Assembly (NCBI GenBank): GCA_000388065.2
Contig: KB932206.1
Source of the DNA: Fonticula alba ATCC 38817
Lineage: Eukaryota > Protista > Nucleariida
DNA length: 64,000 nucleotides
Reading direction: 5' to 3' (one strand)
Made by a program: the position numbers and the translations under genes. Positions 1 through 64,000 of this stretch are shown in pieces; positions within the stretch are counted from its first letter, which is position 1, and each line of letters starts with the position of its first letter. Below the pieces are notes generated by a model that saw only the letters and a list, made by a program, of their open reading frames with translations, ran no database searches and was not told the DNA's origin.

Positions 1-672
1 CCAGCCCCGGCTGCGCACTACCCCGGCGCCAGCCCTCCAGGAGCGGATCCGGCGGCGGCGGCCTCTTTCGGCCACTCGATGTTCAATTACCCATATGTCT
101 TCAACCCGGCGGATGTGCAACACGCACAGCAGGAGATGGCTTCGCTTCACATGCATCAACATGCTGCCCACATATCCCAAACTACGGCACATGTGTTCAA
201 TCACTTTTTCAATGACTTCACGCACATCTTCAATGACCTGGCCGGCTTCACGGGACAGCCAACCGCCTCTCCTCTCCAGGGGGCCTTCAGCCAGGTGTTC
301 ATGAACCTCTACCCGGGCATCGATGTGCCGAACTCCGTGCTTTCGATCGTCCAACACCAATACGCCGCGAACCAGGTCCGGGCTCCGGCCCCGCCCCCGG
401 CCCCGGCCCCCGCCCCCGCCGCGACAACACACTACACGCCATACTACAGCACTCTGGGCCAGCCTTCCCCGGCCCAGGCTCAGTCCTTCCCCTCGACGCG
501 GCCGCCCCCGCAGCCGCAGCCGCAGCCACAGTCGCAGCCGCAGCCGCACTTGTACTCGCACTCGCAGCCGGCTCGGCCACCGCCCGTGCATACCCCCTAC
601 TTTCTGGACATCCAGAACCAGTCGGGTCCCGCACCGGCTCCTGGCCGTGTGTACAGTCATCACACATCCTAG
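1..672 (+). CDS. 3' part of a Pro/Gln/His-rich hypothetical protein, probably truncated by the window start
   Basis: Frame 1 is open from base 1 (PAPAAHYPGASPPGADPAAAASFGHSMFNYPY...) to TAG at 670-672. Low-complexity composition; no recognisable domain. Confidence 0.6.
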   Translation, partial: PAPAAHYPGASPPGADPAAAASFGHSMFNYPYVFNPADVQHAQQEMASLHMHQHAAHISQTTAHVFNHFFNDFTHIFNDLAGFTGQPTASPLQGAFSQVFMNLYPGIDVPNSVLSIVQHQYAANQVRAPAPPPAPAPAPAATTHYTPYYSTLGQPSPAQAQSFPSTRPPPQPQPQPQSQPQPHLYSHSQPARPPPVHTPYFLDIQNQSGPAPAPGRVYSHHTS

Positions 673-1163
673 ATCTCTGTGTCATACCATGCCGCCTGGG
701 GGGGGGCGGGGGAGATGTGCCTCCTCCGCCCGGTTGTTGTCCGTGTTGGAAGGCACGACCGCAGCCAGGAGGGGGAGGGCATGTGCCCAGGTGTGCATGC
801 GCGCGCAGCATGCCCTATGCGCCAGATGCGCCTTCCCGCGAGGCAATATCACTCTGTCCTTGTTTTCATCCACCTATATTCCTTGCTCCCCCGGTCTCCC
901 TCTGCTCTTGGCCTGGCCCCGCGCATCGAGAAAAAAAAACACAGCCGCAGGAGGCTGGACAGGAAGCAGAAAGAAGCAGGGGGAACCCGTTGCACCACAG
1001 GGAGTCGGGCGCGGGGGTGGGGATCCCACATAAAGTGTATTTTGTCGAGCAGTGCCGCGCAGCCCTCCCTCCCTCCAGGAGCAAAGTTGCATGTGGGTCG
1101 AGGGAGAGAAGGGGACCCTCCTGGGGAGGAAGGAGTCCCCTCTCGTCCGGCAGCGGCACGCGC

Positions 1164-2881
1164 TCAAACGAACTCCACATAGGAAGTGGGGAAAAAGCCG
1201 CGCACACCGCGCGGGTCCTCGCCCTCGGTCCAGCCATCGCCGATGTCCTCACTGATGATGAGAATGGTGTCGCCCTCCTTGAGAGAGAGTTCCTCGGGGG
1301 CGGTGGCCTCGTAGGAGTAGAGCACACGGCAGGTCTTCTCGGAGCTGGACAGCCAGGAAGAGAGAGGGGGAGGGGGGGAGAGAGAGAGGGAGAGAGAGGA
1401 AGCGGTGAGAGGAGATGGCACACAAGAGGTCAGCAAAGGCCAGAGGGGCGGCAACGGCAGGAGCAGCAACCCAAGAACAAGCAAAGGGAGAACCGCCGGG
1501 AGCGAGAGCGGGGGGGGGGGGGGGGGGGGGCAAGCCCAGGACAGGCGTACCTCGGCGGAGGGGGCGGAGGGGCCGAGGAGTACATCGCCGCCGACGAGGC
1601 AAAGGCATCGTCGTCGATGATGTCGTCGGAGTTCCCCATCGAGGGAGGCATGCCGAAGGACATGTTTCCAAAGCCGGAGGAAGCCGGAGGCGGGGGCATG
1701 GGCGGCGCCGCGGTGAAGCTGGCGCTGTCGTCCCAGTTGTCCTGGTCGTCGTCGTCGTCGGCCGGCGGCGGCGGAGGCGGCGGCGGCGGCGCACCGAAAG
1801 CCGGAGGGGGAGCATCGGCCGGCGGCGGCGCACCAAAGCCCGAGGCATCCGAGACAGGCGGCGGCGGCGGCACGCCGAAGCCCGAGGCATCTGGCGGCGG
1901 CACCGGCAGGGTGGACGGCGCACCCGGGACGAGGAGGCTCTGCAAAGGTGGGGGAGAAAGGGACAACATGCCGATGGGGGAAGAGAAAGAGGGAGGGCAA
2001 TTTGGCGGGTGAGTCGGGATGTGCCGAGGAGTGTTGGATGGTGGACGAGGGGCGAAATAGAGGAGAAGACGCGCGCGGGGGGAGGACGCACAGGAGAAAC
2101 AGGAGAGTTGGTGGCGTATACCGAGGTGGTCGGTCGACGGCGGAAGCTCAGCAGGTTGGGGGTGAGGCCAGGGGCGGCACCGCCAGCAGCAGCCGGCTCG
2201 GAGGCGGTCTGAGCGTCGACCGTCGGCGAGGCGGTTGGCGTCGTCGAAGGGGCAGCTGCATGGATGGGGGCCAAAAAAAAAGAGAAAGGGGAGAGGGGCA
2301 CGGAGAGGAAGGAGGAGGAGAACGGGTCAGAAAGGCGCGCAGAAACCGCCGGGAAGAGGATGCTCCGAGCAGAAAGACAAGCACGAACCGAAGCTCACCG
2401 GGCGGCTACCATCCGTGAGGAAGGGCGTGCCGACGCTGTCGAAGCTGGAGAAGTCAATGCGCCAGTTGGAGTCCTCGTCGGCAGTCGGCTGCCCAGCCAG
2501 ACGAGAGGTGGTCAGGGCAATGCCAGCCGTGTTGACCGGGATGGCCGCCTCGAGGCTGGCCGGGGCGCTGGCGGCCTCCTCTAGGGCCAGGGCGCTGGAC
2601 ATTGGCACGGGGTGGCGGACAACACGATTGGCGAAGATGTTCTTTGGCGGATCGGCCGGGGTGTCGAAGTCCCCGAGGGTGGCCCGCGAGGCGTAGTCCT
2701 TTTCCGTCGAGAGGAAGGTGCGCACGGCGCGGACATTGGCCAGAGTGGCGTCAATCTCGTTGGTCTGGCTGCTGATATGGTCAGCCAGGTGCTGGGCCGT
2801 CACATTGACATGGTAAGCGAAGGCGCCAAGGCCAGAGAAGGCATACTGTGGGCGTATGGTGGGGAGTGAGAGAGGGGGCGG

Positions 2882-2913
<32 letters not shown>

Positions 2914-3305
2914 GAGAGAGAGAGAGGAGAGAGAGGTAGAGAGGGGGAAAGGGTTAGTGTATCGCGGCAAACGGGGCCCTCGGATGGGGGGGGGGGGAGA
3001 GAGAGAGAGAAGGACGGAGAAAGGAAGAAGAGTGGGCTGTAAAGAAAGGCAAAGGTGTGTAGAGGCGCACGTTGCGGGTCTCCTGAAGGACACGCTGGGG
3101 GTCGGCAGCGACCTGAGCATTGGTCGCGGTGATGTGACGAAGAATGCTGTCGATGTACTCGTCGTTCTTCTTCAGGGCCTGGGGGCGGGGGTCGAATGGG
3201 AGGGTCAGTATGAAGTGCGCCGGGGAAGGGCCATCACAGGGAGGCAATGGTGCAGAGCAGACCCACCTCGAGGGCAGCGGCGAAGGCGGAGCCAGGGGTC
3301 TCCAT
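1164..3305 (-). CDS. ABI: Abl-interactor (Abi), WAVE/SCAR regulatory complex subunit, with proline-rich region and C-terminal SH3
   Basis: Spliced product METPGSAFAAALE|ALKKNDEYIDSILRH...RVLQETRN|YAFSGLGAFAYHVNVTAQHLADHISSQTNEIDATLANVRAVRTFLSTEKDYASRATLG...IDFSSFDSVG aligns by eye with the Abi N-terminal/HHR region ([21 protein letters not shown]...HKEKVARREIG...IDYTVLDDVG). Poly-Pro exon ~1551-1940. SH3 exon RVLYSYEATAPEELSLKEGDTILII...DGWTEGE...GFFPTSYVEF, stop at 1164. Exon 1 is 3267-3305; the junction near 2250-2400 is uncertain. Confidence 0.85.
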
Positions 3306-4296
3306 GGCAGACGGGTGGAGTGCGCGGCGCGGGCGGGCGAGCGGGAGAGCGGCTGCGGGCGAGCGGGAGAGGGGGAAGGGGGGAGAAGGAGGGGGGGGGG
3401 GGGGTTGTCGGCTGCCGGGACCGAAGTGATGAGGCTCATTCCGGCGCGCTTTTCCCCCACCGGGCGGCCGGGCCGGAGGCGGGCTCCTGGCTCAGGGGCC
3501 AGGGGGAGGGGCGGGATGCCCCGAGCCGCGCCAGGAGAAAGCGGGGACTCATTCAACCAACAGCCCCTGGGGNNNNNNNNNNNNNNNNNNNNNNNNNCCA
3601 ACAAGGCGACCCGCCCCCCTCCCCCAAAGTTCCTCGGCCCGCCAGTTGCACCCCTGAGAGAAGAAGAACAACACACCAAGGAGCCCGGGGTGAGGAATGA
3701 GCCCGGTCCGGCGGGCGGCAAGCGGCGGTAAGTTGGAGGCCGGGGGGGGGGGCGGGGGGGGGCGGGGGCGAGAGAGCATCGAAAAGGAAAACATGCCATT
3801 CACGCCAGTGAGGCTGGGGCAGGGGCCGAACCCCTGGGTCGGTCAGCTGCCCCGCGCGTGATATGCCGTGGCAACGCTCTGGGAGTACAAATTCTTGCCG
3901 AAGTGCCCATCCTCGCTCGTCCCCTCCCTCCGAGGCACGGCGTGGGCACACGCGTTCCACCGCATGCGGGATCAGCAGGACGGGATGAATGGCGCACAAC
4001 AGGGGACATAGGGCCCCGCGTCCGCGGGCCGCGCGGCTGCCTCGTCCTGGCCTGCTCGCGCGTCTTCAGTCCCACGAAAGGGCCCGAGGGGGGGGGGGGG
4101 GGGAGGGGGAAAAGGGAAGCCCCAACCCTTCCCCCGGGGGCCCGACTGGCCCGCGCTCAGCTCCTCCCCTCGACCCGATCCCCCACCTACATGCCCTACG
4201 CCTGGCCCTTCTCCTCTCTCTCTCTCCTCCTCCTCCCCCGCCCTCCCCCCCTGTCCCCTCATCATCACTACCAACGAGACGCTCGCCATCGTCACC

Positions 4297-6967
4297 ATGG
4301 AGCTCGTACTGCCGCCCATCTCCCCGGCCGATCCGCTTGGGTCCATTTGGGCTCGGACGCTGCTTATCTCCGGGACCGGAGACTCGGACGACCCTAGCGG
4401 ATCCTTCGTGGCGCGCCTGCAGCAGGTGTGCCTTTCCCCTCTCCCTCTCTCTCTCTCTCTCTCTCCCGATGCCCCTCCCCTGCCCCTTCTCCCTCTCCTT
4501 CACTCTGCTGACTGCCCACGGCCATTGATCCCTGCCACAGCTCGGCCAGAAGTTGGGCGTGCCCCTGGAGGCCCCGATCCGCCTGGCCACCGAGGACCCG
4601 ATGCCCGATAATCTGGTCACTCTCGCTCGTTTCCTGTCACTCTGGGAGTTCGAGGTGCGAGGGGGCCCCCCATTGGCGCAGAGGCATCTGGCGCACACCC
4701 ACGCTGGTATACATCTATATGCAAGCATACTCACCATCTGTCCCCCCCCCCCCGAAAAAAAAAAGGAGTACTTCATCGAGGACTGGACCCCCGCCAGTGG
4801 GCCCATCTCCCCGCGAAACGAACTCTTCGCCCTCACCTCCCTGCAGGCGTACCTCCAGTGGTGCCGAGTCCAGCTGGGTGCCGATGGCGGCCTCACCCCG
4901 GCTGCTGACACTCTGCTCACCATGGCCATGGACCGGGTTATGGCGCTGCTGGCGATGCAGCGGCCGGATGCCGGGCCCGGCTTGGCTGCCGGCCAGCCGG
5001 CCACCCAGCCCACTCTGCGCCAGATTGCCCAGACGCTCGGGGTCACTGGCGGCACGGCCCCCGGGCAGGCCCCCCTGGCCGAGAATCTGGCCCACGCGGC
5101 GGTCGATGCCGAAGGCCACCTGATGGGTCTGCGTACGGATCCCACCGGGGCCGGGCTCGCGCCCGGCGTCGAGGCAATCCTGGTCCCGCGCTCGGCCATG
5201 ATGACCGTGGCCGCCGGGCGCGAAACCCCGGGCATCGGCCGGGTCCTGTGCGAGGTCGAGGGCCTCGACGAGGTGACTCAGCTGGTGCTGCTGGTCCTGC
5301 ATGAGACCTTCGTCCGCGGTGCCGACTCCCGCTGGCACGCCTATCTGGACGCCCTGCCACGGCACATCCCGTCGCTGATCGCGTGCGGCTTTGTGGCCGA
5401 CTGCCCGAATACACCGGCCGGCCAGGCGGCCAAGGCGACTGCCATGCAGTATCGCACCCGGCTGGATGCCGAGCTGGCCGAGACATCGGTCCTGCTGGAG
5501 GCCCAGCAAGTCCGCTCGGAGCTGGAGCGCGTCCATGGCCTCCTCTTCCCGGCCCTGTCGGACTATTACACCGAGGAGCTGCCGGCCGCGGCTTGCACCC
5601 TGGACCGGTTCATTTGGGCCCGGGCCGTCATCGATTCCCGGGCCATGACCATGCGTCTGGGATCGGAGGAGCAGGCGATCCCCCCGGGCGGCGCCGGCCA
5701 GTCGGCCCTCGATGTCGGCATCACCTTCGGCACTCTCGGCATGTGTGCCAGTATCCTCCACTCGCCGGAGGCGCTGGCCCAGCCGGAGGTCACCTGTCTG
5801 GTGCCTGGAGCGGACTTGGCCAATCATGCCCTCCGGTCGCACATCTCCCGGCGGTGGTTCGATCCAGTCCGCCAGGCCGTGGTCTTCTACAGCCACTTCC
5901 CGGTGGCCCCGGGCGACGAGCTGACGTACTACTACTCGCCGGTGTCCAATCGCACGGGGCTCCTGCAATTTGGCTTTGTGCTGGATGGTCCGGCCTCTTC
6001 CTCGGCCCCGGCCCCCCTGTCCCGGGCCAACCCCTACGACGTGGTGGGTGTGGTGCTTGGTGCTCCGGACCATGATGGCCTGGCCGATTTGCGCATTCGC
6101 CAGCTCCTCCGGCGCCCCTATTGCGGGGGCATTGACCATTGCGTGCGGCTTGGCCTTGGTCCCTGGATTCAGGATGCCTTCTGCCAGGATGCCCACCTGG
6201 GCGTCGAGGGCCCGGGAGCTGCGGCCCGGCTGTTCGGCTCGCTGACCGGCATCGAGCATCTGGCGGACTTGGTCAATGCCGAGGCGAATCTCCCACGGCC
6301 GAGTGCCGCCGAGTGCCCGATTGTCGATGTCCTCCGGGCCCCGGTGAGTCCGCGCCTGCTCAATGCCATGCGCGTGCTGCTGGCCGATCGCCCGCAGCTG
6401 AATCAGCTCATGCGTCTGGGCAGCACCTTCGGCTCGGTCGATCCGACGGCCGCCCCCACACGGGCCACCTGTGCGGAGGACGATTCGCGTGCTCTCGGTG
6501 CCGAGCACGAGCTTTTCATCCTCTGCTCGCTGGAGGACATCCTGCTGGATCTGCTTCAGGCCTATCCGACCACGCTGGCGGCCGACCTGGACATGCTGGC
6601 CGGGCTGACCGGCGGAGCCATGTCCCTGGCTGGCCCGGAGGCTGGTGCACTGCACCTGGCCTTGCGGTATCGCATTGGCGAAAAGCGCGCCCTGGCCAGT
6701 GCCCTGGCCTGGACCCGGCACAATGTGGCCCTTCTCCGGGCCACCCTGGCGGCCATCCTCGGCGACTCGCCGGCCGTCGCCATGGCCGGCACCCGTCGCG
6801 AGAAGCACCTGCTCAATCGCCATGCTCGTGGCACCGCGGCCCTGGCACGCCCTGGCCGTCAGATCAACCGACGCCTCGCCGAGGAGCGCGAGCAGCAGGA
6901 CGACCACCAGTCCGCCAATCGGCCAGCTGGCCGGGAGGATCCGCGTGCCGATCGCGCTCGCCAGTAA
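4297..6967 (+). CDS. SET-domain lysine/histidine methyltransferase of the Rubisco-LSMT/SETD3-like family
   Basis: Exons 4297-4425, 4541-4654, 4766-6967. Motifs WHAYLDALP, FIWARAVIDSRAM, LVPGADLANH, YSPVSNRTGLLQFGFVL and NPYDVV, then a substrate-binding-type C-terminal helical region (LLNAMRVLL...ALHLALRYRIGEKRAL). Confidence 0.85.
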
Positions 6968-7237
6968 GCCCCCCCCCCCCCCACTCCCATTAGACAGGCA
7001 CCAACGGTCCTCAGGATGACATCCTGCCGTGCTTCCCTCCTTTTCCGGCCTCTTTTCTCCCTTCCATCATCTCTTCGTATCTCTCCCTCCCTCCCTCTCT
7101 CCCTCTCCCTCGTCAAATACAAACGCATGCGCTCAGATGCGTCCATACAAAAGACAGGCTCCAGCTACCACCACAGAGGTCTGGGGAAGAGGGGGCCCCC
7201 ATGTCCAGACATTCACACATGTGCCGAAGCTTTCCAT

Positions 7238-9139
7238 TTAGGGTGGATATGGATGCTGCGGAGCCGACTGCCTCGCCGACTCGACGGCCTGCTTGTACAG
7301 CTCATCCAAAAGAAACTGTCGGTCAAGGTACGCGTGCTCTAGGAGAAGCTGACGCTGGGAGTTGCATCTTTTGATCTTGGGTCCGGGAGCAGCGATGTAC
7401 GAAAAGAGTCGGGCTTGCTCAAGCGGAATCCCAAGCGCATCGGAGACAGATTGAAGGCCCAACGGTGGGCGGACCTGAAGAAGGCGCATGGCCAGGTTGA
7501 AGACGGCGGAATTAGCGCTGCTGTCAGCGTCCCAGGAGACATCCGACGGCCCGGCGCCCGTCATGCGCAGAAGAGCATCCTGTGGCAGGGACGATGATTG
7601 GATGCGACGGGTCGGGTCCAACAAACACCCGAGCCAGATGGCTAGGTCCCGGTTGAGGCCGAGGATCAGGCCCAGGTCCTCGCGCAGTAGGATAACCGGC
7701 TCTCGAGCCCGACAGATGATTTGCGCGGCGAAGAGAAAGCAATTTGGCGGGGTACTCGGGGCATCCTGCACACTCGGGGGCAGAAGTGCCCGTGCACAGA
7801 GCCGGCCCTGACACAGGATACATGATTTGGTGTCGGGTTTGTCGGATTTTGCGACTTCCTTCACGGCCAAGGCTCGAGTCTTCCGCTCGAGAAGATGCGC
7901 GCAATACTTCCCACGAAGGCCAGTATGGAATTCCAAAGCGCAAAAGGCCAGCTCCAGGGCATTGGAATCTTTGGCTGCCATATATCGTCGGATCAGACGA
8001 AAAAGGTCTTCGGCATCGAAGTCCACGAGCAGCTCCTCCGACGGGAGTGGCAGGGGAGTGGGCCGAGCAGCTGCCACCGGGAGACGACCATCCAGCACGG
8101 CGTCTTGCCAGTCGCCGATGGTCACCACCCGGGTGCCAATTGGGGAGGGGCCCGGCGGGCGAAATGTGGCCAATGTGCGGGTGGTGGCAGATGGTTCGGG
8201 TGCTGGTGGAGGCTTGGGCACCGGCACCAGATCGGCCGAACCGCCGACCAGATTGCACACGATCGACAGGGGGATGGTCCGAGTGAAGGGGGCACGCATG
8301 AGGACATTCAACTTGATGGTACGCTCAATCCCAGGGTCAAAGAGCAAGGGACGAAGTTGCGGATGGTGCAACTCCAACAGGGCACCAAGCTGCGCCCTTT
8401 GCAGGCCCAGTTGCTCGAAGCGCCGGCGAAGGGATGCTGCTATCAAATGAGGCTTCTTGCTGAGGGCCTCCGCTAGAAAGTGTGTGTGGAGGTGCTGCAA
8501 TAGGGCCAATGCACGTATGGTAGCCAGGGAGGAGGGAGCAGCACTCGAGGCGGGCACGTAGTTGGCCAAAATGCCCCGACAGGTGTCTCGGGTCAGGTGC
8601 AGGAGGGAAGCCAGCGCAATAGCAGCTCTATCGGTGATTGTGCCCGTGCTGGCAGGGGAGTCCCTGGCATCGGAATCCCACCGGGCCTCTGTCAGTAGCC
8701 GCTCAAGGACAGGCCACAGCTCGCTGTTGGCCGCGAGAGTTACACTCGGGACCGGCAGAACCCGTGGCTTCAGCAGGATGTCCGGTGGAAGGATGGCCTC
8801 CTCCCGGGCCCTGGCCAACGCCATGGCCGCCAGCGGCGAGGTGTCCAGCCTGTAGATCGGATCCGGACATAGACGCATTCGAGCCTGCAAACGAGACTGT
8901 TCCTGCTCGTACAAGCTCGATCTACTTAGTCTTCTGGAGGCGCGACGCGATCGCGGCCCGGATCGACGTCTGGCTTTGGGCGCCGTTTGGGCGGGGGATT
9001 CATCGACATCGGATGGGGCCTCCTCGGCACTGGTGGCCCTCCCTCGAGAGACATTCATAAGACGCTCGGCGTGGAGAAAGCGCGGCAGGGAGGAGATCGT
9101 GCCGGGCAACAGGATGGGTGACCTCGAGAGACGGAACAT
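7238..9139 (-). CDS. Hypothetical 633-aa protein, intronless, with possible mitochondrial presequence
   Basis: Long stop-free ORF with ordinary globular composition. The N-terminus MFRLSRSPILLPGTISSLPRFLHAERL is Arg/Ser/Leu-rich. No domain recognised. Confidence 0.65.
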   Translation of the reverse strand: MFRLSRSPILLPGTISSLPRFLHAERLMNVSRGRATSAEEAPSDVDESPAQTAPKARRRSGPRSRRASRRLSRSSLYEQEQSRLQARMRLCPDPIYRLDTSPLAAMALARAREEAILPPDILLKPRVLPVPSVTLAANSELWPVLERLLTEARWDSDARDSPASTGTITDRAAIALASLLHLTRDTCRGILANYVPASSAAPSSLATIRALALLQHLHTHFLAEALSKKPHLIAASLRRRFEQLGLQRAQLGALLELHHPQLRPLLFDPGIERTIKLNVLMRAPFTRTIPLSIVCNLVGGSADLVPVPKPPPAPEPSATTRTLATFRPPGPSPIGTRVVTIGDWQDAVLDGRLPVAAARPTPLPLPSEELLVDFDAEDLFRLIRRYMAAKDSNALELAFCALEFHTGLRGKYCAHLLERKTRALAVKEVAKSDKPDTKSCILCQGRLCARALLPPSVQDAPSTPPNCFLFAAQIICRAREPVILLREDLGLILGLNRDLAIWLGCLLDPTRRIQSSSLPQDALLRMTGAGPSDVSWDADSSANSAVFNLAMRLLQVRPPLGLQSVSDALGIPLEQARLFSYIAAPGPKIKRCNSQRQLLLEHAYLDRQFLLDELYKQAVESARQSAPQHPYPP

Positions 9140-9924
9140 GGAGGGTGGATGTCCATCTGACGAGGGGCAAGGAGGGGAGGAAGACGCAAGTCAAGGGCGA
9201 CGAATGGTGGAAGGAGGCGGAGGGGGGGCGGAGGGGGGCGGTGGGCGGGGGGGGGGGGGGGGGAGGGGGTGAGCACATGCGCGGCAAGATGGTCCAGAAG
9301 GAGAGAGATGCCTTTTCGGTCAGTGGGAACAAGCATGGTGTGTCTCCGGGAGGGCCACTTCCAGCGCACGGGGATGGGTTCGAGGGGACATGATTGAGTG
9401 CCAATGCTTGTTCGGGTAGGCATGTGATCATTTCTTGAGGAATGCAACTCCATTGCTGGGGGCCGGTGTCTGTGTCGCTTCCGAGGGAAAACAGGCTTCC
9501 AGGAAAGGGGGGGGGGATCTCCGCGAGGGAGGCAGAAGAGGGAGCTAGATGTGTCTGGTGAACGGTCGGTGCTAGCCCTTCCGGTGACTGGCCGGTGGCT
9601 GGCAGGGCGTCACTTCAGTGGCATCGAGCGGGACAGCGGCAATTGCATGTAAAGGAGGCCGGGAAAGGGAGAGAGAGGCAGAGAGGGAGGGGGAGCGAGA
9701 GAAAGACTGGGAAAGAGGGTGTGAGAGAAGAGGTTCAACCAAAATAGACCCTTGTGTACTCGACCATCCTCTCCGCGCCCCCTTCTCCAGGAGTCGACGG
9801 ATCGTGAGTTGCTGCTGGATCTTGCCCGTCCAGTGGCCCGCTCTGGCAAGATGCCGGAAGAACGAGGGGAGAGCAGGGGCAGGGAGGATGACTTGCCCAC
9901 CCGTCGATAGCCAAGGTGGTGGCG

Positions 9925-9955
<31 letters not shown>

Positions 9956-10290
9956 GCGCACGCGCACGCGTACGCGTACGCGTACGAGCCCTACCTTGCA
10001 ACAAAGAGGGGGAGGAGGGCCACCCTTGAAATGGAAGACTATAGAGGTATATTTCTCGTACTTTGGCCATAGGGCCTACGGCACGGGGAGATGGGAGAAT
10101 GAGGGGAACATCAACCGGCAGGATGCATGCGTGCCGAAAGGAGGGAGGAGGGAAGGAAGAACACAACGACGGGAGGGGTTTAAGTTTTGAGAAAGGGAGA
10201 AAGGTGGTGGGAGCACGAAAGGGACAACTTCCATACGGTGCGGATATGCACGCAACGAGCTCCCCCTCCCCCGCGCACGCATACACACAT

Positions 10291-10322
<32 letters not shown>

Positions 10323-10461
10323 GCGCACAAAGACAAACACACAAACAGCAGGGCGAGGGGCGGAGGATGGCCGCCTGTTGCGCATGTGCGAGCGTGCGCG
10401 GGGTCATGCAACCAAACGCGCTCTCTTCATACCAAAGGGGGAGTGCAAATACGCATGGCGC

Positions 10462-10988
10462 CTAGATGATGGTGCAGCGCTTCTTCTTTTGTCCGGTCGC
10501 GCGGGCGTTGTCGGACGCAGCGTTATCGCCACTTGGATTGCCGCCTGGCGAGCCGGAGCGCTTGCGAATCTGACGGACCACCGAGTAGAAAGCCTTCTCC
10601 ACGTTGTGCGTGGTCTTGGCGGAGGTCTCGTAGAAATCACACCCAAAGGTCTGGGCCAGGGAGACACCCTTCTGCATGGGGACCGTGCGCTTGTCCTCCA
10701 TGTCGCACTTGTTGCCCACCAGCACGAGCGGCACATAGTTGACATCCTTCACGCGGTAAATCTGGTCCTTAAACTGGATATGGACACACGGGGACATGTG
10801 GGTCTGAAAGTCAGAGAGGATGTGTCTGGAAGGGGGAAAGGGGAGGAAGAAAGATTTGGAAGGGGAAAGGTGGGGAGAGAGAGAGGAGAGAGGAGAGAGG
10901 AGAGAGGAGAGAGAGGAGGGAGAGAGAGGAGAGGAGAGAGACAGAGAGAGGAGAGGAGAGAGACAGAGAGAGAGACAGAGAGAGAGAC

Positions 10989-11020
<32 letters not shown>

Positions 11021-11024
11021 CAGA

Positions 11025-11058
<34 letters not shown>

Positions 11059-11558
11059 CAGAGAGAGAGACAGAGAGAGAGAGAGACAGAGAGAGAGACA
11101 GAGAGAGAGAGAGGAAAGGTGGAGAGAGGAGAAGGAAAAACGCACACGAGCCATCCGGTCAAAGGTACTTGAGCAAACAATCGAGTAGACAAGGACGAAG
11201 CCCTCGCCATCGCGAATCCACTGATCGCGCAGAGCGACGTACTCCTCCTGACCAGCGGTATCAAGAACCTACAGCGAGAGGGGCAGGAAGGCGTGAGCAA
11301 TGGGTGCCAGCGCGCACGAGAGGAGGAGGGAAGCAACGCGATTCCCAGACGGCTCGTCATCGGGCACATGAAACAAGGGAAGGCGAGAATACATACCTCG
11401 AGCACGCAGGACTCATCATCGATGACAACCTGCTTGCGGTAGGAATCCTCAATGGTCGGGTCGTAGGACTCGACGAACTGGTTGAGGCAGAGCTGGATGG
11501 TGAGGGCGGTCTTGCCGACACCACCGTCACCAAGGACGACGACGCGGTAGAGGGTCAT
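10462..11558 (-). CDS. ras2: Ras small GTPase, fungal Ras2/RasB type, 198 aa
   Basis: Exons 11397-11558, 11146-11268, 10462-10773. Product [43 protein letters not shown]...[24 protein letters not shown]...VGNKCD...ETSAK...KKKRCTII, ending in a polybasic stretch plus CAAX box. Confidence 0.95.
10866..11112. repeat. (GA)n/(GACAGA)n compound microsatellite in Ras intron 2
   Basis: Visible purine-only repeat array. Confidence 0.95.
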
Positions 11559-11721
11559 GTGTGCGGCTGAAGAGGGCGACACGGAGAGAAAGGCAAGTGC
11601 TGGATGATGCTGCGAGGCATGCACAGCAACAAAGGACGGGAAAAGAGCTGGGAGGGTCAGCAAATGGCGGCTGGCCATCCCCGGCAGGGATGAGACAAGT
11701 CAACGAGACAGGCCAGCAAGA

Positions 11722-14221
11722 NNNNNNNNNNNNNNNNNNNNNNNNNNNNNNNNNNNNNNNNNNNNNNNNNNNNNNNNNNNNNNNNNNNNNNNNNNNNNNN
11801 NNNNNNNNNNNNNNNNNNNNNNNNNNNNNNNNNNNNNNNNNNNNNNNNNNNNNNNNNNNNNNNNNNNNNNNNNNNNNNNNNNNNNNNNNNNNNNNNNNNN
11901 NNNNNNNNNNNNNNNNNNNNNNNNNNNNNNNNNNNNNNNNNNNNNNNNNNNNNNNNNNNNNNNNNNNNNNNNNNNNNNNNNNNNNNNNNNNNNNNNNNNN
12001 NNNNNNNNNNNNNNNNNNNNNNNNNNNNNNNNNNNNNNNNNNNNNNNNNNNNNNNNNNNNNNNNNNNNNNNNNNNNNNNNNNNNNNNNNNNNNNNNNNNN
12101 NNNNNNNNNNNNNNNNNNNNNNNNNNNNNNNNNNNNNNNNNNNNNNNNNNNNNNNNNNNNNNNNNNNNNNNNNNNNNNNNNNNNNNNNNNNNNNNNNNNN
12201 NNNNNNNNNNNNNNNNNNNNNNNNNNNNNNNNNNNNNGAGGGGGGGGGGGGGGGTTCGTCGGGGAGCCGAGAAGCGGGAGACGCGCCCCGGGACCCAGCC
12301 AGCACGAAGATGCGAACGCCGGCCCAGCCCACCAGGCGCCGCGCTGGTCACCCCCGAAACCGGGGGCGGGGGGGGGGGGGATATCGCCGTTCAGGCGCCT
12401 GCATGCTTCTCCGGAAGGGCGCTGAGCGCGCTACCACAAGGTGAGGTGGAAAAAATAACAATGCTCTCTGCGTCCCATACCAGCATTCCCCTTCGCCCTC
12501 CCGGCCTCCCGCCGGTTTTTGGTACCACCCCATCACGCCCCGCGCCCCGCGCCCCGCACCCCCGGCCTGCCCCTGCCGCCGGCCGGCATCTGGGCGGGGT
12601 CGAGCGACGCAACAACGTGAGGAATCTCTGGCGCCGTGGGGACGTGTGCACACCGCAAGCGAACCTCCCCCCCCCCCCCCCGGGGGGGGGTGAAGAGCGG
12701 AACACCACCAGGTCAAGCCGCTGACTGGGAGGCGTGTGGCCGCGGCCCCGGGGCCCGGAGGCCGCGACCCATGTGTCAGCCGGTCGAGGCCGAGTTGGCT
12801 CTCTCTGTGCCCAGGGGGGGTGGTGTGCGACCGAGCGCAGAGAACCCCGGGCTTACCATGGGCCTTCTCTTCTGAGAAGATCCCCTCCCCCCTTCCCCCA
12901 GAAGAAAAGACCGGCGCCCCCCCCCCCCCCCCCCCCGCGGATCCGCTGCTGTCCATAGGCTGGCCCCAGCGGCCGACCGACCGGCACAAAAGGGTAGGCG
13001 CGGGAGGCACACCAGAGGTCAAATCCAGGGAGAGGGAGAGAGAGAGAGAGGCAGGGACGACTGGCGAGGCGCACACCGCGTCTGGTGACAAGTCGACGAA
13101 GAGGATAAAATGATGTGCCTGCCCCGGGGCAGCAGGTTGCGGCTGCGGCCGCCGACGGGTGCCGCATCGCGCCCGCCCAAACCCTGAGGTATCTCAAAAT
13201 GTCCCCCCGCCTGGCAGCCGCATTTCTCAGGCTTTCGGCCTCCGGCGCGCCAGCGGACGGGCACCAGCCTTGGCGCCCTGGGCGGGATCTCCGACCTGCA
13301 TGTCTCACGCCGGGGGCCGGGGGGGGGGGGGNNNNNNNNNNNNNNNNNNNNNNNNNNNNNNNNNNNNNNNNNNNNNNNNNNNNNNNNNNNNNNNNNNNNN
13401 NNNNNNNNNNNNNNNNNNNNNNNNNNNNNNNNNNNNNNNNNNNNNNNNNNNNNNNNNNNNNNNNNNNNNNNNNNNNNNNNNNNNNNNNNNNNNNNNNNNN
13501 NNNNNNNNNNNNNNNNNNNNNNNNNNNNNNNNNNNNNNNNNNNNNNNNNNNNNNNNNNNNNNNNNNNNNNNNNNNNNNNNNNNNNNNNNNNNNNNNNNNN
13601 NNNNNNNNNNNNNNNNNNNNNNNNNNNNNNNNNNNNNNNNNNNNNNNNNNNNNNNNNNNNNNNNNNNNNNNNNNNNNNNNNNNNNNNNNNNNNNNNNNNN
13701 NNNNNNNNNNNNNNNNNNNNNNNNNNNNNNNNNNNNNNNNNNNNNNNNNNNNNNNNNNNNNNNNNNNNNNNNNNNNNNNNNNNNNNNNNNNNNNNNNNNN
13801 NNNNNNNNNNNNNNNNNNNNNNNNNNNNNNNNNNNNNNNNNNNNNNNNNNNNNNNNNNNNNNNNNNNNNNNNNNNNNNNNNNNNNNNNNNNNNNNNNNNN
13901 NNNNNNNNNNNNNNNNNNNNNNNNNNNNNNNNNNNNNNNNNNNNNNNNNNNNNNNNNNNNNNNNNNNNNNNNNNNNNNNNNNNNNNNNNNNNNNNNNNNN
14001 NNNNNNNNNNNNNNNNNNNNNNNNNNNNNNNNNNNNNNNNNNNNNNNNNNNNNNNNNNNNNNNNNNNNNNNNNNNNNNNNNNNNNNNNNNNNNNNNNNNN
14101 NNNNNNNNNNNNNNNNNNNNNNNNNNNNNNNNNNNNNNNNNNNNNNNNNNNNNNNNNNNNNNNNNNNNNNNNNNNNNNNNNNNNNNNNNNNNNNNNNNNN
14201 NNNNNNNNNNNNNNNNNNNNN
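11722..14221. other. Two large assembly gaps (11722-12237 and 13332-14221) around a contig probably holding the Ras 5' UTR/promoter
   Basis: N runs seen directly. A minus-strand donor-like site ATG|GTAAGC near 12855 suggests a 5' UTR exon. Confidence 0.6.
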
Positions 14222-15279
14222 GCTCCGGACGTTGGACAATGAGACGCAATGCCGGCCTTAATATTTGTCCATATTAAAATTGTCCCGGGGAGTGGCTCGC
14301 GCGCTCAGTTTCCCCCTCCCCCCCCCCCGCGGCTTTCTGCCCAACTCCGCCACACTTTCCGGTCTTTGGCTTTTCGGCGCCGGTCGGTGTTCGCATCCAG
14401 GCCAGGTTCCACGAAAGTGAAATGATATTCATTTCCCATTTCAGTGGCTGCCTGCAGCCCCAGCGGGGAAAGCCCCCTCCTGGCCAGGCCGGAGACGCGT
14501 GGGGTTGCACACCGCGCTGGCGGGCTATCCGCCTGTGTCCAAACGCACGCACACGCACCACACATGTGCAGCACCTCCTCCCTTCAGGGAGCATACTTTT
14601 GAAACGGATATCTCCCCCCCGCCCCCCCTCCGGCTGACTGCGGCTGGTGGCTCCCACTCTCAGCCTGAAACCCGCGCGTGTGGTGGTCGTCCATCCCCTC
14701 CCCCCCCCACCCCCCCCCCCCGCCGGGGTATCCGGCCCCCTCCCCTCCCGCGCCGAAACCCGAAGACAGCCCCCGCAGTCGCCTTCCTGACCCCCTTCCG
14801 GAGGAGGGAGGCAGGGAGACCGATCTCTCGGCGACCCATCCGCAGGCGCTGCCTCCCCACCGTCCTTGGGAGCGAAGGACGTTACGCCCCCCCCCCCCCC
14901 CGCCCCGCGCCCAGTCGCCTTTGGGCTCGCGGGAAATCGTGGCACTGAGTCGGCGGTCCCGGCCCGGCACGTGAGGAAGCATTTCACAAGTTAGACACAT
15001 CACGCGGAGATGGGCGCTCCACAATCCACCCCCGCACCCCGCCCTGCGTTGGTGCGCGGATCTGCGGGAATCCCCCCCCCCCCCCCCCGGACCACCAGCC
15101 CGCGGCGCCGAGGCGGACGTGAAGGGCCGGGCAGTTCGTTGGCAAAAGAGAAGTGATGCCTCCCAGCACCCTTTCCCCGGGCGTCGGGGATCTTTCACAC
15201 ACGCACACACAACTTTCCCCTCCCCCCCGATCGCACCTGCCCCGCCTGCCCGCCTCCGCCCCCGCCCCGCCCGCCAGCC

Positions 15280-15487
15280 ATGACCACCCTCTCATTCCCC
15301 GGCGTGTCATGCATGCTCCTCGACATTGAGGGCACCACCACATCCATCTCCTTCGTGCATGACGTCCTCTTCCCGTATGCCGCTGCCAACCTGGAGGCCT
15401 TCCTCCGGTCGCACCCGACCGATCCCAATGTCATCCGACACACTAACCTGCTGGTGGAGGAGGTGTGTTTGTATTTTGCCGTCGCCC

Positions 15488-15563
<76 letters not shown>

Positions 15564-16629
15564 NNNNNNNNNNNNNNNNNNNNNNNNNNNNNNNNNNNNN
15601 NNNNNNNNNNNNNNNNNNNNNNNNNNNNNNNNNNNNNNNNNNNNNNNNNNNNNNNNNNNNNNNNCCCCCCCCCCCCCCCCCCCCCGCGGGCTTGCTCCCA
15701 TCATCCAAGCCCTCCTGCCGCCTTGGCATCCCCGCCGGCCTGGCATTCCCGCTACTTTCTCACCTTTTCTCCTGTTGTCCCCGCTGCTCGCCACTCGCCG
15801 CTTGCCGCTTGCCGCTTGCCGCTCGCCGCTCGCCGCTCGCCGCACCCACATCCACATCCACACATGGATCAGTGCGCCGCTGAGAGCGCCTACCCACATG
15901 CGCCGTTGGGCCCTTCCCCCTCGGTGGAGGAGCTGATGCAGTACATTCGCTTCCTGATGGCCGCTGACCGCAAGAGCCCCGGTCTCAAGGGTCTCCAGGG
16001 CCAGTGCTGGGATGCTGCCTACCGGTCGGGCCTGGTCAAGGGCCACCTTTTCGCGGACGTCCTGCCGGCCTTCCGTCGCTGGTCCACCTCCCTCCCCAAG
16101 GGAGTCGCAATCTATTCCTCGGGCAGCGTCCGTGCGTGGCCATGTTCATCCTCTTTCTCGGGATTCCTTGTCCCCTTCCTCGCTGATCATCCATGTCCGG
16201 TGTCCCAGCCGCCCAGCGCCTGCTCTTCGGCTTCTCCGAGGAGGGCGACCTTACCCCGTACCTGGTGGATTACTTTGACACCGGTGTCGGGGCCAAGATT
16301 CACGCGTCCAGCTACGCTACCATTACCCAGCGTCTGGATGTCTCCCCCGGGGCCATCCTCTTTGCCAGTGACAATCCCCTCGGTGCGCCACGGTCACCGC
16401 CTCTCCTGTCTGCCTGCCTGCCTGCCTGCCTGCCCGCATCGCCCGTTCACCACTAACCTCCCCTTCGGCCCGCTTCCCTTTAGAGCTGCTTGCTGCCCAC
16501 GAGGCCGGACTGCAGGCGGTCCTGCTTGATCGCCCGGGCAATGCTCCGATCAGCTCGGAGATGGCCGCCCGCCTGGAGGCCCTGCACATCGGCACTGTCC
16601 AGAGCTTCGCTCAAATTGAGCTCCCCTAG
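15280..16629 (+). CDS. ENOPH1: Enolase-phosphatase E1 (methionine salvage, HAD superfamily)
   Basis: Four exons: 15280-15462, ~15870-16131, ~16210-16382, ~16484-16629. Motifs LLDIEGTTTSISFVHDVLFPYA, DRKSPGLKGLQG, IYSSGSV, AQRLLFG, YFDT, ILFASD and RPGNAP. An N-gap and poly-C lie in intron 1. Confidence 0.93.
15489..15583. repeat. Poly-C homopolymer (95 nt) adjoining an N-gap in ENOPH1 intron 1
   Basis: Seen directly; the length is unreliable. Confidence 0.8.
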
Positions 16630-16893
16630 GGGCCGCCACATGCTCTTACACGCACACCCACACACACACACACGGACTGCTGTTCCCAGTTGACCCACCC
16701 CACTTGGATATACACCTACGCCGAAGAGACCGATGGGGTTTTTGTGTCTTATTTGTCTGTTTGCACACCGGGGCCATGGCGGCCTCCGGGGGCATGGCGT
16801 GTGCACGGTGGCGCGGGCGAAGACATGGGTGGAGGAGTCGACATGGGCAAAAGGCGGGGCAGCTACTTCCGTCGTCCACAGACAGCAAAGCAC

Positions 16894-18015
16894 TCAAACT
16901 ATCGACAGCTGCTTCAGGAGGGCAGCCCGGCGCGCCGCAACACCAGCGCACACCGCGTCATTCAGCAGGCTCAGCAGACCAAAGCCACGGGGCTCGACCT
17001 GGCGGACGGCCGCCGAGGTGGCCCCACCGACCACCGTCCCGGCGGCCAAGGTGAAGCCGAGCCACCGGTCAGAACCAAGAGACAGAACACTGCCCACCCC
17101 GGTGGACACAACCTCCTCGTCGGCGGTCGGGTCGACCAGGAGCAGCGGACGCGCCAGCGGGCTGTCGGTCGCCTGGCCGGCCAACGAAGCCGACGCCGGG
17201 ACCATGCCGAAGGACAGGGACATCGGCACCGACCGCAGGGTCAGTCGCCGGGGCTGGGCGCCAGCCGGGGCGGCCTGAAGCGAGGCGGTCCCCGTGCTGG
17301 TGTCGAAAGTGATGTTCGGCAGGGCCAAATCGCGCAGGGCGCCCACAGCGGCCGCCAGCGCGGCGTCCAACAGGCCGCCATCGTATGCCACGCAAACGAT
17401 GTCCAAATACACCACCATCACGCATTGGCCCTCATGCACGCAGAGCTGGCTCATATCCACGCAGCCGGACTGCAGCAGATAGTCGGCCAGGCGCTTGCTC
17501 AGGACCTGTGCCTGGTCCGAGGGAAGCCCGCTCGGGGCCAGACGGCCAGCTTCGGACGAACTGCCGCCCGTGATGATGACATTCGGAATGACGAAGCCAT
17601 GCCCCGGGGCCGAAGCCAGCGGAGCACCAATCTCCACCTTGGCCCCCGCCACGACGGTCGTATTGCCGATGCGTGCGGTCGCCGACCCCTCGGCCGAGGA
17701 GACCGTGCCTGGGACGCCGACGTGTGTGTGCGCGCGCGCGCGTGTGTGTGTGTGTGTGTGTAGCCGGGCGCGCGGGGGCGGGCGCATACGCGAACGTCAG
17801 TCACGAAGCAATGATGGAGACACAGACCATGTCCGTGGGACGGGCCATCTCGAGGGGCGTGATTACATACCAAGAGCGAGCTCCAGAGGACGCATCGCAT
17901 CAAATTGGCGCCCATCCCCGCGGACATTGTGCAGGGCCAGGGCAGAAATGTAGTCCTGAGGGTGGATAACCCGGAGTAGCTCGGGGGTGACGTCCTCGTT
18001 GTAGGAGAGGGACAT
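16894..18015 (-). CDS. EXOSC8: Exosome core RNase PH-like subunit RRP43
   Basis: Exons 17871-18015 and 16894-17708 (960 nt). Motifs IHPQDYI...RGDGRQFDAMRP, SAEGSATARIGNTTVVAGAKVEI, GFVIPNV, and VYLDIVCVAYDGGLLDAALAAAVGALRDLALP. Confidence 0.9.
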
Positions 18016-18403
18016 GGCGACGCGCTCGGGTCTCCTTCTGCGGGGGAAGGGGCGAGTAGATGGGACAAAAGGAAGGAGGCAGACACAAAAAGAGGAACAA
18101 GCACAGGGGTATCCGGGCGAGTGGAGGGAGGGGCTGCAGGAGGGGGATCTGGCCGCGTTCACCAGGGAAGGGGGCCCGTCTGGCTTCGCCTTGTATATCC
18201 TCCCTTTGGTCGGTGGTCTCTTCTGGGGGACGGGGGGGGGGGTAGCGAAGACCGCACATTGCGTTCCTTGTCCCGGCCCTCCGGCCCCCCTTCCGGCCCA
18301 TGATGGCCTGACATCAGAGGGCATGTGCCAACGTATCCATGTTCGCCGGGAGCTGTTCTGCGCGTGGCTCGGCCCGTCGCGCGCACCTTCACACCCGCGG
18401 GTG

Positions 18404-18434
<31 letters not shown>

Positions 18435-18673
18435 AGGAGATCCCCCCCGCCTCGGGTTTCCCGCCGGGCCCTGGCGAGGAAGCCGCCCGTGCTACGCGCC
18501 TCCCTCAATGAGGATGTCGGAGAAAGACACAGAGACAAGTGAGGAAGGGGAAAGGTGGGGAGAGAGAGAGGAGAGAGGAGAGAGGAGAGAGGAGAGAGAG
18601 GAGGGAGAGAGAGGAGAGGAGAGAGACAGAGAGAGGAGAGGAGAGAGACAGAGAGAGAGACAGAGAGAGAGAC

Positions 18674-18705
<32 letters not shown>

Positions 18706-19003
18706 CAGAGAGAGAGAGAGACAGAGANNNNNNNNNNGGGCCAGGAGATCTCCCCCGCCTCGGGTTTCCCGCCGGGCCCTGGCGAGGAAGCCGCCCGTGC
18801 TACGCGCCTCCCTCAATGAGGATGTCGGAGAAAGACACAGAGACTACTTGTAGTATGGCAGATCGGGAGACACCCTGCCGGTGAGAATGCGCCGCTGGTG
18901 CTCGTCAGCTCTCCCTCCATTCCCTCCTCCTCCCTCCTTTTCTGTGTCTAGCCCCGCCTCCGCCAGGTTCCCCTCCCCGTGAGCCCGTCAAGAAAAAAAA
19001 AGA

Positions 19004-19838
19004 ATGTCCTGCGGTGTCACTGTTCCCTACTACTCCGAGCCGGCTGTGAAGATTAGCATCGTACGTTGCCCCTTCTTCGACACACACGCGCACACGCACA
19101 CTCGTGTGCACGCACGCACGCACGCACGCACACTCGTGTGCACGCACGCACGCACGCACGCACACTCGTGTGCACGCACGCACGCACGCACACTCGTGTG
19201 CACGCACGCACGCACGCACGCACGCAGTCCGCCTGCACATGTGCCTGTTCTCCTGGCCGTTATCTCCCTGACTCACCAATTTGCCTGTGCAACCCCGATG
19301 CAACTCCAGCTCCCTGAGGTTGACTCCAACCCGGCGGCCGCCACTTTTGTCCTCTTCAATGAGGACCACACCCTCGGCAACTCCCTGCGTCACCTGCTGA
19401 TGCGCAAGTGCGCCCCTCCCCCCTCCTTGCCCAGCCTGTTCCGGATGTTCCTCCCCCGCAAGTCCTCTCGGGTCTCTGATCATGTTTCTTCTTCCTCCTC
19501 CCCACCCCTCTCCTCCGGCACAGCCCTCGTGTGGTGTATTGCGGCTACAGCGCGCCCCACCCCACCGAGGAGAAGATCCACCTTCGCATCCAGACCGAGG
19601 AGGGTACGCAGCCTGGTCTTTCGCCCGCTGGACCCATCACTTCGCCCGACCTGACCCCTCCCTTGTCCGCCTCCCCGTCCCTGCTCCAGGATACACCGCG
19701 GTTGAGGCCCTGCAGAAGAGCCTGGACGATCTGGTGTCCGTTTGCGACCACATGCTTGACACCTTCACCGAGAGTGTCACCGAGTTCGCCACCGCAATCG
19801 AGGCTTCGGAGGGGACCGCCGACCAGATGCAGGAGTAA
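19004..19838 (+). CDS. POLR1D: RNA polymerase I/III shared subunit AC19 (RPAC2)
   Basis: Exons 19004-19060, 19310-19407, 19524-19603, 19690-19838. Product [47 protein letters not shown]...AVEALQKSLDDLVSVCDH matches the AC19/RPB11 family signature. Confidence 0.95.
19081..19227. repeat. (GCAC)n array with four CACACTCGTGTG near-palindromes in POLR1D intron 1
   Basis: Copies at 19097, 19129, 19161 and 19189 (spacing 32, 32, 28). Confidence 0.9.
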
Positions 19839-20165
19839 GGCATTCCCTCTCCGGAAGGCGGCATGTCACCCTCCCTGCCCCGTGCGCTTCCGCTCTCCGC
19901 CCGTCTCCTTCCCTGTCCCCGCCTGGGAAGAGCACGCCACTGCCTGTCGGTGCAGGCCAATAGAAATCGAAACCCAGCATCTCTTCCTCCCGAATGGTCG
20001 AAGAAGAAGCACCGGTGGGGTGTATTGCTGGGGAGGGCGGTGGGAGATGCCCCGCGCAGGCCCTCTCCCAACAGCCCCCTCCACCCTGTACCCCACGTCG
20101 GTCCCTTCCCCGGGTTCTCCCATGCGGGTGCCGGGGGAAATAGCGATCGAGGGGGAATCATGGGG

Positions 20166-21749
20166 TTACCCCTTGAGCCAATCCAAGAAGAGCAGGGTCA
20201 GCGTCAGGCCGACCATGATGAAAAGCCACATCTTCCGGGAGCTGCTCGTGTGCTTGATGGCGGACTTCATATGTCGGTTGCCAGACCGGATGAGTTCGGT
20301 GGTTCTGCGGGGCAGACGCGTCAGGGCAAGCGAGGGGACAGGCAACAGAGGAGGGAGGAAGACAAGAAAAAGAAACACAAGAAAGTGGCCAAAGAGCGAG
20401 ACAGGCGAAAGGGAAGCCCGGGCAAGCATACTCGATGGCCTCCGAATAGAGGCGTTCAATCTGGGCGGCCTGCTCTTTCACATGATTGGCGATGATGCTC
20501 TCCTGGGAGGAGATATGCTGGATGAGCGTCTGCAGGCGACTGGGGGGGGGGAGCAGGGGCGAGGGGGTGATGCTGTGAGTGGGACGGAGGGGGGGGGGGC
20601 GGACGAGAAATGGGCCGAACAGGGCCCCGGCGTGTCAGCAACGTACTGGATGTCCGGCTGAATGCCCACCATCTCGGCAAAGAGACTGTCCGATTGCAGC
20701 AGTGCCGAGGCCAGCTCTTCATTGCGGCGGTGGTCAGGCACGGTGGGCGAGTCGGGCGAGTCGAGGGATGGGGAGGAGACACCCGGCCGATGGTGCCGAG
20801 CGGTGGTTGTGCCGGAGGACAACCCCCGCGAAAGGGTCGACCCCCCCGCATCGGTGACCCCGGTCAGGGTGTGGCGACTCAGCATGTCGGCCGAGTCAAA
20901 ATCCTTCCTGCATGGTGCGGTTTGTCAGTCGACGGCCGAGCATGATGCCGGCAGCACCGGCGGGGGAGAGAGGGAGAGAGACAGATCAAGAGGGGGGAGA
21001 GGCAATGGCCAAGGCCATGCATGCGAAAGGGGTCATGAGGGCGCACAGCTGGAGGGTCTCCATGGCTCGCCGGGCACGGGCCTGGATGGCACGAGACGCC
21101 TGGGTTTCGGTCCGATCCAGGAGTGTCATCAGGCAGGAAAGAACACCGAGCAGGTGCGCAAACAGATGGCTGCACTGCGGGTCATAGTCCGGGGCATCGG
21201 CCGGGCCCTGGGTTTGGGCTGCCTGGCGCTGGAGGGCAGTTTGCAGCTGATTAACATCCACCAGGATGGCGCCCAGACGTTGGCGCACGCGCGACCCTGC
21301 GCGCTCCTCCTGGAGCTGAAGCACTTCGACATCTTTGCCGGGGCCCTGGCCCCCGGGAAGAGGCCCACGGGCTTCCAAGTCGCGAACCAGTGCCCCCACT
21401 TCCCGGATGTCGGAGGCGATTTTCTCCGTGGCCGTGTGGAACATGGACAGGAAGGATTCCAGGGGGGGGCGTTTGGCCGATGGCAGTCCGGGCCAGGGCC
21501 CAGCACGGGTGGGCGCCTTCGCTGAGGATCCCGCGGCCCGGGTCGCTTGCTGAGGAGCGCACACATGTGTGTGTGGTTAGATGCGGGAGGATTGGAAATG
21601 GGCCGGGAAAGGGGACAGACATTCACATCAGGTGGCCCGAAGGAGGTCGCCGGTCAGGCTCCAGCGAGATGGCCCAAGCAGCCACGCACAGAAATCAACG
21701 CAGACTGGAAGTCATCCATCCGGTTTCGGCAATTCTCAGCCAGCATCAT
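20166..21749 (-). CDS. STX18: Syntaxin-18/Ufe1/SYP81 (ER Qa-SNARE)
   Basis: Multi-exon gene; exon 1 is 21690-21749 (MMLAENCRNRMDDFQSALIS). Habc-like FHTATEKIASDIREV...HLLGVLSCL, SNARE helix HMKEQAAQIERLYSEAIE...GNRHMKSAIKHTSSSRK, and C-terminal TM ending LLFLDWLKG, the STX18/SYP81 LFLDW signature. Confidence 0.88.
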
Positions 21750-22845
21750 GGCTCCGAAAATGGCAGTGGAAAGGGCCGCGTCCGGAAGGGCGTGATGTGC
21801 ACTTGGGTGGAGGTGTGTCTCCAAATGTATGTGTGGGTGTGTGGGTGGGTGTGTGTGTTTGTTGGGAGGGGAGTAGGGTACGTGGCTGGTTCCAGCGCTG
21901 CGGAGCCATCCAAGGACACAGCCTCTTCAGCTGCCGCACACGACCGGCCGGTATGGTTAACCGAGACACCTCCGGTGCTGCGGCAACGCCAGACCCAAGC
22001 GGCGGAGAGGAGAGCACACATCCCTCCCTCCTTGCTCAGGACGTCCTCCCTTCCGCCGGATTCAAGGGCCCTATTTGCTGATGGCCGAGGGGATCATTTG
22101 GCCGCGATCGGCCGGTCAGCAGGAGGCGCGTCGGCTGCTTCCTCCGTGTCCCTACGCTACCCCCACTCCCCCAAGGGGATATGGGGGGGGGGGGGCCGGT
22201 ACGCTTCAGAGCGATCGGCTGGGACGCCCGACCCGGTCCGAAGTGCCAACTCAAGCAGAGCTGGAAGTGATCGCGTGCCTTCGTCACGCGTCATCCCACA
22301 TGCGCGGCAGTGGGAAACAGGCCCGGGCATCTCCTTGTCCAAGCTCTCGCATGCATCGCACGCAGGCCCATCGGCGCGGAGCATAATCCCCGGCGGTGCC
22401 CGGTCAGCGTTCTCACCGTGGGGGCCACCGGGGCCGGGGGCCCGAGAGATATGCGTTTTTTTTTCTTGTGGGGCGGGGGCAGGTGGCACATCCCCCCGTT
22501 GGAGAGGGTAGGGGCGGCGGGGGGTCCCGAGCATCGGGACTGCGTGGTCACCCCTGCACCCCTCCTCGAATGGCGATGTGGGGTGCTTGCGCGGGAACAC
22601 ACCCGGCACCGAGTTATCCATCCTCCCCCGGCGCGGTGCATTGGCGAGCGGAGGATGGGGCCGGCCGGTCGGGGGTGCCATATTCCCCTTTGCGCCGCCC
22701 CCCCCCCCCCCCCCCGAGGCGGTGCTACCGATTCCAGCCAGGGCGGGACGGGGGCGACCTGTTGGCGTGGCCCCCGCCCGAAGGCGGGCCGTCCCCGGTG
22801 CCTTGGCGCGCGGCGGCTGGGGCCGGCCGGTCGGGGGTGCCCTCT

Positions 22846-22876
<31 letters not shown>

Positions 22877-23810
22877 ACCAGCGGGTGCGGCCAATTTCCC
22901 AGGGCCGGGCGGTCACTCGGCCCGCTCGTGCTCTACGAGGGTCGGGCAAGCCAGCCGGCGTGCGGACGAGGGGCCCGAGCGGGGAGGGGGAGGAGGGGGG
23001 GGGGGGGCACCCGACTTCCCCGGGCGAAGGCCAACAGAGTTCGGCCAGGACAAACGTCTGCGGGGGCGGGGAAAAATAAAAACGAAAATACACTTGGCCC
23101 GGCGGGGCGTGCCATCCAATTTGCGTCCCCTTCCGTCTGTTATTATGATCCCAGCCGGCCGACGTGTGGGCCCATTCCCCCGCCCCCGGGCCGTGGTCGG
23201 GACCGGCCACGCACACCCACGCGCCAACGCCCGGGCCGGTCCGGGATTTTTACCCCATCACCACCCCGCCAGCGGCCCTCGGACAGACCCGCTCGCAGAC
23301 ACACCCGCGAGCAAACGCACGCGCTTGCACACGCTAATGCAGGGGGCACAGGCCCCAGCCGATCACTCGCTTCCCAGGTGCTGCCGGCCCCCTTCGGGAA
23401 TGGGGGGGGGGGGGGCGGGAGGGGCGGGTGACCCCCGGCGAACCATCGCGCGTCTCTCCCCCTCCCCCCAAACACGCGAACACACCAGCCAGGGAGCTTG
23501 ACACGGTGCGGCGGCGAGTCCTTCCTGCCTGGACACCAGTCCGCCCGGCCCTCTCGCCGCCGCTGGCGCCGCGTGTCCCCGGGAAGCTCCTCCCAAGTCC
23601 CCGGAGCAGGAGCCCCTGGTGAGCATCTGCAGTGAAGAGGTGCCCGAGCCCGCCTCCGGAGGGAGGGAGGGAGGAGTACATCCCCNNNNNNNNNNNNNNN
23701 NNNNNNNNNNNNNNNNNNNNNNNNNNNNNNNNNNNNNNNNNCCCCCCCCCCCCCCCCCTCTCCCCTCCTCTCTCGCTCCATCCGCTCCCGCCCTCCGGTC
23801 CTCTCACACT

Positions 23811-24913
23811 ATGGCGGCCCCACAATCTCGCGCCTGGCGTTCGTGTCTGGCCCTGCTTGTCCTGGCGTGCCTGCTGGCTCTGGCCGCGATGACGCCGAGC
23901 GTCGCGGCCCTGCCGCCTGCCGCGGCTGACCCCCCGGCCGAAGAGGAGTTCAACATTTTCAGCAATTGCATCGGCAAGAACCCGGTCACCGGTGCGAAGA
24001 TCGATCTGAACCCCCTGTACAACTCCAAGGTCGACTATACGGCGGCTTCGGTGAGCTTCCCGGACTTCGCCTATCGGCTGAATGTCTGCGGCCCGATGGT
24101 TGACAAGAAGGTCTGCCGTGATGCGGTGGGCAGCCTGGCCGACCCGGCCGTTTGTGAATACCATACAGATGGCGGGTCCGGCTGGACCCTGGTCACGGCC
24201 AACACCGATGTCGGCTTCACCGAGGCCGGCAACCCGACCATGTTCTTCCGCCACCCGACCGGCCTCTACTCGGCCAATGTCACCATGATCTGCAAGAGCA
24301 GCGCCGGCGTCGGCCAGCCCGTGCATGTCAACCTGGACCCGATCAACACGTACGTCCTGCCGGGTCCTGATCTTGTCTTGGTCCTGCCCCCCCCCCCTCC
24401 CCCCCCCTTCGATGTCTTTGCCGACTGCCTCGGGCATCCACCCCTTCCTAGGTGTCTGCAATCCACCCCCTGCGACTCACCGGCTCTCTTTCTATCTATC
24501 CCCCCCCTCTCTGCCCCTTCCTCCTTCGTCCATGCCCCTCCTCACAGCGAGCTCGCCTACTTTGTCTGGGAGACCAAGTATGCCTGCGCGGGCAGCAGTG
24601 GCGGCATCAGCGGTGGCGGCATCTTCCTGATCATCCTCTTCGTCCCGCTGGCCCTCTACCTGATCGGTGGCGTCCTCTACAACAAGTTCAAGCTCCAGCT
24701 GACGGTTCGTGTGAAGGGCATTTGTTTTGTGCCGCACCTGTATGGCCCTCCTCCCGCTAACGACCTACTATCCCCCCCCCCTCTCTCTCTCTCTCCCCCA
24801 CTCACCAGGGTATGGAGCTCATCCCGAACGTCGAGTTCTGGACCAACGGCTACCATCTCTTCATCGATGGCTGCCGCTTCACCTACCAAAAGGTCGTTGT
24901 CCGCGGCGAGTGA
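23811..24913 (+). CDS. Type I membrane MRH-domain receptor (cation-dependent M6P receptor/Atg27/Mrl1-like)
   Basis: Exons 23811-24349, 24548-24704, 24809-24913. Signal peptide; MRH motifs KIDLNPL, YRLNVCG, NVTMIC and WETKYAC; TM ISGGGIFLIILFVPLALYLIGGVLYN; family tail GMELIPNVEFW...DGCRFTYQKV. Confidence 0.85.
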
Positions 24914-25904
24914 GCTCTTCCTCTCGTCGACCGCAATCCGGCCATCGCCATCGTGCGCCCGCCGCCGATGGGTTATGCCTGGCTCCCCCTTCTTGCTTCT
25001 CCTTCTTCCCCCTCCTCTCGCGCGCTCTAAACACAAACACACAAATATACATCCCAAATTAGAATGCTGGCGCTGCCTCCCCTTTGCCGCCCGAGTAGAT
25101 CTCATTCCGGCGCGCTCCTCCGGGCACCGCGGGAGAGGCGATCCAAACACCCGCAATCAATCAGGTGTTCTGCACTTCACATGTCCACTATGACAATGCC
25201 ATTCTGTTTAGGTGGTCACACTCTCCGTTGGCAGTGATGTGGGGTTTGGGGCATGGTTATGGTTATGGGCGCGGGCTCTCGTGCTGGGCGGCGCGTCAGT
25301 GGGTGCGGGTATGTGCGGGTGCGTGCCCGGGCGCGGGGTGTGTCCATATGCACCCTGTGCATGAGTTTCGCCCCGGTCCCTTTCTCTCTCTCTCTGTCTG
25401 TTGCCTTGTTGCCTTTGATGGAGGTGTCTGTTGTTGGCGGAGGGCGCGACGGGGCAGGTCAGCCTTCGTGGAAAGACACGAGTGGGCTTGGGGGTACATG
25501 GCCGCACTCTCCGGGCTCCCACCCTGACCTCAGAGCCGCCGCCGCGAGTTCCCGCCGCGACCGTCGCAACCTCCTTCCGAGTGGTGTGGGTGTGCCTCCT
25601 TGCATCCCCTGGCCCGAAGGCCCCCCCGGCGTTCCACACTCTGGTCAATGCAAGGACGGCGCCCGACACGGCTATTGGCCCGTCCGTGGTCAGGGACGTG
25701 TGGTCCTTTCGGCCCCCGGGGGCAGTTCTCCCTATCTCTCGGCCTTCGCGTGTCCCGCCCAGTTCCGGGGTCGTGACGTTGGCCATTCTTGGCTTAGCAC
25801 CCCGGGACGGCCGGTGCCCCGCGCGGCGGCGCGGCAGAATTGGCTGAAGAGCTCACCTTCTCCTCCTCCTCCCCCTTCCCCCCCCCCCCCGCCTTTCCTA
25901 CACA

Positions 25905-26134
25905 ATGCTCGCCCTCCGCACTGCCCGTCTGGCCCGCCTGACCCCGGTCGCCGCTCGCGCCTTCGCCTCGGTCCCCTCGGCTGGTGGTGTCGTTCCCTCG
26001 GCTTCCAAGGACCAGGAGGTCGAGGCCTACCCCGATGTATGCCTGCGTTTTCCGCCCTCCCCTGTTGCTGGTCGACCCCAGGCCTAGCCATGTCGTCGTC
26101 CGCCTTCGGCCGTTAACCCCCTCCTTTCCCTTCG

Positions 26135-26221
<87 letters not shown>

Positions 26222-26925
26222 CGCCTCTCCCTCTCCTGTCCTCAGGGCTCCCTCGCCAACGTGGCCGTCAACCACCTCCCCCTGGCCAAGTTCCGCAGCG
26301 ACATCGGCGCCACCTCCGGCCAGCCGGTCCAGCATGCCGCCCGCACTGTGCGCATCATCCGCCCGCCGATGAACGCCATGCAGTCCGGCACCTTCCAGAC
26401 CCGCTACTACAAGATCGAATTCGACGTCAACCAGCGTTGGGAGAACCCTCTGATGGGCTGGACCTCCAGGTACGTATGCATCTGTGCTCTGCCCTGTGCC
26501 ACGCGAACGTCTGTGTGCATGCTTGTACATGCGTGTGCATATATGCCAGACGCACGCAGCCCGGCTCTTCCCCACCCACCCACTCCGCCTTGGGACTGGT
26601 ATCCTCGCTCGAGACCCTTCCCCCCCTCCCCCCTCCTGGTCATTCACACTCGCAACACTCCCCTCTCACCTCCGCCCCCCCCCCCCCATACACACACGCA
26701 CATAGCAACGACCCCCTGCAGGCTATCGACATGGCCCTGCGCTTCAACACCCTTGAGCAGGCCCAGCGCTTTGCCGAGCGCCAGGGGTGGGCGTACACCT
26801 GTGTCGCCGACACTGCCACTCCTCCGGCCGAGTTCAAGGCTCGCCACAAGCCCACCATCAACCGCAACTATGCCGAGAACTTCCGGCACTCCGCTCAGAA
26901 GCTCCGCTTCATCCGCACCAAGTAA
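25905..26925 (+). CDS. NDUFS4: NADH:ubiquinone oxidoreductase 18-kDa accessory subunit (complex I)
   Basis: Exons 25905-26036, 26246-26469, 26706-26925. Mitochondrial presequence; motifs RTVRIIRPPMNAMQSG, RWENPLMGWTSSNDP, LRFNTLEQAQRFAERQGWAY and NYAENF...KLRFIRTK. Confidence 0.95.
26135..26220. repeat. Poly-C homopolymer (86 nt) in NDUFS4 intron 1
   Basis: Seen directly. Confidence 0.85.
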
Positions 26926-27741
26926 GCGGCGCCGGGCCCCGAGAACGGCGGCAAGGGGCATGAGGGGGCGAGGAAAGAGCGTGCCCCCTTTCGCGTGCTC
27001 TCGCGCCGATCTCTTCCTCTCCCTCTCGCGCCCCCTCTCGTCCTTTCTCCGTGCCTTCTCCCCTGCCTGTCTCCAGGTTTGGCCCTGCCTTTGCCTCCTC
27101 TCTTTGCTAGACCGCCCTGCCTCCACACCTCCCAACCAGGCAGCCGTGCTGCCGCCGCGCACCCCCCCCCCCACCCCCCCCCCCCCACCCCTTGCCCCAT
27201 TCCCGTTGCTCTGTGTCTCCCCTTCCGGTCAAAGCACACCCTCGATATGCCCGCCCAGCGGCGCGCGAAAGATGCATTGCCGGGGACGGACCCTTGCTCC
27301 CCTTTGCCTGCTCCATCGCCTCTCTTTCTCCCGCCTGTATACTATGCGCGCATCTTCGCGCAAAGGGAGGATGGGCGCGCATTTGCCGTTCATATCGGCA
27401 CCGTGTGTCTGGCCAGCCGAGGGGCGGGGCGGGAGCGAGGGACGGTGCCATTCCCCTCCCCCTTCTCAGCCTCTCCAAATACACAAAACCATCAACTTGC
27501 CCTTTCGCTCTGCCGGACGCGTGTGCGGGGGCACCTCTGCGTGTTTGGAGGCCCATGGGGTCAAAAGTGGGGGGACCCTCCTGTGCCAGTCTCTGCTCCA
27601 TTCCCGCGATCTCGCCTCCACCCACATCAGTCGGCCCCCTGCGGCGGGCTTTTTTTCGTTGTTTTTTTTTTTTTTTTTTTTCGCGCCTCTGATCGCTCGG
27701 GCTGTGGGTTTGCCCTCCCTCTGAACCCCTCGCCCGCCACG

Positions 27742-28627
27742 ATGTGGTACATTTCGTTCGTTCTTCAGCCCGCCGGAACGCCGGCCGGGTGCGAGCCCCG
27801 CTGGACCCGCCTGCCCACGTTGGCTGGACCCGCCCAGCTCATGGTCGGCCGGGACCCGGCATGCGACCTGGCTGTGTCTCCTCGAGCCGGTGGCGTCAGT
27901 CGAAACCACTGTAAGATTACACGTGCCCGCCTTTCTTGCCCCTCAGCAGGAACGTTCAAGGGTCTGACTTTGACATTGCTTCTCCCTGTGTGGCCAATCC
28001 CCCCGGGGCCTGGCCACCGTTCAGGCACTATCGGCCTCAATCCCCTGGTCCAGACCGTTACTCTGAAGCAGGTGCCGGCATACATGCATTCGTCTATGGC
28101 CCCCACGCCCTCTCTCTCCCCTCCCCGCGGCACTCACAGCTCCCGGGCTGACCGTCACTCCGTCCAACATGCAGGCTGGCTCAAACTGGACCTTTGTCTC
28201 GCCTGGCAGCGGGCTCACTGCCCCGGCCGATCGCACCACCTCGGTCGGGGGCCGAAAGGGCGTCATGCTGGCCGCCGGCGAGAGTGTCTGTCTCCAGACC
28301 ACCAGGGACACCCGGCGGCGGGAGGCCTCCCTGCGCCTGGCGCTTGTGTTGCCCGACGGAACGGTGATCCAGTTGTCGATCCGCGAAGAACCCGCGGCCG
28401 CGCCAGCCAACCACGCAGCCGCGCACATTGCCCATGGGCTTGATGTCGGCACCGGGGGGGTATCGACCACGGGTGGGCCTGTGTCCGAGGCCGCCGAAGT
28501 GGCCCCGCCTCGCGCGTACTCCGGGTCGAGGGCGGAGGCCGCCGATCGCCCCTGTCCGGAGGCGGCCCGAGACCCGGCGTTTAGTCTCATGATCTCCCCC
28601 GAGTCATCGGACGTCGAACGTGATTAG
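27742..28627 (+). CDS. Small stand-alone FHA-domain protein (PNKP/aprataxin/APLF-type FHA), ~222 aa
   Basis: Exons 27742-27910, 28025-28071, 28175-28627, with a GCTGAC branch-like site before the last acceptor. Spliced product LMVGRDPACDL...VSRNHC|TIGLNPLVQTVTLKQ|AGSNWTFVS...MLAAGESVCL contains the FHA GR and SRxH motifs. NPLVQTVTLKQAGSN resembles PNKP DPETRTVAVKQLGVN. Confidence 0.72.
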
Positions 28628-30544
28628 CCCCACGCGCGGCCTCCGGAAATAGAAATTCACTTACCATGCGTGGGCAGAGGAGCATCAGAACCCGCCCCGG
28701 CTGAGGGTTGCATTTCGCCCCTTTTTTTCTTTTGCCCCCACGCCCAGGCGCGGGCGGCCGATGATATTCCACCGCGAATCCGGGCGGCCCGCGCCGCTTC
28801 CGTGCCCCGGGCGCTTCGGGGCCCGGGGGCAAGCCGGGAGAAGGGGCCTAGTCCCGCGCGGGGTGTGCCGGGCCGCCGGGGAGAATGGCCGCCCGCCGAA
28901 CGGCCTGGCCGCGTCGGGACCAGTGGGTGCCTGGTCTTCCTCCGCGGCGAGGGAGTGGCGTGAGTTCAAGTTTCGGGTGATCGGGCGCACAGGCGCCGCT
29001 GTTCATGGGCGATGCGGGGCCCCCCCCCGCAGGCGCGTGTGGCGAGCCAGTCGGGGCATTCTCCCCAGATGGATCGGGAGGAATGAGGGGTAGCCGTGCT
29101 TCGGTCGACGGATGGGAGGATGCCCAACGGAATGCGACCCCCGGTCTGCATCGACCCGGGGGCGAGCTCTGCCACAAGTAGCCCCGGCGGGTGTGAAAGG
29201 AGGGGGGGGGGGGCATCAACGTTTGAGCAGCCACAATCACGGCGCTCTTGCAGGAGTAGACGGGGCAAGGAGGACCGCGCGTGAGAGCCGTGGGCCCCCC
29301 CCCCCCCCCAGGTCCGGGAGCAGGCATAGCGGGGTGGATGCCGCCGAGGTATGTGGCCCCCCTGGGGGGGCCCCTCGCCTTGCGGTCTGTGCCAGACCGC
29401 AGGCTCATTAGTGTGCAGGCTCCGAGTCCCGGCCCGCGCACTCATGTGTGTCAGGGACAGATGAGAGAGCCCCGGGAGCTTTCCCCTCAAGTCCACTTTT
29501 TGCAGGCCGGGGCCCCAGGCCTATTTTAGCGCAGGAGGCCTGTGTCCCCCGCAGGGCGCCTGGGGCTCCCCGAGGCGGCTCCCCCGCCTCCGCGTCGCTC
29601 GTGCCCCTGAGCCTGGAGCGAGGGGTGGCCGCGGAGCCGCGGCCGTCCCTCGGACGCGCGGCCGGGGGTGGCAGTGAAGGGGGCATTTTATACGAAGCGA
29701 TGGTGCGGCGTTTGGCGTGATCGACGCCGAGGGCAGGCCCTCCGGCCGGGCCGGCGGGGTTGGCTCCAGTCTCGAAACCGGCTGGGCCCCCGCGAATGCG
29801 CGCGCCCATCCGCTCCCGCCTTCATTTCCGGCGTTCATTTAGTCTCAGCGTCCGCGGGGCCGAGGGGGGGGCGCCGTTTGGTGCGCAGCGGGCGGCGGTC
29901 GATGCGCGCGCACTCACGCCCGTTGCTCCCTGGGCCGGTGTCGCCGCCGTCGCCACTGTCGCCGCCAGGGGAAGCCCTGGCGGAGGGGCGGCGCGGAGAA
30001 GCCGCGAGCGCCGTGCGCCGGACAGTTGGCACTCTCCTTGTTGTCTCGTAATGCCGGGGCGGCAGTTGTGTCCCCGAGCGGGCGAACCGCGGGCCCCTCG
30101 GTTCGCCATGTGACGAGCAAATCTGCAAGGCCGAAGGGCGATCCCTGGCTGCGCGGTCGACGCTTCGCGGCCCGGCCGGCGGCCAGTACACCGGCTCCGG
30201 CCGGGGGCCGGGGATCCCAAGTGCCAGGTACGAGATCTGCCCAGTTGGGTGCCGACCGACGGCGATCCCTCCTTCCGAGGGCTGATATGGTGTTTCGTCC
30301 CTCATCTTGGTTATGAGTCGGCCCCTTGCCGTTGCTCCGCGGTGATCCAGGGGCCGAGGGCTGGGGAGGAGGCAGGGGGTGGATCTAAGGCGGATCGCGG
30401 CCTTTTTGCCCCTTGGCCGCCACCCCACTTTGTCTGCGCGACCTTGGGGTGCCCGCGCCCCCCTCGCCCACCCACTATTGGGCCATGCTTGGCTCGATCT
30501 CCCAGCCCCGTGCACGCTGATTTCGAGTGTGTGGCCTCCCGGCT

Positions 30545-30790
30545 GGTTCTCTCTGTATGTGTGTCTCTCTCTCTGTGTGTGTCTCTCTCTCTGTGTGTGT
30601 GTCTCTCTCTCTGTGTGTGTGTCTCTCTCTCTGTGTGTGTCTCTCTCTCTGTGTGTGTNNNNNNNNNNTCTCTGTGTGTGTCTCTCTCTCTCTCTGTGTG
30701 TGTCTCTCTCTCTGTGTGTGTGTCTCTCTCTCTGTGTGTGTCTCTCTCTCTCTCTGTGTGTGTGTCTGTCTCTCTCTCTCTCTCTGTCTC
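30545..30790. repeat. Compound (CT)n(GT)n microsatellite with ~20-bp higher-order unit, interrupted by an N-gap
   Basis: Visible ctctctctctgtgtgtgtgt iterations. Confidence 0.9.
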
Positions 30791-31002
30791 CCCCCCCCCT
30801 CTCTCTCTCCCTCTCTCGCTCTCCCTCCGCCTCCCTCCCTTTTCCGGACAACAAGGTAAAGCCCAGAAAGAAGGGCGACTCCCGACAGGCCACCAGTTGT
30901 CGCTGGAGGGTACCTTCCACTTTCTCGGCTCCGCCACCACCTCCCATTTCCTCTGCCCTTTCGCCTACCGCCCCGCCTCCCACTTTCCCTTCCCTCGCAG
31001 TC

Positions 31003-34000
31003 ATGGTGTCGCGTCGCGGGCCACCACCTCGGCTGGTGCGGCCCTCGGCCCTGCTGCTGGTGCTGGCTTGCCTTCTCGCCCCCCTCCTCCTCGGCGCCGG
31101 GATCGGAAGCGCCCTGCCCACCCCCACCGCCGCCGGCGACCGGACTCTCGCCTTCCAGGACACGCATCCTTCTGGCGGTACCTCCTCACCCGATCCTCGC
31201 CCTTCCGCACACTCGCCTGTTCTAACCCCCCCCCCCCCTGCCCCCTCGCCCGGGCTCCTCCCGCCGCAGAGGACATGTCCATCAGCAACCTCTTCTGCCC
31301 CCCTGGATCGTCGCTTCACAACTTTTCCTGTCGCAAGTGCTCGATTGCCGGGTGCAAGACATGCACCTGGTTCCAAGGGCCCGAGCAGTGTCACGCCTGT
31401 TTGGATGGCTTCTCCTCCGATCTCCCATGCACTCAATGCCCGAGCCTCTGCAAGACCTGCAGCCTGAGCCTCCACTGCACGGCCTGCAATCCCGGGGCCC
31501 TCCTTCACCGGGACACCGGGACCTGCCACAGCACCTGCCCGGAGGGCACCTTCCCCGAGGGGGACTTCTGCCAGGACTGTGGCTCCGGCTGTCAGCGATG
31601 CTCCGGCTCCGGGACCTGCGACAAGTGCCACCAGGGGGTCAGCTACTTCGGTAGCTGCGTTGCCGCCTGCCCGGAGGGGTTTGGCCTGGATGCCACGGGA
31701 CTCGTGTGTCAAGCCTGCCCGGCCGGGTGTCTTTCCTGCTCGCAGGCCGCCATCTGCCAGGTCTGCCTGCAGGGGCAGTTCGAGCACCAGGGCGGCTGTG
31801 TGGCAGCCTGCCCTGCCGGCACCGCGCCCAATGCCGAGGGGACTCGGTGCCTGCCCTGTCCGGACATGTGCACGGCCTGTACCTCGGCCGCCACCACATG
31901 CACCGCTTGCGCTCCGGGGATGCTGCTCTTCAACTTCCGCTGCGTGGCAAGCTGCCCGGCCGGCTTCTACTCGGATGGGCGGTCCTGCCTCAGCTGCAAC
32001 CTCAACAACTGCCAAGAGTGCGCCCTGCCCTCTGGCGGGTCGTCGACTCCGGTGTGTCTCTCCTGCCGCGGGGACACCATCCTCAGCCTGGATGCCCGGA
32101 TGTGTCTGAGTGCCTGCCCGAGCGGGCAGTCGGCCCACATTACCGAGGGCGTGCATCAGTGCGCCGCCTGCCCGCAAAATTGCGCCACCTGCTCCAGCTC
32201 GCCGGCCGTGTGCGATGCCTGTCAGGCGGGCTACTTCCTGTCGATGGACAGGTGCACGGCCACCTGCCCGACGGACCAGTTCGCCGATTCGACTTCTCGG
32301 ACCTGCCGGGCATGCCATGCCTCCTGCCGGACTTGCTCCGGCCAGGCGGCCGACAAGTGCACCTCCTGCCAGGAGGGCATGGTGGTCGAGGAGCCCGGGC
32401 CGGCTGGCCGGTGTGTGCCCGACTGCTCGGACCCGGGCGCCTGTCCCAGCGGGTGCTCCGAGCATTGTACCTCCTGCCGGGTGTCCCCGGGCGCCACGGA
32501 TCCCACCGACACCACGTGCCTGTCTTGCGACACGCCCTTCCTCCTGGATGGCGGTGCCTGTGTGGAGACCTGCCCTCCGGGGCATGCCAGCGCCGGAACC
32601 GGGGCCTGCTTCTCCTGCCACCCATCGTGCGCCGCCTGCACCGAGGGCTTCACCGCCTCCCAATGCACCGCCTGCCCAAGTGGCAAGTTCCTCCAGCAGG
32701 GCTACTGCCTGGATGAGTGCGATCCCGTTGGCTGGTTCCCGAGCACGACCAGCCAATGTGCCCGGTGTCATGGGTCTTGCCTCCAATGTGCCGGCTTGAC
32801 GGCCACCCATTGCACCCGATGCCCGCGTGGACGACGGCTACTCCCCGCGGCCGGGTCCGATGACCAGAACCCGCTGGGGTCCTGTGTCGAGCGTTGTCCC
32901 GATGGCTGGCACAGCAATTCCACCGGCACCAGCTGCCTGCGGTGTGATGCCAGCTGTGGCACCTGCTCCGGGCCGGCGGCCAGCCAGTGCACCTCCTGCC
33001 TGGCTGGGGGGAATCTCCACGCCGGGCAATGCCTTGCCGAGTGCCCGGCCCGGTTCTTCCCGCAGCCGTCCACCTCCGGCACTTGGAATCGGTGTGCCGC
33101 CTGTACGGCCGGCTGTGAGATGTGCACCGGCGACACGGCGGCCCTATGCGTCGCCTGCCAGCCGGGGTTCTTCGCGGTCGAGGGGGTTGGCTGTCGGGAG
33201 GTTTGTCCGGCTGGCCAGCTGGCCGACCCGGCCACCCGGCGATGCATCCCCTGCGCGGCTTCCTGCGCGGAGTGCCGCGGCTCGCCGGACTTCTGCACCC
33301 GCTGCCCGGCCGGGCAGGTGCCGAGCATCAGATCCGGCCAATGCCAGGCCACCTGCGAGGCGGATGAGATCCTCCAAGCCGGCGCCTGCCAGCCCTGCCA
33401 CCCGAGCTGCTCCGCATGCCAGACACCGAACTCCCATTCCAGTTGCACCGTCTGCCAGGACAACACCTTCCACCTGGATGGCACTTGCCATGGGAGCTGC
33501 CCGGCGGGCTTCTTCCCGGCGAATGGGCCCTGCTCCGGGGCCGGCACCGGTTCTGCCCTGCTCGGTGCCATGGCGGCCGAGAGTGGGGGGGGCACCTGCT
33601 GTCGGTGTTCGCTGGAATGTGACACCTGTGCTGGCCCGGGCAACAGGCAGTGCACCCGGTGCCCGGCCGGCAAGCTGCTTCACGAGGGCACTTGTCTTAC
33701 GGCCTGCCCGGAGCCTGGCTTTTTCCCCGATCTCGACACCGGCCGCTGCTCCAAATGCAGTGCCCTCTGCGATGTGTGCCCTGGGGGCCCGGGCACGTGC
33801 GAGCAGTGCAAGCCCGGGGCATACATGTTCACTGGGCTGAAGCCCGACCCCCAGGCCAAGGCTGGCTCCCGGGCTTCGGAGGACGTCTCGCCCATGGTCA
33901 GCCATGCCATGTGCACCTCCGTCTGCCCTGGGGGCTGGTATCCCGACAACCAGTACATGACGTGCGAGCTGTGTGCCACGGATTGCATCCAGTGCTCTGG

Positions 34001-35512
34001 GCCCACCGACCTGGACTGCCAAGTTCGCCAGTGTGATACCGACAACAGCTGCTCCTCCAGTGCGTGTCCCATGGTCCTGTTGCTTGCTGGCCGTGAGTCC
34101 TGTCCCAGGTGGGGGAGGGGGGGGGGATCTTGGTGCTCTGTCTGGGGCCTCCCCTTTTCCTGCATGAAACTGATTCCCTCCCGCAGAGACACGCTCCTCC
34201 CTGGCCATTGGGCTGTCTGTTGGCCTGCTACTGCCGATCATCATCCTCGGCATCGTGGTGTGGATTGTCCTTCGCCGCCGGCGCCAGCCCCAGCCAAAGG
34301 CCGAGGAGGCCCCCCCCTCGCCCGATGTGCGTGTGCTCTCGTCAACCATCTTTCCCGCTGCTCCCTTTTTTTTCGTTTGCATCGTGGCATGTGCACGCAT
34401 GAGTGGTTTGTGCCCCCCCCCCCCCCCCCCCTCCCGCCTCACAAGCCACCCATGCGCGTGTGTGCCCCTTGCCCCATGCACCTTGCTGGACCCCTTTTGC
34501 CTGGTGCACGGCGTCCTGGCTCCTCACCTTCCGATCGCACCGAAACACGCGCATCCATCTACCCATGAATATGACACACGCATGTGCACGCACGACAGAT
34601 GGCCGATATGACGATCCTGAACACCATCGTCGGTACGCTCCCGACCCTGCCTGCTTCCGTGCCGCGGGGGAGGCGCATGCTGCCCGCCCGTGTGTCATTA
34701 ACCAACACCCCTCTGCCATTTGGCCTCGCGCAGATCTCTCGCTTCCGGGCTTCACGCAAATTCGGATCGGCGAGGATGTCAAGGTTCTCGGGGAGGACTC
34801 GGATCTCGGGTCTGGCGCCCATGCGTCCGTCAAGAAGGCTCGCGTTTTCAAGCCGCTGCTGCTGCAGCGCGTTGGCCAGGACTTTGTGGCCGTCAAGTTC
34901 TTCACCGGTGCGTGGATAATCCCCTCGGCCCCCTCTCGTGGCCGATCGACCACCCTGGGCATTGCCCTCCTTCCGCCTCCCCTCCCTCTCCCCTGCCGAG
35001 CGTCTCCCCGCCCGGCCACACTTCCTTCCTCTGACTCGGTCGCCCCCCTCGCCTGCCCTCCCCCGCAGATGACATCTCCCCTCGACTGCTGCAGTCGATG
35101 TTTGAGATGGAGGTATCCACCCTCTGGTATGTGGTCACCCACGCAGCGCCACGCTTTTCACGCTTGCCCATGCGTGCTTGTGTCGCCCCCCCCCCCCCTT
35201 CCCTCTTCCTCTCTCTCCCTCTCCCGCTCTCAATTGCTGATCATCGTCGACTTGTCTGCCGGTTCCTCCCGGGCGCGGCCATCCCTCCCCCAAAGGGCAC
35301 TCCAAAGCTCGCCCCATGTCGCCACTCTGTACGGCTACTCCGAAAGCCCCAAGGCTTTGGTGATGAAGCTGTACGACTCGAACCTCAGCCAGCTTCTCCA
35401 CAGCTCCGAAGGCCCGGGCGACATCAGCTTGCCGATCGTCAAAAGCCTGGCCACCCAGATCAGTGCGCCATCCCCCGCCTCTTTGCTGCCCCCGACACCG
35501 GCCACCGTGCTG

Positions 35513-35550
<38 letters not shown>

Positions 35551-35926
35551 GGCCACCCCATCCCAGTCTCAGGTCTGGCGTNNNNNNNNNNNNNNNNNNN
35601 NNNNNNNNNNNNNNNNNNNNNNNNNNNNNNNNNNNNNNNNNNNNNNNNNNNNNNNNNNNNNNNNNNNNNNNNNNNNNNNNNNNNNNNNNNNNNNNNNNNN
35701 NNNNNNNNNNNNNNNNNNNNNNNNNNNNNNNNNNNNNNNNNNNNNNNNNNNNNNNNNNAGCCCCAAGGCTTTGGTGATGAAGCTGTACGACTGGAGGCGC
35801 AACCAGGGCCTCCTCAGCTCCGAGCGCCCGGGCGACATCAGCTTGCCGACCGCCAAAAGCCTGGCCACTCAGATCAGTGCGCCCTCCCCCGCCTCTTTGC
35901 TGCCGCCGACCCCGGCTACCGCGCTG

Positions 35927-35961
<35 letters not shown>

Positions 35962-36839
35962 CGGGGCCACCCCATCCCAGTCTCAGGTCTGGCGTATGTC
36001 CACTCGCAGGGGATTGCCCACCGCGACTTGAAGCCGGGGAATATCTTCCTCCACATGGACCCCGAGACGGGCGGCCTGAATGCGTGCCTCGGGGATTTCG
36101 GCCTTGCCCAGTCAGTCGATCGGTCGTCGACCCTGACCTCGACCATCTTCGCCCGCGGGGCCAGCCTCTCCTATGCTCCTCCGGAGGTGCGTCCCCTCTG
36201 CGCCTCTCGCTCTTTCCCCAAATGCCCCTGTCTTGTCCCTCTCTCCCTCTTTCGTTCTCCCTCCCCAAACCCCTCTGACGCATACACTCACACTTGCACG
36301 CACATCCCTCCCTTTGCCCCGGCTGCTGTATCGACTCCCGGCAATAGGTCCTCGAGCAGCTCCTCACCAAGACTCCCCTGGGTGATGCCTCTCGCATGCA
36401 GCTCTTCGCCGCCGATATCTATGCTCTCGGCATCATCCTTTGGGAGCTGGTCTCCACCAAGAAGGCCTGGTCCGGTGAGTGTCTCAGTCTGGCGGCGCGC
36501 CTTTCTTTCTCCCTTCTACCGCCCTGCCTTCATCCTCTCCTCGCCCTCTTCCCTCCCCCCGCCCCCCGTCTTACCTCGCGCACTTACACACTTTCTTCGT
36601 CCGGCTCCCCGCCCCCGCCCCCGCCCCACCCTTCGTTCCTCCCCAAAGGCTGCCCCCGCGACGACCTGATTCAGGGCGTCCTCCGTGGCGAGAGGCCGCC
36701 AACCACTCAGGTCGCCATTCGCTACCCCTGCACCGACCCGACGGTCTTCCTCATCATCGGCCTTGCGACCTCGTGCTGGACACAGAGTTTCAAACAACGG
36801 CCGATGGCCTCATCAGTTGAGACACTGGTCAGGCAGTAG
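31003..36839 (+). CDS. Receptor-like TKL Ser/Thr kinase 1: signal peptide, ~940-aa furin-like (CxxC) ectodomain, TM, RD kinase
   Basis: Exon 1 31003-31177 encodes a signal peptide. Exon 2 31270-34092 has repeated CxxCHxSCxxC...CxxC units. TM exon 34187-34326 (LAIGLSVGLLLPIIILGIVVWIVLRRRR); micro-exon 34599-34632. Kinase motifs LGSGAHASV, VAVK, FEMEV, HRDLKPGN, DFG, YAPPE, DIYALG and CW...RP; stop at 36839. Confidence 0.9.
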
Positions 36840-38483
36840 GGACATCACGTGAAGCGCCCGGCCATGTTCGCCCAGCCCACAACCCCTCCCGGTTGATGGG
36901 CCATCCGGCCCTTCTCCATGAGTCTTTCTCCCTCTCCCCCCCTAGAAGAGAGGGGGTCAGAGAGGATGGGGAGNNNNNNNNNNNNNNNNNNNNNNNNNNN
37001 NNNNNNNNNNNNNNNNNNNNNNNNNNNNNNNNNNNNNNNNNNNGCCGCTGCGGCCGCCACCCCCTGTGTCTCTGATGGACAACAGGGGCGGTTGCTCCCT
37101 ATTTTCCGGATCCGTCCTTGGATTACTCCTGAGAGCTGTGTCGCTTCTGGCCCCGACCTCTCAACCGACCGGCCCCTAGGGTCCATTATTCCCGGTGTCT
37201 TTTCGTGCTGTCCGCGTCTCGCCCCCCCCCCCCCCCCCCCCGTTTTCCCCTTCCGCCTTTACATTCTCGGTAGATCCATGCCCAGAGGGGGCCCCCTTCC
37301 CTGGCGGCGTTCCATGTTGTTGTTGCCCTAGAACCAGCTTTGCAGTAGAGATCCCGAGAGATTCAAAATACATTCCAACTCCCTCCACATCCTGCCGCTT
37401 GCCTGCCTGATCCCCCGATCCCAGGTGCCCTGGGATCCTGGTACCGTGGAGGATCGCGTGCTCTGCTCACCGAAATGCCGGGAGGCGCCCTTCCGGAGCC
37501 CTCACTTCCATTTGTCCATTCTTCCGGCCCTCCTGCCGGGCTCTCTGCCTCCCTCTCCCTCTGTCTCTTTCTCTCTCTCTCTCTCTCTTCCTCCGCTCCT
37601 CTTTTTCTCTCTCCTTTTCCCGCTCCAACATCTCCCCACGGGCTCAGAAGAGAACATAAAAATGTCGACACGCCGCAGGTCAGGGGCTGGGCGAATACTC
37701 CTTGGCGAACCGCGGGGTCGCAGGCCGGGGAAGGCTGAAAACATGTCTGTGGCCCGAAGGGCGCAGAATACAAGGGGAGGGGGGCCAGGCGCCGGGGCCC
37801 CAGCCCAGTGAGACCACGAGCCCGATCGCCGCCCACGCTTGCCGGGATCTTATTATTGTTTCAGATGATGACAGATTCGCCAAAAGGGCCCGTGCGCCCG
37901 ACGCTGCCACCCTGGGCGCTGGTCCGCCCCGATAAGGAGCCCGTAGCCGACCGCGGCGATCGCACCGCAGCATCTTGTGCCTTTCCGTCGACCAGCCTCG
38001 CTACTGCCCTGCCCCCCCCCCCCCCCCGTCCCTGCCCCCTGGACTTGGGCCGTCTCCTATGAGCTTCAGAGCACGTCCCCCCCGCTCACGTACAAACCCC
38101 AGTGGGACATCCAGCACCCCCGGGCCTCTGCTGACTCACCGGCAAAGAGCTCCTCAATACTCCTGAAGCCCGGTCGCTGGCTCCTCCACCCGGAGGGGCC
38201 ACACTCAGGAGATGCCGATCTGAGGGTGCACATTTCGCTGGCCGACCATTTGCTTTCGAGCCTTTCGTCTCTCACCGGCTCATGCCACCTCGTCAAGGAT
38301 CCCCCCNNNNNNNNNNNNNNNNNNNNNNNNNNNNNNNNNNNNNNNNNNNNNNNNNNNNNNNNNNNNNNNNNCCTTCCTCTCCCTCTCCCCTCCTTCCCCT
38401 CCCTCTCCCCTCCTTCCCCTCCCTCTCCCCTCCTTCCCCTTCGTCTCCCCCTGACGCCGGCCATCCCCCTGCGCCCCGGACCC

Positions 38484-41189
38484 ATGTACCCTCGTGCGGC
38501 CGAGCGACTGTGGGTCCTCTGGCTGACCGTCTGGCTGGGTGCCTGGGTCCCGGGACGCCTGGCCGCCCTTTCCCCAACTCATGGATCCCCCGCGGCCAGC
38601 GACAACCCGCTGGCCGTGACGGATTACATCCTGGATCCGGACGGCTACATGCTGATGGAGCTGCAGCTGGAGCCCCACATACTCGTGGACCCGGACTACG
38701 AGTATGATCCGCGCCTCCCATGCGACGACTCCAGCGATGGCTACACCAGGCTGTGCGAACCCCCGAAAGTCTACTACAAAAATGGCTGCGTGGACGCCTG
38801 TCCGTCGGACCATTTCATGAACCCCTTTTCGCGGGCGTGTATCCGGTGCGGGGCCAAGTGCCTGTCGTGTGACAATATGTGCTCCTGCTCCCAGTGCCAG
38901 CCGTCGTCCTACGCCTTCGGGCCCAATTGTGTGGCCACCTGCCCGGACTCGCTGGCTCCGGATCTGGAGCGGCTCATGTGCGTGCCCTGCCAGGACCGGC
39001 AGTGCCTCGACTGCTCGAGCTCGCACCGGATCTGCAAGGAATGCGCCCCGGGGCTGGCGCTGCAGGAGGGCGTGTGCGTGGATGTCTGCTCGGTCGGGTG
39101 GTACTTGACACCGACGAGCCCCACGCCAACCTGCCAGCCGTGCCATCCATCCTGCCTGGATTGCGAAACATCCAACCTGGCCACCGCCTGTACCGCCTGC
39201 CCGCCACCGCTGGTCCTGCGCCAGCCGCCAGCTCCAAGCCCCCCGGTGACGGCCAGCGACTGTGTCGAAGACTGCATGAATGACCCCTCCCAGTGTGCCA
39301 TCTGCCGGGAGGGATGCGCCTCATGCAGGCTCCGTGTCCCGGGCGGCGACCGCGAGGACTCGCTGTGCATCAGCTGCCAGACAAACTGGTACCTGCTCGG
39401 GGATCAGTGCGTCCAGGCCTGCCCCTCGAAGTATGCCCAGCTCCCGGGATTCTGCGCTCCCTGCCATGACACATGCGCCGAGTGTGCCGGCGGGTCCGGC
39501 TTCAACCAGTGCACCCTCTGTCCCCCGGGGAGCCTGCAACAGGCCGGCCAGTGCCGGGAATCTTGCGAGGTCAATGGCTGGTTCCAATCTTCCCCGACCA
39601 TGTGCAGCCGCTGCCACGACACCTGCCTCCAGTGCAACGGCCCGGCAGCCACCCAGTGCCTGGTGTGCAACCGGGGCCGGCTTCTCGTCCGGGACGCCGG
39701 CTCGCAGCGCTGCGTGTCCACCTGCCCTGCCGGCCTCTATGCCGACTATGCCATCAGCGAGTGCCTGCCCTGCTTTGGCACATGTGCCAGCTGCTCCGGC
39801 CCGGGCAAGAATGCCTGCTTCAGCTGCATAGCCGGGACTTTCCTGCACAATGGCGAGTGCCTGATCCACTGCCCGGGCGGCATGTATGGCCATGCGCCGG
39901 CCAATGGGACCGGCACCTGCCAGCCCTGCCCGACGGGGTGTGCCATCTGCTCCGGGCCCCTGGCCAGTGAATGTGGGCAATGTGTGGCCAAGTGGTTCTT
40001 CCTGCCCAGCAGTCCCGAGCCCGGCTCGGCGTCGAGTTCCAACTCGGCGTCGAGTTCCAGCTCGGCCCCAGGCTCCGGCTCGGCCCCAGGCTCCGGCTCG
40101 GCCCCAGACTCCGGCTCGGCCCCAGGCTCCGGCTCGGCCCCAGGCTCCGGCTCGGTCCCAGACTCCGGCTCCACAGCATACATTGGCATGACTCTGGGCA
40201 CTTGCTTCAGCACTTGTCCCGCCGGGACATGGGGCAACCCAACGACCAGCCTGTGCGAACCCTGTGCCGGGCTGTGCGCCGCCTGCTCCGGGCGAGTTGA
40301 TTTCTGTACCGAATGCGCCGGGCCCAGCATGTGGGCCAGCCTGGGGGGATCTTGCTCGGCGGAATGCCCCACTGGGGAGGCTCGACCCGCGCCGACACAT
40401 GCGGATTACTCGATCCGCCGGTGCCGGGCCTGCCATGCCTCGTGTGCCCGGTGCTCCCTGGCCGAGTCTCCCTCCGCCTGTGAGGCATGTCCTGTGGGGC
40501 ACTTTGCCCTGGCACCGGGGGCCTGTGTGCCTGAGTGTCCGAGCGGGTACTACGAGGCCGCGTGGGCGGCTGATCCCGGGCTTCCCGCCGCGGATCTCGG
40601 CCAATGCATTGCCTGCCCGCAGGGCTGCGACAAGTGCACCGGGCCCCCCGAATCGCAATGCATCCGATGCAAGCCGGGCCTCGTCCTCCACGAGGGCACC
40701 TGCGTGGCATCCTGTCCGGCGACCCAATTTGTCGAGGTCAATGGCGTGTGCCAGGCCTGCCCGAGCAGCTGCCTGATCTGCCGGCCGCCCGACCAGGCGT
40801 CCGGGCCCGAGCCCACGTGCAGCCGCTGCCAGGTGGATTTCTGGCTGGCCCAGGCCGAGCCCTCGGCCTCCGGCGCCAGCTCCATTGCTGGCCCCGGCAC
40901 CCTCGCATGCCTGGCCAGCTGCCCGGAGGGATGGTATGGTGGCACGCTTCCCGGGGCCGGTGGCGGTGTATGCCTGGCCTGCCATGCCAAGTGTGCCACC
41001 TGCAACGGGCCCGGCCTCGATGCCTGCCAGGTCCTCTGGTGCGAACTTGATCAGACCTGCCCCGAGGAGCCCGACAAGCGTGCGTGAATCTGAACACGGG
41101 GAGGGGGCGGGGGGGGGGAGGCTGTAGGGGCCGCACGCGGGCCACCGTGCGGTCCGCGGTCCAGGCACCCATCGGTGGCCGGCCCTGCC

Positions 41190-41220
<31 letters not shown>

Positions 41221-43736
41221 GAGAGAGAGAGGGCTCTTGACCCCCTTCCCCCCTGTTCCCCGTCGCGAGGGCCGGTCCCCCGCTGCCGGGGAAGGGATCG
41301 AGAAGAGGACGTGCGTGCGTGAGTGAGAAGAGGAGGATGCACGGGGTGCTCGCGCAGGCAGAGCCGCAGAGCCGAAGCCGGAGCCGGTACAGATTCCTCA
41401 AGGGCCCTATGCACACGGGCGACCCGCCGGAGGAAGGACAAGGGACAAGGGGCGAAGCCGAGTAACGCGCCGTTTCCCACTTGTCCCCAGGGTTTCTCCC
41501 CGGCCCCTGGTCGGGCGACGGGCAACGGGCAACACTTGAGGCCGCCGGCAGGAGGGAGAGGTGATAGGCCGGGCTGGGACCGGGGGGGCGCTGGGGGGGG
41601 TCCCAACGCGGGGGGGGGGGGGGGGGGGGGGTGCTTTCGCTTGCCCGGGCCTTTCTGACGCCCTCACCCCGGCACAAACATCAGCCTCCAGCGCCCGTTT
41701 GGAGATCATCATCCCGGCCAGCGTGGTGTCGGGTCTGGTGGTTCTCCTTCTGCTGGCGGCCGTGGTGGTTTTGCTGTACTCCCGATCCTCGAGGCGCTCG
41801 ACGGCGACCAAATCCCGGCGGGATATCGACCCGGCCGACAGCGAGTCGGCACAGCTCGTGCGTTGGGGGACGCCCCTTGCCACATCTCCGGCCCTTTTCC
41901 TGGGCTTGTCCCGCTCACCACTCGCCCGCTTCGCTCCCGTTCCCCCGGCCCAGAGCTACGACATGACCGTGCTCAATACCATCACCCGTACGCAGAGGCG
42001 GCTCGGTCCATGGACACGGGCTGCTGCCGATCCTCGCACGCACCGCCACTACTGCCCCGCGACACATTATGCCCACCGTCTGACACTCGGGCCCCGCTTC
42101 CGACGCCTCCGCCACCACCGCCACCGCCCTGCCAGACCTTTCGCTCCCCGGCTTCCTGCTGGTCAATTTGGACATCGACTTCTACCGCGACAAAGCGCCC
42201 ACCGAGGAGGAGGACGACGCCCTCCTCGGCCAGGGGTCCCAGGCCAGCGTCTACAAGGCGCGCATCCTGTCCCAGGCGTGTCGCCAGCGGGCCGACAGCG
42301 AATGGGCCGCCATCAAGCTCTTCAACAGTGCGTCATATGCCCCCCCCTTAGGCCCCTGGCGCCGGTGCTGGAGACCTCATCGCCTCTCCTTGCAGACTAA
42401 CATGCCTGCCCGTCCATTGGCCAGGCTCCCTGCTGCCCAGCGATGCGGAGGGCGCCTTCCAAAATGAAGTGTCCATCATGTGGTACGTTGAGTCCTCCGC
42501 CGGCCTGCCCTTGCCCTCCTGTCCTCCCCCGAACACGGTCGGACACACACACACACACACACATGCATGCATACATGCATGCATGCACAGACGCATGCAC
42601 GTAAGCCATCCGTCTGACTCCCTCCTGTCCTTAGGGCACTTCAAGGGTCGCCACATGTGGCCCGGATGATCGGCTACTCCGCCACGCCTCGAGCTATTGT
42701 CATGACGTACTACAGCGAAAACCTGGAGAACCTCCTTCACCGAGACGAGATCGAACTTGACAGTGTCAATACCTTCCGCGTGGCAAGCGATGTTGGTGCG
42801 TTGAGCATGGGCATGTCCCCATGTCCGAGTCACGAATGCCCGGCGGCCCTCTCGCTCGTCGGCCGTTGCCCGCTGCCCCCGCCCCTGTCTCTCCCTCTCG
42901 CGCTCTCTCTGCTTTTTTTTCCAGCGACTCACATCATCGATGGCGGCCAATGGCCGGCACTTTGGTCACCAGTCAACGGCATGGTCTTCCTCCATGGGGA
43001 AGGGATTGCCCATTGCGACTTGAAGCCCGGCAATGTGCTGCTGTCGGTTTGCACGCAAACCGGCCGGCTGAGCGGCGTGCTGACGGACTTCGGCGTTTCG
43101 CGTGCCGTGGCCCGGGAAACAACCCTCACCATCAAAACCGAGATCGTCGGCATGAGCATCAAATTCGCCTCGCCCGAGGTTCGCACACGCCCACATCGCC
43201 GCCCCCGCCCACACACTCCGCCCTGACGCCCTGCCACTTGCCACCGACAACCCACCATGCGTTGCAGATGATCCGCATTTTCACCCTGCCCAAGGGCGTT
43301 TCTCGCGTCGAGGCGACCATCTTCCTGGAGTCCGATATCTACGCCCTCGGGATTCTCCTCTGGAGTATGGTGTCCAAGTCGACCCCGTGGAAGAGTACGC
43401 CGGGAGGCTTTGTCCACTCCACCGCTCGTGCCATTGACGTGCCGCCATCCATGCTAACGCCCCTTCCTTTGACTTTCTTTGTCTGTCTCCCTCTCTCCTC
43501 CCCTCCTCCGCGCCCTTGCTCTCTCCCTCGCTCGAACAGACCTCTCTACGACCGAGATCCAGACCATGGTCCTGTCCGATCAGCGCCCACCTGTTGACCA
43601 GGCGGCCATCCGCCTGGACTTGGATGCCCCGCATGTCCGGTCACTGCTCGACCTGGCGGTGAGATGCTGGAACGGCGATCGCAGCATGCGCCCGACATAC
43701 ACAGACCTTGTGGGGCTCGAGTGGCTGACGCAATAG
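38484..43736 (+). CDS. Receptor-like TKL Ser/Thr kinase 2: signal peptide, furin-like (CxxC) ectodomain, TM, non-RD kinase
   Basis: Signal peptide MYPRAAERLWVLWLTVWLGAW; Cys-repeat exon ends at 41079. TM exon from 41685 (IIIPASVVSGLVVLLLLAAVVVLLY); micro-exon 41954-41987. Kinase motifs LGQGSQASV, AAIK, FQNEV, HCDLKPGN, DFG, FASPE, DIYALG and CW...RP; stop at 43736. Confidence 0.9.
40061..40172 (+). repeat. 18-bp coding tandem repeat encoding (SAPGSG)n in the kinase 2 ectodomain
   Basis: About six units of ctcggccccaggctccgg, with GAC/GTC variants. Confidence 0.9.
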
Positions 43737-43993
43737 CCTCGAGCTTGGGCACATTGTGACGGCCCTGGCAGGAGTTGCCCCGTCACAGCACACACAAAGA
43801 GAGGGAGAGAGCGCGCGCGCGAACCCCATGTGCACAGCCATTCCTTGCTCCCCTCCCTCCGCCGGAAAATGAATCGAAGAAAAAACAACACACGATGCAC
43901 ATCCTTACACTGCCACATGGGGGGGGGGGGGGACTTCATGTTGCTACACAGGCAATCTGCTTGGCTCCCGTCCCATGGACAGGTGGCTGGCCA

Positions 43994-48139
<4,146 letters not shown>

Positions 48140-49034
48140 TCCGAAGACCCCAAGCGCGAGGAGGGGGGAAGAAGGAGCGACGGGAGGGGGCAGGGGGAAG
48201 GGGAGGGGGGGGGGGCGAGAAAGAGGGGAGGGGTAGCAGAGGGGCAGGGTGAAAGAGAAGGCGAGGGGAGGCGGAGAGTACCCTCTCATGGCCGGGGGGG
48301 CGCATGCCCATCGAGTTGCCTGCCCTTGAAGGCCGCTGATCGCGCCAAGTGCCAGCGGTTGGACGTCGTGTGACATGGTCCTGGTCATGCCGCAAGCCAA
48401 TCACGCCCCTGCTCCCAGCGGACTGGCCCATGAATTGGCCATGCCGTCCCCCCGGACCGCGGCACCGGAAGACCGGCCCCAAAGTCGCGCCGCGCAGGGG
48501 CCCCACGTCTTGGGTTCGAGGGCAGCATGGGGCAGGAGGGACGCGTGTACTTGCGCAAGACCGCCCCAAGCTTGGGGGGGGCGGACATGAGGGAGGCCTG
48601 GGTGGGCAGGTAACGTACACACACATGCGCACACCTCCAACGCATGCCGCAGTGAGAGGCCCCGCGGCTGGGGGCTCCGACGCGTGCAGCACGTGCGTCC
48701 CCAGCCATCGCGGCCTGCCCGCAGGCCACTGCGGTGAACTGAAGCCCGAGTGTTCACTTGCCGCCCGGGCGCCACACACATCCGGGCCCCTGTGCCCGGC
48801 GCCTGTGCGTCCAAATGCGGGGGGAGCCTGCTCCTCGGAGTAACGCACGGCCCGTGGGAAATGGCCCCGCATGTCCCCCTCTTCCGCCCATGGGCGCCGG
48901 CATGGCGCGGGGTGTGCTCTTCACCTCAAAAGGGTCCCCCACGAAAGCCCGCGAGGGGAGAGGTCTGCCCTGCATTCCTTCCACTGGAATCCTCCCCCTC
49001 CCCCCCCCTACAAACGCACATCCGCCAGCACAAT

Positions 49035-49085
<51 letters not shown>

Positions 49086-49126
49086 CCATCAGCCATCAGC
49101 CATCAGCCAGAGGATATACCGCCAAG

Positions 49127-51865
49127 ATGACCGCTCCCCTTGATGCGCCTGCCACCGCCGACACCACTACCACCACCGATGCCTGCTTCAAGCCCAAGGC
49201 CGCGCCCGGATTTTACCAGCGCCTGCCGAAGGTGGAGCTCCATGCGCACCTGAATGGCTCGATCTCGGCCCATGAGATCTCGATTCTGCTGCGACGCCGG
49301 CCGCCCCCGGATGCCGACCGCCTTCAGCTCCTGGCGAAGCTCGGCATCACCCCGGGCGCCGGGGCGGAGGGGGCCTCCGATGAGGAGACCGCCGAGGCTC
49401 GGCTGTGGGGCCCTGCCGGGGCCCTGGAGCGCGGCCTCTCGCGCTATCTCTCGCTCGGCGGCCTGTCGCTGGAGGCCTTCTTCCCGATCTTCGGGTCGGT
49501 GGTCTACTCGGCCACGTCCACCCTAGCCGGGGTGTTTGACGCGACGGCCCTGGTCATCGAGGCCTTTTATGAGGATGGCGTCCGGTATCTGGAGCTTCGG
49601 ACCACCCCGCGCGTCCTGTCCACCTCGCAGCTGAATGTCCACGCCCAGGGCCGGGACTTGGCCGATGCGCAGCGCATCGCCGGGCGCACCCTCTACTTGA
49701 ACACGGTCATCGAGGCCATGGAGGCCACCTGTGCCAGCCTGGCCGCCACCCATGGGCCCAACCATGATGACGGGCTCCCGCCGATCACCGTTCGGCTGAT
49801 TGTTTGTCTCGACCGGCGCCACTCGCCGGAGGAAGGTCTGGAAATCGTGGACATCGCCGCCGGTCTGGCTCGCGCCCACCCGGGAGCCGTGGTTGGCGTC
49901 GATCTGTGTGGCCCCCCGACGGTATGTTCCCTCCCCCTCCCCCATGCTGTCCTCTTGTCGCAGCTCCTCCTCCTCCTCCTCTTCCTGGCGGGGGGCTTCC
50001 CCTTCGTGTCCCGCGCACGCAGCAGAGCCCGCCCCGCCCGCCCCTCTGCCCTCCTCCTCTCCCTCCAGGCCCCATCCTGCCTGGTGCACGTAAGGCCTCG
50101 CTTTCCTCCCTCCCCCCCTCCCTTGAGTGATGGCACAGAGCCACACAACCCGGCCCTCGGAGAGCCGCTGAGGGCAGGATAATACCAAGAGTGCTGTGCA
50201 CCAGGCACCGCCTCCGCCCGGGGGGGGGTGGGCTAGGACCCCCCTTTTCGTGGGCCACCCCCTTCTCCCCCTTTCGCGCCCTGGGTGGAGGCGACTGTAC
50301 TGGCAGAGGCTCACGCGGGGCTTGAAGGTGGCTTTCATGTACCCGCCCCGGGGTACTGTCCTTTCCCCTTCGCCGCCACGCGTGGCCTCCCCGGTTCGAT
50401 CTCCCTGTGCAAACGGGCGGATGCGAGACATGAAGCAATTGAAAACCCACACGCCCGACTGGCGTTCCTCCTCCCTGCTCCTCGGAGCAGAGGGAGCAGC
50501 CTGACAACGCCCCTCACGGGCCTCTCCTCCCCCTCCCCCCTTCCAGCGCACACGGTCCTCTCCCCCTTCTTCTCCCGTCTCCTCATCTATCTCCCCCCCC
50601 CCCCCCCCCTCGGCCCCTTCTCCTCTCGGAGTAGGAACGGGCGGGGGAATGGGGGGGATCTCCGGCAATCTTTCGCAAGGTGCCTCCTTGCTGTGTCATC
50701 CTCAAGAGTTGCCAACTGACCGTCCTACCACTCCTCATACCATGCATGGGGGGGGGAAAAAAAAAACTCCCCCCTAGGTGTCACAATATGACCAGTTCCG
50801 GCCGGCCTTCCGCCGGGCCAAGCACCTCGGCCTGGCCGTCACCCTGCACGTACGCCGCCCACCACGCCTGACAAGTCGCACGAGCCTCCCCTCGGCTGAC
50901 TGGGCCCATGCCTCCCCCTCCCCTGTCTATCTCTCTCTCTGTGTGTGTGTCTCTCCCGCTTGCTCACACACATGGGCCCACTTGACACCCACCAGGCTGC
51001 CGAAATTCCCGAGCGCGCAGATGTCGAGACCAACATCATGCTGGACGATGGTGTCGACCGGCTTGGCCACGGCACGTACATGGGCCCGGCCACGTGCGAG
51101 CGCGCCCTCCGCGAGCGGGTCCCCCTTGGTTCGTTTCCCTGCCCCCTTTGCTGCGTTTGCCTGCGCCCCGGCGCAGCTGCCCCACGTCTTCACCAGGGCA
51201 GCCAGCCGGGAGCACATGCCCACATCGGTGTATCCCCTGCCCCCCCCCCCTGCCCTGTGTTTCCCTCTCCCTCTCTTCTCACGCACGCACACACGCACAC
51301 ACACCCGCCGACTGGACCCCATCGGGACCGGCCTACAGAGCTCTGCGTGTCCTCCAACTGCCTGTGCGGCACCATCCCCTCGGAGGCCGAGCACCACTTT
51401 GGATACTGGCACTTCCATGTCTCGGAGCGCCGGCGCCATCCGCACCATACGGACCTGCCGGGCCCGGCGGCGGCGGCCCTGCGCGGTGAGGACGGCCATC
51501 ATCCGGTGGCCCTGTGCACTGACGACCGGGGTGTCTTCGGGGCGGAGCTCTCCTACGAGTATCGCCTGGTGGGCCAGGCATTCGACCTGTCGGAGGAGCA
51601 GCTAACCGAGCTGTCCCGCCGGGCGGCTTGGGCCTGCTTCATTGGCGGTCGGTGTGCCGGGGCCTGGGCCGAGGGTGTGGCCGACCGGACCCCCGCTCTC
51701 CATGCGGACGATCCGGCCCTGCCGGAGCACCTGAAGGCCGACTGCCCGGGCTCGGATGACAGTGACAGTGCCGCCGAGGCCAATCGGCGCCGTGCCACCG
51801 AGTGGCTTGCCCAGTGGGATCATGCCATCAACTGCTTCATCAACCGCGAGAAGGCCCTCAAGTAG
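49127..51865 (+). CDS. ADAL: Adenosine deaminase-like protein (N6-methyl-AMP deaminase, MAPDA)
   Basis: Exons 49127-49921, 50778-50849, 50996-51128, 51339-51865. Motifs FYQRLPKVELHAHLNGSIS, DGVRYLELRTTPR, VGVDLCGPP, TLH|AAE, DRLGHGT, ELCVSSN...EHHFGYW and LCTDDRGVFG match ADAL rather than classical ADA. Confidence 0.88.
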
Positions 51866-53077
51866 CCGGCAATAATAGTAATAATAATACTCAGCAGGAG
51901 GAGGGCAAAAAAAAAAAAAGACCCCCCCCCCCCCCGCCCCTCCCTCGAGGGCCATCCTTCCTTCCGAGACGGCGCGCGCCCCTTGCCACTAGAGGCGAGA
52001 CAGGGCCGGGCTTCTCGCTCGCCGGTGTAACATATCCTCCCTTCATTTGTCCTCCCCTCGCCCCTCCCCCATAGAGAGAGAGAGAGATGACACACACACA
52101 TACACACATGCACCACACACACACATACGAGTGAGGGCGATGGTGAGAGGGAGGCGGGAGCAGGGGAGCGCGGGGGGGAGGGGGGGGGGGGGGGGACCCC
52201 CCAGGCCGGCATCGCCCCCCGGAGGCAGGGGCGCCGCCGGCAGGAAGTGCTCCAGGGCCTGGGGCAGGGGAGACTGCCAAGAGCTTAACCCGGCTGGTCG
52301 GATTTCCCGCCCCAGTTCAATTTGGACACGTGACGTATATTTAATAAACCGAGATTCGATCCACCTGCGCTGTGACGCGACAACAGCGGAATGGTGTTCG
52401 CTCGGTGTGTGTGGGTTTAGCCGAAATCATTGTGGGCCGTGGCTTGCCGCGGTCTGGCGGAGGGGGGAGCGGCGAGGCCGGCTGTGGCGGGGTGTTTTTT
52501 ATTCGATTGTGGGGTTCGCATTGGACTCGCCGCCTGGAGCTGGGCCTTTGCCCCGCGTGCGCCTCTTCCCCGGATCGTGGGCGAGAAATGCCCCAAGAGG
52601 CGTTGAACTTTTTCGGCATGCCCTCACGCCCGGGGCACGGGGGACCCCGCCGATATATCCGCACGAAGGGTTCCTCATTTCTTATTTATTTCTTCGGGAC
52701 TTTCACGTGTGGGGGATTATGCAAGGCCTTGAAGATTATCGCTCGCCGGGGCCCCATGCCTTCGGGTCTGTGTGGCTGTGTGATCCTCACGGGTGTACGT
52801 TGCTGGCAGAGGTGCCCGGCCGGAGGGGGCCTACGGCCTCATCGGCTGTGTCGGCCTTCGCCTCGGAATTGACGAGCCAACGCTCCCGGTGAACGCTGCG
52901 CGATGCACTCCCCCTCCTCCCTCTCCCCCATCCGAGAGCCTCCAGACAGACCGCCAGGCTCCTGCCCATTTCTGGCATGGGCAGCAAGGCCCATGGTCGC
53001 GGCAGCCACTGTAGACACTCCAGAAACCCCCCGGGGCTGCACTAAGGCACCATGTGAGCACCTCTGGCAGCAGCAGC

Positions 53078-53096
53078 ACGTGTGCTCTTCCGATCT
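53078..53096 (+). other. Illumina TruSeq adapter fragment ACGTGTGCTCTTCCGATCT (assembly contamination)
   Basis: Exact match to the 3' end of the read-2 primer/indexed adapter. It separates two identical 146-bp copies (52932-53077 and 53097-53242). Confidence 0.95.
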
Positions 53097-53461
53097 CCGA
53101 GAGCCTCCAGACAGACCGCCAGGCTCCTGCCCATTTCTGGCATGGGCAGCAAGGCCCATGGTCGCGGCAGCCACTGTAGACACTCCAGAAACCCCCCGGG
53201 GCTGCACTAAGGCACCATGTGAGCACCTCTGGCAGCAGCAGCTTAGAGCGCGACAGCTAGACTGTAGCGGAGCAGGTGGGGGAGGCGACGAGGGCAGGAG
53301 AGTAAGCAGCGGGAGAGCCATGCGCCCGGTGCCAAGCACCCAGGGCCGGCATGTCGGCCGACGATGGAAGGGCAGCCCGGCCAGGGGCAGGCCAGGGGAG
53401 TGGGAGCAGCCTGGTCTCGGCAATCTGCACTCCCGGGTGCAGGCCCCCCGCCGCTTGCACA

Positions 53462-53480
53462 AGATCGGAAGAGCGTCGTG
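53462..53480 (+). other. Illumina TruSeq adapter read-through AGATCGGAAGAGCGTCGTG (assembly contamination)
   Basis: Exact match to the reverse complement of the universal adapter end. It separates two identical ~178-bp copies (53284-53461 and 53481-53658). Confidence 0.95.
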
Positions 53481-53995
53481 GGCGACGAGGGCAGGAGAGT
53501 AAGCAGCGGGAGAGCCATGCGCCCGGTGCCAAGCACCCAGGGCCGGCATGTCGGCCGACGATGGAAGGGCAGCCCGGCCAGGGGCAGGCCAGGGGAGTGG
53601 GAGCAGCCTGGTCTCGGCAATCTGCACTCCCGGGTGCAGGCCCCCCGCCGCTTGCACATCCCGCGGCAAGTACGCGGGGGTGGGCTTGATGGCGGGAGAG
53701 GCAGCGCGGCCCGTGGCGGTTGCAGGCCCATGCAGCCGGCGGCCCAGGGGGAATGGGTGTGCACACCTTTTTTCGGCCGGCATGCCTCCGGCCACTGGTG
53801 CCCCATGCACATGTCATTCCCTCCTCCGCCATTGGACACTCTGTCCCCTTTCCATTCTCCTTCGCCCGTTCGCTTTCACACACACAGCCCGACATGTACC
53901 TCTCGCGCATTCCCACCACCCTTCCGCCTGGCACCTCCGCGGGGAATTGTGCCGAATTTTGCAGCCTCACCCTGTTCCGGGAGTATCCTGCCACT

Positions 53996-54029
<34 letters not shown>

Positions 54030-54386
54030 CAAGGAGGCCAGGCGTCCGGGAGGAAGCCCTCGGCTCCTGCTCTCCTGCCGATCTGCTGTCTGCTATCTTG
54101 CATAACTTTGCCTGGCCTCCCGACCGGGCGCCCTGCCCCTTGTGCCCCCGCCGCCTCTCTGACATACTGCATTGCGCCCCGCCATCCCTGCTCCTGTTGC
54201 CTGGCAGATTCTTCCCCCCGTCGACCACTCCCCGTACGCATGGCATCACCCCCCTGCCTCGCTGTGCCGGACCATGACAACCATGCATTACCATCGCCCG
54301 CCGTGCTAACACTGTGCCTGTGCCTCCGGATTCCCACCGCCCTCATCTCCATTGCACCAACATACACACACACACACACACACACA

Positions 54387-54421
<35 letters not shown>

Positions 54422-54474
54422 TCGGCTCCATGTTGGGCACCGACACCGGGTCGTCACCACCCCCCAGGTCCACC

Positions 54475-57400
54475 ATGAGGCCCTCGGCGCGGGATTTGCT
54501 CCGGCGGCTGCTGTTGGCGACGATGCTGGCGGCGCTGGCTCTTGCGGCCACCACCGCCCTAGCCCGGCAGCCGGTTCGCCTCTCGTCGGCCCCCCCGGTC
54601 GGGGCCATTACCCTGCCAGCCGGGGCATCCTACAGCACCGGCACCACCACCGGCGAGGTGCACATCAGCGACCCGGTGAAGACCGTGCGCGAGGAAATCA
54701 CCAGCACCCCCGATGGCGACCGGATTACCACCATCACCACGACCACCGTCACCAAGACCTCCACCGTGAGCACGCTGGTCCCGCCGAACATCGCCACGCT
54801 GGAGCGCCAGTCCGACAAGGCCAGCATCGGGGGCGCTCGCCCGGCCATCGGTGGCTCGGCCGTGCCCCTGTCATCGACCCAGATCCATCAGAAGCTCCAG
54901 GCCGAGGAGCGCCAGCGCCAGCAGCAGGCTCCGGCGGCCAGCCGGTCCGGCCGCGTGGCCGGGTGGGACTTGCAAAAGGGCCCCTCGGGCGGGTGGTCGT
55001 ATGCGCGCATGGCCGGTGCCGGCACCGGCCGGCAGGCCGGCCAGCCCGGCAGCCGGTCCATGAACATCAATTGGGATGCCAAGCTGAGCGATTTGCGCGG
55101 CGACACGGGGCCCGAGCCGGCTCGCCAGTGGTTCCGCGCGTACCGCCGCGCCGCCGGGCCCGGTGCTGGCGGCACCGGGGCATCTCGCACCACGCACGAA
55201 TACGCCAAGGCCGATGGCAAGCAGGCCGCCCATCGGCCGGCACCGCACCATGATGATGGACATGCCCAGCGGGCCGCCGGTGACGAGCCGCACAGCCACA
55301 TCGTTCGCCGGGTGGTCCCGAGCCCGGTGCTCGGGGACGACGCCCACCGCCGGGTCATGTGGTCGGCCGACGCACAGAATGTCCTCTACACCTCGGAAGC
55401 CAAGAAGAGCCTGCGCCAGCATTACAGCCGCTGGAATGGGCTGGTCGTGCCGGGGATCGTTTGCCTGGCGGCCTTCTTCTTCTACCGGTGGCTGGCCAAC
55501 CAGGTCCGGCGCTCCAACTCCCGGTGGATTGGGGCCGGCATTCGCAACGACTATGCCGAGCGCAGTGCCATTGCCTATACGCGCCGCCAGCACCAGGCCC
55601 CGGACCATGGCGGCTCGGACACGGCCATGTCGGCCGCCGCCCATCGAAGCCAGGACCTGGCCCGCGCGGTGGACGCCTTCCGCGAGGACTGGGATGGGCG
55701 GGTGGTCAGCATCATCCATGCGGTCATCAGCACCACCCTCTCCCTGGCGTGCATTCGCGCCGACGAGGCGGTCCTGCGCCACGGCAGCCCGGAATACCAG
55801 CTGGGCTACTACAGTGCGTGCGGTGCCCCTGGTCCCGGGTCGTCGGGCCTGCTCATTCCTTTCGCGCTCGTTCTGCCCACCCGGCCTCCCTCCCGGCGGG
55901 GGGGAGGGGATGCTTTTGGCTTTTGGTCGTCCGGCTGGGTTGGAGGGGGGGGGGGGCAGGGCGGGGACCCAGCCCTGTGGGCCTGCTGGACTTCGCCATT
56001 CCCCGGAACAAGCGCCGGGGGATGGCCCACCCCCGTGCCGTCCGACAAAGACCACTGACCCCGCACGCGCCGCACATCGCGAACCACCCACACACCATGG
56101 ACTGTGCCCGCCCATGCGTGTGCACCGGCGGCGGCAAAACAGCCTTCGGTGCCACCCCCCTGCATGTTCTCACCCTGGCCGCCAGCTGCGGCTACATGAT
56201 CTATGACTCGCTGCACATGGCCCGGATCCGGCCCTGGACCGGGGGCGACACGGCCATGACCCTGCACCACATCGGCTGCGCCATGGCCTTCGTCCTGTCG
56301 ATGGTCAGCGGCCTGGGCCGGGCACATGTCTGCTCGCTGCTCATCACCGAGAGCACCACCCCCTTCTTCCACACCCGGTGGTTCATCCGCCGGCTGAAGG
56401 AGTACAACCAGGCGCGCTTCGAGCGCGAGGAGCGCGAGTTCATTCGCGACCAGTGGCGGCCGGCCCTGGCCCAGGTGTCGGACTACGCGCCGGCCCTGGC
56501 CCGGCTGAGCCAGGAGTCGGTCCTGGCCCCGGATGGCGTGATGTATCCCGGGCAGCCGGCCCTCCGGCCGGTGCTGGTCGATGGGCGCACGGTGGCCGCC
56601 CTGCACAGTGGCCATGGCGCCGGGGCGGCCCTGGCGGCCGCCCATGCCGAAGCCCCGGGCGGCCACATCGACTCCATCGAGCGCCTGGATGACGGCCGGT
56701 GGAACCAGTTCACCGAGGAGCAAAAGTCCGTCATTTGGAGCCGGCACCGGCGCTCGGTCCGGGCCTTCAATGCGCTGCTCCACCGGGCCAAGGTGACGGC
56801 CGACCTGCTGTTCGCCGTGATGTTCTTCACGGTGCGCATCCTCAGCGGCGGGCGCAATCTCCTCCACATCATGGTCAACTGCCTGCAGGCGCTGGTCCTG
56901 CCGCCGCGCGAGGCCAGCCTCAGCCGCGGCCTCACTCGGCCACACCGGTGGACGGCCCTCACTCTGAGTGGCCTGGCCGTGGCGCACTTCGCCCTGAACT
57001 TCGGCTGGTTCTTGATCATCTGCCGGACGGTCCTCCGCGCGGCGTACACGTCCCTGGTCTCCTGGGCCGGGCCCGGGGCCAGCAGCCTCTTCGGCCTGTC
57101 CGGGCTGACGGGCCTCCGGGACTTCAGTGTCCGGGTGACGGCCGGACGCGATGCCCCGGCCGCCACGACCGAGGCCCGGTATGCCGACCGGTCGGCCAGC
57201 TACCGCCGCCGCCGGCCCGAGGGGGCGGCCAGCCTGCCGTCATCGGTCAGCGCCAGCAAGCCGGGCCAGTGGTTCGACGACCGGCTCCGGTCCCGGCCGG
57301 CCGAGCGCCTTTCGAGCTTGCTTTCCTCGCCCCCGCGGCAGATGGCGGCCACCAGCGGTGGTGGTGGTGGTGGTGGTCCTCGCAGCCCCGGCAAGTATGC

Positions 57401-57617
57401 CGACGACGAGAACTGGCGCAACATCGATCGGAGTTGGGAAGCCCATGGAACCGCTTCGGGAGCCGCCTCCCCCGTGGACGGCCCCCGGTCTCCGGAGCCG
57501 CTATCGCCCCGCCTCGACCGGAAGGAGGCCCTGGATACGGGGATCACCCAGCAGGGCCGCCGGCCCGGCCATGTGGCTTCTGTTGGTACGCGTCGCCCCC
57601 GGCATCAACGGCGGTAG
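54475..57617 (+). CDS. TLC (TRAM-LAG1-CLN8) domain membrane protein, TMEM56/TLCD4-like, with long N- and C-terminal extensions
   Basis: Exons 54475-55813 and 56143-57617, in phase. Motifs EDWDGRVVSIIHA, SCGYMIYDSL, LHHI, LITESTTPFFHTRWFI, LLFAVMFFTVRI and LNFGWFLII. Confidence 0.8.
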
Positions 57618-57951
57618 CACGCTCGGGGCCTGGTGCTCTCGTGTGTGTGTGTGTGTGAATGCTCTGGTTTGCCGGCCAGGGAGGGGGCGGGACCGGGAAG
57701 GAGGAGGAATGGCTGTGCTCCGCCGCTGCATGGGGGGGGGGCCGGGGAGGGAGAGACTGGCACCTGCCGCGAGCGCACCGGAGCCTGCAATTGCTGCGCC
57801 GTCCTCTCGCGCGCATCTGCCTCGCGTCCCAGTGCGATACGTTGGTCCCCCAAGAAAGGGCCGAAGAGCACCAGCGTCTCCTGGGGCACATGTTTTCGCT
57901 CTTTTTTTCCCGTCCCCCTCCCTTTGCGCCTGGTGGAGAGAAATGGACATT

Positions 57952-57988
<37 letters not shown>

Positions 57989-58178
57989 CCGAGACGACAC
58001 CCTCCTCCTCCCCCCCTCGAAAGGCGAAGGGGGAGGGGACATGCGCAGGGGAGGGGCCTGGGGGAGGAGCACATTGTCCCGATGCAGCCTGTGAACCATC
58101 CAAGCCGCGGGATTCCAACCGACGCCACTCCGGGGAACGAGGCGTGGAGATGGGGGCGAATGCAAAGATAGAGCCACC

Positions 58179-58211
<33 letters not shown>

Positions 58212-58313
58212 GCAGCCAAAGGGCGACAAGCAATAGCCGAAAGGTCGCACAGGGGAGACCAACAGCGGGCAACCCCGGCGCGAGCTGCCCGGGATCCGAC
58301 GGAGGAGAAACCC

Positions 58314-60639
58314 ATGATGGGCTTCCCCTCCCTCCTCTCCCCGCACCGGAGTGCGAGAGTAGGTGCCCTTTTTTTTTCTCGGCCCTTGAACTGACTCGCC
58401 CCTTGGAATTGTCCCCCCACACGCGCGCCGCACGCGCGCGCAATGCACAGCCGGCCAGCCCCGGCCGGACTTCGCAAACGGCGTGACGTACTGGTTTACC
58501 TCGCGCGATCAGGACACCACCTCGGGACCCGGCGAGCAGCACGGCCATCATCGCCGCCACCAGCACCACCCCCACCACCGCCATGCCCATCAGGAGGTGC
58601 CATCTTCAGCCAGCGAACATTCGATCGCGTTGTCGGCGGCGGACTCGCACTTCTCCACGACCGACGATCTGACCCACCAGATGATGTACGGCGCCCATCA
58701 CTACCACCAGCCGCGTATGGGCGGCCCGTCGCGGGGCTCCTCCTCCGACGGGCTGAATGCCTCGGCCTCCGAGGCCGACAGTGGGCCGTCCTTTTTGCAA
58801 AGCCTCTGGTCCATCCCGGACCGGCTGAGTGACTGGCTCGGGTACACCGCCCGCCGGCAGGATTTCTTCGATCAAGAGGAGGAGGAGGAGGAGGAGGAGC
58901 ATGCCTCCCTGGAGGAGGGTGGCCGGGGCCATGTGTCCTCCTGGCGGCAGGGCCACCATCATTCGCGCCAGCACCAGCACGACCATCACCATGAGCCGCA
59001 CCGGCGTCTGGAGCACTCCCGGCCCGGAAATGCCCAGCTCTACGGCCGGTACCGGTCGCAGGAGCTCGATGACCCGCCCCTGGTGGATGCGGTCCGGGCC
59101 CGCCGCGAGGAGCGTCTTCACTCGATGCCGTCGGGGGCCGAGCAGCAGCAGCAGCAGCAGCAGCACCACAGCCACCACCATCGCCACTATTCGGCGTCGG
59201 GCGTGAGCGGCTCTCGGCACTCGGCGGGGCACATGACGATGGCCGCCGGCGAGGCGGCCGGCGCTGGGCGTGGTGGGGGCGGGCCGTCGCGCTTGGCGTC
59301 GGGCTCCTCCCACCCCCGGGACGGCGGCACCCGCAGCGCGAGCATCGACTACACCATCTCCGCGCGCCTGCGCTCGGACGCCTCCATGAGCGACCTGCTG
59401 AGCTTCGGGCCGGACGACTCCTCCGGCACTGGCAGCGGGTCCGGCAGCACCTCCAGCCGGCACGCGGCCGGCATGGACGCCGCCTCGACGGCCCTGGGGG
59501 GAGATGGCCGCGGCCCTGCTGCGTCGGCGGCGCCGGGGGAGCAGGCGGCCCGCCTGCGCCGGGAGCCGGCGGCCGGCAGCGGCACGGGCACAGGCGGCGG
59601 CCTCTTCGACCTGCGGGAGGATGAGGATGCCCACCAGGTGGCCATCTGCCGGATGAGCTGCAACCACACCACGCAGATGGTGTCCGGCCACAAGGAGGAT
59701 CTGTTCATCGATCCGGAGCTGTGTCCGGTGCCGATGCAAGGCCGGTCGTCGTTCATCACGTCCGAGAGCGGCACCGTGCCGGCCGGGCCGCTGGATGAGC
59801 GGTTCCTGCACTGTGCCCCGGGGGTGGCGGCCAACCGGCGCAACCTTTCCATCAATGTCGGCGACGAGTGGTCCTCGACATTGCGCGGAACCGAGGTGGA
59901 GATCGGCAGCCCGCGCGACCTGCCCGAGGGCGAGTACTTCAACCTGCAGCTGGACAGCATGAACCTGGCCCGGCCGATGATCCACTACAGCATCCTCTCG
60001 TCCGGCAGCCAGGCGGTCCAGCCGGTGGAGATCATCGAGGGCCTGGACACCTCGCCACCGCGCCAGTCGTATTTGGAAAAGAAGATGCGCGAGAATCCGG
60101 AATTGTGGGGCAGGCCCGCGGGGGCGGCACCCGGCGACGGCCCGGAGGAGCCCCGCGTGGCGCGCTTCTTCCCCAGTGAGGACTCCCGCGCGTCCGGGTC
60201 CTCCTCCTTCTCCTCCGAGGACAGCCTGAGCGCCGGTGGCGGCCCGGGCAGCAGCGGCTCCGTCGGGGGCGATTCGGCCATCACCGGGGGTGACCATTTG
60301 GCCGCGGCCGCCGCCGGCGGCAAGGCTCCCATGCGTCGGTCGGCGCGTCGGGCGGCGGCGGCCGCCGCCGCCGCGGCAGCTGCTGCCTCCTCCTCGGACG
60401 CCACCGCCGCCGCCTCCTCCGCCGCCACCAAGGCCAATGCCAAGCAGGGTCCATCGGCCAAGTCGACCACCCCCCAGCCATCGCACAAGAAGGTGACCTT
60501 CCTGTCGAAGGAGGCCGCAGCCGCGGCGTCCGGGGGTGCCGTGTCGTCCAACAACTCCTCGGACGACTCGAGTGTGCCGCTGGCCGAGCTGGTGGTGCGC
60601 GCCGTCACCGGGGGCCGCAGCAGCACCGCCAAGCAGTAG
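58314..60639 (+). CDS. Hypothetical ~740-aa low-complexity (His/Glu/Gln/Ser/Ala-run) protein with a central non-repetitive segment
   Basis: Long ORF 58451-60639 follows a CAG acceptor. An in-phase first exon 58314-58350 (MMGFPSLLSPHR|gtgcga) is proposed. Codon style matches the other genes. Confidence 0.7.
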
Positions 60640-61769
60640 TGTGTGTGTGTGTGCGTATGTCCTGCGCGCCACCGGGCGGGAGAGGGGGGGGGGCGGATGG
60701 ACGAGCGGTCAGCCTGGGGCGCGAGAGAGCAAGAGAGCGACCGAGAAAGAGAGGCGCAGAAAGAGGGCTCCCGTCTGATGTGAAGGCGCGAGGTGGTAGA
60801 CGCGCGTTGGGCCACGGCGGCAGGAGAGAGAGGCGCGGAGAGGGGGGGGGCGGGCCAGAGAGAGCGAGAGAGAGAGGCATGCACCGCCCTTGCCACAGGG
60901 AAGCGGATGCCCCCCTTGCACACGGTGTGCGGGGCCTCGGTACGCGCCTGTCGGAGAGAGGGCGTGCCCCTGGCCGGTGGCGCGCTGGAAAGCGTGTGCC
61001 CCGCCATGTGTACATCCAACCTCCCCACATTTCCTCCCCCCCCCCCCTCCCGGCCCCTCCGCCCAACCCCGCCGCCTCTGTCCGGCGCCCTGGGTGTTTC
61101 CCCCCTGGCCCTCCCCCCCTGCCGCGCGCGGTGGTGTGCGAGAATAACGATGATAACACCTCGCAGGCCGGCGTGCGGTGGAGAAAAACGCGCGCGCGCG
61201 CGCGCGCGCGTGATGTACCCCCCGCAAAAAGGGAGAGCTTGGACGAGAGAGCGAGAGAAAGAGAAAAGGCGCGAACAATGCCGAGCATTCGAGATAATAC
61301 AATTATATTCTGTGCTGGATATCTGGATTTCGGCAGAAGCTCCGCGTTGTTGAATGGTGTTCTCGGGCGCTTGAGCGGAGCACGTTTCTGCACCGTCGCC
61401 GGACGTGTGCCGAGGGCGCCCTCCTGGGAGAGGAGGGGGATGGGCGTTGGCAATGTCCCCCCGTCCCCCGAAGAACTCGTTCCCCGTCTCGGGGGGTGGC
61501 AGCTCCCGGCGGAGGGGCGCCCGGGCAAAAAGGAAGACCGAGGAACGAGGGGGCGTTGTTAGGCAGAGGGAGCCTGGCTGCCCTGCGGCCAAACCGGCTG
61601 CCTGCAGGGGGAAGGCGGGACATTAGCCTGAGAGAGGGACAAGGATCGGTGGTGGTCCGGTGGCGACAATGCCGATGAAGGCGCGGCCATGCTGTGACGG
61701 CGATCGAGCGCTCGTGATGCTGGGGCGGCCGTGTCAGGGTTGGGTGAGGTGGTTCCCAGGGCGGGGGCT

Positions 61770-61827
<58 letters not shown>
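61770..61827. repeat. Poly-G homopolymer (58 nt), intergenic
   Basis: Seen directly. Confidence 0.85.
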
Positions 61828-61918
61828 CGGCGCGCTGCTGTCAACCGAGAGTCTGGAGGGTTATTTTCCGCTCGCGGGCGCGAGGGGTCTCGTTTCCCGC
61901 GCCAGGTGCGAGTGCATG

Positions 61919-61960
<42 letters not shown>

Positions 61961-64000
61961 GGGGGGGGGGAGAGAGATGAACCGGTGCCAGGGGGGGGGG
62001 GAACAAGCACTACAGGAAGGCCCGTCAGCGGAGTATTTTCGCTGGGCTCATGGGCGGGGGATGCGCCGGAAAGCGGTGATGTGGCGCATTCTTTGAGCCG
62101 AGGGAGGCGGGGAGAAGGCGCACACTCCGGGCGTCCTCTCATGCAGGCGTGTATGGGGCATTGCGCTCCCAAGCCAGCGCAGGCTCGTCGGAATTCCCCA
62201 GAGACCCCGGGCGAATCCGTGGAAAGGGACCACACGCCCCGCCCAGGCCCCTCGGGGCGGCGGGGGCATGTCCGTTAGGAACGCCTTGGAGGGGGAAATC
62301 AGCGAGAACTGGGGCAAGGAACAATCAGGCAATGAAGGGGACAAGAGAGAGAGAGAGAGAGAGAGAGTCCGGGGGGAGAGGGGGACCATGGAGGCGAAGG
62401 GCGCGGGGGGAACGGCCTCCCAGGCGCAGGCGCATTCCCCAGCCCCCCCGGCCTGCCGGCCCCCCGGACCGTTACATTCCAGCTGGCCCTTGGAACAGGG
62501 AGCCCCGTAGTCGCAGCATGGGCGGGTTCCCGGAAGGTCTCCTCGGCCAGTCACAAAGCCGAATCCACCAAGACCGGAGGCGGGAAGGGCAAGGGCAGTC
62601 CCCGGGCGGGGCCCAAAGCATGCAGGGGGAGGGGCCGGGGGGCAGGGGGGCAGACAAAGAGCGAGAGGGAGGCACAGAGGCAGAGCGGGCCGGAGGGGCG
62701 CGAGAGGTGCCGAGCCCGTCCGGAGGGGCTGGCGGCGAAGATGGCGGAGCAAAATGTCCCCGCCCCCGGTGAAGTGAAATATCACTCTGCAGGGTGCACG
62801 GGGAGGGAGGGTTCCCCCTCGCCGGCCCGAATGAGGGCGCCCGGACGGCCGTTGGATACGGCGCACCGGTCCGGTCAAAACATTCCTCCCACCCAGCGCC
62901 AACCCTGGATGCCCCTTGCCGGGGAGGGGCCGGGCCCTGGCAGAGGGGCCCGAGGGCGGCGGGCCGGCGGGGCGGGGGGGGGGGGGGAGAGAACCAGGCG
63001 AGCGGACGGCGTGGCCGTTCCCGTTCGCTCGGCGGCTCCTTTCGAAGGGCGCGGATTTCACACGACCCCATTTGGCGAGGGGCCGGCGCGGCTGGAATCC
63101 CACACCACTGGGTGCGAGAAGGGGTCCTGGCCGCCCTTCCAGCCTCCCGGCTGTGTGGGGTGGGTCTTGTACCGATGTGTGCACCACACAGACACACAGA
63201 CACACTCACTTGGCCCGGCTGTGTGCCGGATGTGCGGCCAAGGAGCCGGAAAAGGGATCTTAATATTGTTGGCGTTATTTGTGTCAGCGGCTCTGGCCCC
63301 TTTGCTGCGGGCCGCCTGGCGGAGGGCCACCACAAAGGAGACGGAGAGACGGGCAGGGGCGCGTTGGGAAAGGGGCCACACACACACACACTGCAGCTTG
63401 TCGGGCCTCCCTGTGTCCCCCGATACGATATCCAGCCCCCGTCGTGGGTGACGCGTGCGAGGCATGCGTGCGCGAGAGAAAAAAAAACCCCGGGGACGCC
63501 CCGCCCGCCTTGCCTCGGCCCGCCAGCCCCCCGGCCCCGCCCGGTGTCCGCCGGATCACCCAGGGTAACACCCCCGGCGGGGCGGTCCTCGTAGTTGTGG
63601 CGGGCCGCTTGTCGGGCGCGGCCGCGCCGGGGACGCCCCTCAATCGCCGGAGCGCCGCCCCGCCTTTCGGGAAGCACCCAATAGCGCGGGCACCTGAGGG
63701 GGGCAGCCCAGCTACCCGAGGGGCAGAGAGACGAGGCATGCCCGCCGGGCGGTCCTTTGAGCGTGGCCCCGGCGGGCCCTGCCGGCGGGGACCTCCCTCG
63801 TAATTGGCCTGGCACGGGGTACCTGGACACCGGCCCCCCCCCCCCCCCCCCTGCGCGCCGGGCCTGCCCTCCGCGGTGACACGCAGGGTGCACCGGCGCG
63901 GCCATGTCTCGCCGCGGACCGACGAGTCGGCGGAGGCACGCGCCGTGCGGCCCTCGGAGGCCGCGCAAGTGGCCGGCGGCTGGCTCGGCGGGCGGGGGCG

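What the first reader, a model, noticed from the sequence alone, without database searches (positions are those of the whole stretch)
31003..43736. Tandem pair of furin/CxxC-repeat receptor kinases, one RD and one non-RD: candidate receptor/co-receptor sensing module
Seen: two adjacent, same-strand genes share one architecture (signal peptide, roughly 850-950 aa of CxxC furin-like repeats, single TM, TKL-type Ser/Thr kinase). Intron positions through the kinase domain are essentially the same, so they are paralogues, but the ectodomains have diverged strongly. Kinase 1 has HRDLKPGN and kinase 2 has HCDLKPGN. Known: Dikarya fungi essentially lack such single-pass receptor kinases. CxxC ectodomains occur in Entamoeba transmembrane kinases and Giardia VSPs, and plants pair non-RD pattern receptors with RD co-receptors (e.g. 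FLS2/BAK1). Inference: this may be a lineage-expanded surface-sensing system (prey, kin or aggregation recognition) in an amoeboid relative of fungi, with a possible RD/non-RD division of labour.
Basis: partly seen in the sequence, partly recalled or inferred. Interest (0 to 1): 0.8.

Follow-up and report, generated by a model that had tools for sequence, protein, structure and literature searches.

The report
Two neighbouring Fonticula surface receptor kinases
Two real, expressed neighbouring genes of the amoeba Fonticula alba each encode a cysteine-rich surface receptor joined to a kinase. They are ordinary members of a family of at least 60 such genes, and I found no support for the idea that this pair works as a receptor and co-receptor.

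Summary
The window is Fonticula alba scaffold KB932206.1. Gene 1 (31003-36839, 10 exons, 1353 aa) is identical to XP_009496040.1. Gene 2 (38484-43736, 9 exons, 1247 aa) matches the annotated neighbour in span and length. Each has a signal peptide, a CxxC/furin-like ectodomain (about 990 and 870 aa), one TM helix, a conserved juxtamembrane motif on a 34-nt micro-exon, and a B-Raf-like (TKL) kinase. Gene 1 has HRDLKPGN and gene 2 has HCDLKPGN. All other catalytic residues are intact in both.

The gap at 35582-35758 lies inside an intron. A spliced RNA contig joins 35462 to 35981 (GT..AG) in frame. The DNA right of the gap is a redundant, divergent copy of exon 7 plus intron. The other two gaps lie outside the coding sequence. 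Both genes are transcribed.

The receptor/co-receptor reading is not supported. Among 61 family representatives, 27 are HRD, 26 HCD and 6 other. R versus C is one base (CGC/TGC) and changed at least 11 times on the family tree. Four of six adjacent pairs are mixed, against about three expected by chance. Gene 1 has the longer ectodomain, unlike a BAK1-type co-receptor. The scan had already noted this family on other pieces of this genome. The family is interesting, but this pair is ordinary within it.

The parts
31003..36839 (+). Gene 1, an RD receptor kinase of 1353 aa = XP_009496040.1. Exons: 31003-31177, 31270-34059, 34187-34326, 34599-34632, 34734-34907, 35069-35126, 35296-35462, 35981-36186, 36348-36474, 36649-36839.
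   Evidence: RNA contig X10 record 1 gives six GT..AG joints. The model equals P0188 exactly.
31003..34059 (+). Gene 1 signal peptide and ectodomain, with one 92-nt intron at 31178-31269. The ectodomain is 993 aa with 145 Cys and 52 CxxC.
   Evidence: Pfam Furin-like_2 82 bits and VSP 60 bits. Cys counts and hydropathy.
34187..34326 (+). Gene 1 TM exon, with the helix at about residues 999-1017.
   Evidence: Kyte-Doolittle peak of 2.85. Exon borders from the RNA contig.
34599..34632 (+). Gene 1 34-nt micro-exon encoding the juxtamembrane motif MADMTILNTIV.
   Evidence: RNA joints 34326>34599 and 34632>34734. T, N and T are invariant in 37 family members.
35463..35980 (+). Gene 1 intron 7 as assembled. 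It contains assembly gap 35582-35758 and a redundant copy of exon 7 plus intron at 35759-35980. The true intron is probably about 104 nt.
   Evidence: The RNA contig joins 35462 to 35981 with no mismatches. The two flanks align at 86% identity, and the left flank already reads into exon 8. No run was listed that holds the right-hand copy.
35981..36186 (+). Gene 1 catalytic exon: HRDLKPGN (H at 36019, R codon CGC at 36022-36024), DFG and APPE.
   Evidence: Pfam Pkinase 49 bits. Motif scan and codons.
38484..43736 (+). Gene 2, a non-RD receptor kinase of 1247 aa. Exons: 38484-41079, 41685-41857, 41954-41987, 42136-42327, 42425-42482, 42635-42795, 42973-43178, 43268-43394, 43540-43736.
   Evidence: The model rests on GT-AG sites and homology to gene 1. 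The annotated gene has the same span and 1247 aa. It scores 254 bits against the family HMM. An RNA contig covers 38411-40000. RNA runs hold 0.39-0.43 of the words of 41000-43800, against 0.37 expected for fully spliced mRNA.
41954..41987 (+). Gene 2 34-nt micro-exon encoding SYDMTVLNTIT.
   Evidence: Same length and phase as in gene 1.
42973..43178 (+). Gene 2 catalytic exon: HCDLKPGN (H at 43011, C codon TGC at 43014-43016), DFG and ASPE.
   Evidence: Pfam Pkinase 39.6 bits..
36974..37043 (.). Assembly gap 135 nt downstream of the gene 1 stop codon, in the 3'UTR or intergenic region.
   Evidence: RNA contig X10 record 2 covers 36764-36973 and stops at the gap.
38307..38371 (.). Assembly gap 113 nt upstream of the gene 2 ATG, outside the observed transcript.
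   Evidence: The RNA contig of gene 2 ends at 38411, and the only ATG between 38411 and 38486 is at 38484.

Best explanation
These are two independent, functional type I receptor Ser/Thr (TKL-like) kinases. They are old paralogues, about 39% identical, from the intron-rich basal branch of a large Fonticula alba family, and they have stayed next to each other.

Each protein is predicted to display a long, disulfide-rich stalk of furin-like/CxxC repeats outside the cell. This is followed by a single membrane pass, a family-specific juxtamembrane motif (TxxNT...LPG) and a catalytically competent kinase.

The likely mechanism is inferred, not shown. A ligand or surface contact would cluster receptors, the kinases would phosphorylate one another, and the signal would pass inward. 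The RD form (gene 1) probably depends on activation-loop phosphorylation. The HCD form (gene 2) may be regulated differently. This difference is a common, easily flipped family polymorphism rather than evidence of an obligate pair.
For: - Gene models: the gene 1 model equals XP_009496040.1. Gene 2 matches the annotated 1247-aa neighbour.
- Expression: spliced RNA contigs exist for both genes in the same 2012 RNA run.
- Domains: Pfam domains score above their cut-offs.
- Catalytic residues: K, E, H-D, N, D(F/L)G, PE, D and R are invariant across 37 family members whatever the R/C state. Both window genes have them.
- Fold: the AlphaFold model of the gene 1 cytoplasmic part has pLDDT 90.4. Its nearest solved folds are B-Raf and C-Raf, TM up to 0.86. 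The best sequence match in the PDB is B-Raf at 8e-18.
- Family census: 27 R, 26 C, 6 other, with at least 11 R/non-R changes on the tree.
- Adjacency: four of six adjacent pairs are mixed.
- Age of the pair: kinase and ectodomain are both about 39% identical. A constrained tree with the two as sisters is not rejected (p-AU 0.65), which fits an ancient tandem duplication.
Against: No ligand, substrate, localisation or interaction data exist. The signal peptide and TM helix rest on hydropathy only. Gene 2 splice sites downstream of 41079 are inferred from homology, matching length and RNA word share, not from laid reads. The adjacency sample (six pairs) is too small to exclude a modest enrichment of mixed pairs, and one array reads R-C-R. 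The sister relation of the two genes is unresolved and involves long branches.
Confidence: 0.72

Rival explanations
1. Receptor/co-receptor module. The non-RD gene 2 binds a ligand and recruits the RD gene 1, which trans-phosphorylates it, as FLS2 or EFR do with BAK1 in plants.
For: The pair is RD plus HCD, on the same strand and 1.6 kb apart. Both are transcribed in the same RNA run. HCD is the same non-RD form as in plant immune receptor kinases, and non-RD kinases are linked to innate immune receptors (PMC8463890). An R-C-R array exists on KB932209.1.
Against: Half the family is non-RD. The R/C state changed at least 11 times. Mixed neighbours are not enriched: four of six against about three expected, and C-C and R-R neighbours also exist. 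Gene 1 has the longer ectodomain, not a short shared one. RNA contig depths differ about ten-fold (8.8 versus 99.5), although contig depth is a poor measure of expression. Many family members are singletons (P0034, P0153).
Confidence: 0.1
2. Adhesion or matrix-contact receptors. The rigid cysteine-rich stalks mediate cell-cell or cell-substrate contact during collective feeding or fruiting, and the kinase reports contact rather than a soluble ligand.
For: The long repetitive ectodomains resemble surface coat and lectin proteins: the Pfam VSP hit and the similarity of the Entamoeba Igl lectin to TMKs (PMC2880585). Gene 2 carries a Ser/Gly/Pro-rich spacer at 40044-40154. The organism is aggregative.
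Against: No adhesion domain was detected. There are no expression data across life stages. This is not exclusive of the best explanation.
Confidence: 0.15
3. One of the two is a pseudogene or an assembly artefact, suggested by the gap and duplicated exon in gene 1.
For: A gap lies inside gene 1 and is flanked by an 86% identical duplicate of exon 7. Related genes show the same assembly problem (P0037). One relative truly lacks the catalytic exon (P0035).
Against: A spliced RNA contig crosses the region in frame with zero mismatches. The full ORFs are intact and all catalytic residues are present. No run was listed that holds the duplicate copy.
Confidence: 0.03

Closest known systems
Other Fonticula alba CxxC/furin-repeat receptor kinases, annotated 'TKL protein kinase' or 'serine/threonine protein kinase' (e.g. 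XP_009497792.1 = P0183, P0001, P0034)
   Same: Same architecture, same juxtamembrane motif and same kinase family (family HMM scores of 251-254 bits). P0034 and P0035 have the same intron positions.
   Different: Only 30-39% identical to any other member. The two genes belong to a small basal, intron-rich clade with DFG. Most of the family has larger proteins (1700-3500 aa), DLG, few kinase introns and sits in dense arrays.
Entamoeba histolytica transmembrane kinases (EhTMK families A-F)
   Same: Signal peptide, CXXC-rich ectodomain of about 900 aa resembling Giardia VSPs, one TM helix, a cytosolic TKL-like kinase, and a large gene family (about 90 genes) (PMC2880585).
   Different: No Entamoeba protein appeared among the named hits of my searches, so common descent of the whole architecture is not shown. 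It is probably a convergent assembly of shared domains in a different supergroup.
Plant RD/non-RD receptor kinase pairs (FLS2 or EFR with BAK1)
   Same: A single-pass receptor Ser/Thr kinase with an HCD catalytic loop next to an HRD relative. [quoted passage not shown]
   Different: The ectodomains are furin-like, not LRR. The RD partner here has the longer ectodomain. No evidence of heteromerisation. The R/C state is evolutionarily labile within the family.
B-Raf/C-Raf kinase domain (TKL group)
   Same: Best sequence match (8e-18) and best structural match (TM up to 0.86, 25-28% identity) for the gene 1 kinase.
   Different: RAF kinases are cytosolic with Ras-binding and C1 domains. Here the kinase is fused to a receptor.
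Animal receptor tyrosine kinases with furin-like Cys-rich domains (EGFR, insulin receptor)
   Same: Pfam GF_recep_IV and Furin-like repeats, a single TM helix and an intracellular kinase. RTK kinase domains are among the structural matches.
   Different: No L domains were detected. The catalytic loop is the Ser/Thr type DLKPGN, not the tyrosine-kinase type (established kinase signatures).

Membership tests
Eukaryotic protein kinase (Pfam PF00069) | Pfam Pkinase match above the gathering score | tested here: met
   The catalytic exons alone score 49.2 bits (gene 1) and 39.6 bits (gene 2) against a cut-off of 31.7.
Eukaryotic protein kinase (Pfam PF00069) | Catalytic residues: beta3 Lys, alphaC Glu, HxD Asp, catalytic-loop Asn, DFG Asp, APE, subdomain XI Arg | tested here: met
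   All are present in both genes and invariant in 37 family members. The Gly-rich loop is GxGxxA/Q, with the third Gly replaced.
TKL group of kinases | Closest characterised kinases are TKL members | tested here: met
   B-Raf is the top PDB sequence hit at 8e-18. B-Raf and C-Raf are the top fold hits. Paralogues are named TKL by NCBI. No formal kinome-HMM classification was run.
Furin-like / growth-factor-receptor cysteine-rich repeat proteins | Pfam PF15913, PF14843 or PF03302 above the cut-off | tested here: met
   Gene 1: Furin-like_2 82 bits and VSP 60 bits. Gene 2: Furin-like_2 49 bits and GF_recep_IV 44 bits.
Type I single-pass receptor | N-terminal signal peptide and exactly one TM helix between ectodomain and kinase | tested here: met
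   Each protein has one Kyte-Doolittle peak at the expected place. Gene 1 has an N-terminal hydrophobic core. The gene 2 N-terminus is W/L-rich but below my threshold. No dedicated predictor was available.
Fonticula CxxC receptor-kinase family | Juxtamembrane TxxNT...LPG motif plus the family kinase profile | tested here: met
   Both genes have the motif on a 34-nt exon. Family HMM scores are 251 and 254 bits.
RD/non-RD receptor plus co-receptor system (plant FLS2/BAK1 type) | One partner is non-RD and the other RD | tested here: met
   HCD in gene 2 and HRD in gene 1.
RD/non-RD receptor plus co-receptor system (plant FLS2/BAK1 type) | The RD partner is a short-ectodomain co-receptor shared by many receptors | tested here: not met
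   The gene 1 ectodomain is 993 aa, longer than that of gene 2 at about 872 aa.
RD/non-RD receptor plus co-receptor system (plant FLS2/BAK1 type) | Non-random association of RD and non-RD members | tested here: inconclusive
   Four of six adjacent pairs are mixed, against about three expected from 27 R and 32 non-R. The sample is small.
RD/non-RD receptor plus co-receptor system (plant FLS2/BAK1 type) | Ligand-induced heterodimerisation and trans-phosphorylation | not testable with these tools
   Needs biochemistry.
Entamoeba TMK family | Homology of the kinase and ectodomain to EhTMKs beyond shared domain types | tested here: inconclusive
   No Entamoeba protein was among the named hits. Those searches are word-limited, and the exhaustive search carries no names.
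Animal receptor tyrosine kinases | Tyrosine-kinase catalytic-loop signature and L domains flanking the furin-like region | tested here: not met
   The catalytic loop is DLKPGN. Pfam found no Recep_L_domain.

The most novel reading that the evidence does not exclude
The family as a whole has at least 61 diverged members. Half carry the HCD non-RD catalytic loop typical of plant pattern-recognition receptors, and all keep an intact catalytic core and a unique juxtamembrane motif. It could be a recognition repertoire for prey, kin or microbes in a fungal relative, evolved independently of plant and animal systems. In that repertoire, RD and non-RD members would form heteromeric signalling pairs, and the window pair would be an old, stable example.
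Probability: 0.1. Interest if true: 0.8.

Novelty: new member of a known kind. Interest (0 to 1): 0.38.

Why it matters
Fungi lack receptor kinases (PMC6733946), but their amoeboid relative Fonticula alba carries dozens. I found no paper describing this family in the searchable library. The pair shows that even the small, basal members are transcribed and catalytically intact, and that loss of the RD arginine is a recurrent one-base switch in the family. This constrains ideas about what non-RD kinases mean outside plants and animals. For this particular finding the practical result is mostly negative. The assembly gap does not break gene 1, both genes are already annotated, and the adjacency of an RD and a non-RD kinase is what chance predicts.

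Tried and rejected
- Finding the window's own proteins with the search for homologous proteins. The ectodomain query and the P0001 kinase-region query returned neither window protein. Gene 1 surfaced only in the exhaustive HMMER search. Gene 2 never received a protein id, so it could be studied only as exons or in scripts.
- RNA-seq raw reads of 'organism B' (X20, X21). Reads lay only on poly-C tracts and gave chimeric joints at 34413-34435 and 37220-37242. X5, the DNA run with the same label, holds this sequence only as short low-depth contigs. Organism B is therefore probably another organism with Fonticula as a minor component. I discarded these runs as evidence about expression.
- DNA contigs of X5 to bridge the gaps. 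None spans any gap.
- My first gene 2 start at 38478 was wrong by two codons. It is corrected to 38484.
- The 61-row quick tree placed gene 1 nearer to P0183 than to gene 2. A constrained search with the two as sisters had a higher likelihood, so I do not claim either topology.
- dN/dS between the two genes was not attempted. At about 39% protein identity, synonymous sites are saturated.
- Mutually exclusive exon 7a/7b as an explanation for the duplicate right of the gap. I consider it unlikely. The RNA contig uses only the left copy, the left flank already continues into exon 8, and no run was listed that holds the right copy.


Full report
**Identity of the window.** Protein hits name Fonticula alba. 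Locus L008, fetched for protein P0188, is letter-for-letter identical to the window, with L008 position 10001 equal to window 31003. It comes from GCA_000388065.2 scaffold KB932206.1. The DNA is 60-70% G+C.

**Gaps first.** The window has N runs at 35582-35758, 36974-37043 and 38307-38371. I laid four runs on 34001-40000.
- A 1130-nt spliced contig of a 2012 RNA run (X10 record 1) lies without mismatch on 34001-34059, 34187-34326, 34733-34906, 35295-35462, 35981-36184 and 36346-36475. Further joints mark the small exons at 34599-34631 and 35068-35125.
- The contig passes directly from 35462 to 35981, so gap 1 lies inside an intron and the reading frame continues.
- Aligning the two flanks of gap 1 shows that 35759-35980 is an 86% identical second copy of the 3' part of exon 7 plus the poly-C intron. 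The left flank (to 35581) already reads through the intron's end into the first 15 bases of exon 8. The true intron is therefore probably about 104 nt, and the gap is an unmerged overlap.
- No public run was listed that holds the words of the right-hand copy, whereas many runs hold the neighbouring gene.
- Gap 2 starts 135 nt after the gene 1 stop codon. An RNA contig covers 36764-36973 and stops at the gap.
- Gap 3 ends 113 nt before the gene 2 ATG. The gene 2 RNA contig ends at 38411, and the only ATG from there to the start is at 38484.
- No DNA contig bridged any gap.

**Gene models.** Gene 1 has 10 exons from 31003 to 36839 and encodes 1353 aa. This model is identical to P0188 = XP_009496040.1 / KCV69475.1, 'serine/threonine protein kinase'.

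For gene 2 I chose GT-AG sites that keep the frame and match gene 1. After correcting the start to 38484, the model gives 1247 aa. That is exactly the length and span of the annotated neighbour.

From the ectodomain end to the stop, the exon lengths are:
- gene 1: 140, 34, 174, 58, 167, 206, 127, 191 nt
- gene 2: 173, 34, 192, 58, 161, 206, 127, 197 nt

All eight introns are in equivalent positions. The same positions occur in P0034 and P0035 on other scaffolds, while P0001 has lost three of them. The intron pattern is therefore ancestral to a subfamily and not special to this pair.

**Expression.** Four RNA runs of 2012 hold 0.39-0.43 of the sampled words of 41000-43800. Fully spliced gene 2 mRNA would give about 0.37. 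In run X10, gene 1 and gene 2 contigs have word depths of 8.8 and 99.5, which is only a rough guide. Both genes are transcribed.

**Domains.**
- Ectodomains: 993 aa with 145 Cys and 52 CxxC in gene 1, and about 872 aa with 108 Cys and 38 CxxC in gene 2.
- Pfam: Furin-like_2 (82 and 49 bits), VSP (60 bits, gene 1) and GF_recep_IV (44 bits, gene 2), all above the cut-offs. Pkinase scores 49 and 40 bits on the catalytic exons alone.
- Membrane topology: one strong TM peak in each protein.
- Juxtamembrane motif: a 34-nt micro-exon encodes MADMTILNTIV in gene 1 and SYDMTVLNTIT in gene 2, followed by LSLPG. T, N, T and P of this motif are invariant in 37 family members.
- Catalytic core: the beta3 Lys, alphaC Glu, H-D, Asn, D(F/L)G Asp, PE, Asp and Arg are also invariant. 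Both window genes carry them.
- Fold: the AlphaFold model of the gene 1 cytoplasmic part is confident, with pLDDT 90.4 and pTM 0.90. Its best structural matches are B-Raf and C-Raf, followed by receptor tyrosine kinases. B-Raf is also the best sequence match in the PDB at 8e-18. 'TKL-type' is therefore reasonable.

**RD versus non-RD.** Gene 1 has H-R-D with codon CGC and gene 2 has H-C-D with codon TGC.

An exhaustive profile search followed by filtering for a CxxC ectodomain and the family kinase gave 61 representatives. Their HxD states are 27 R, 26 C, 2 G, 2 K, 1 L, 1 Q and 2 undetermined. On their tree the R/non-R state changes at least 11 times. Changes occur even between very close paralogues, such as P0036 (R) and P0038 (C), and the adjacent sisters P0037 (R) and the 1778-aa gene (C).

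The adjacent kinase pairs whose states I could read are:
- window: R-C
- KB932205: C-C
- KB932210: R-R and R-C
- KB932209: R-C and C-R

That is four mixed pairs of six, against about three expected. Several members are singletons. The window pair is what chance predicts. In addition, gene 1 does not have the short ectodomain of a shared co-receptor.

**Relationship of the two genes.** They are about 39% identical in both the ectodomain and the kinase. Local BLAST is colinear only from the membrane-proximal ectodomain onwards. Both lie in a basal nine-member clade, with SH-aLRT support of 83. A tree constraining them as sisters is not rejected and even scores better (p-AU 0.65). This fits an ancient tandem duplication but does not prove one, because the branches are long.

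**Neighbourhood.** Upstream lie small genes with ATG27/mannose-6-phosphate-receptor, NDUFS4 and FHA domains. Downstream lies a DEAD/helicase-family gene on the other strand. The pair is not part of a large array.

**Beyond Fonticula.** Related receptor kinases (VSP/furin-like repeats, fn3, TM, the same kinase profile, all RD) occur on metagenome contigs. One of these contigs carries Rad21/Rec8, COPI-associated and LYRM genes, so it comes from an uncultured eukaryote.

**Literature.** Four searches on Fonticula with the terms receptor kinase, TKL, kinome, or genome/aggregative/receptor found no description of this family. PMC6733946 reports no receptor-kinase architectures in fungi. The Entamoeba TMKs are the nearest described architectural analogue (PMC2880585). 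The link between non-RD kinases and innate immune receptors is stated in PMC8463890.

Earlier notes of this scan describe the same family on other pieces of this genome, including arrays of giant members and an estimate of about 60-95 genes. My own census agrees in order of magnitude.

**Verdict.** The genes are already annotated and are ordinary members of their family.

Noticed in passing
L007:13271-15302 (P0035, H696_05856, scaffold KB932214.1): This family member keeps the TM helix, the juxtamembrane micro-exon and both kinase lobes. It lacks the exon that carries the HxD, DFG and APE motifs: only 117 nt separate the flanking exons, and the locus has no gap. It looks like a natural pseudokinase receptor.
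   Followed up: partly
L005:16663 and L005:20658 (P0037, scaffold KB932209.1): The annotated P0037 protein contains the same kinase segment twice, on either side of a 3.2-kb N run. This is the same kind of duplicated-flank assembly artefact as at window 35582-35758. It inflates the annotated protein with an internal ectodomain-like insert.
   Followed up: partly
L009:9603-14276 and L010:3103-7776 (ENA metagenome contigs): An uncultured eukaryote (neighbouring genes Rad21/Rec8, COPI-associated, LYRM2) encodes a 1557-aa intron-less receptor kinase. It has VSP/furin-like repeats, fn3 and the same kinase profile. Four further metagenomic representatives (P0210, P0215, P0202, P0260) group with it, and all five are RD.
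   Followed up: partly
window 38001-38200: RNA contigs of run X10 (summed depth about 17) lie between the two genes, upstream of gap 3, with long loose ends at 38007 and 38012. This may be an unannotated transcript or a spliced 5' leader of gene 2.
   Followed up: no
window 40044-40154: The gene 2 ectodomain is interrupted by a 37-residue Ser/Gly/Ala/Pro-rich stretch of APGSGS-like units, possibly a flexible or O-glycosylated spacer. Gene 1 has none.
   Followed up: no
window 34602: An independent 2025 DNA run (X5) reads A instead of G, changing Ala to Thr in the juxtamembrane micro-exon (MADMT to MTDMT). Three more differences and a 1-nt insertion lie in introns or intergenic DNA. This indicates another strain in that sample.
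   Followed up: no
window 34413-34435 and 37220-37242: Poly-C tracts attract poly-C-containing reads from RNA-seq runs labelled as another organism. They produce false 'joints' of about 2.8 kb and strand switches. This is a trap when reading laid reads on this genome.
   Followed up: yes
L011 and L005 (KB932209.1, about 38-91 kb): Three family genes stand in a row on one strand with HxD states R (P0163), C (1778 aa) and R (P0037). The last two are close sisters (support 97/96) that differ in R versus C.
   Followed up: partly
window 29835-32810 (-) and 39321-41606 (-): Long antisense ORFs (991 and 761 aa) lie opposite the two ectodomain exons. They are most likely a by-product of the high G+C content and the repetitive Cys codons.
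   Followed up: no
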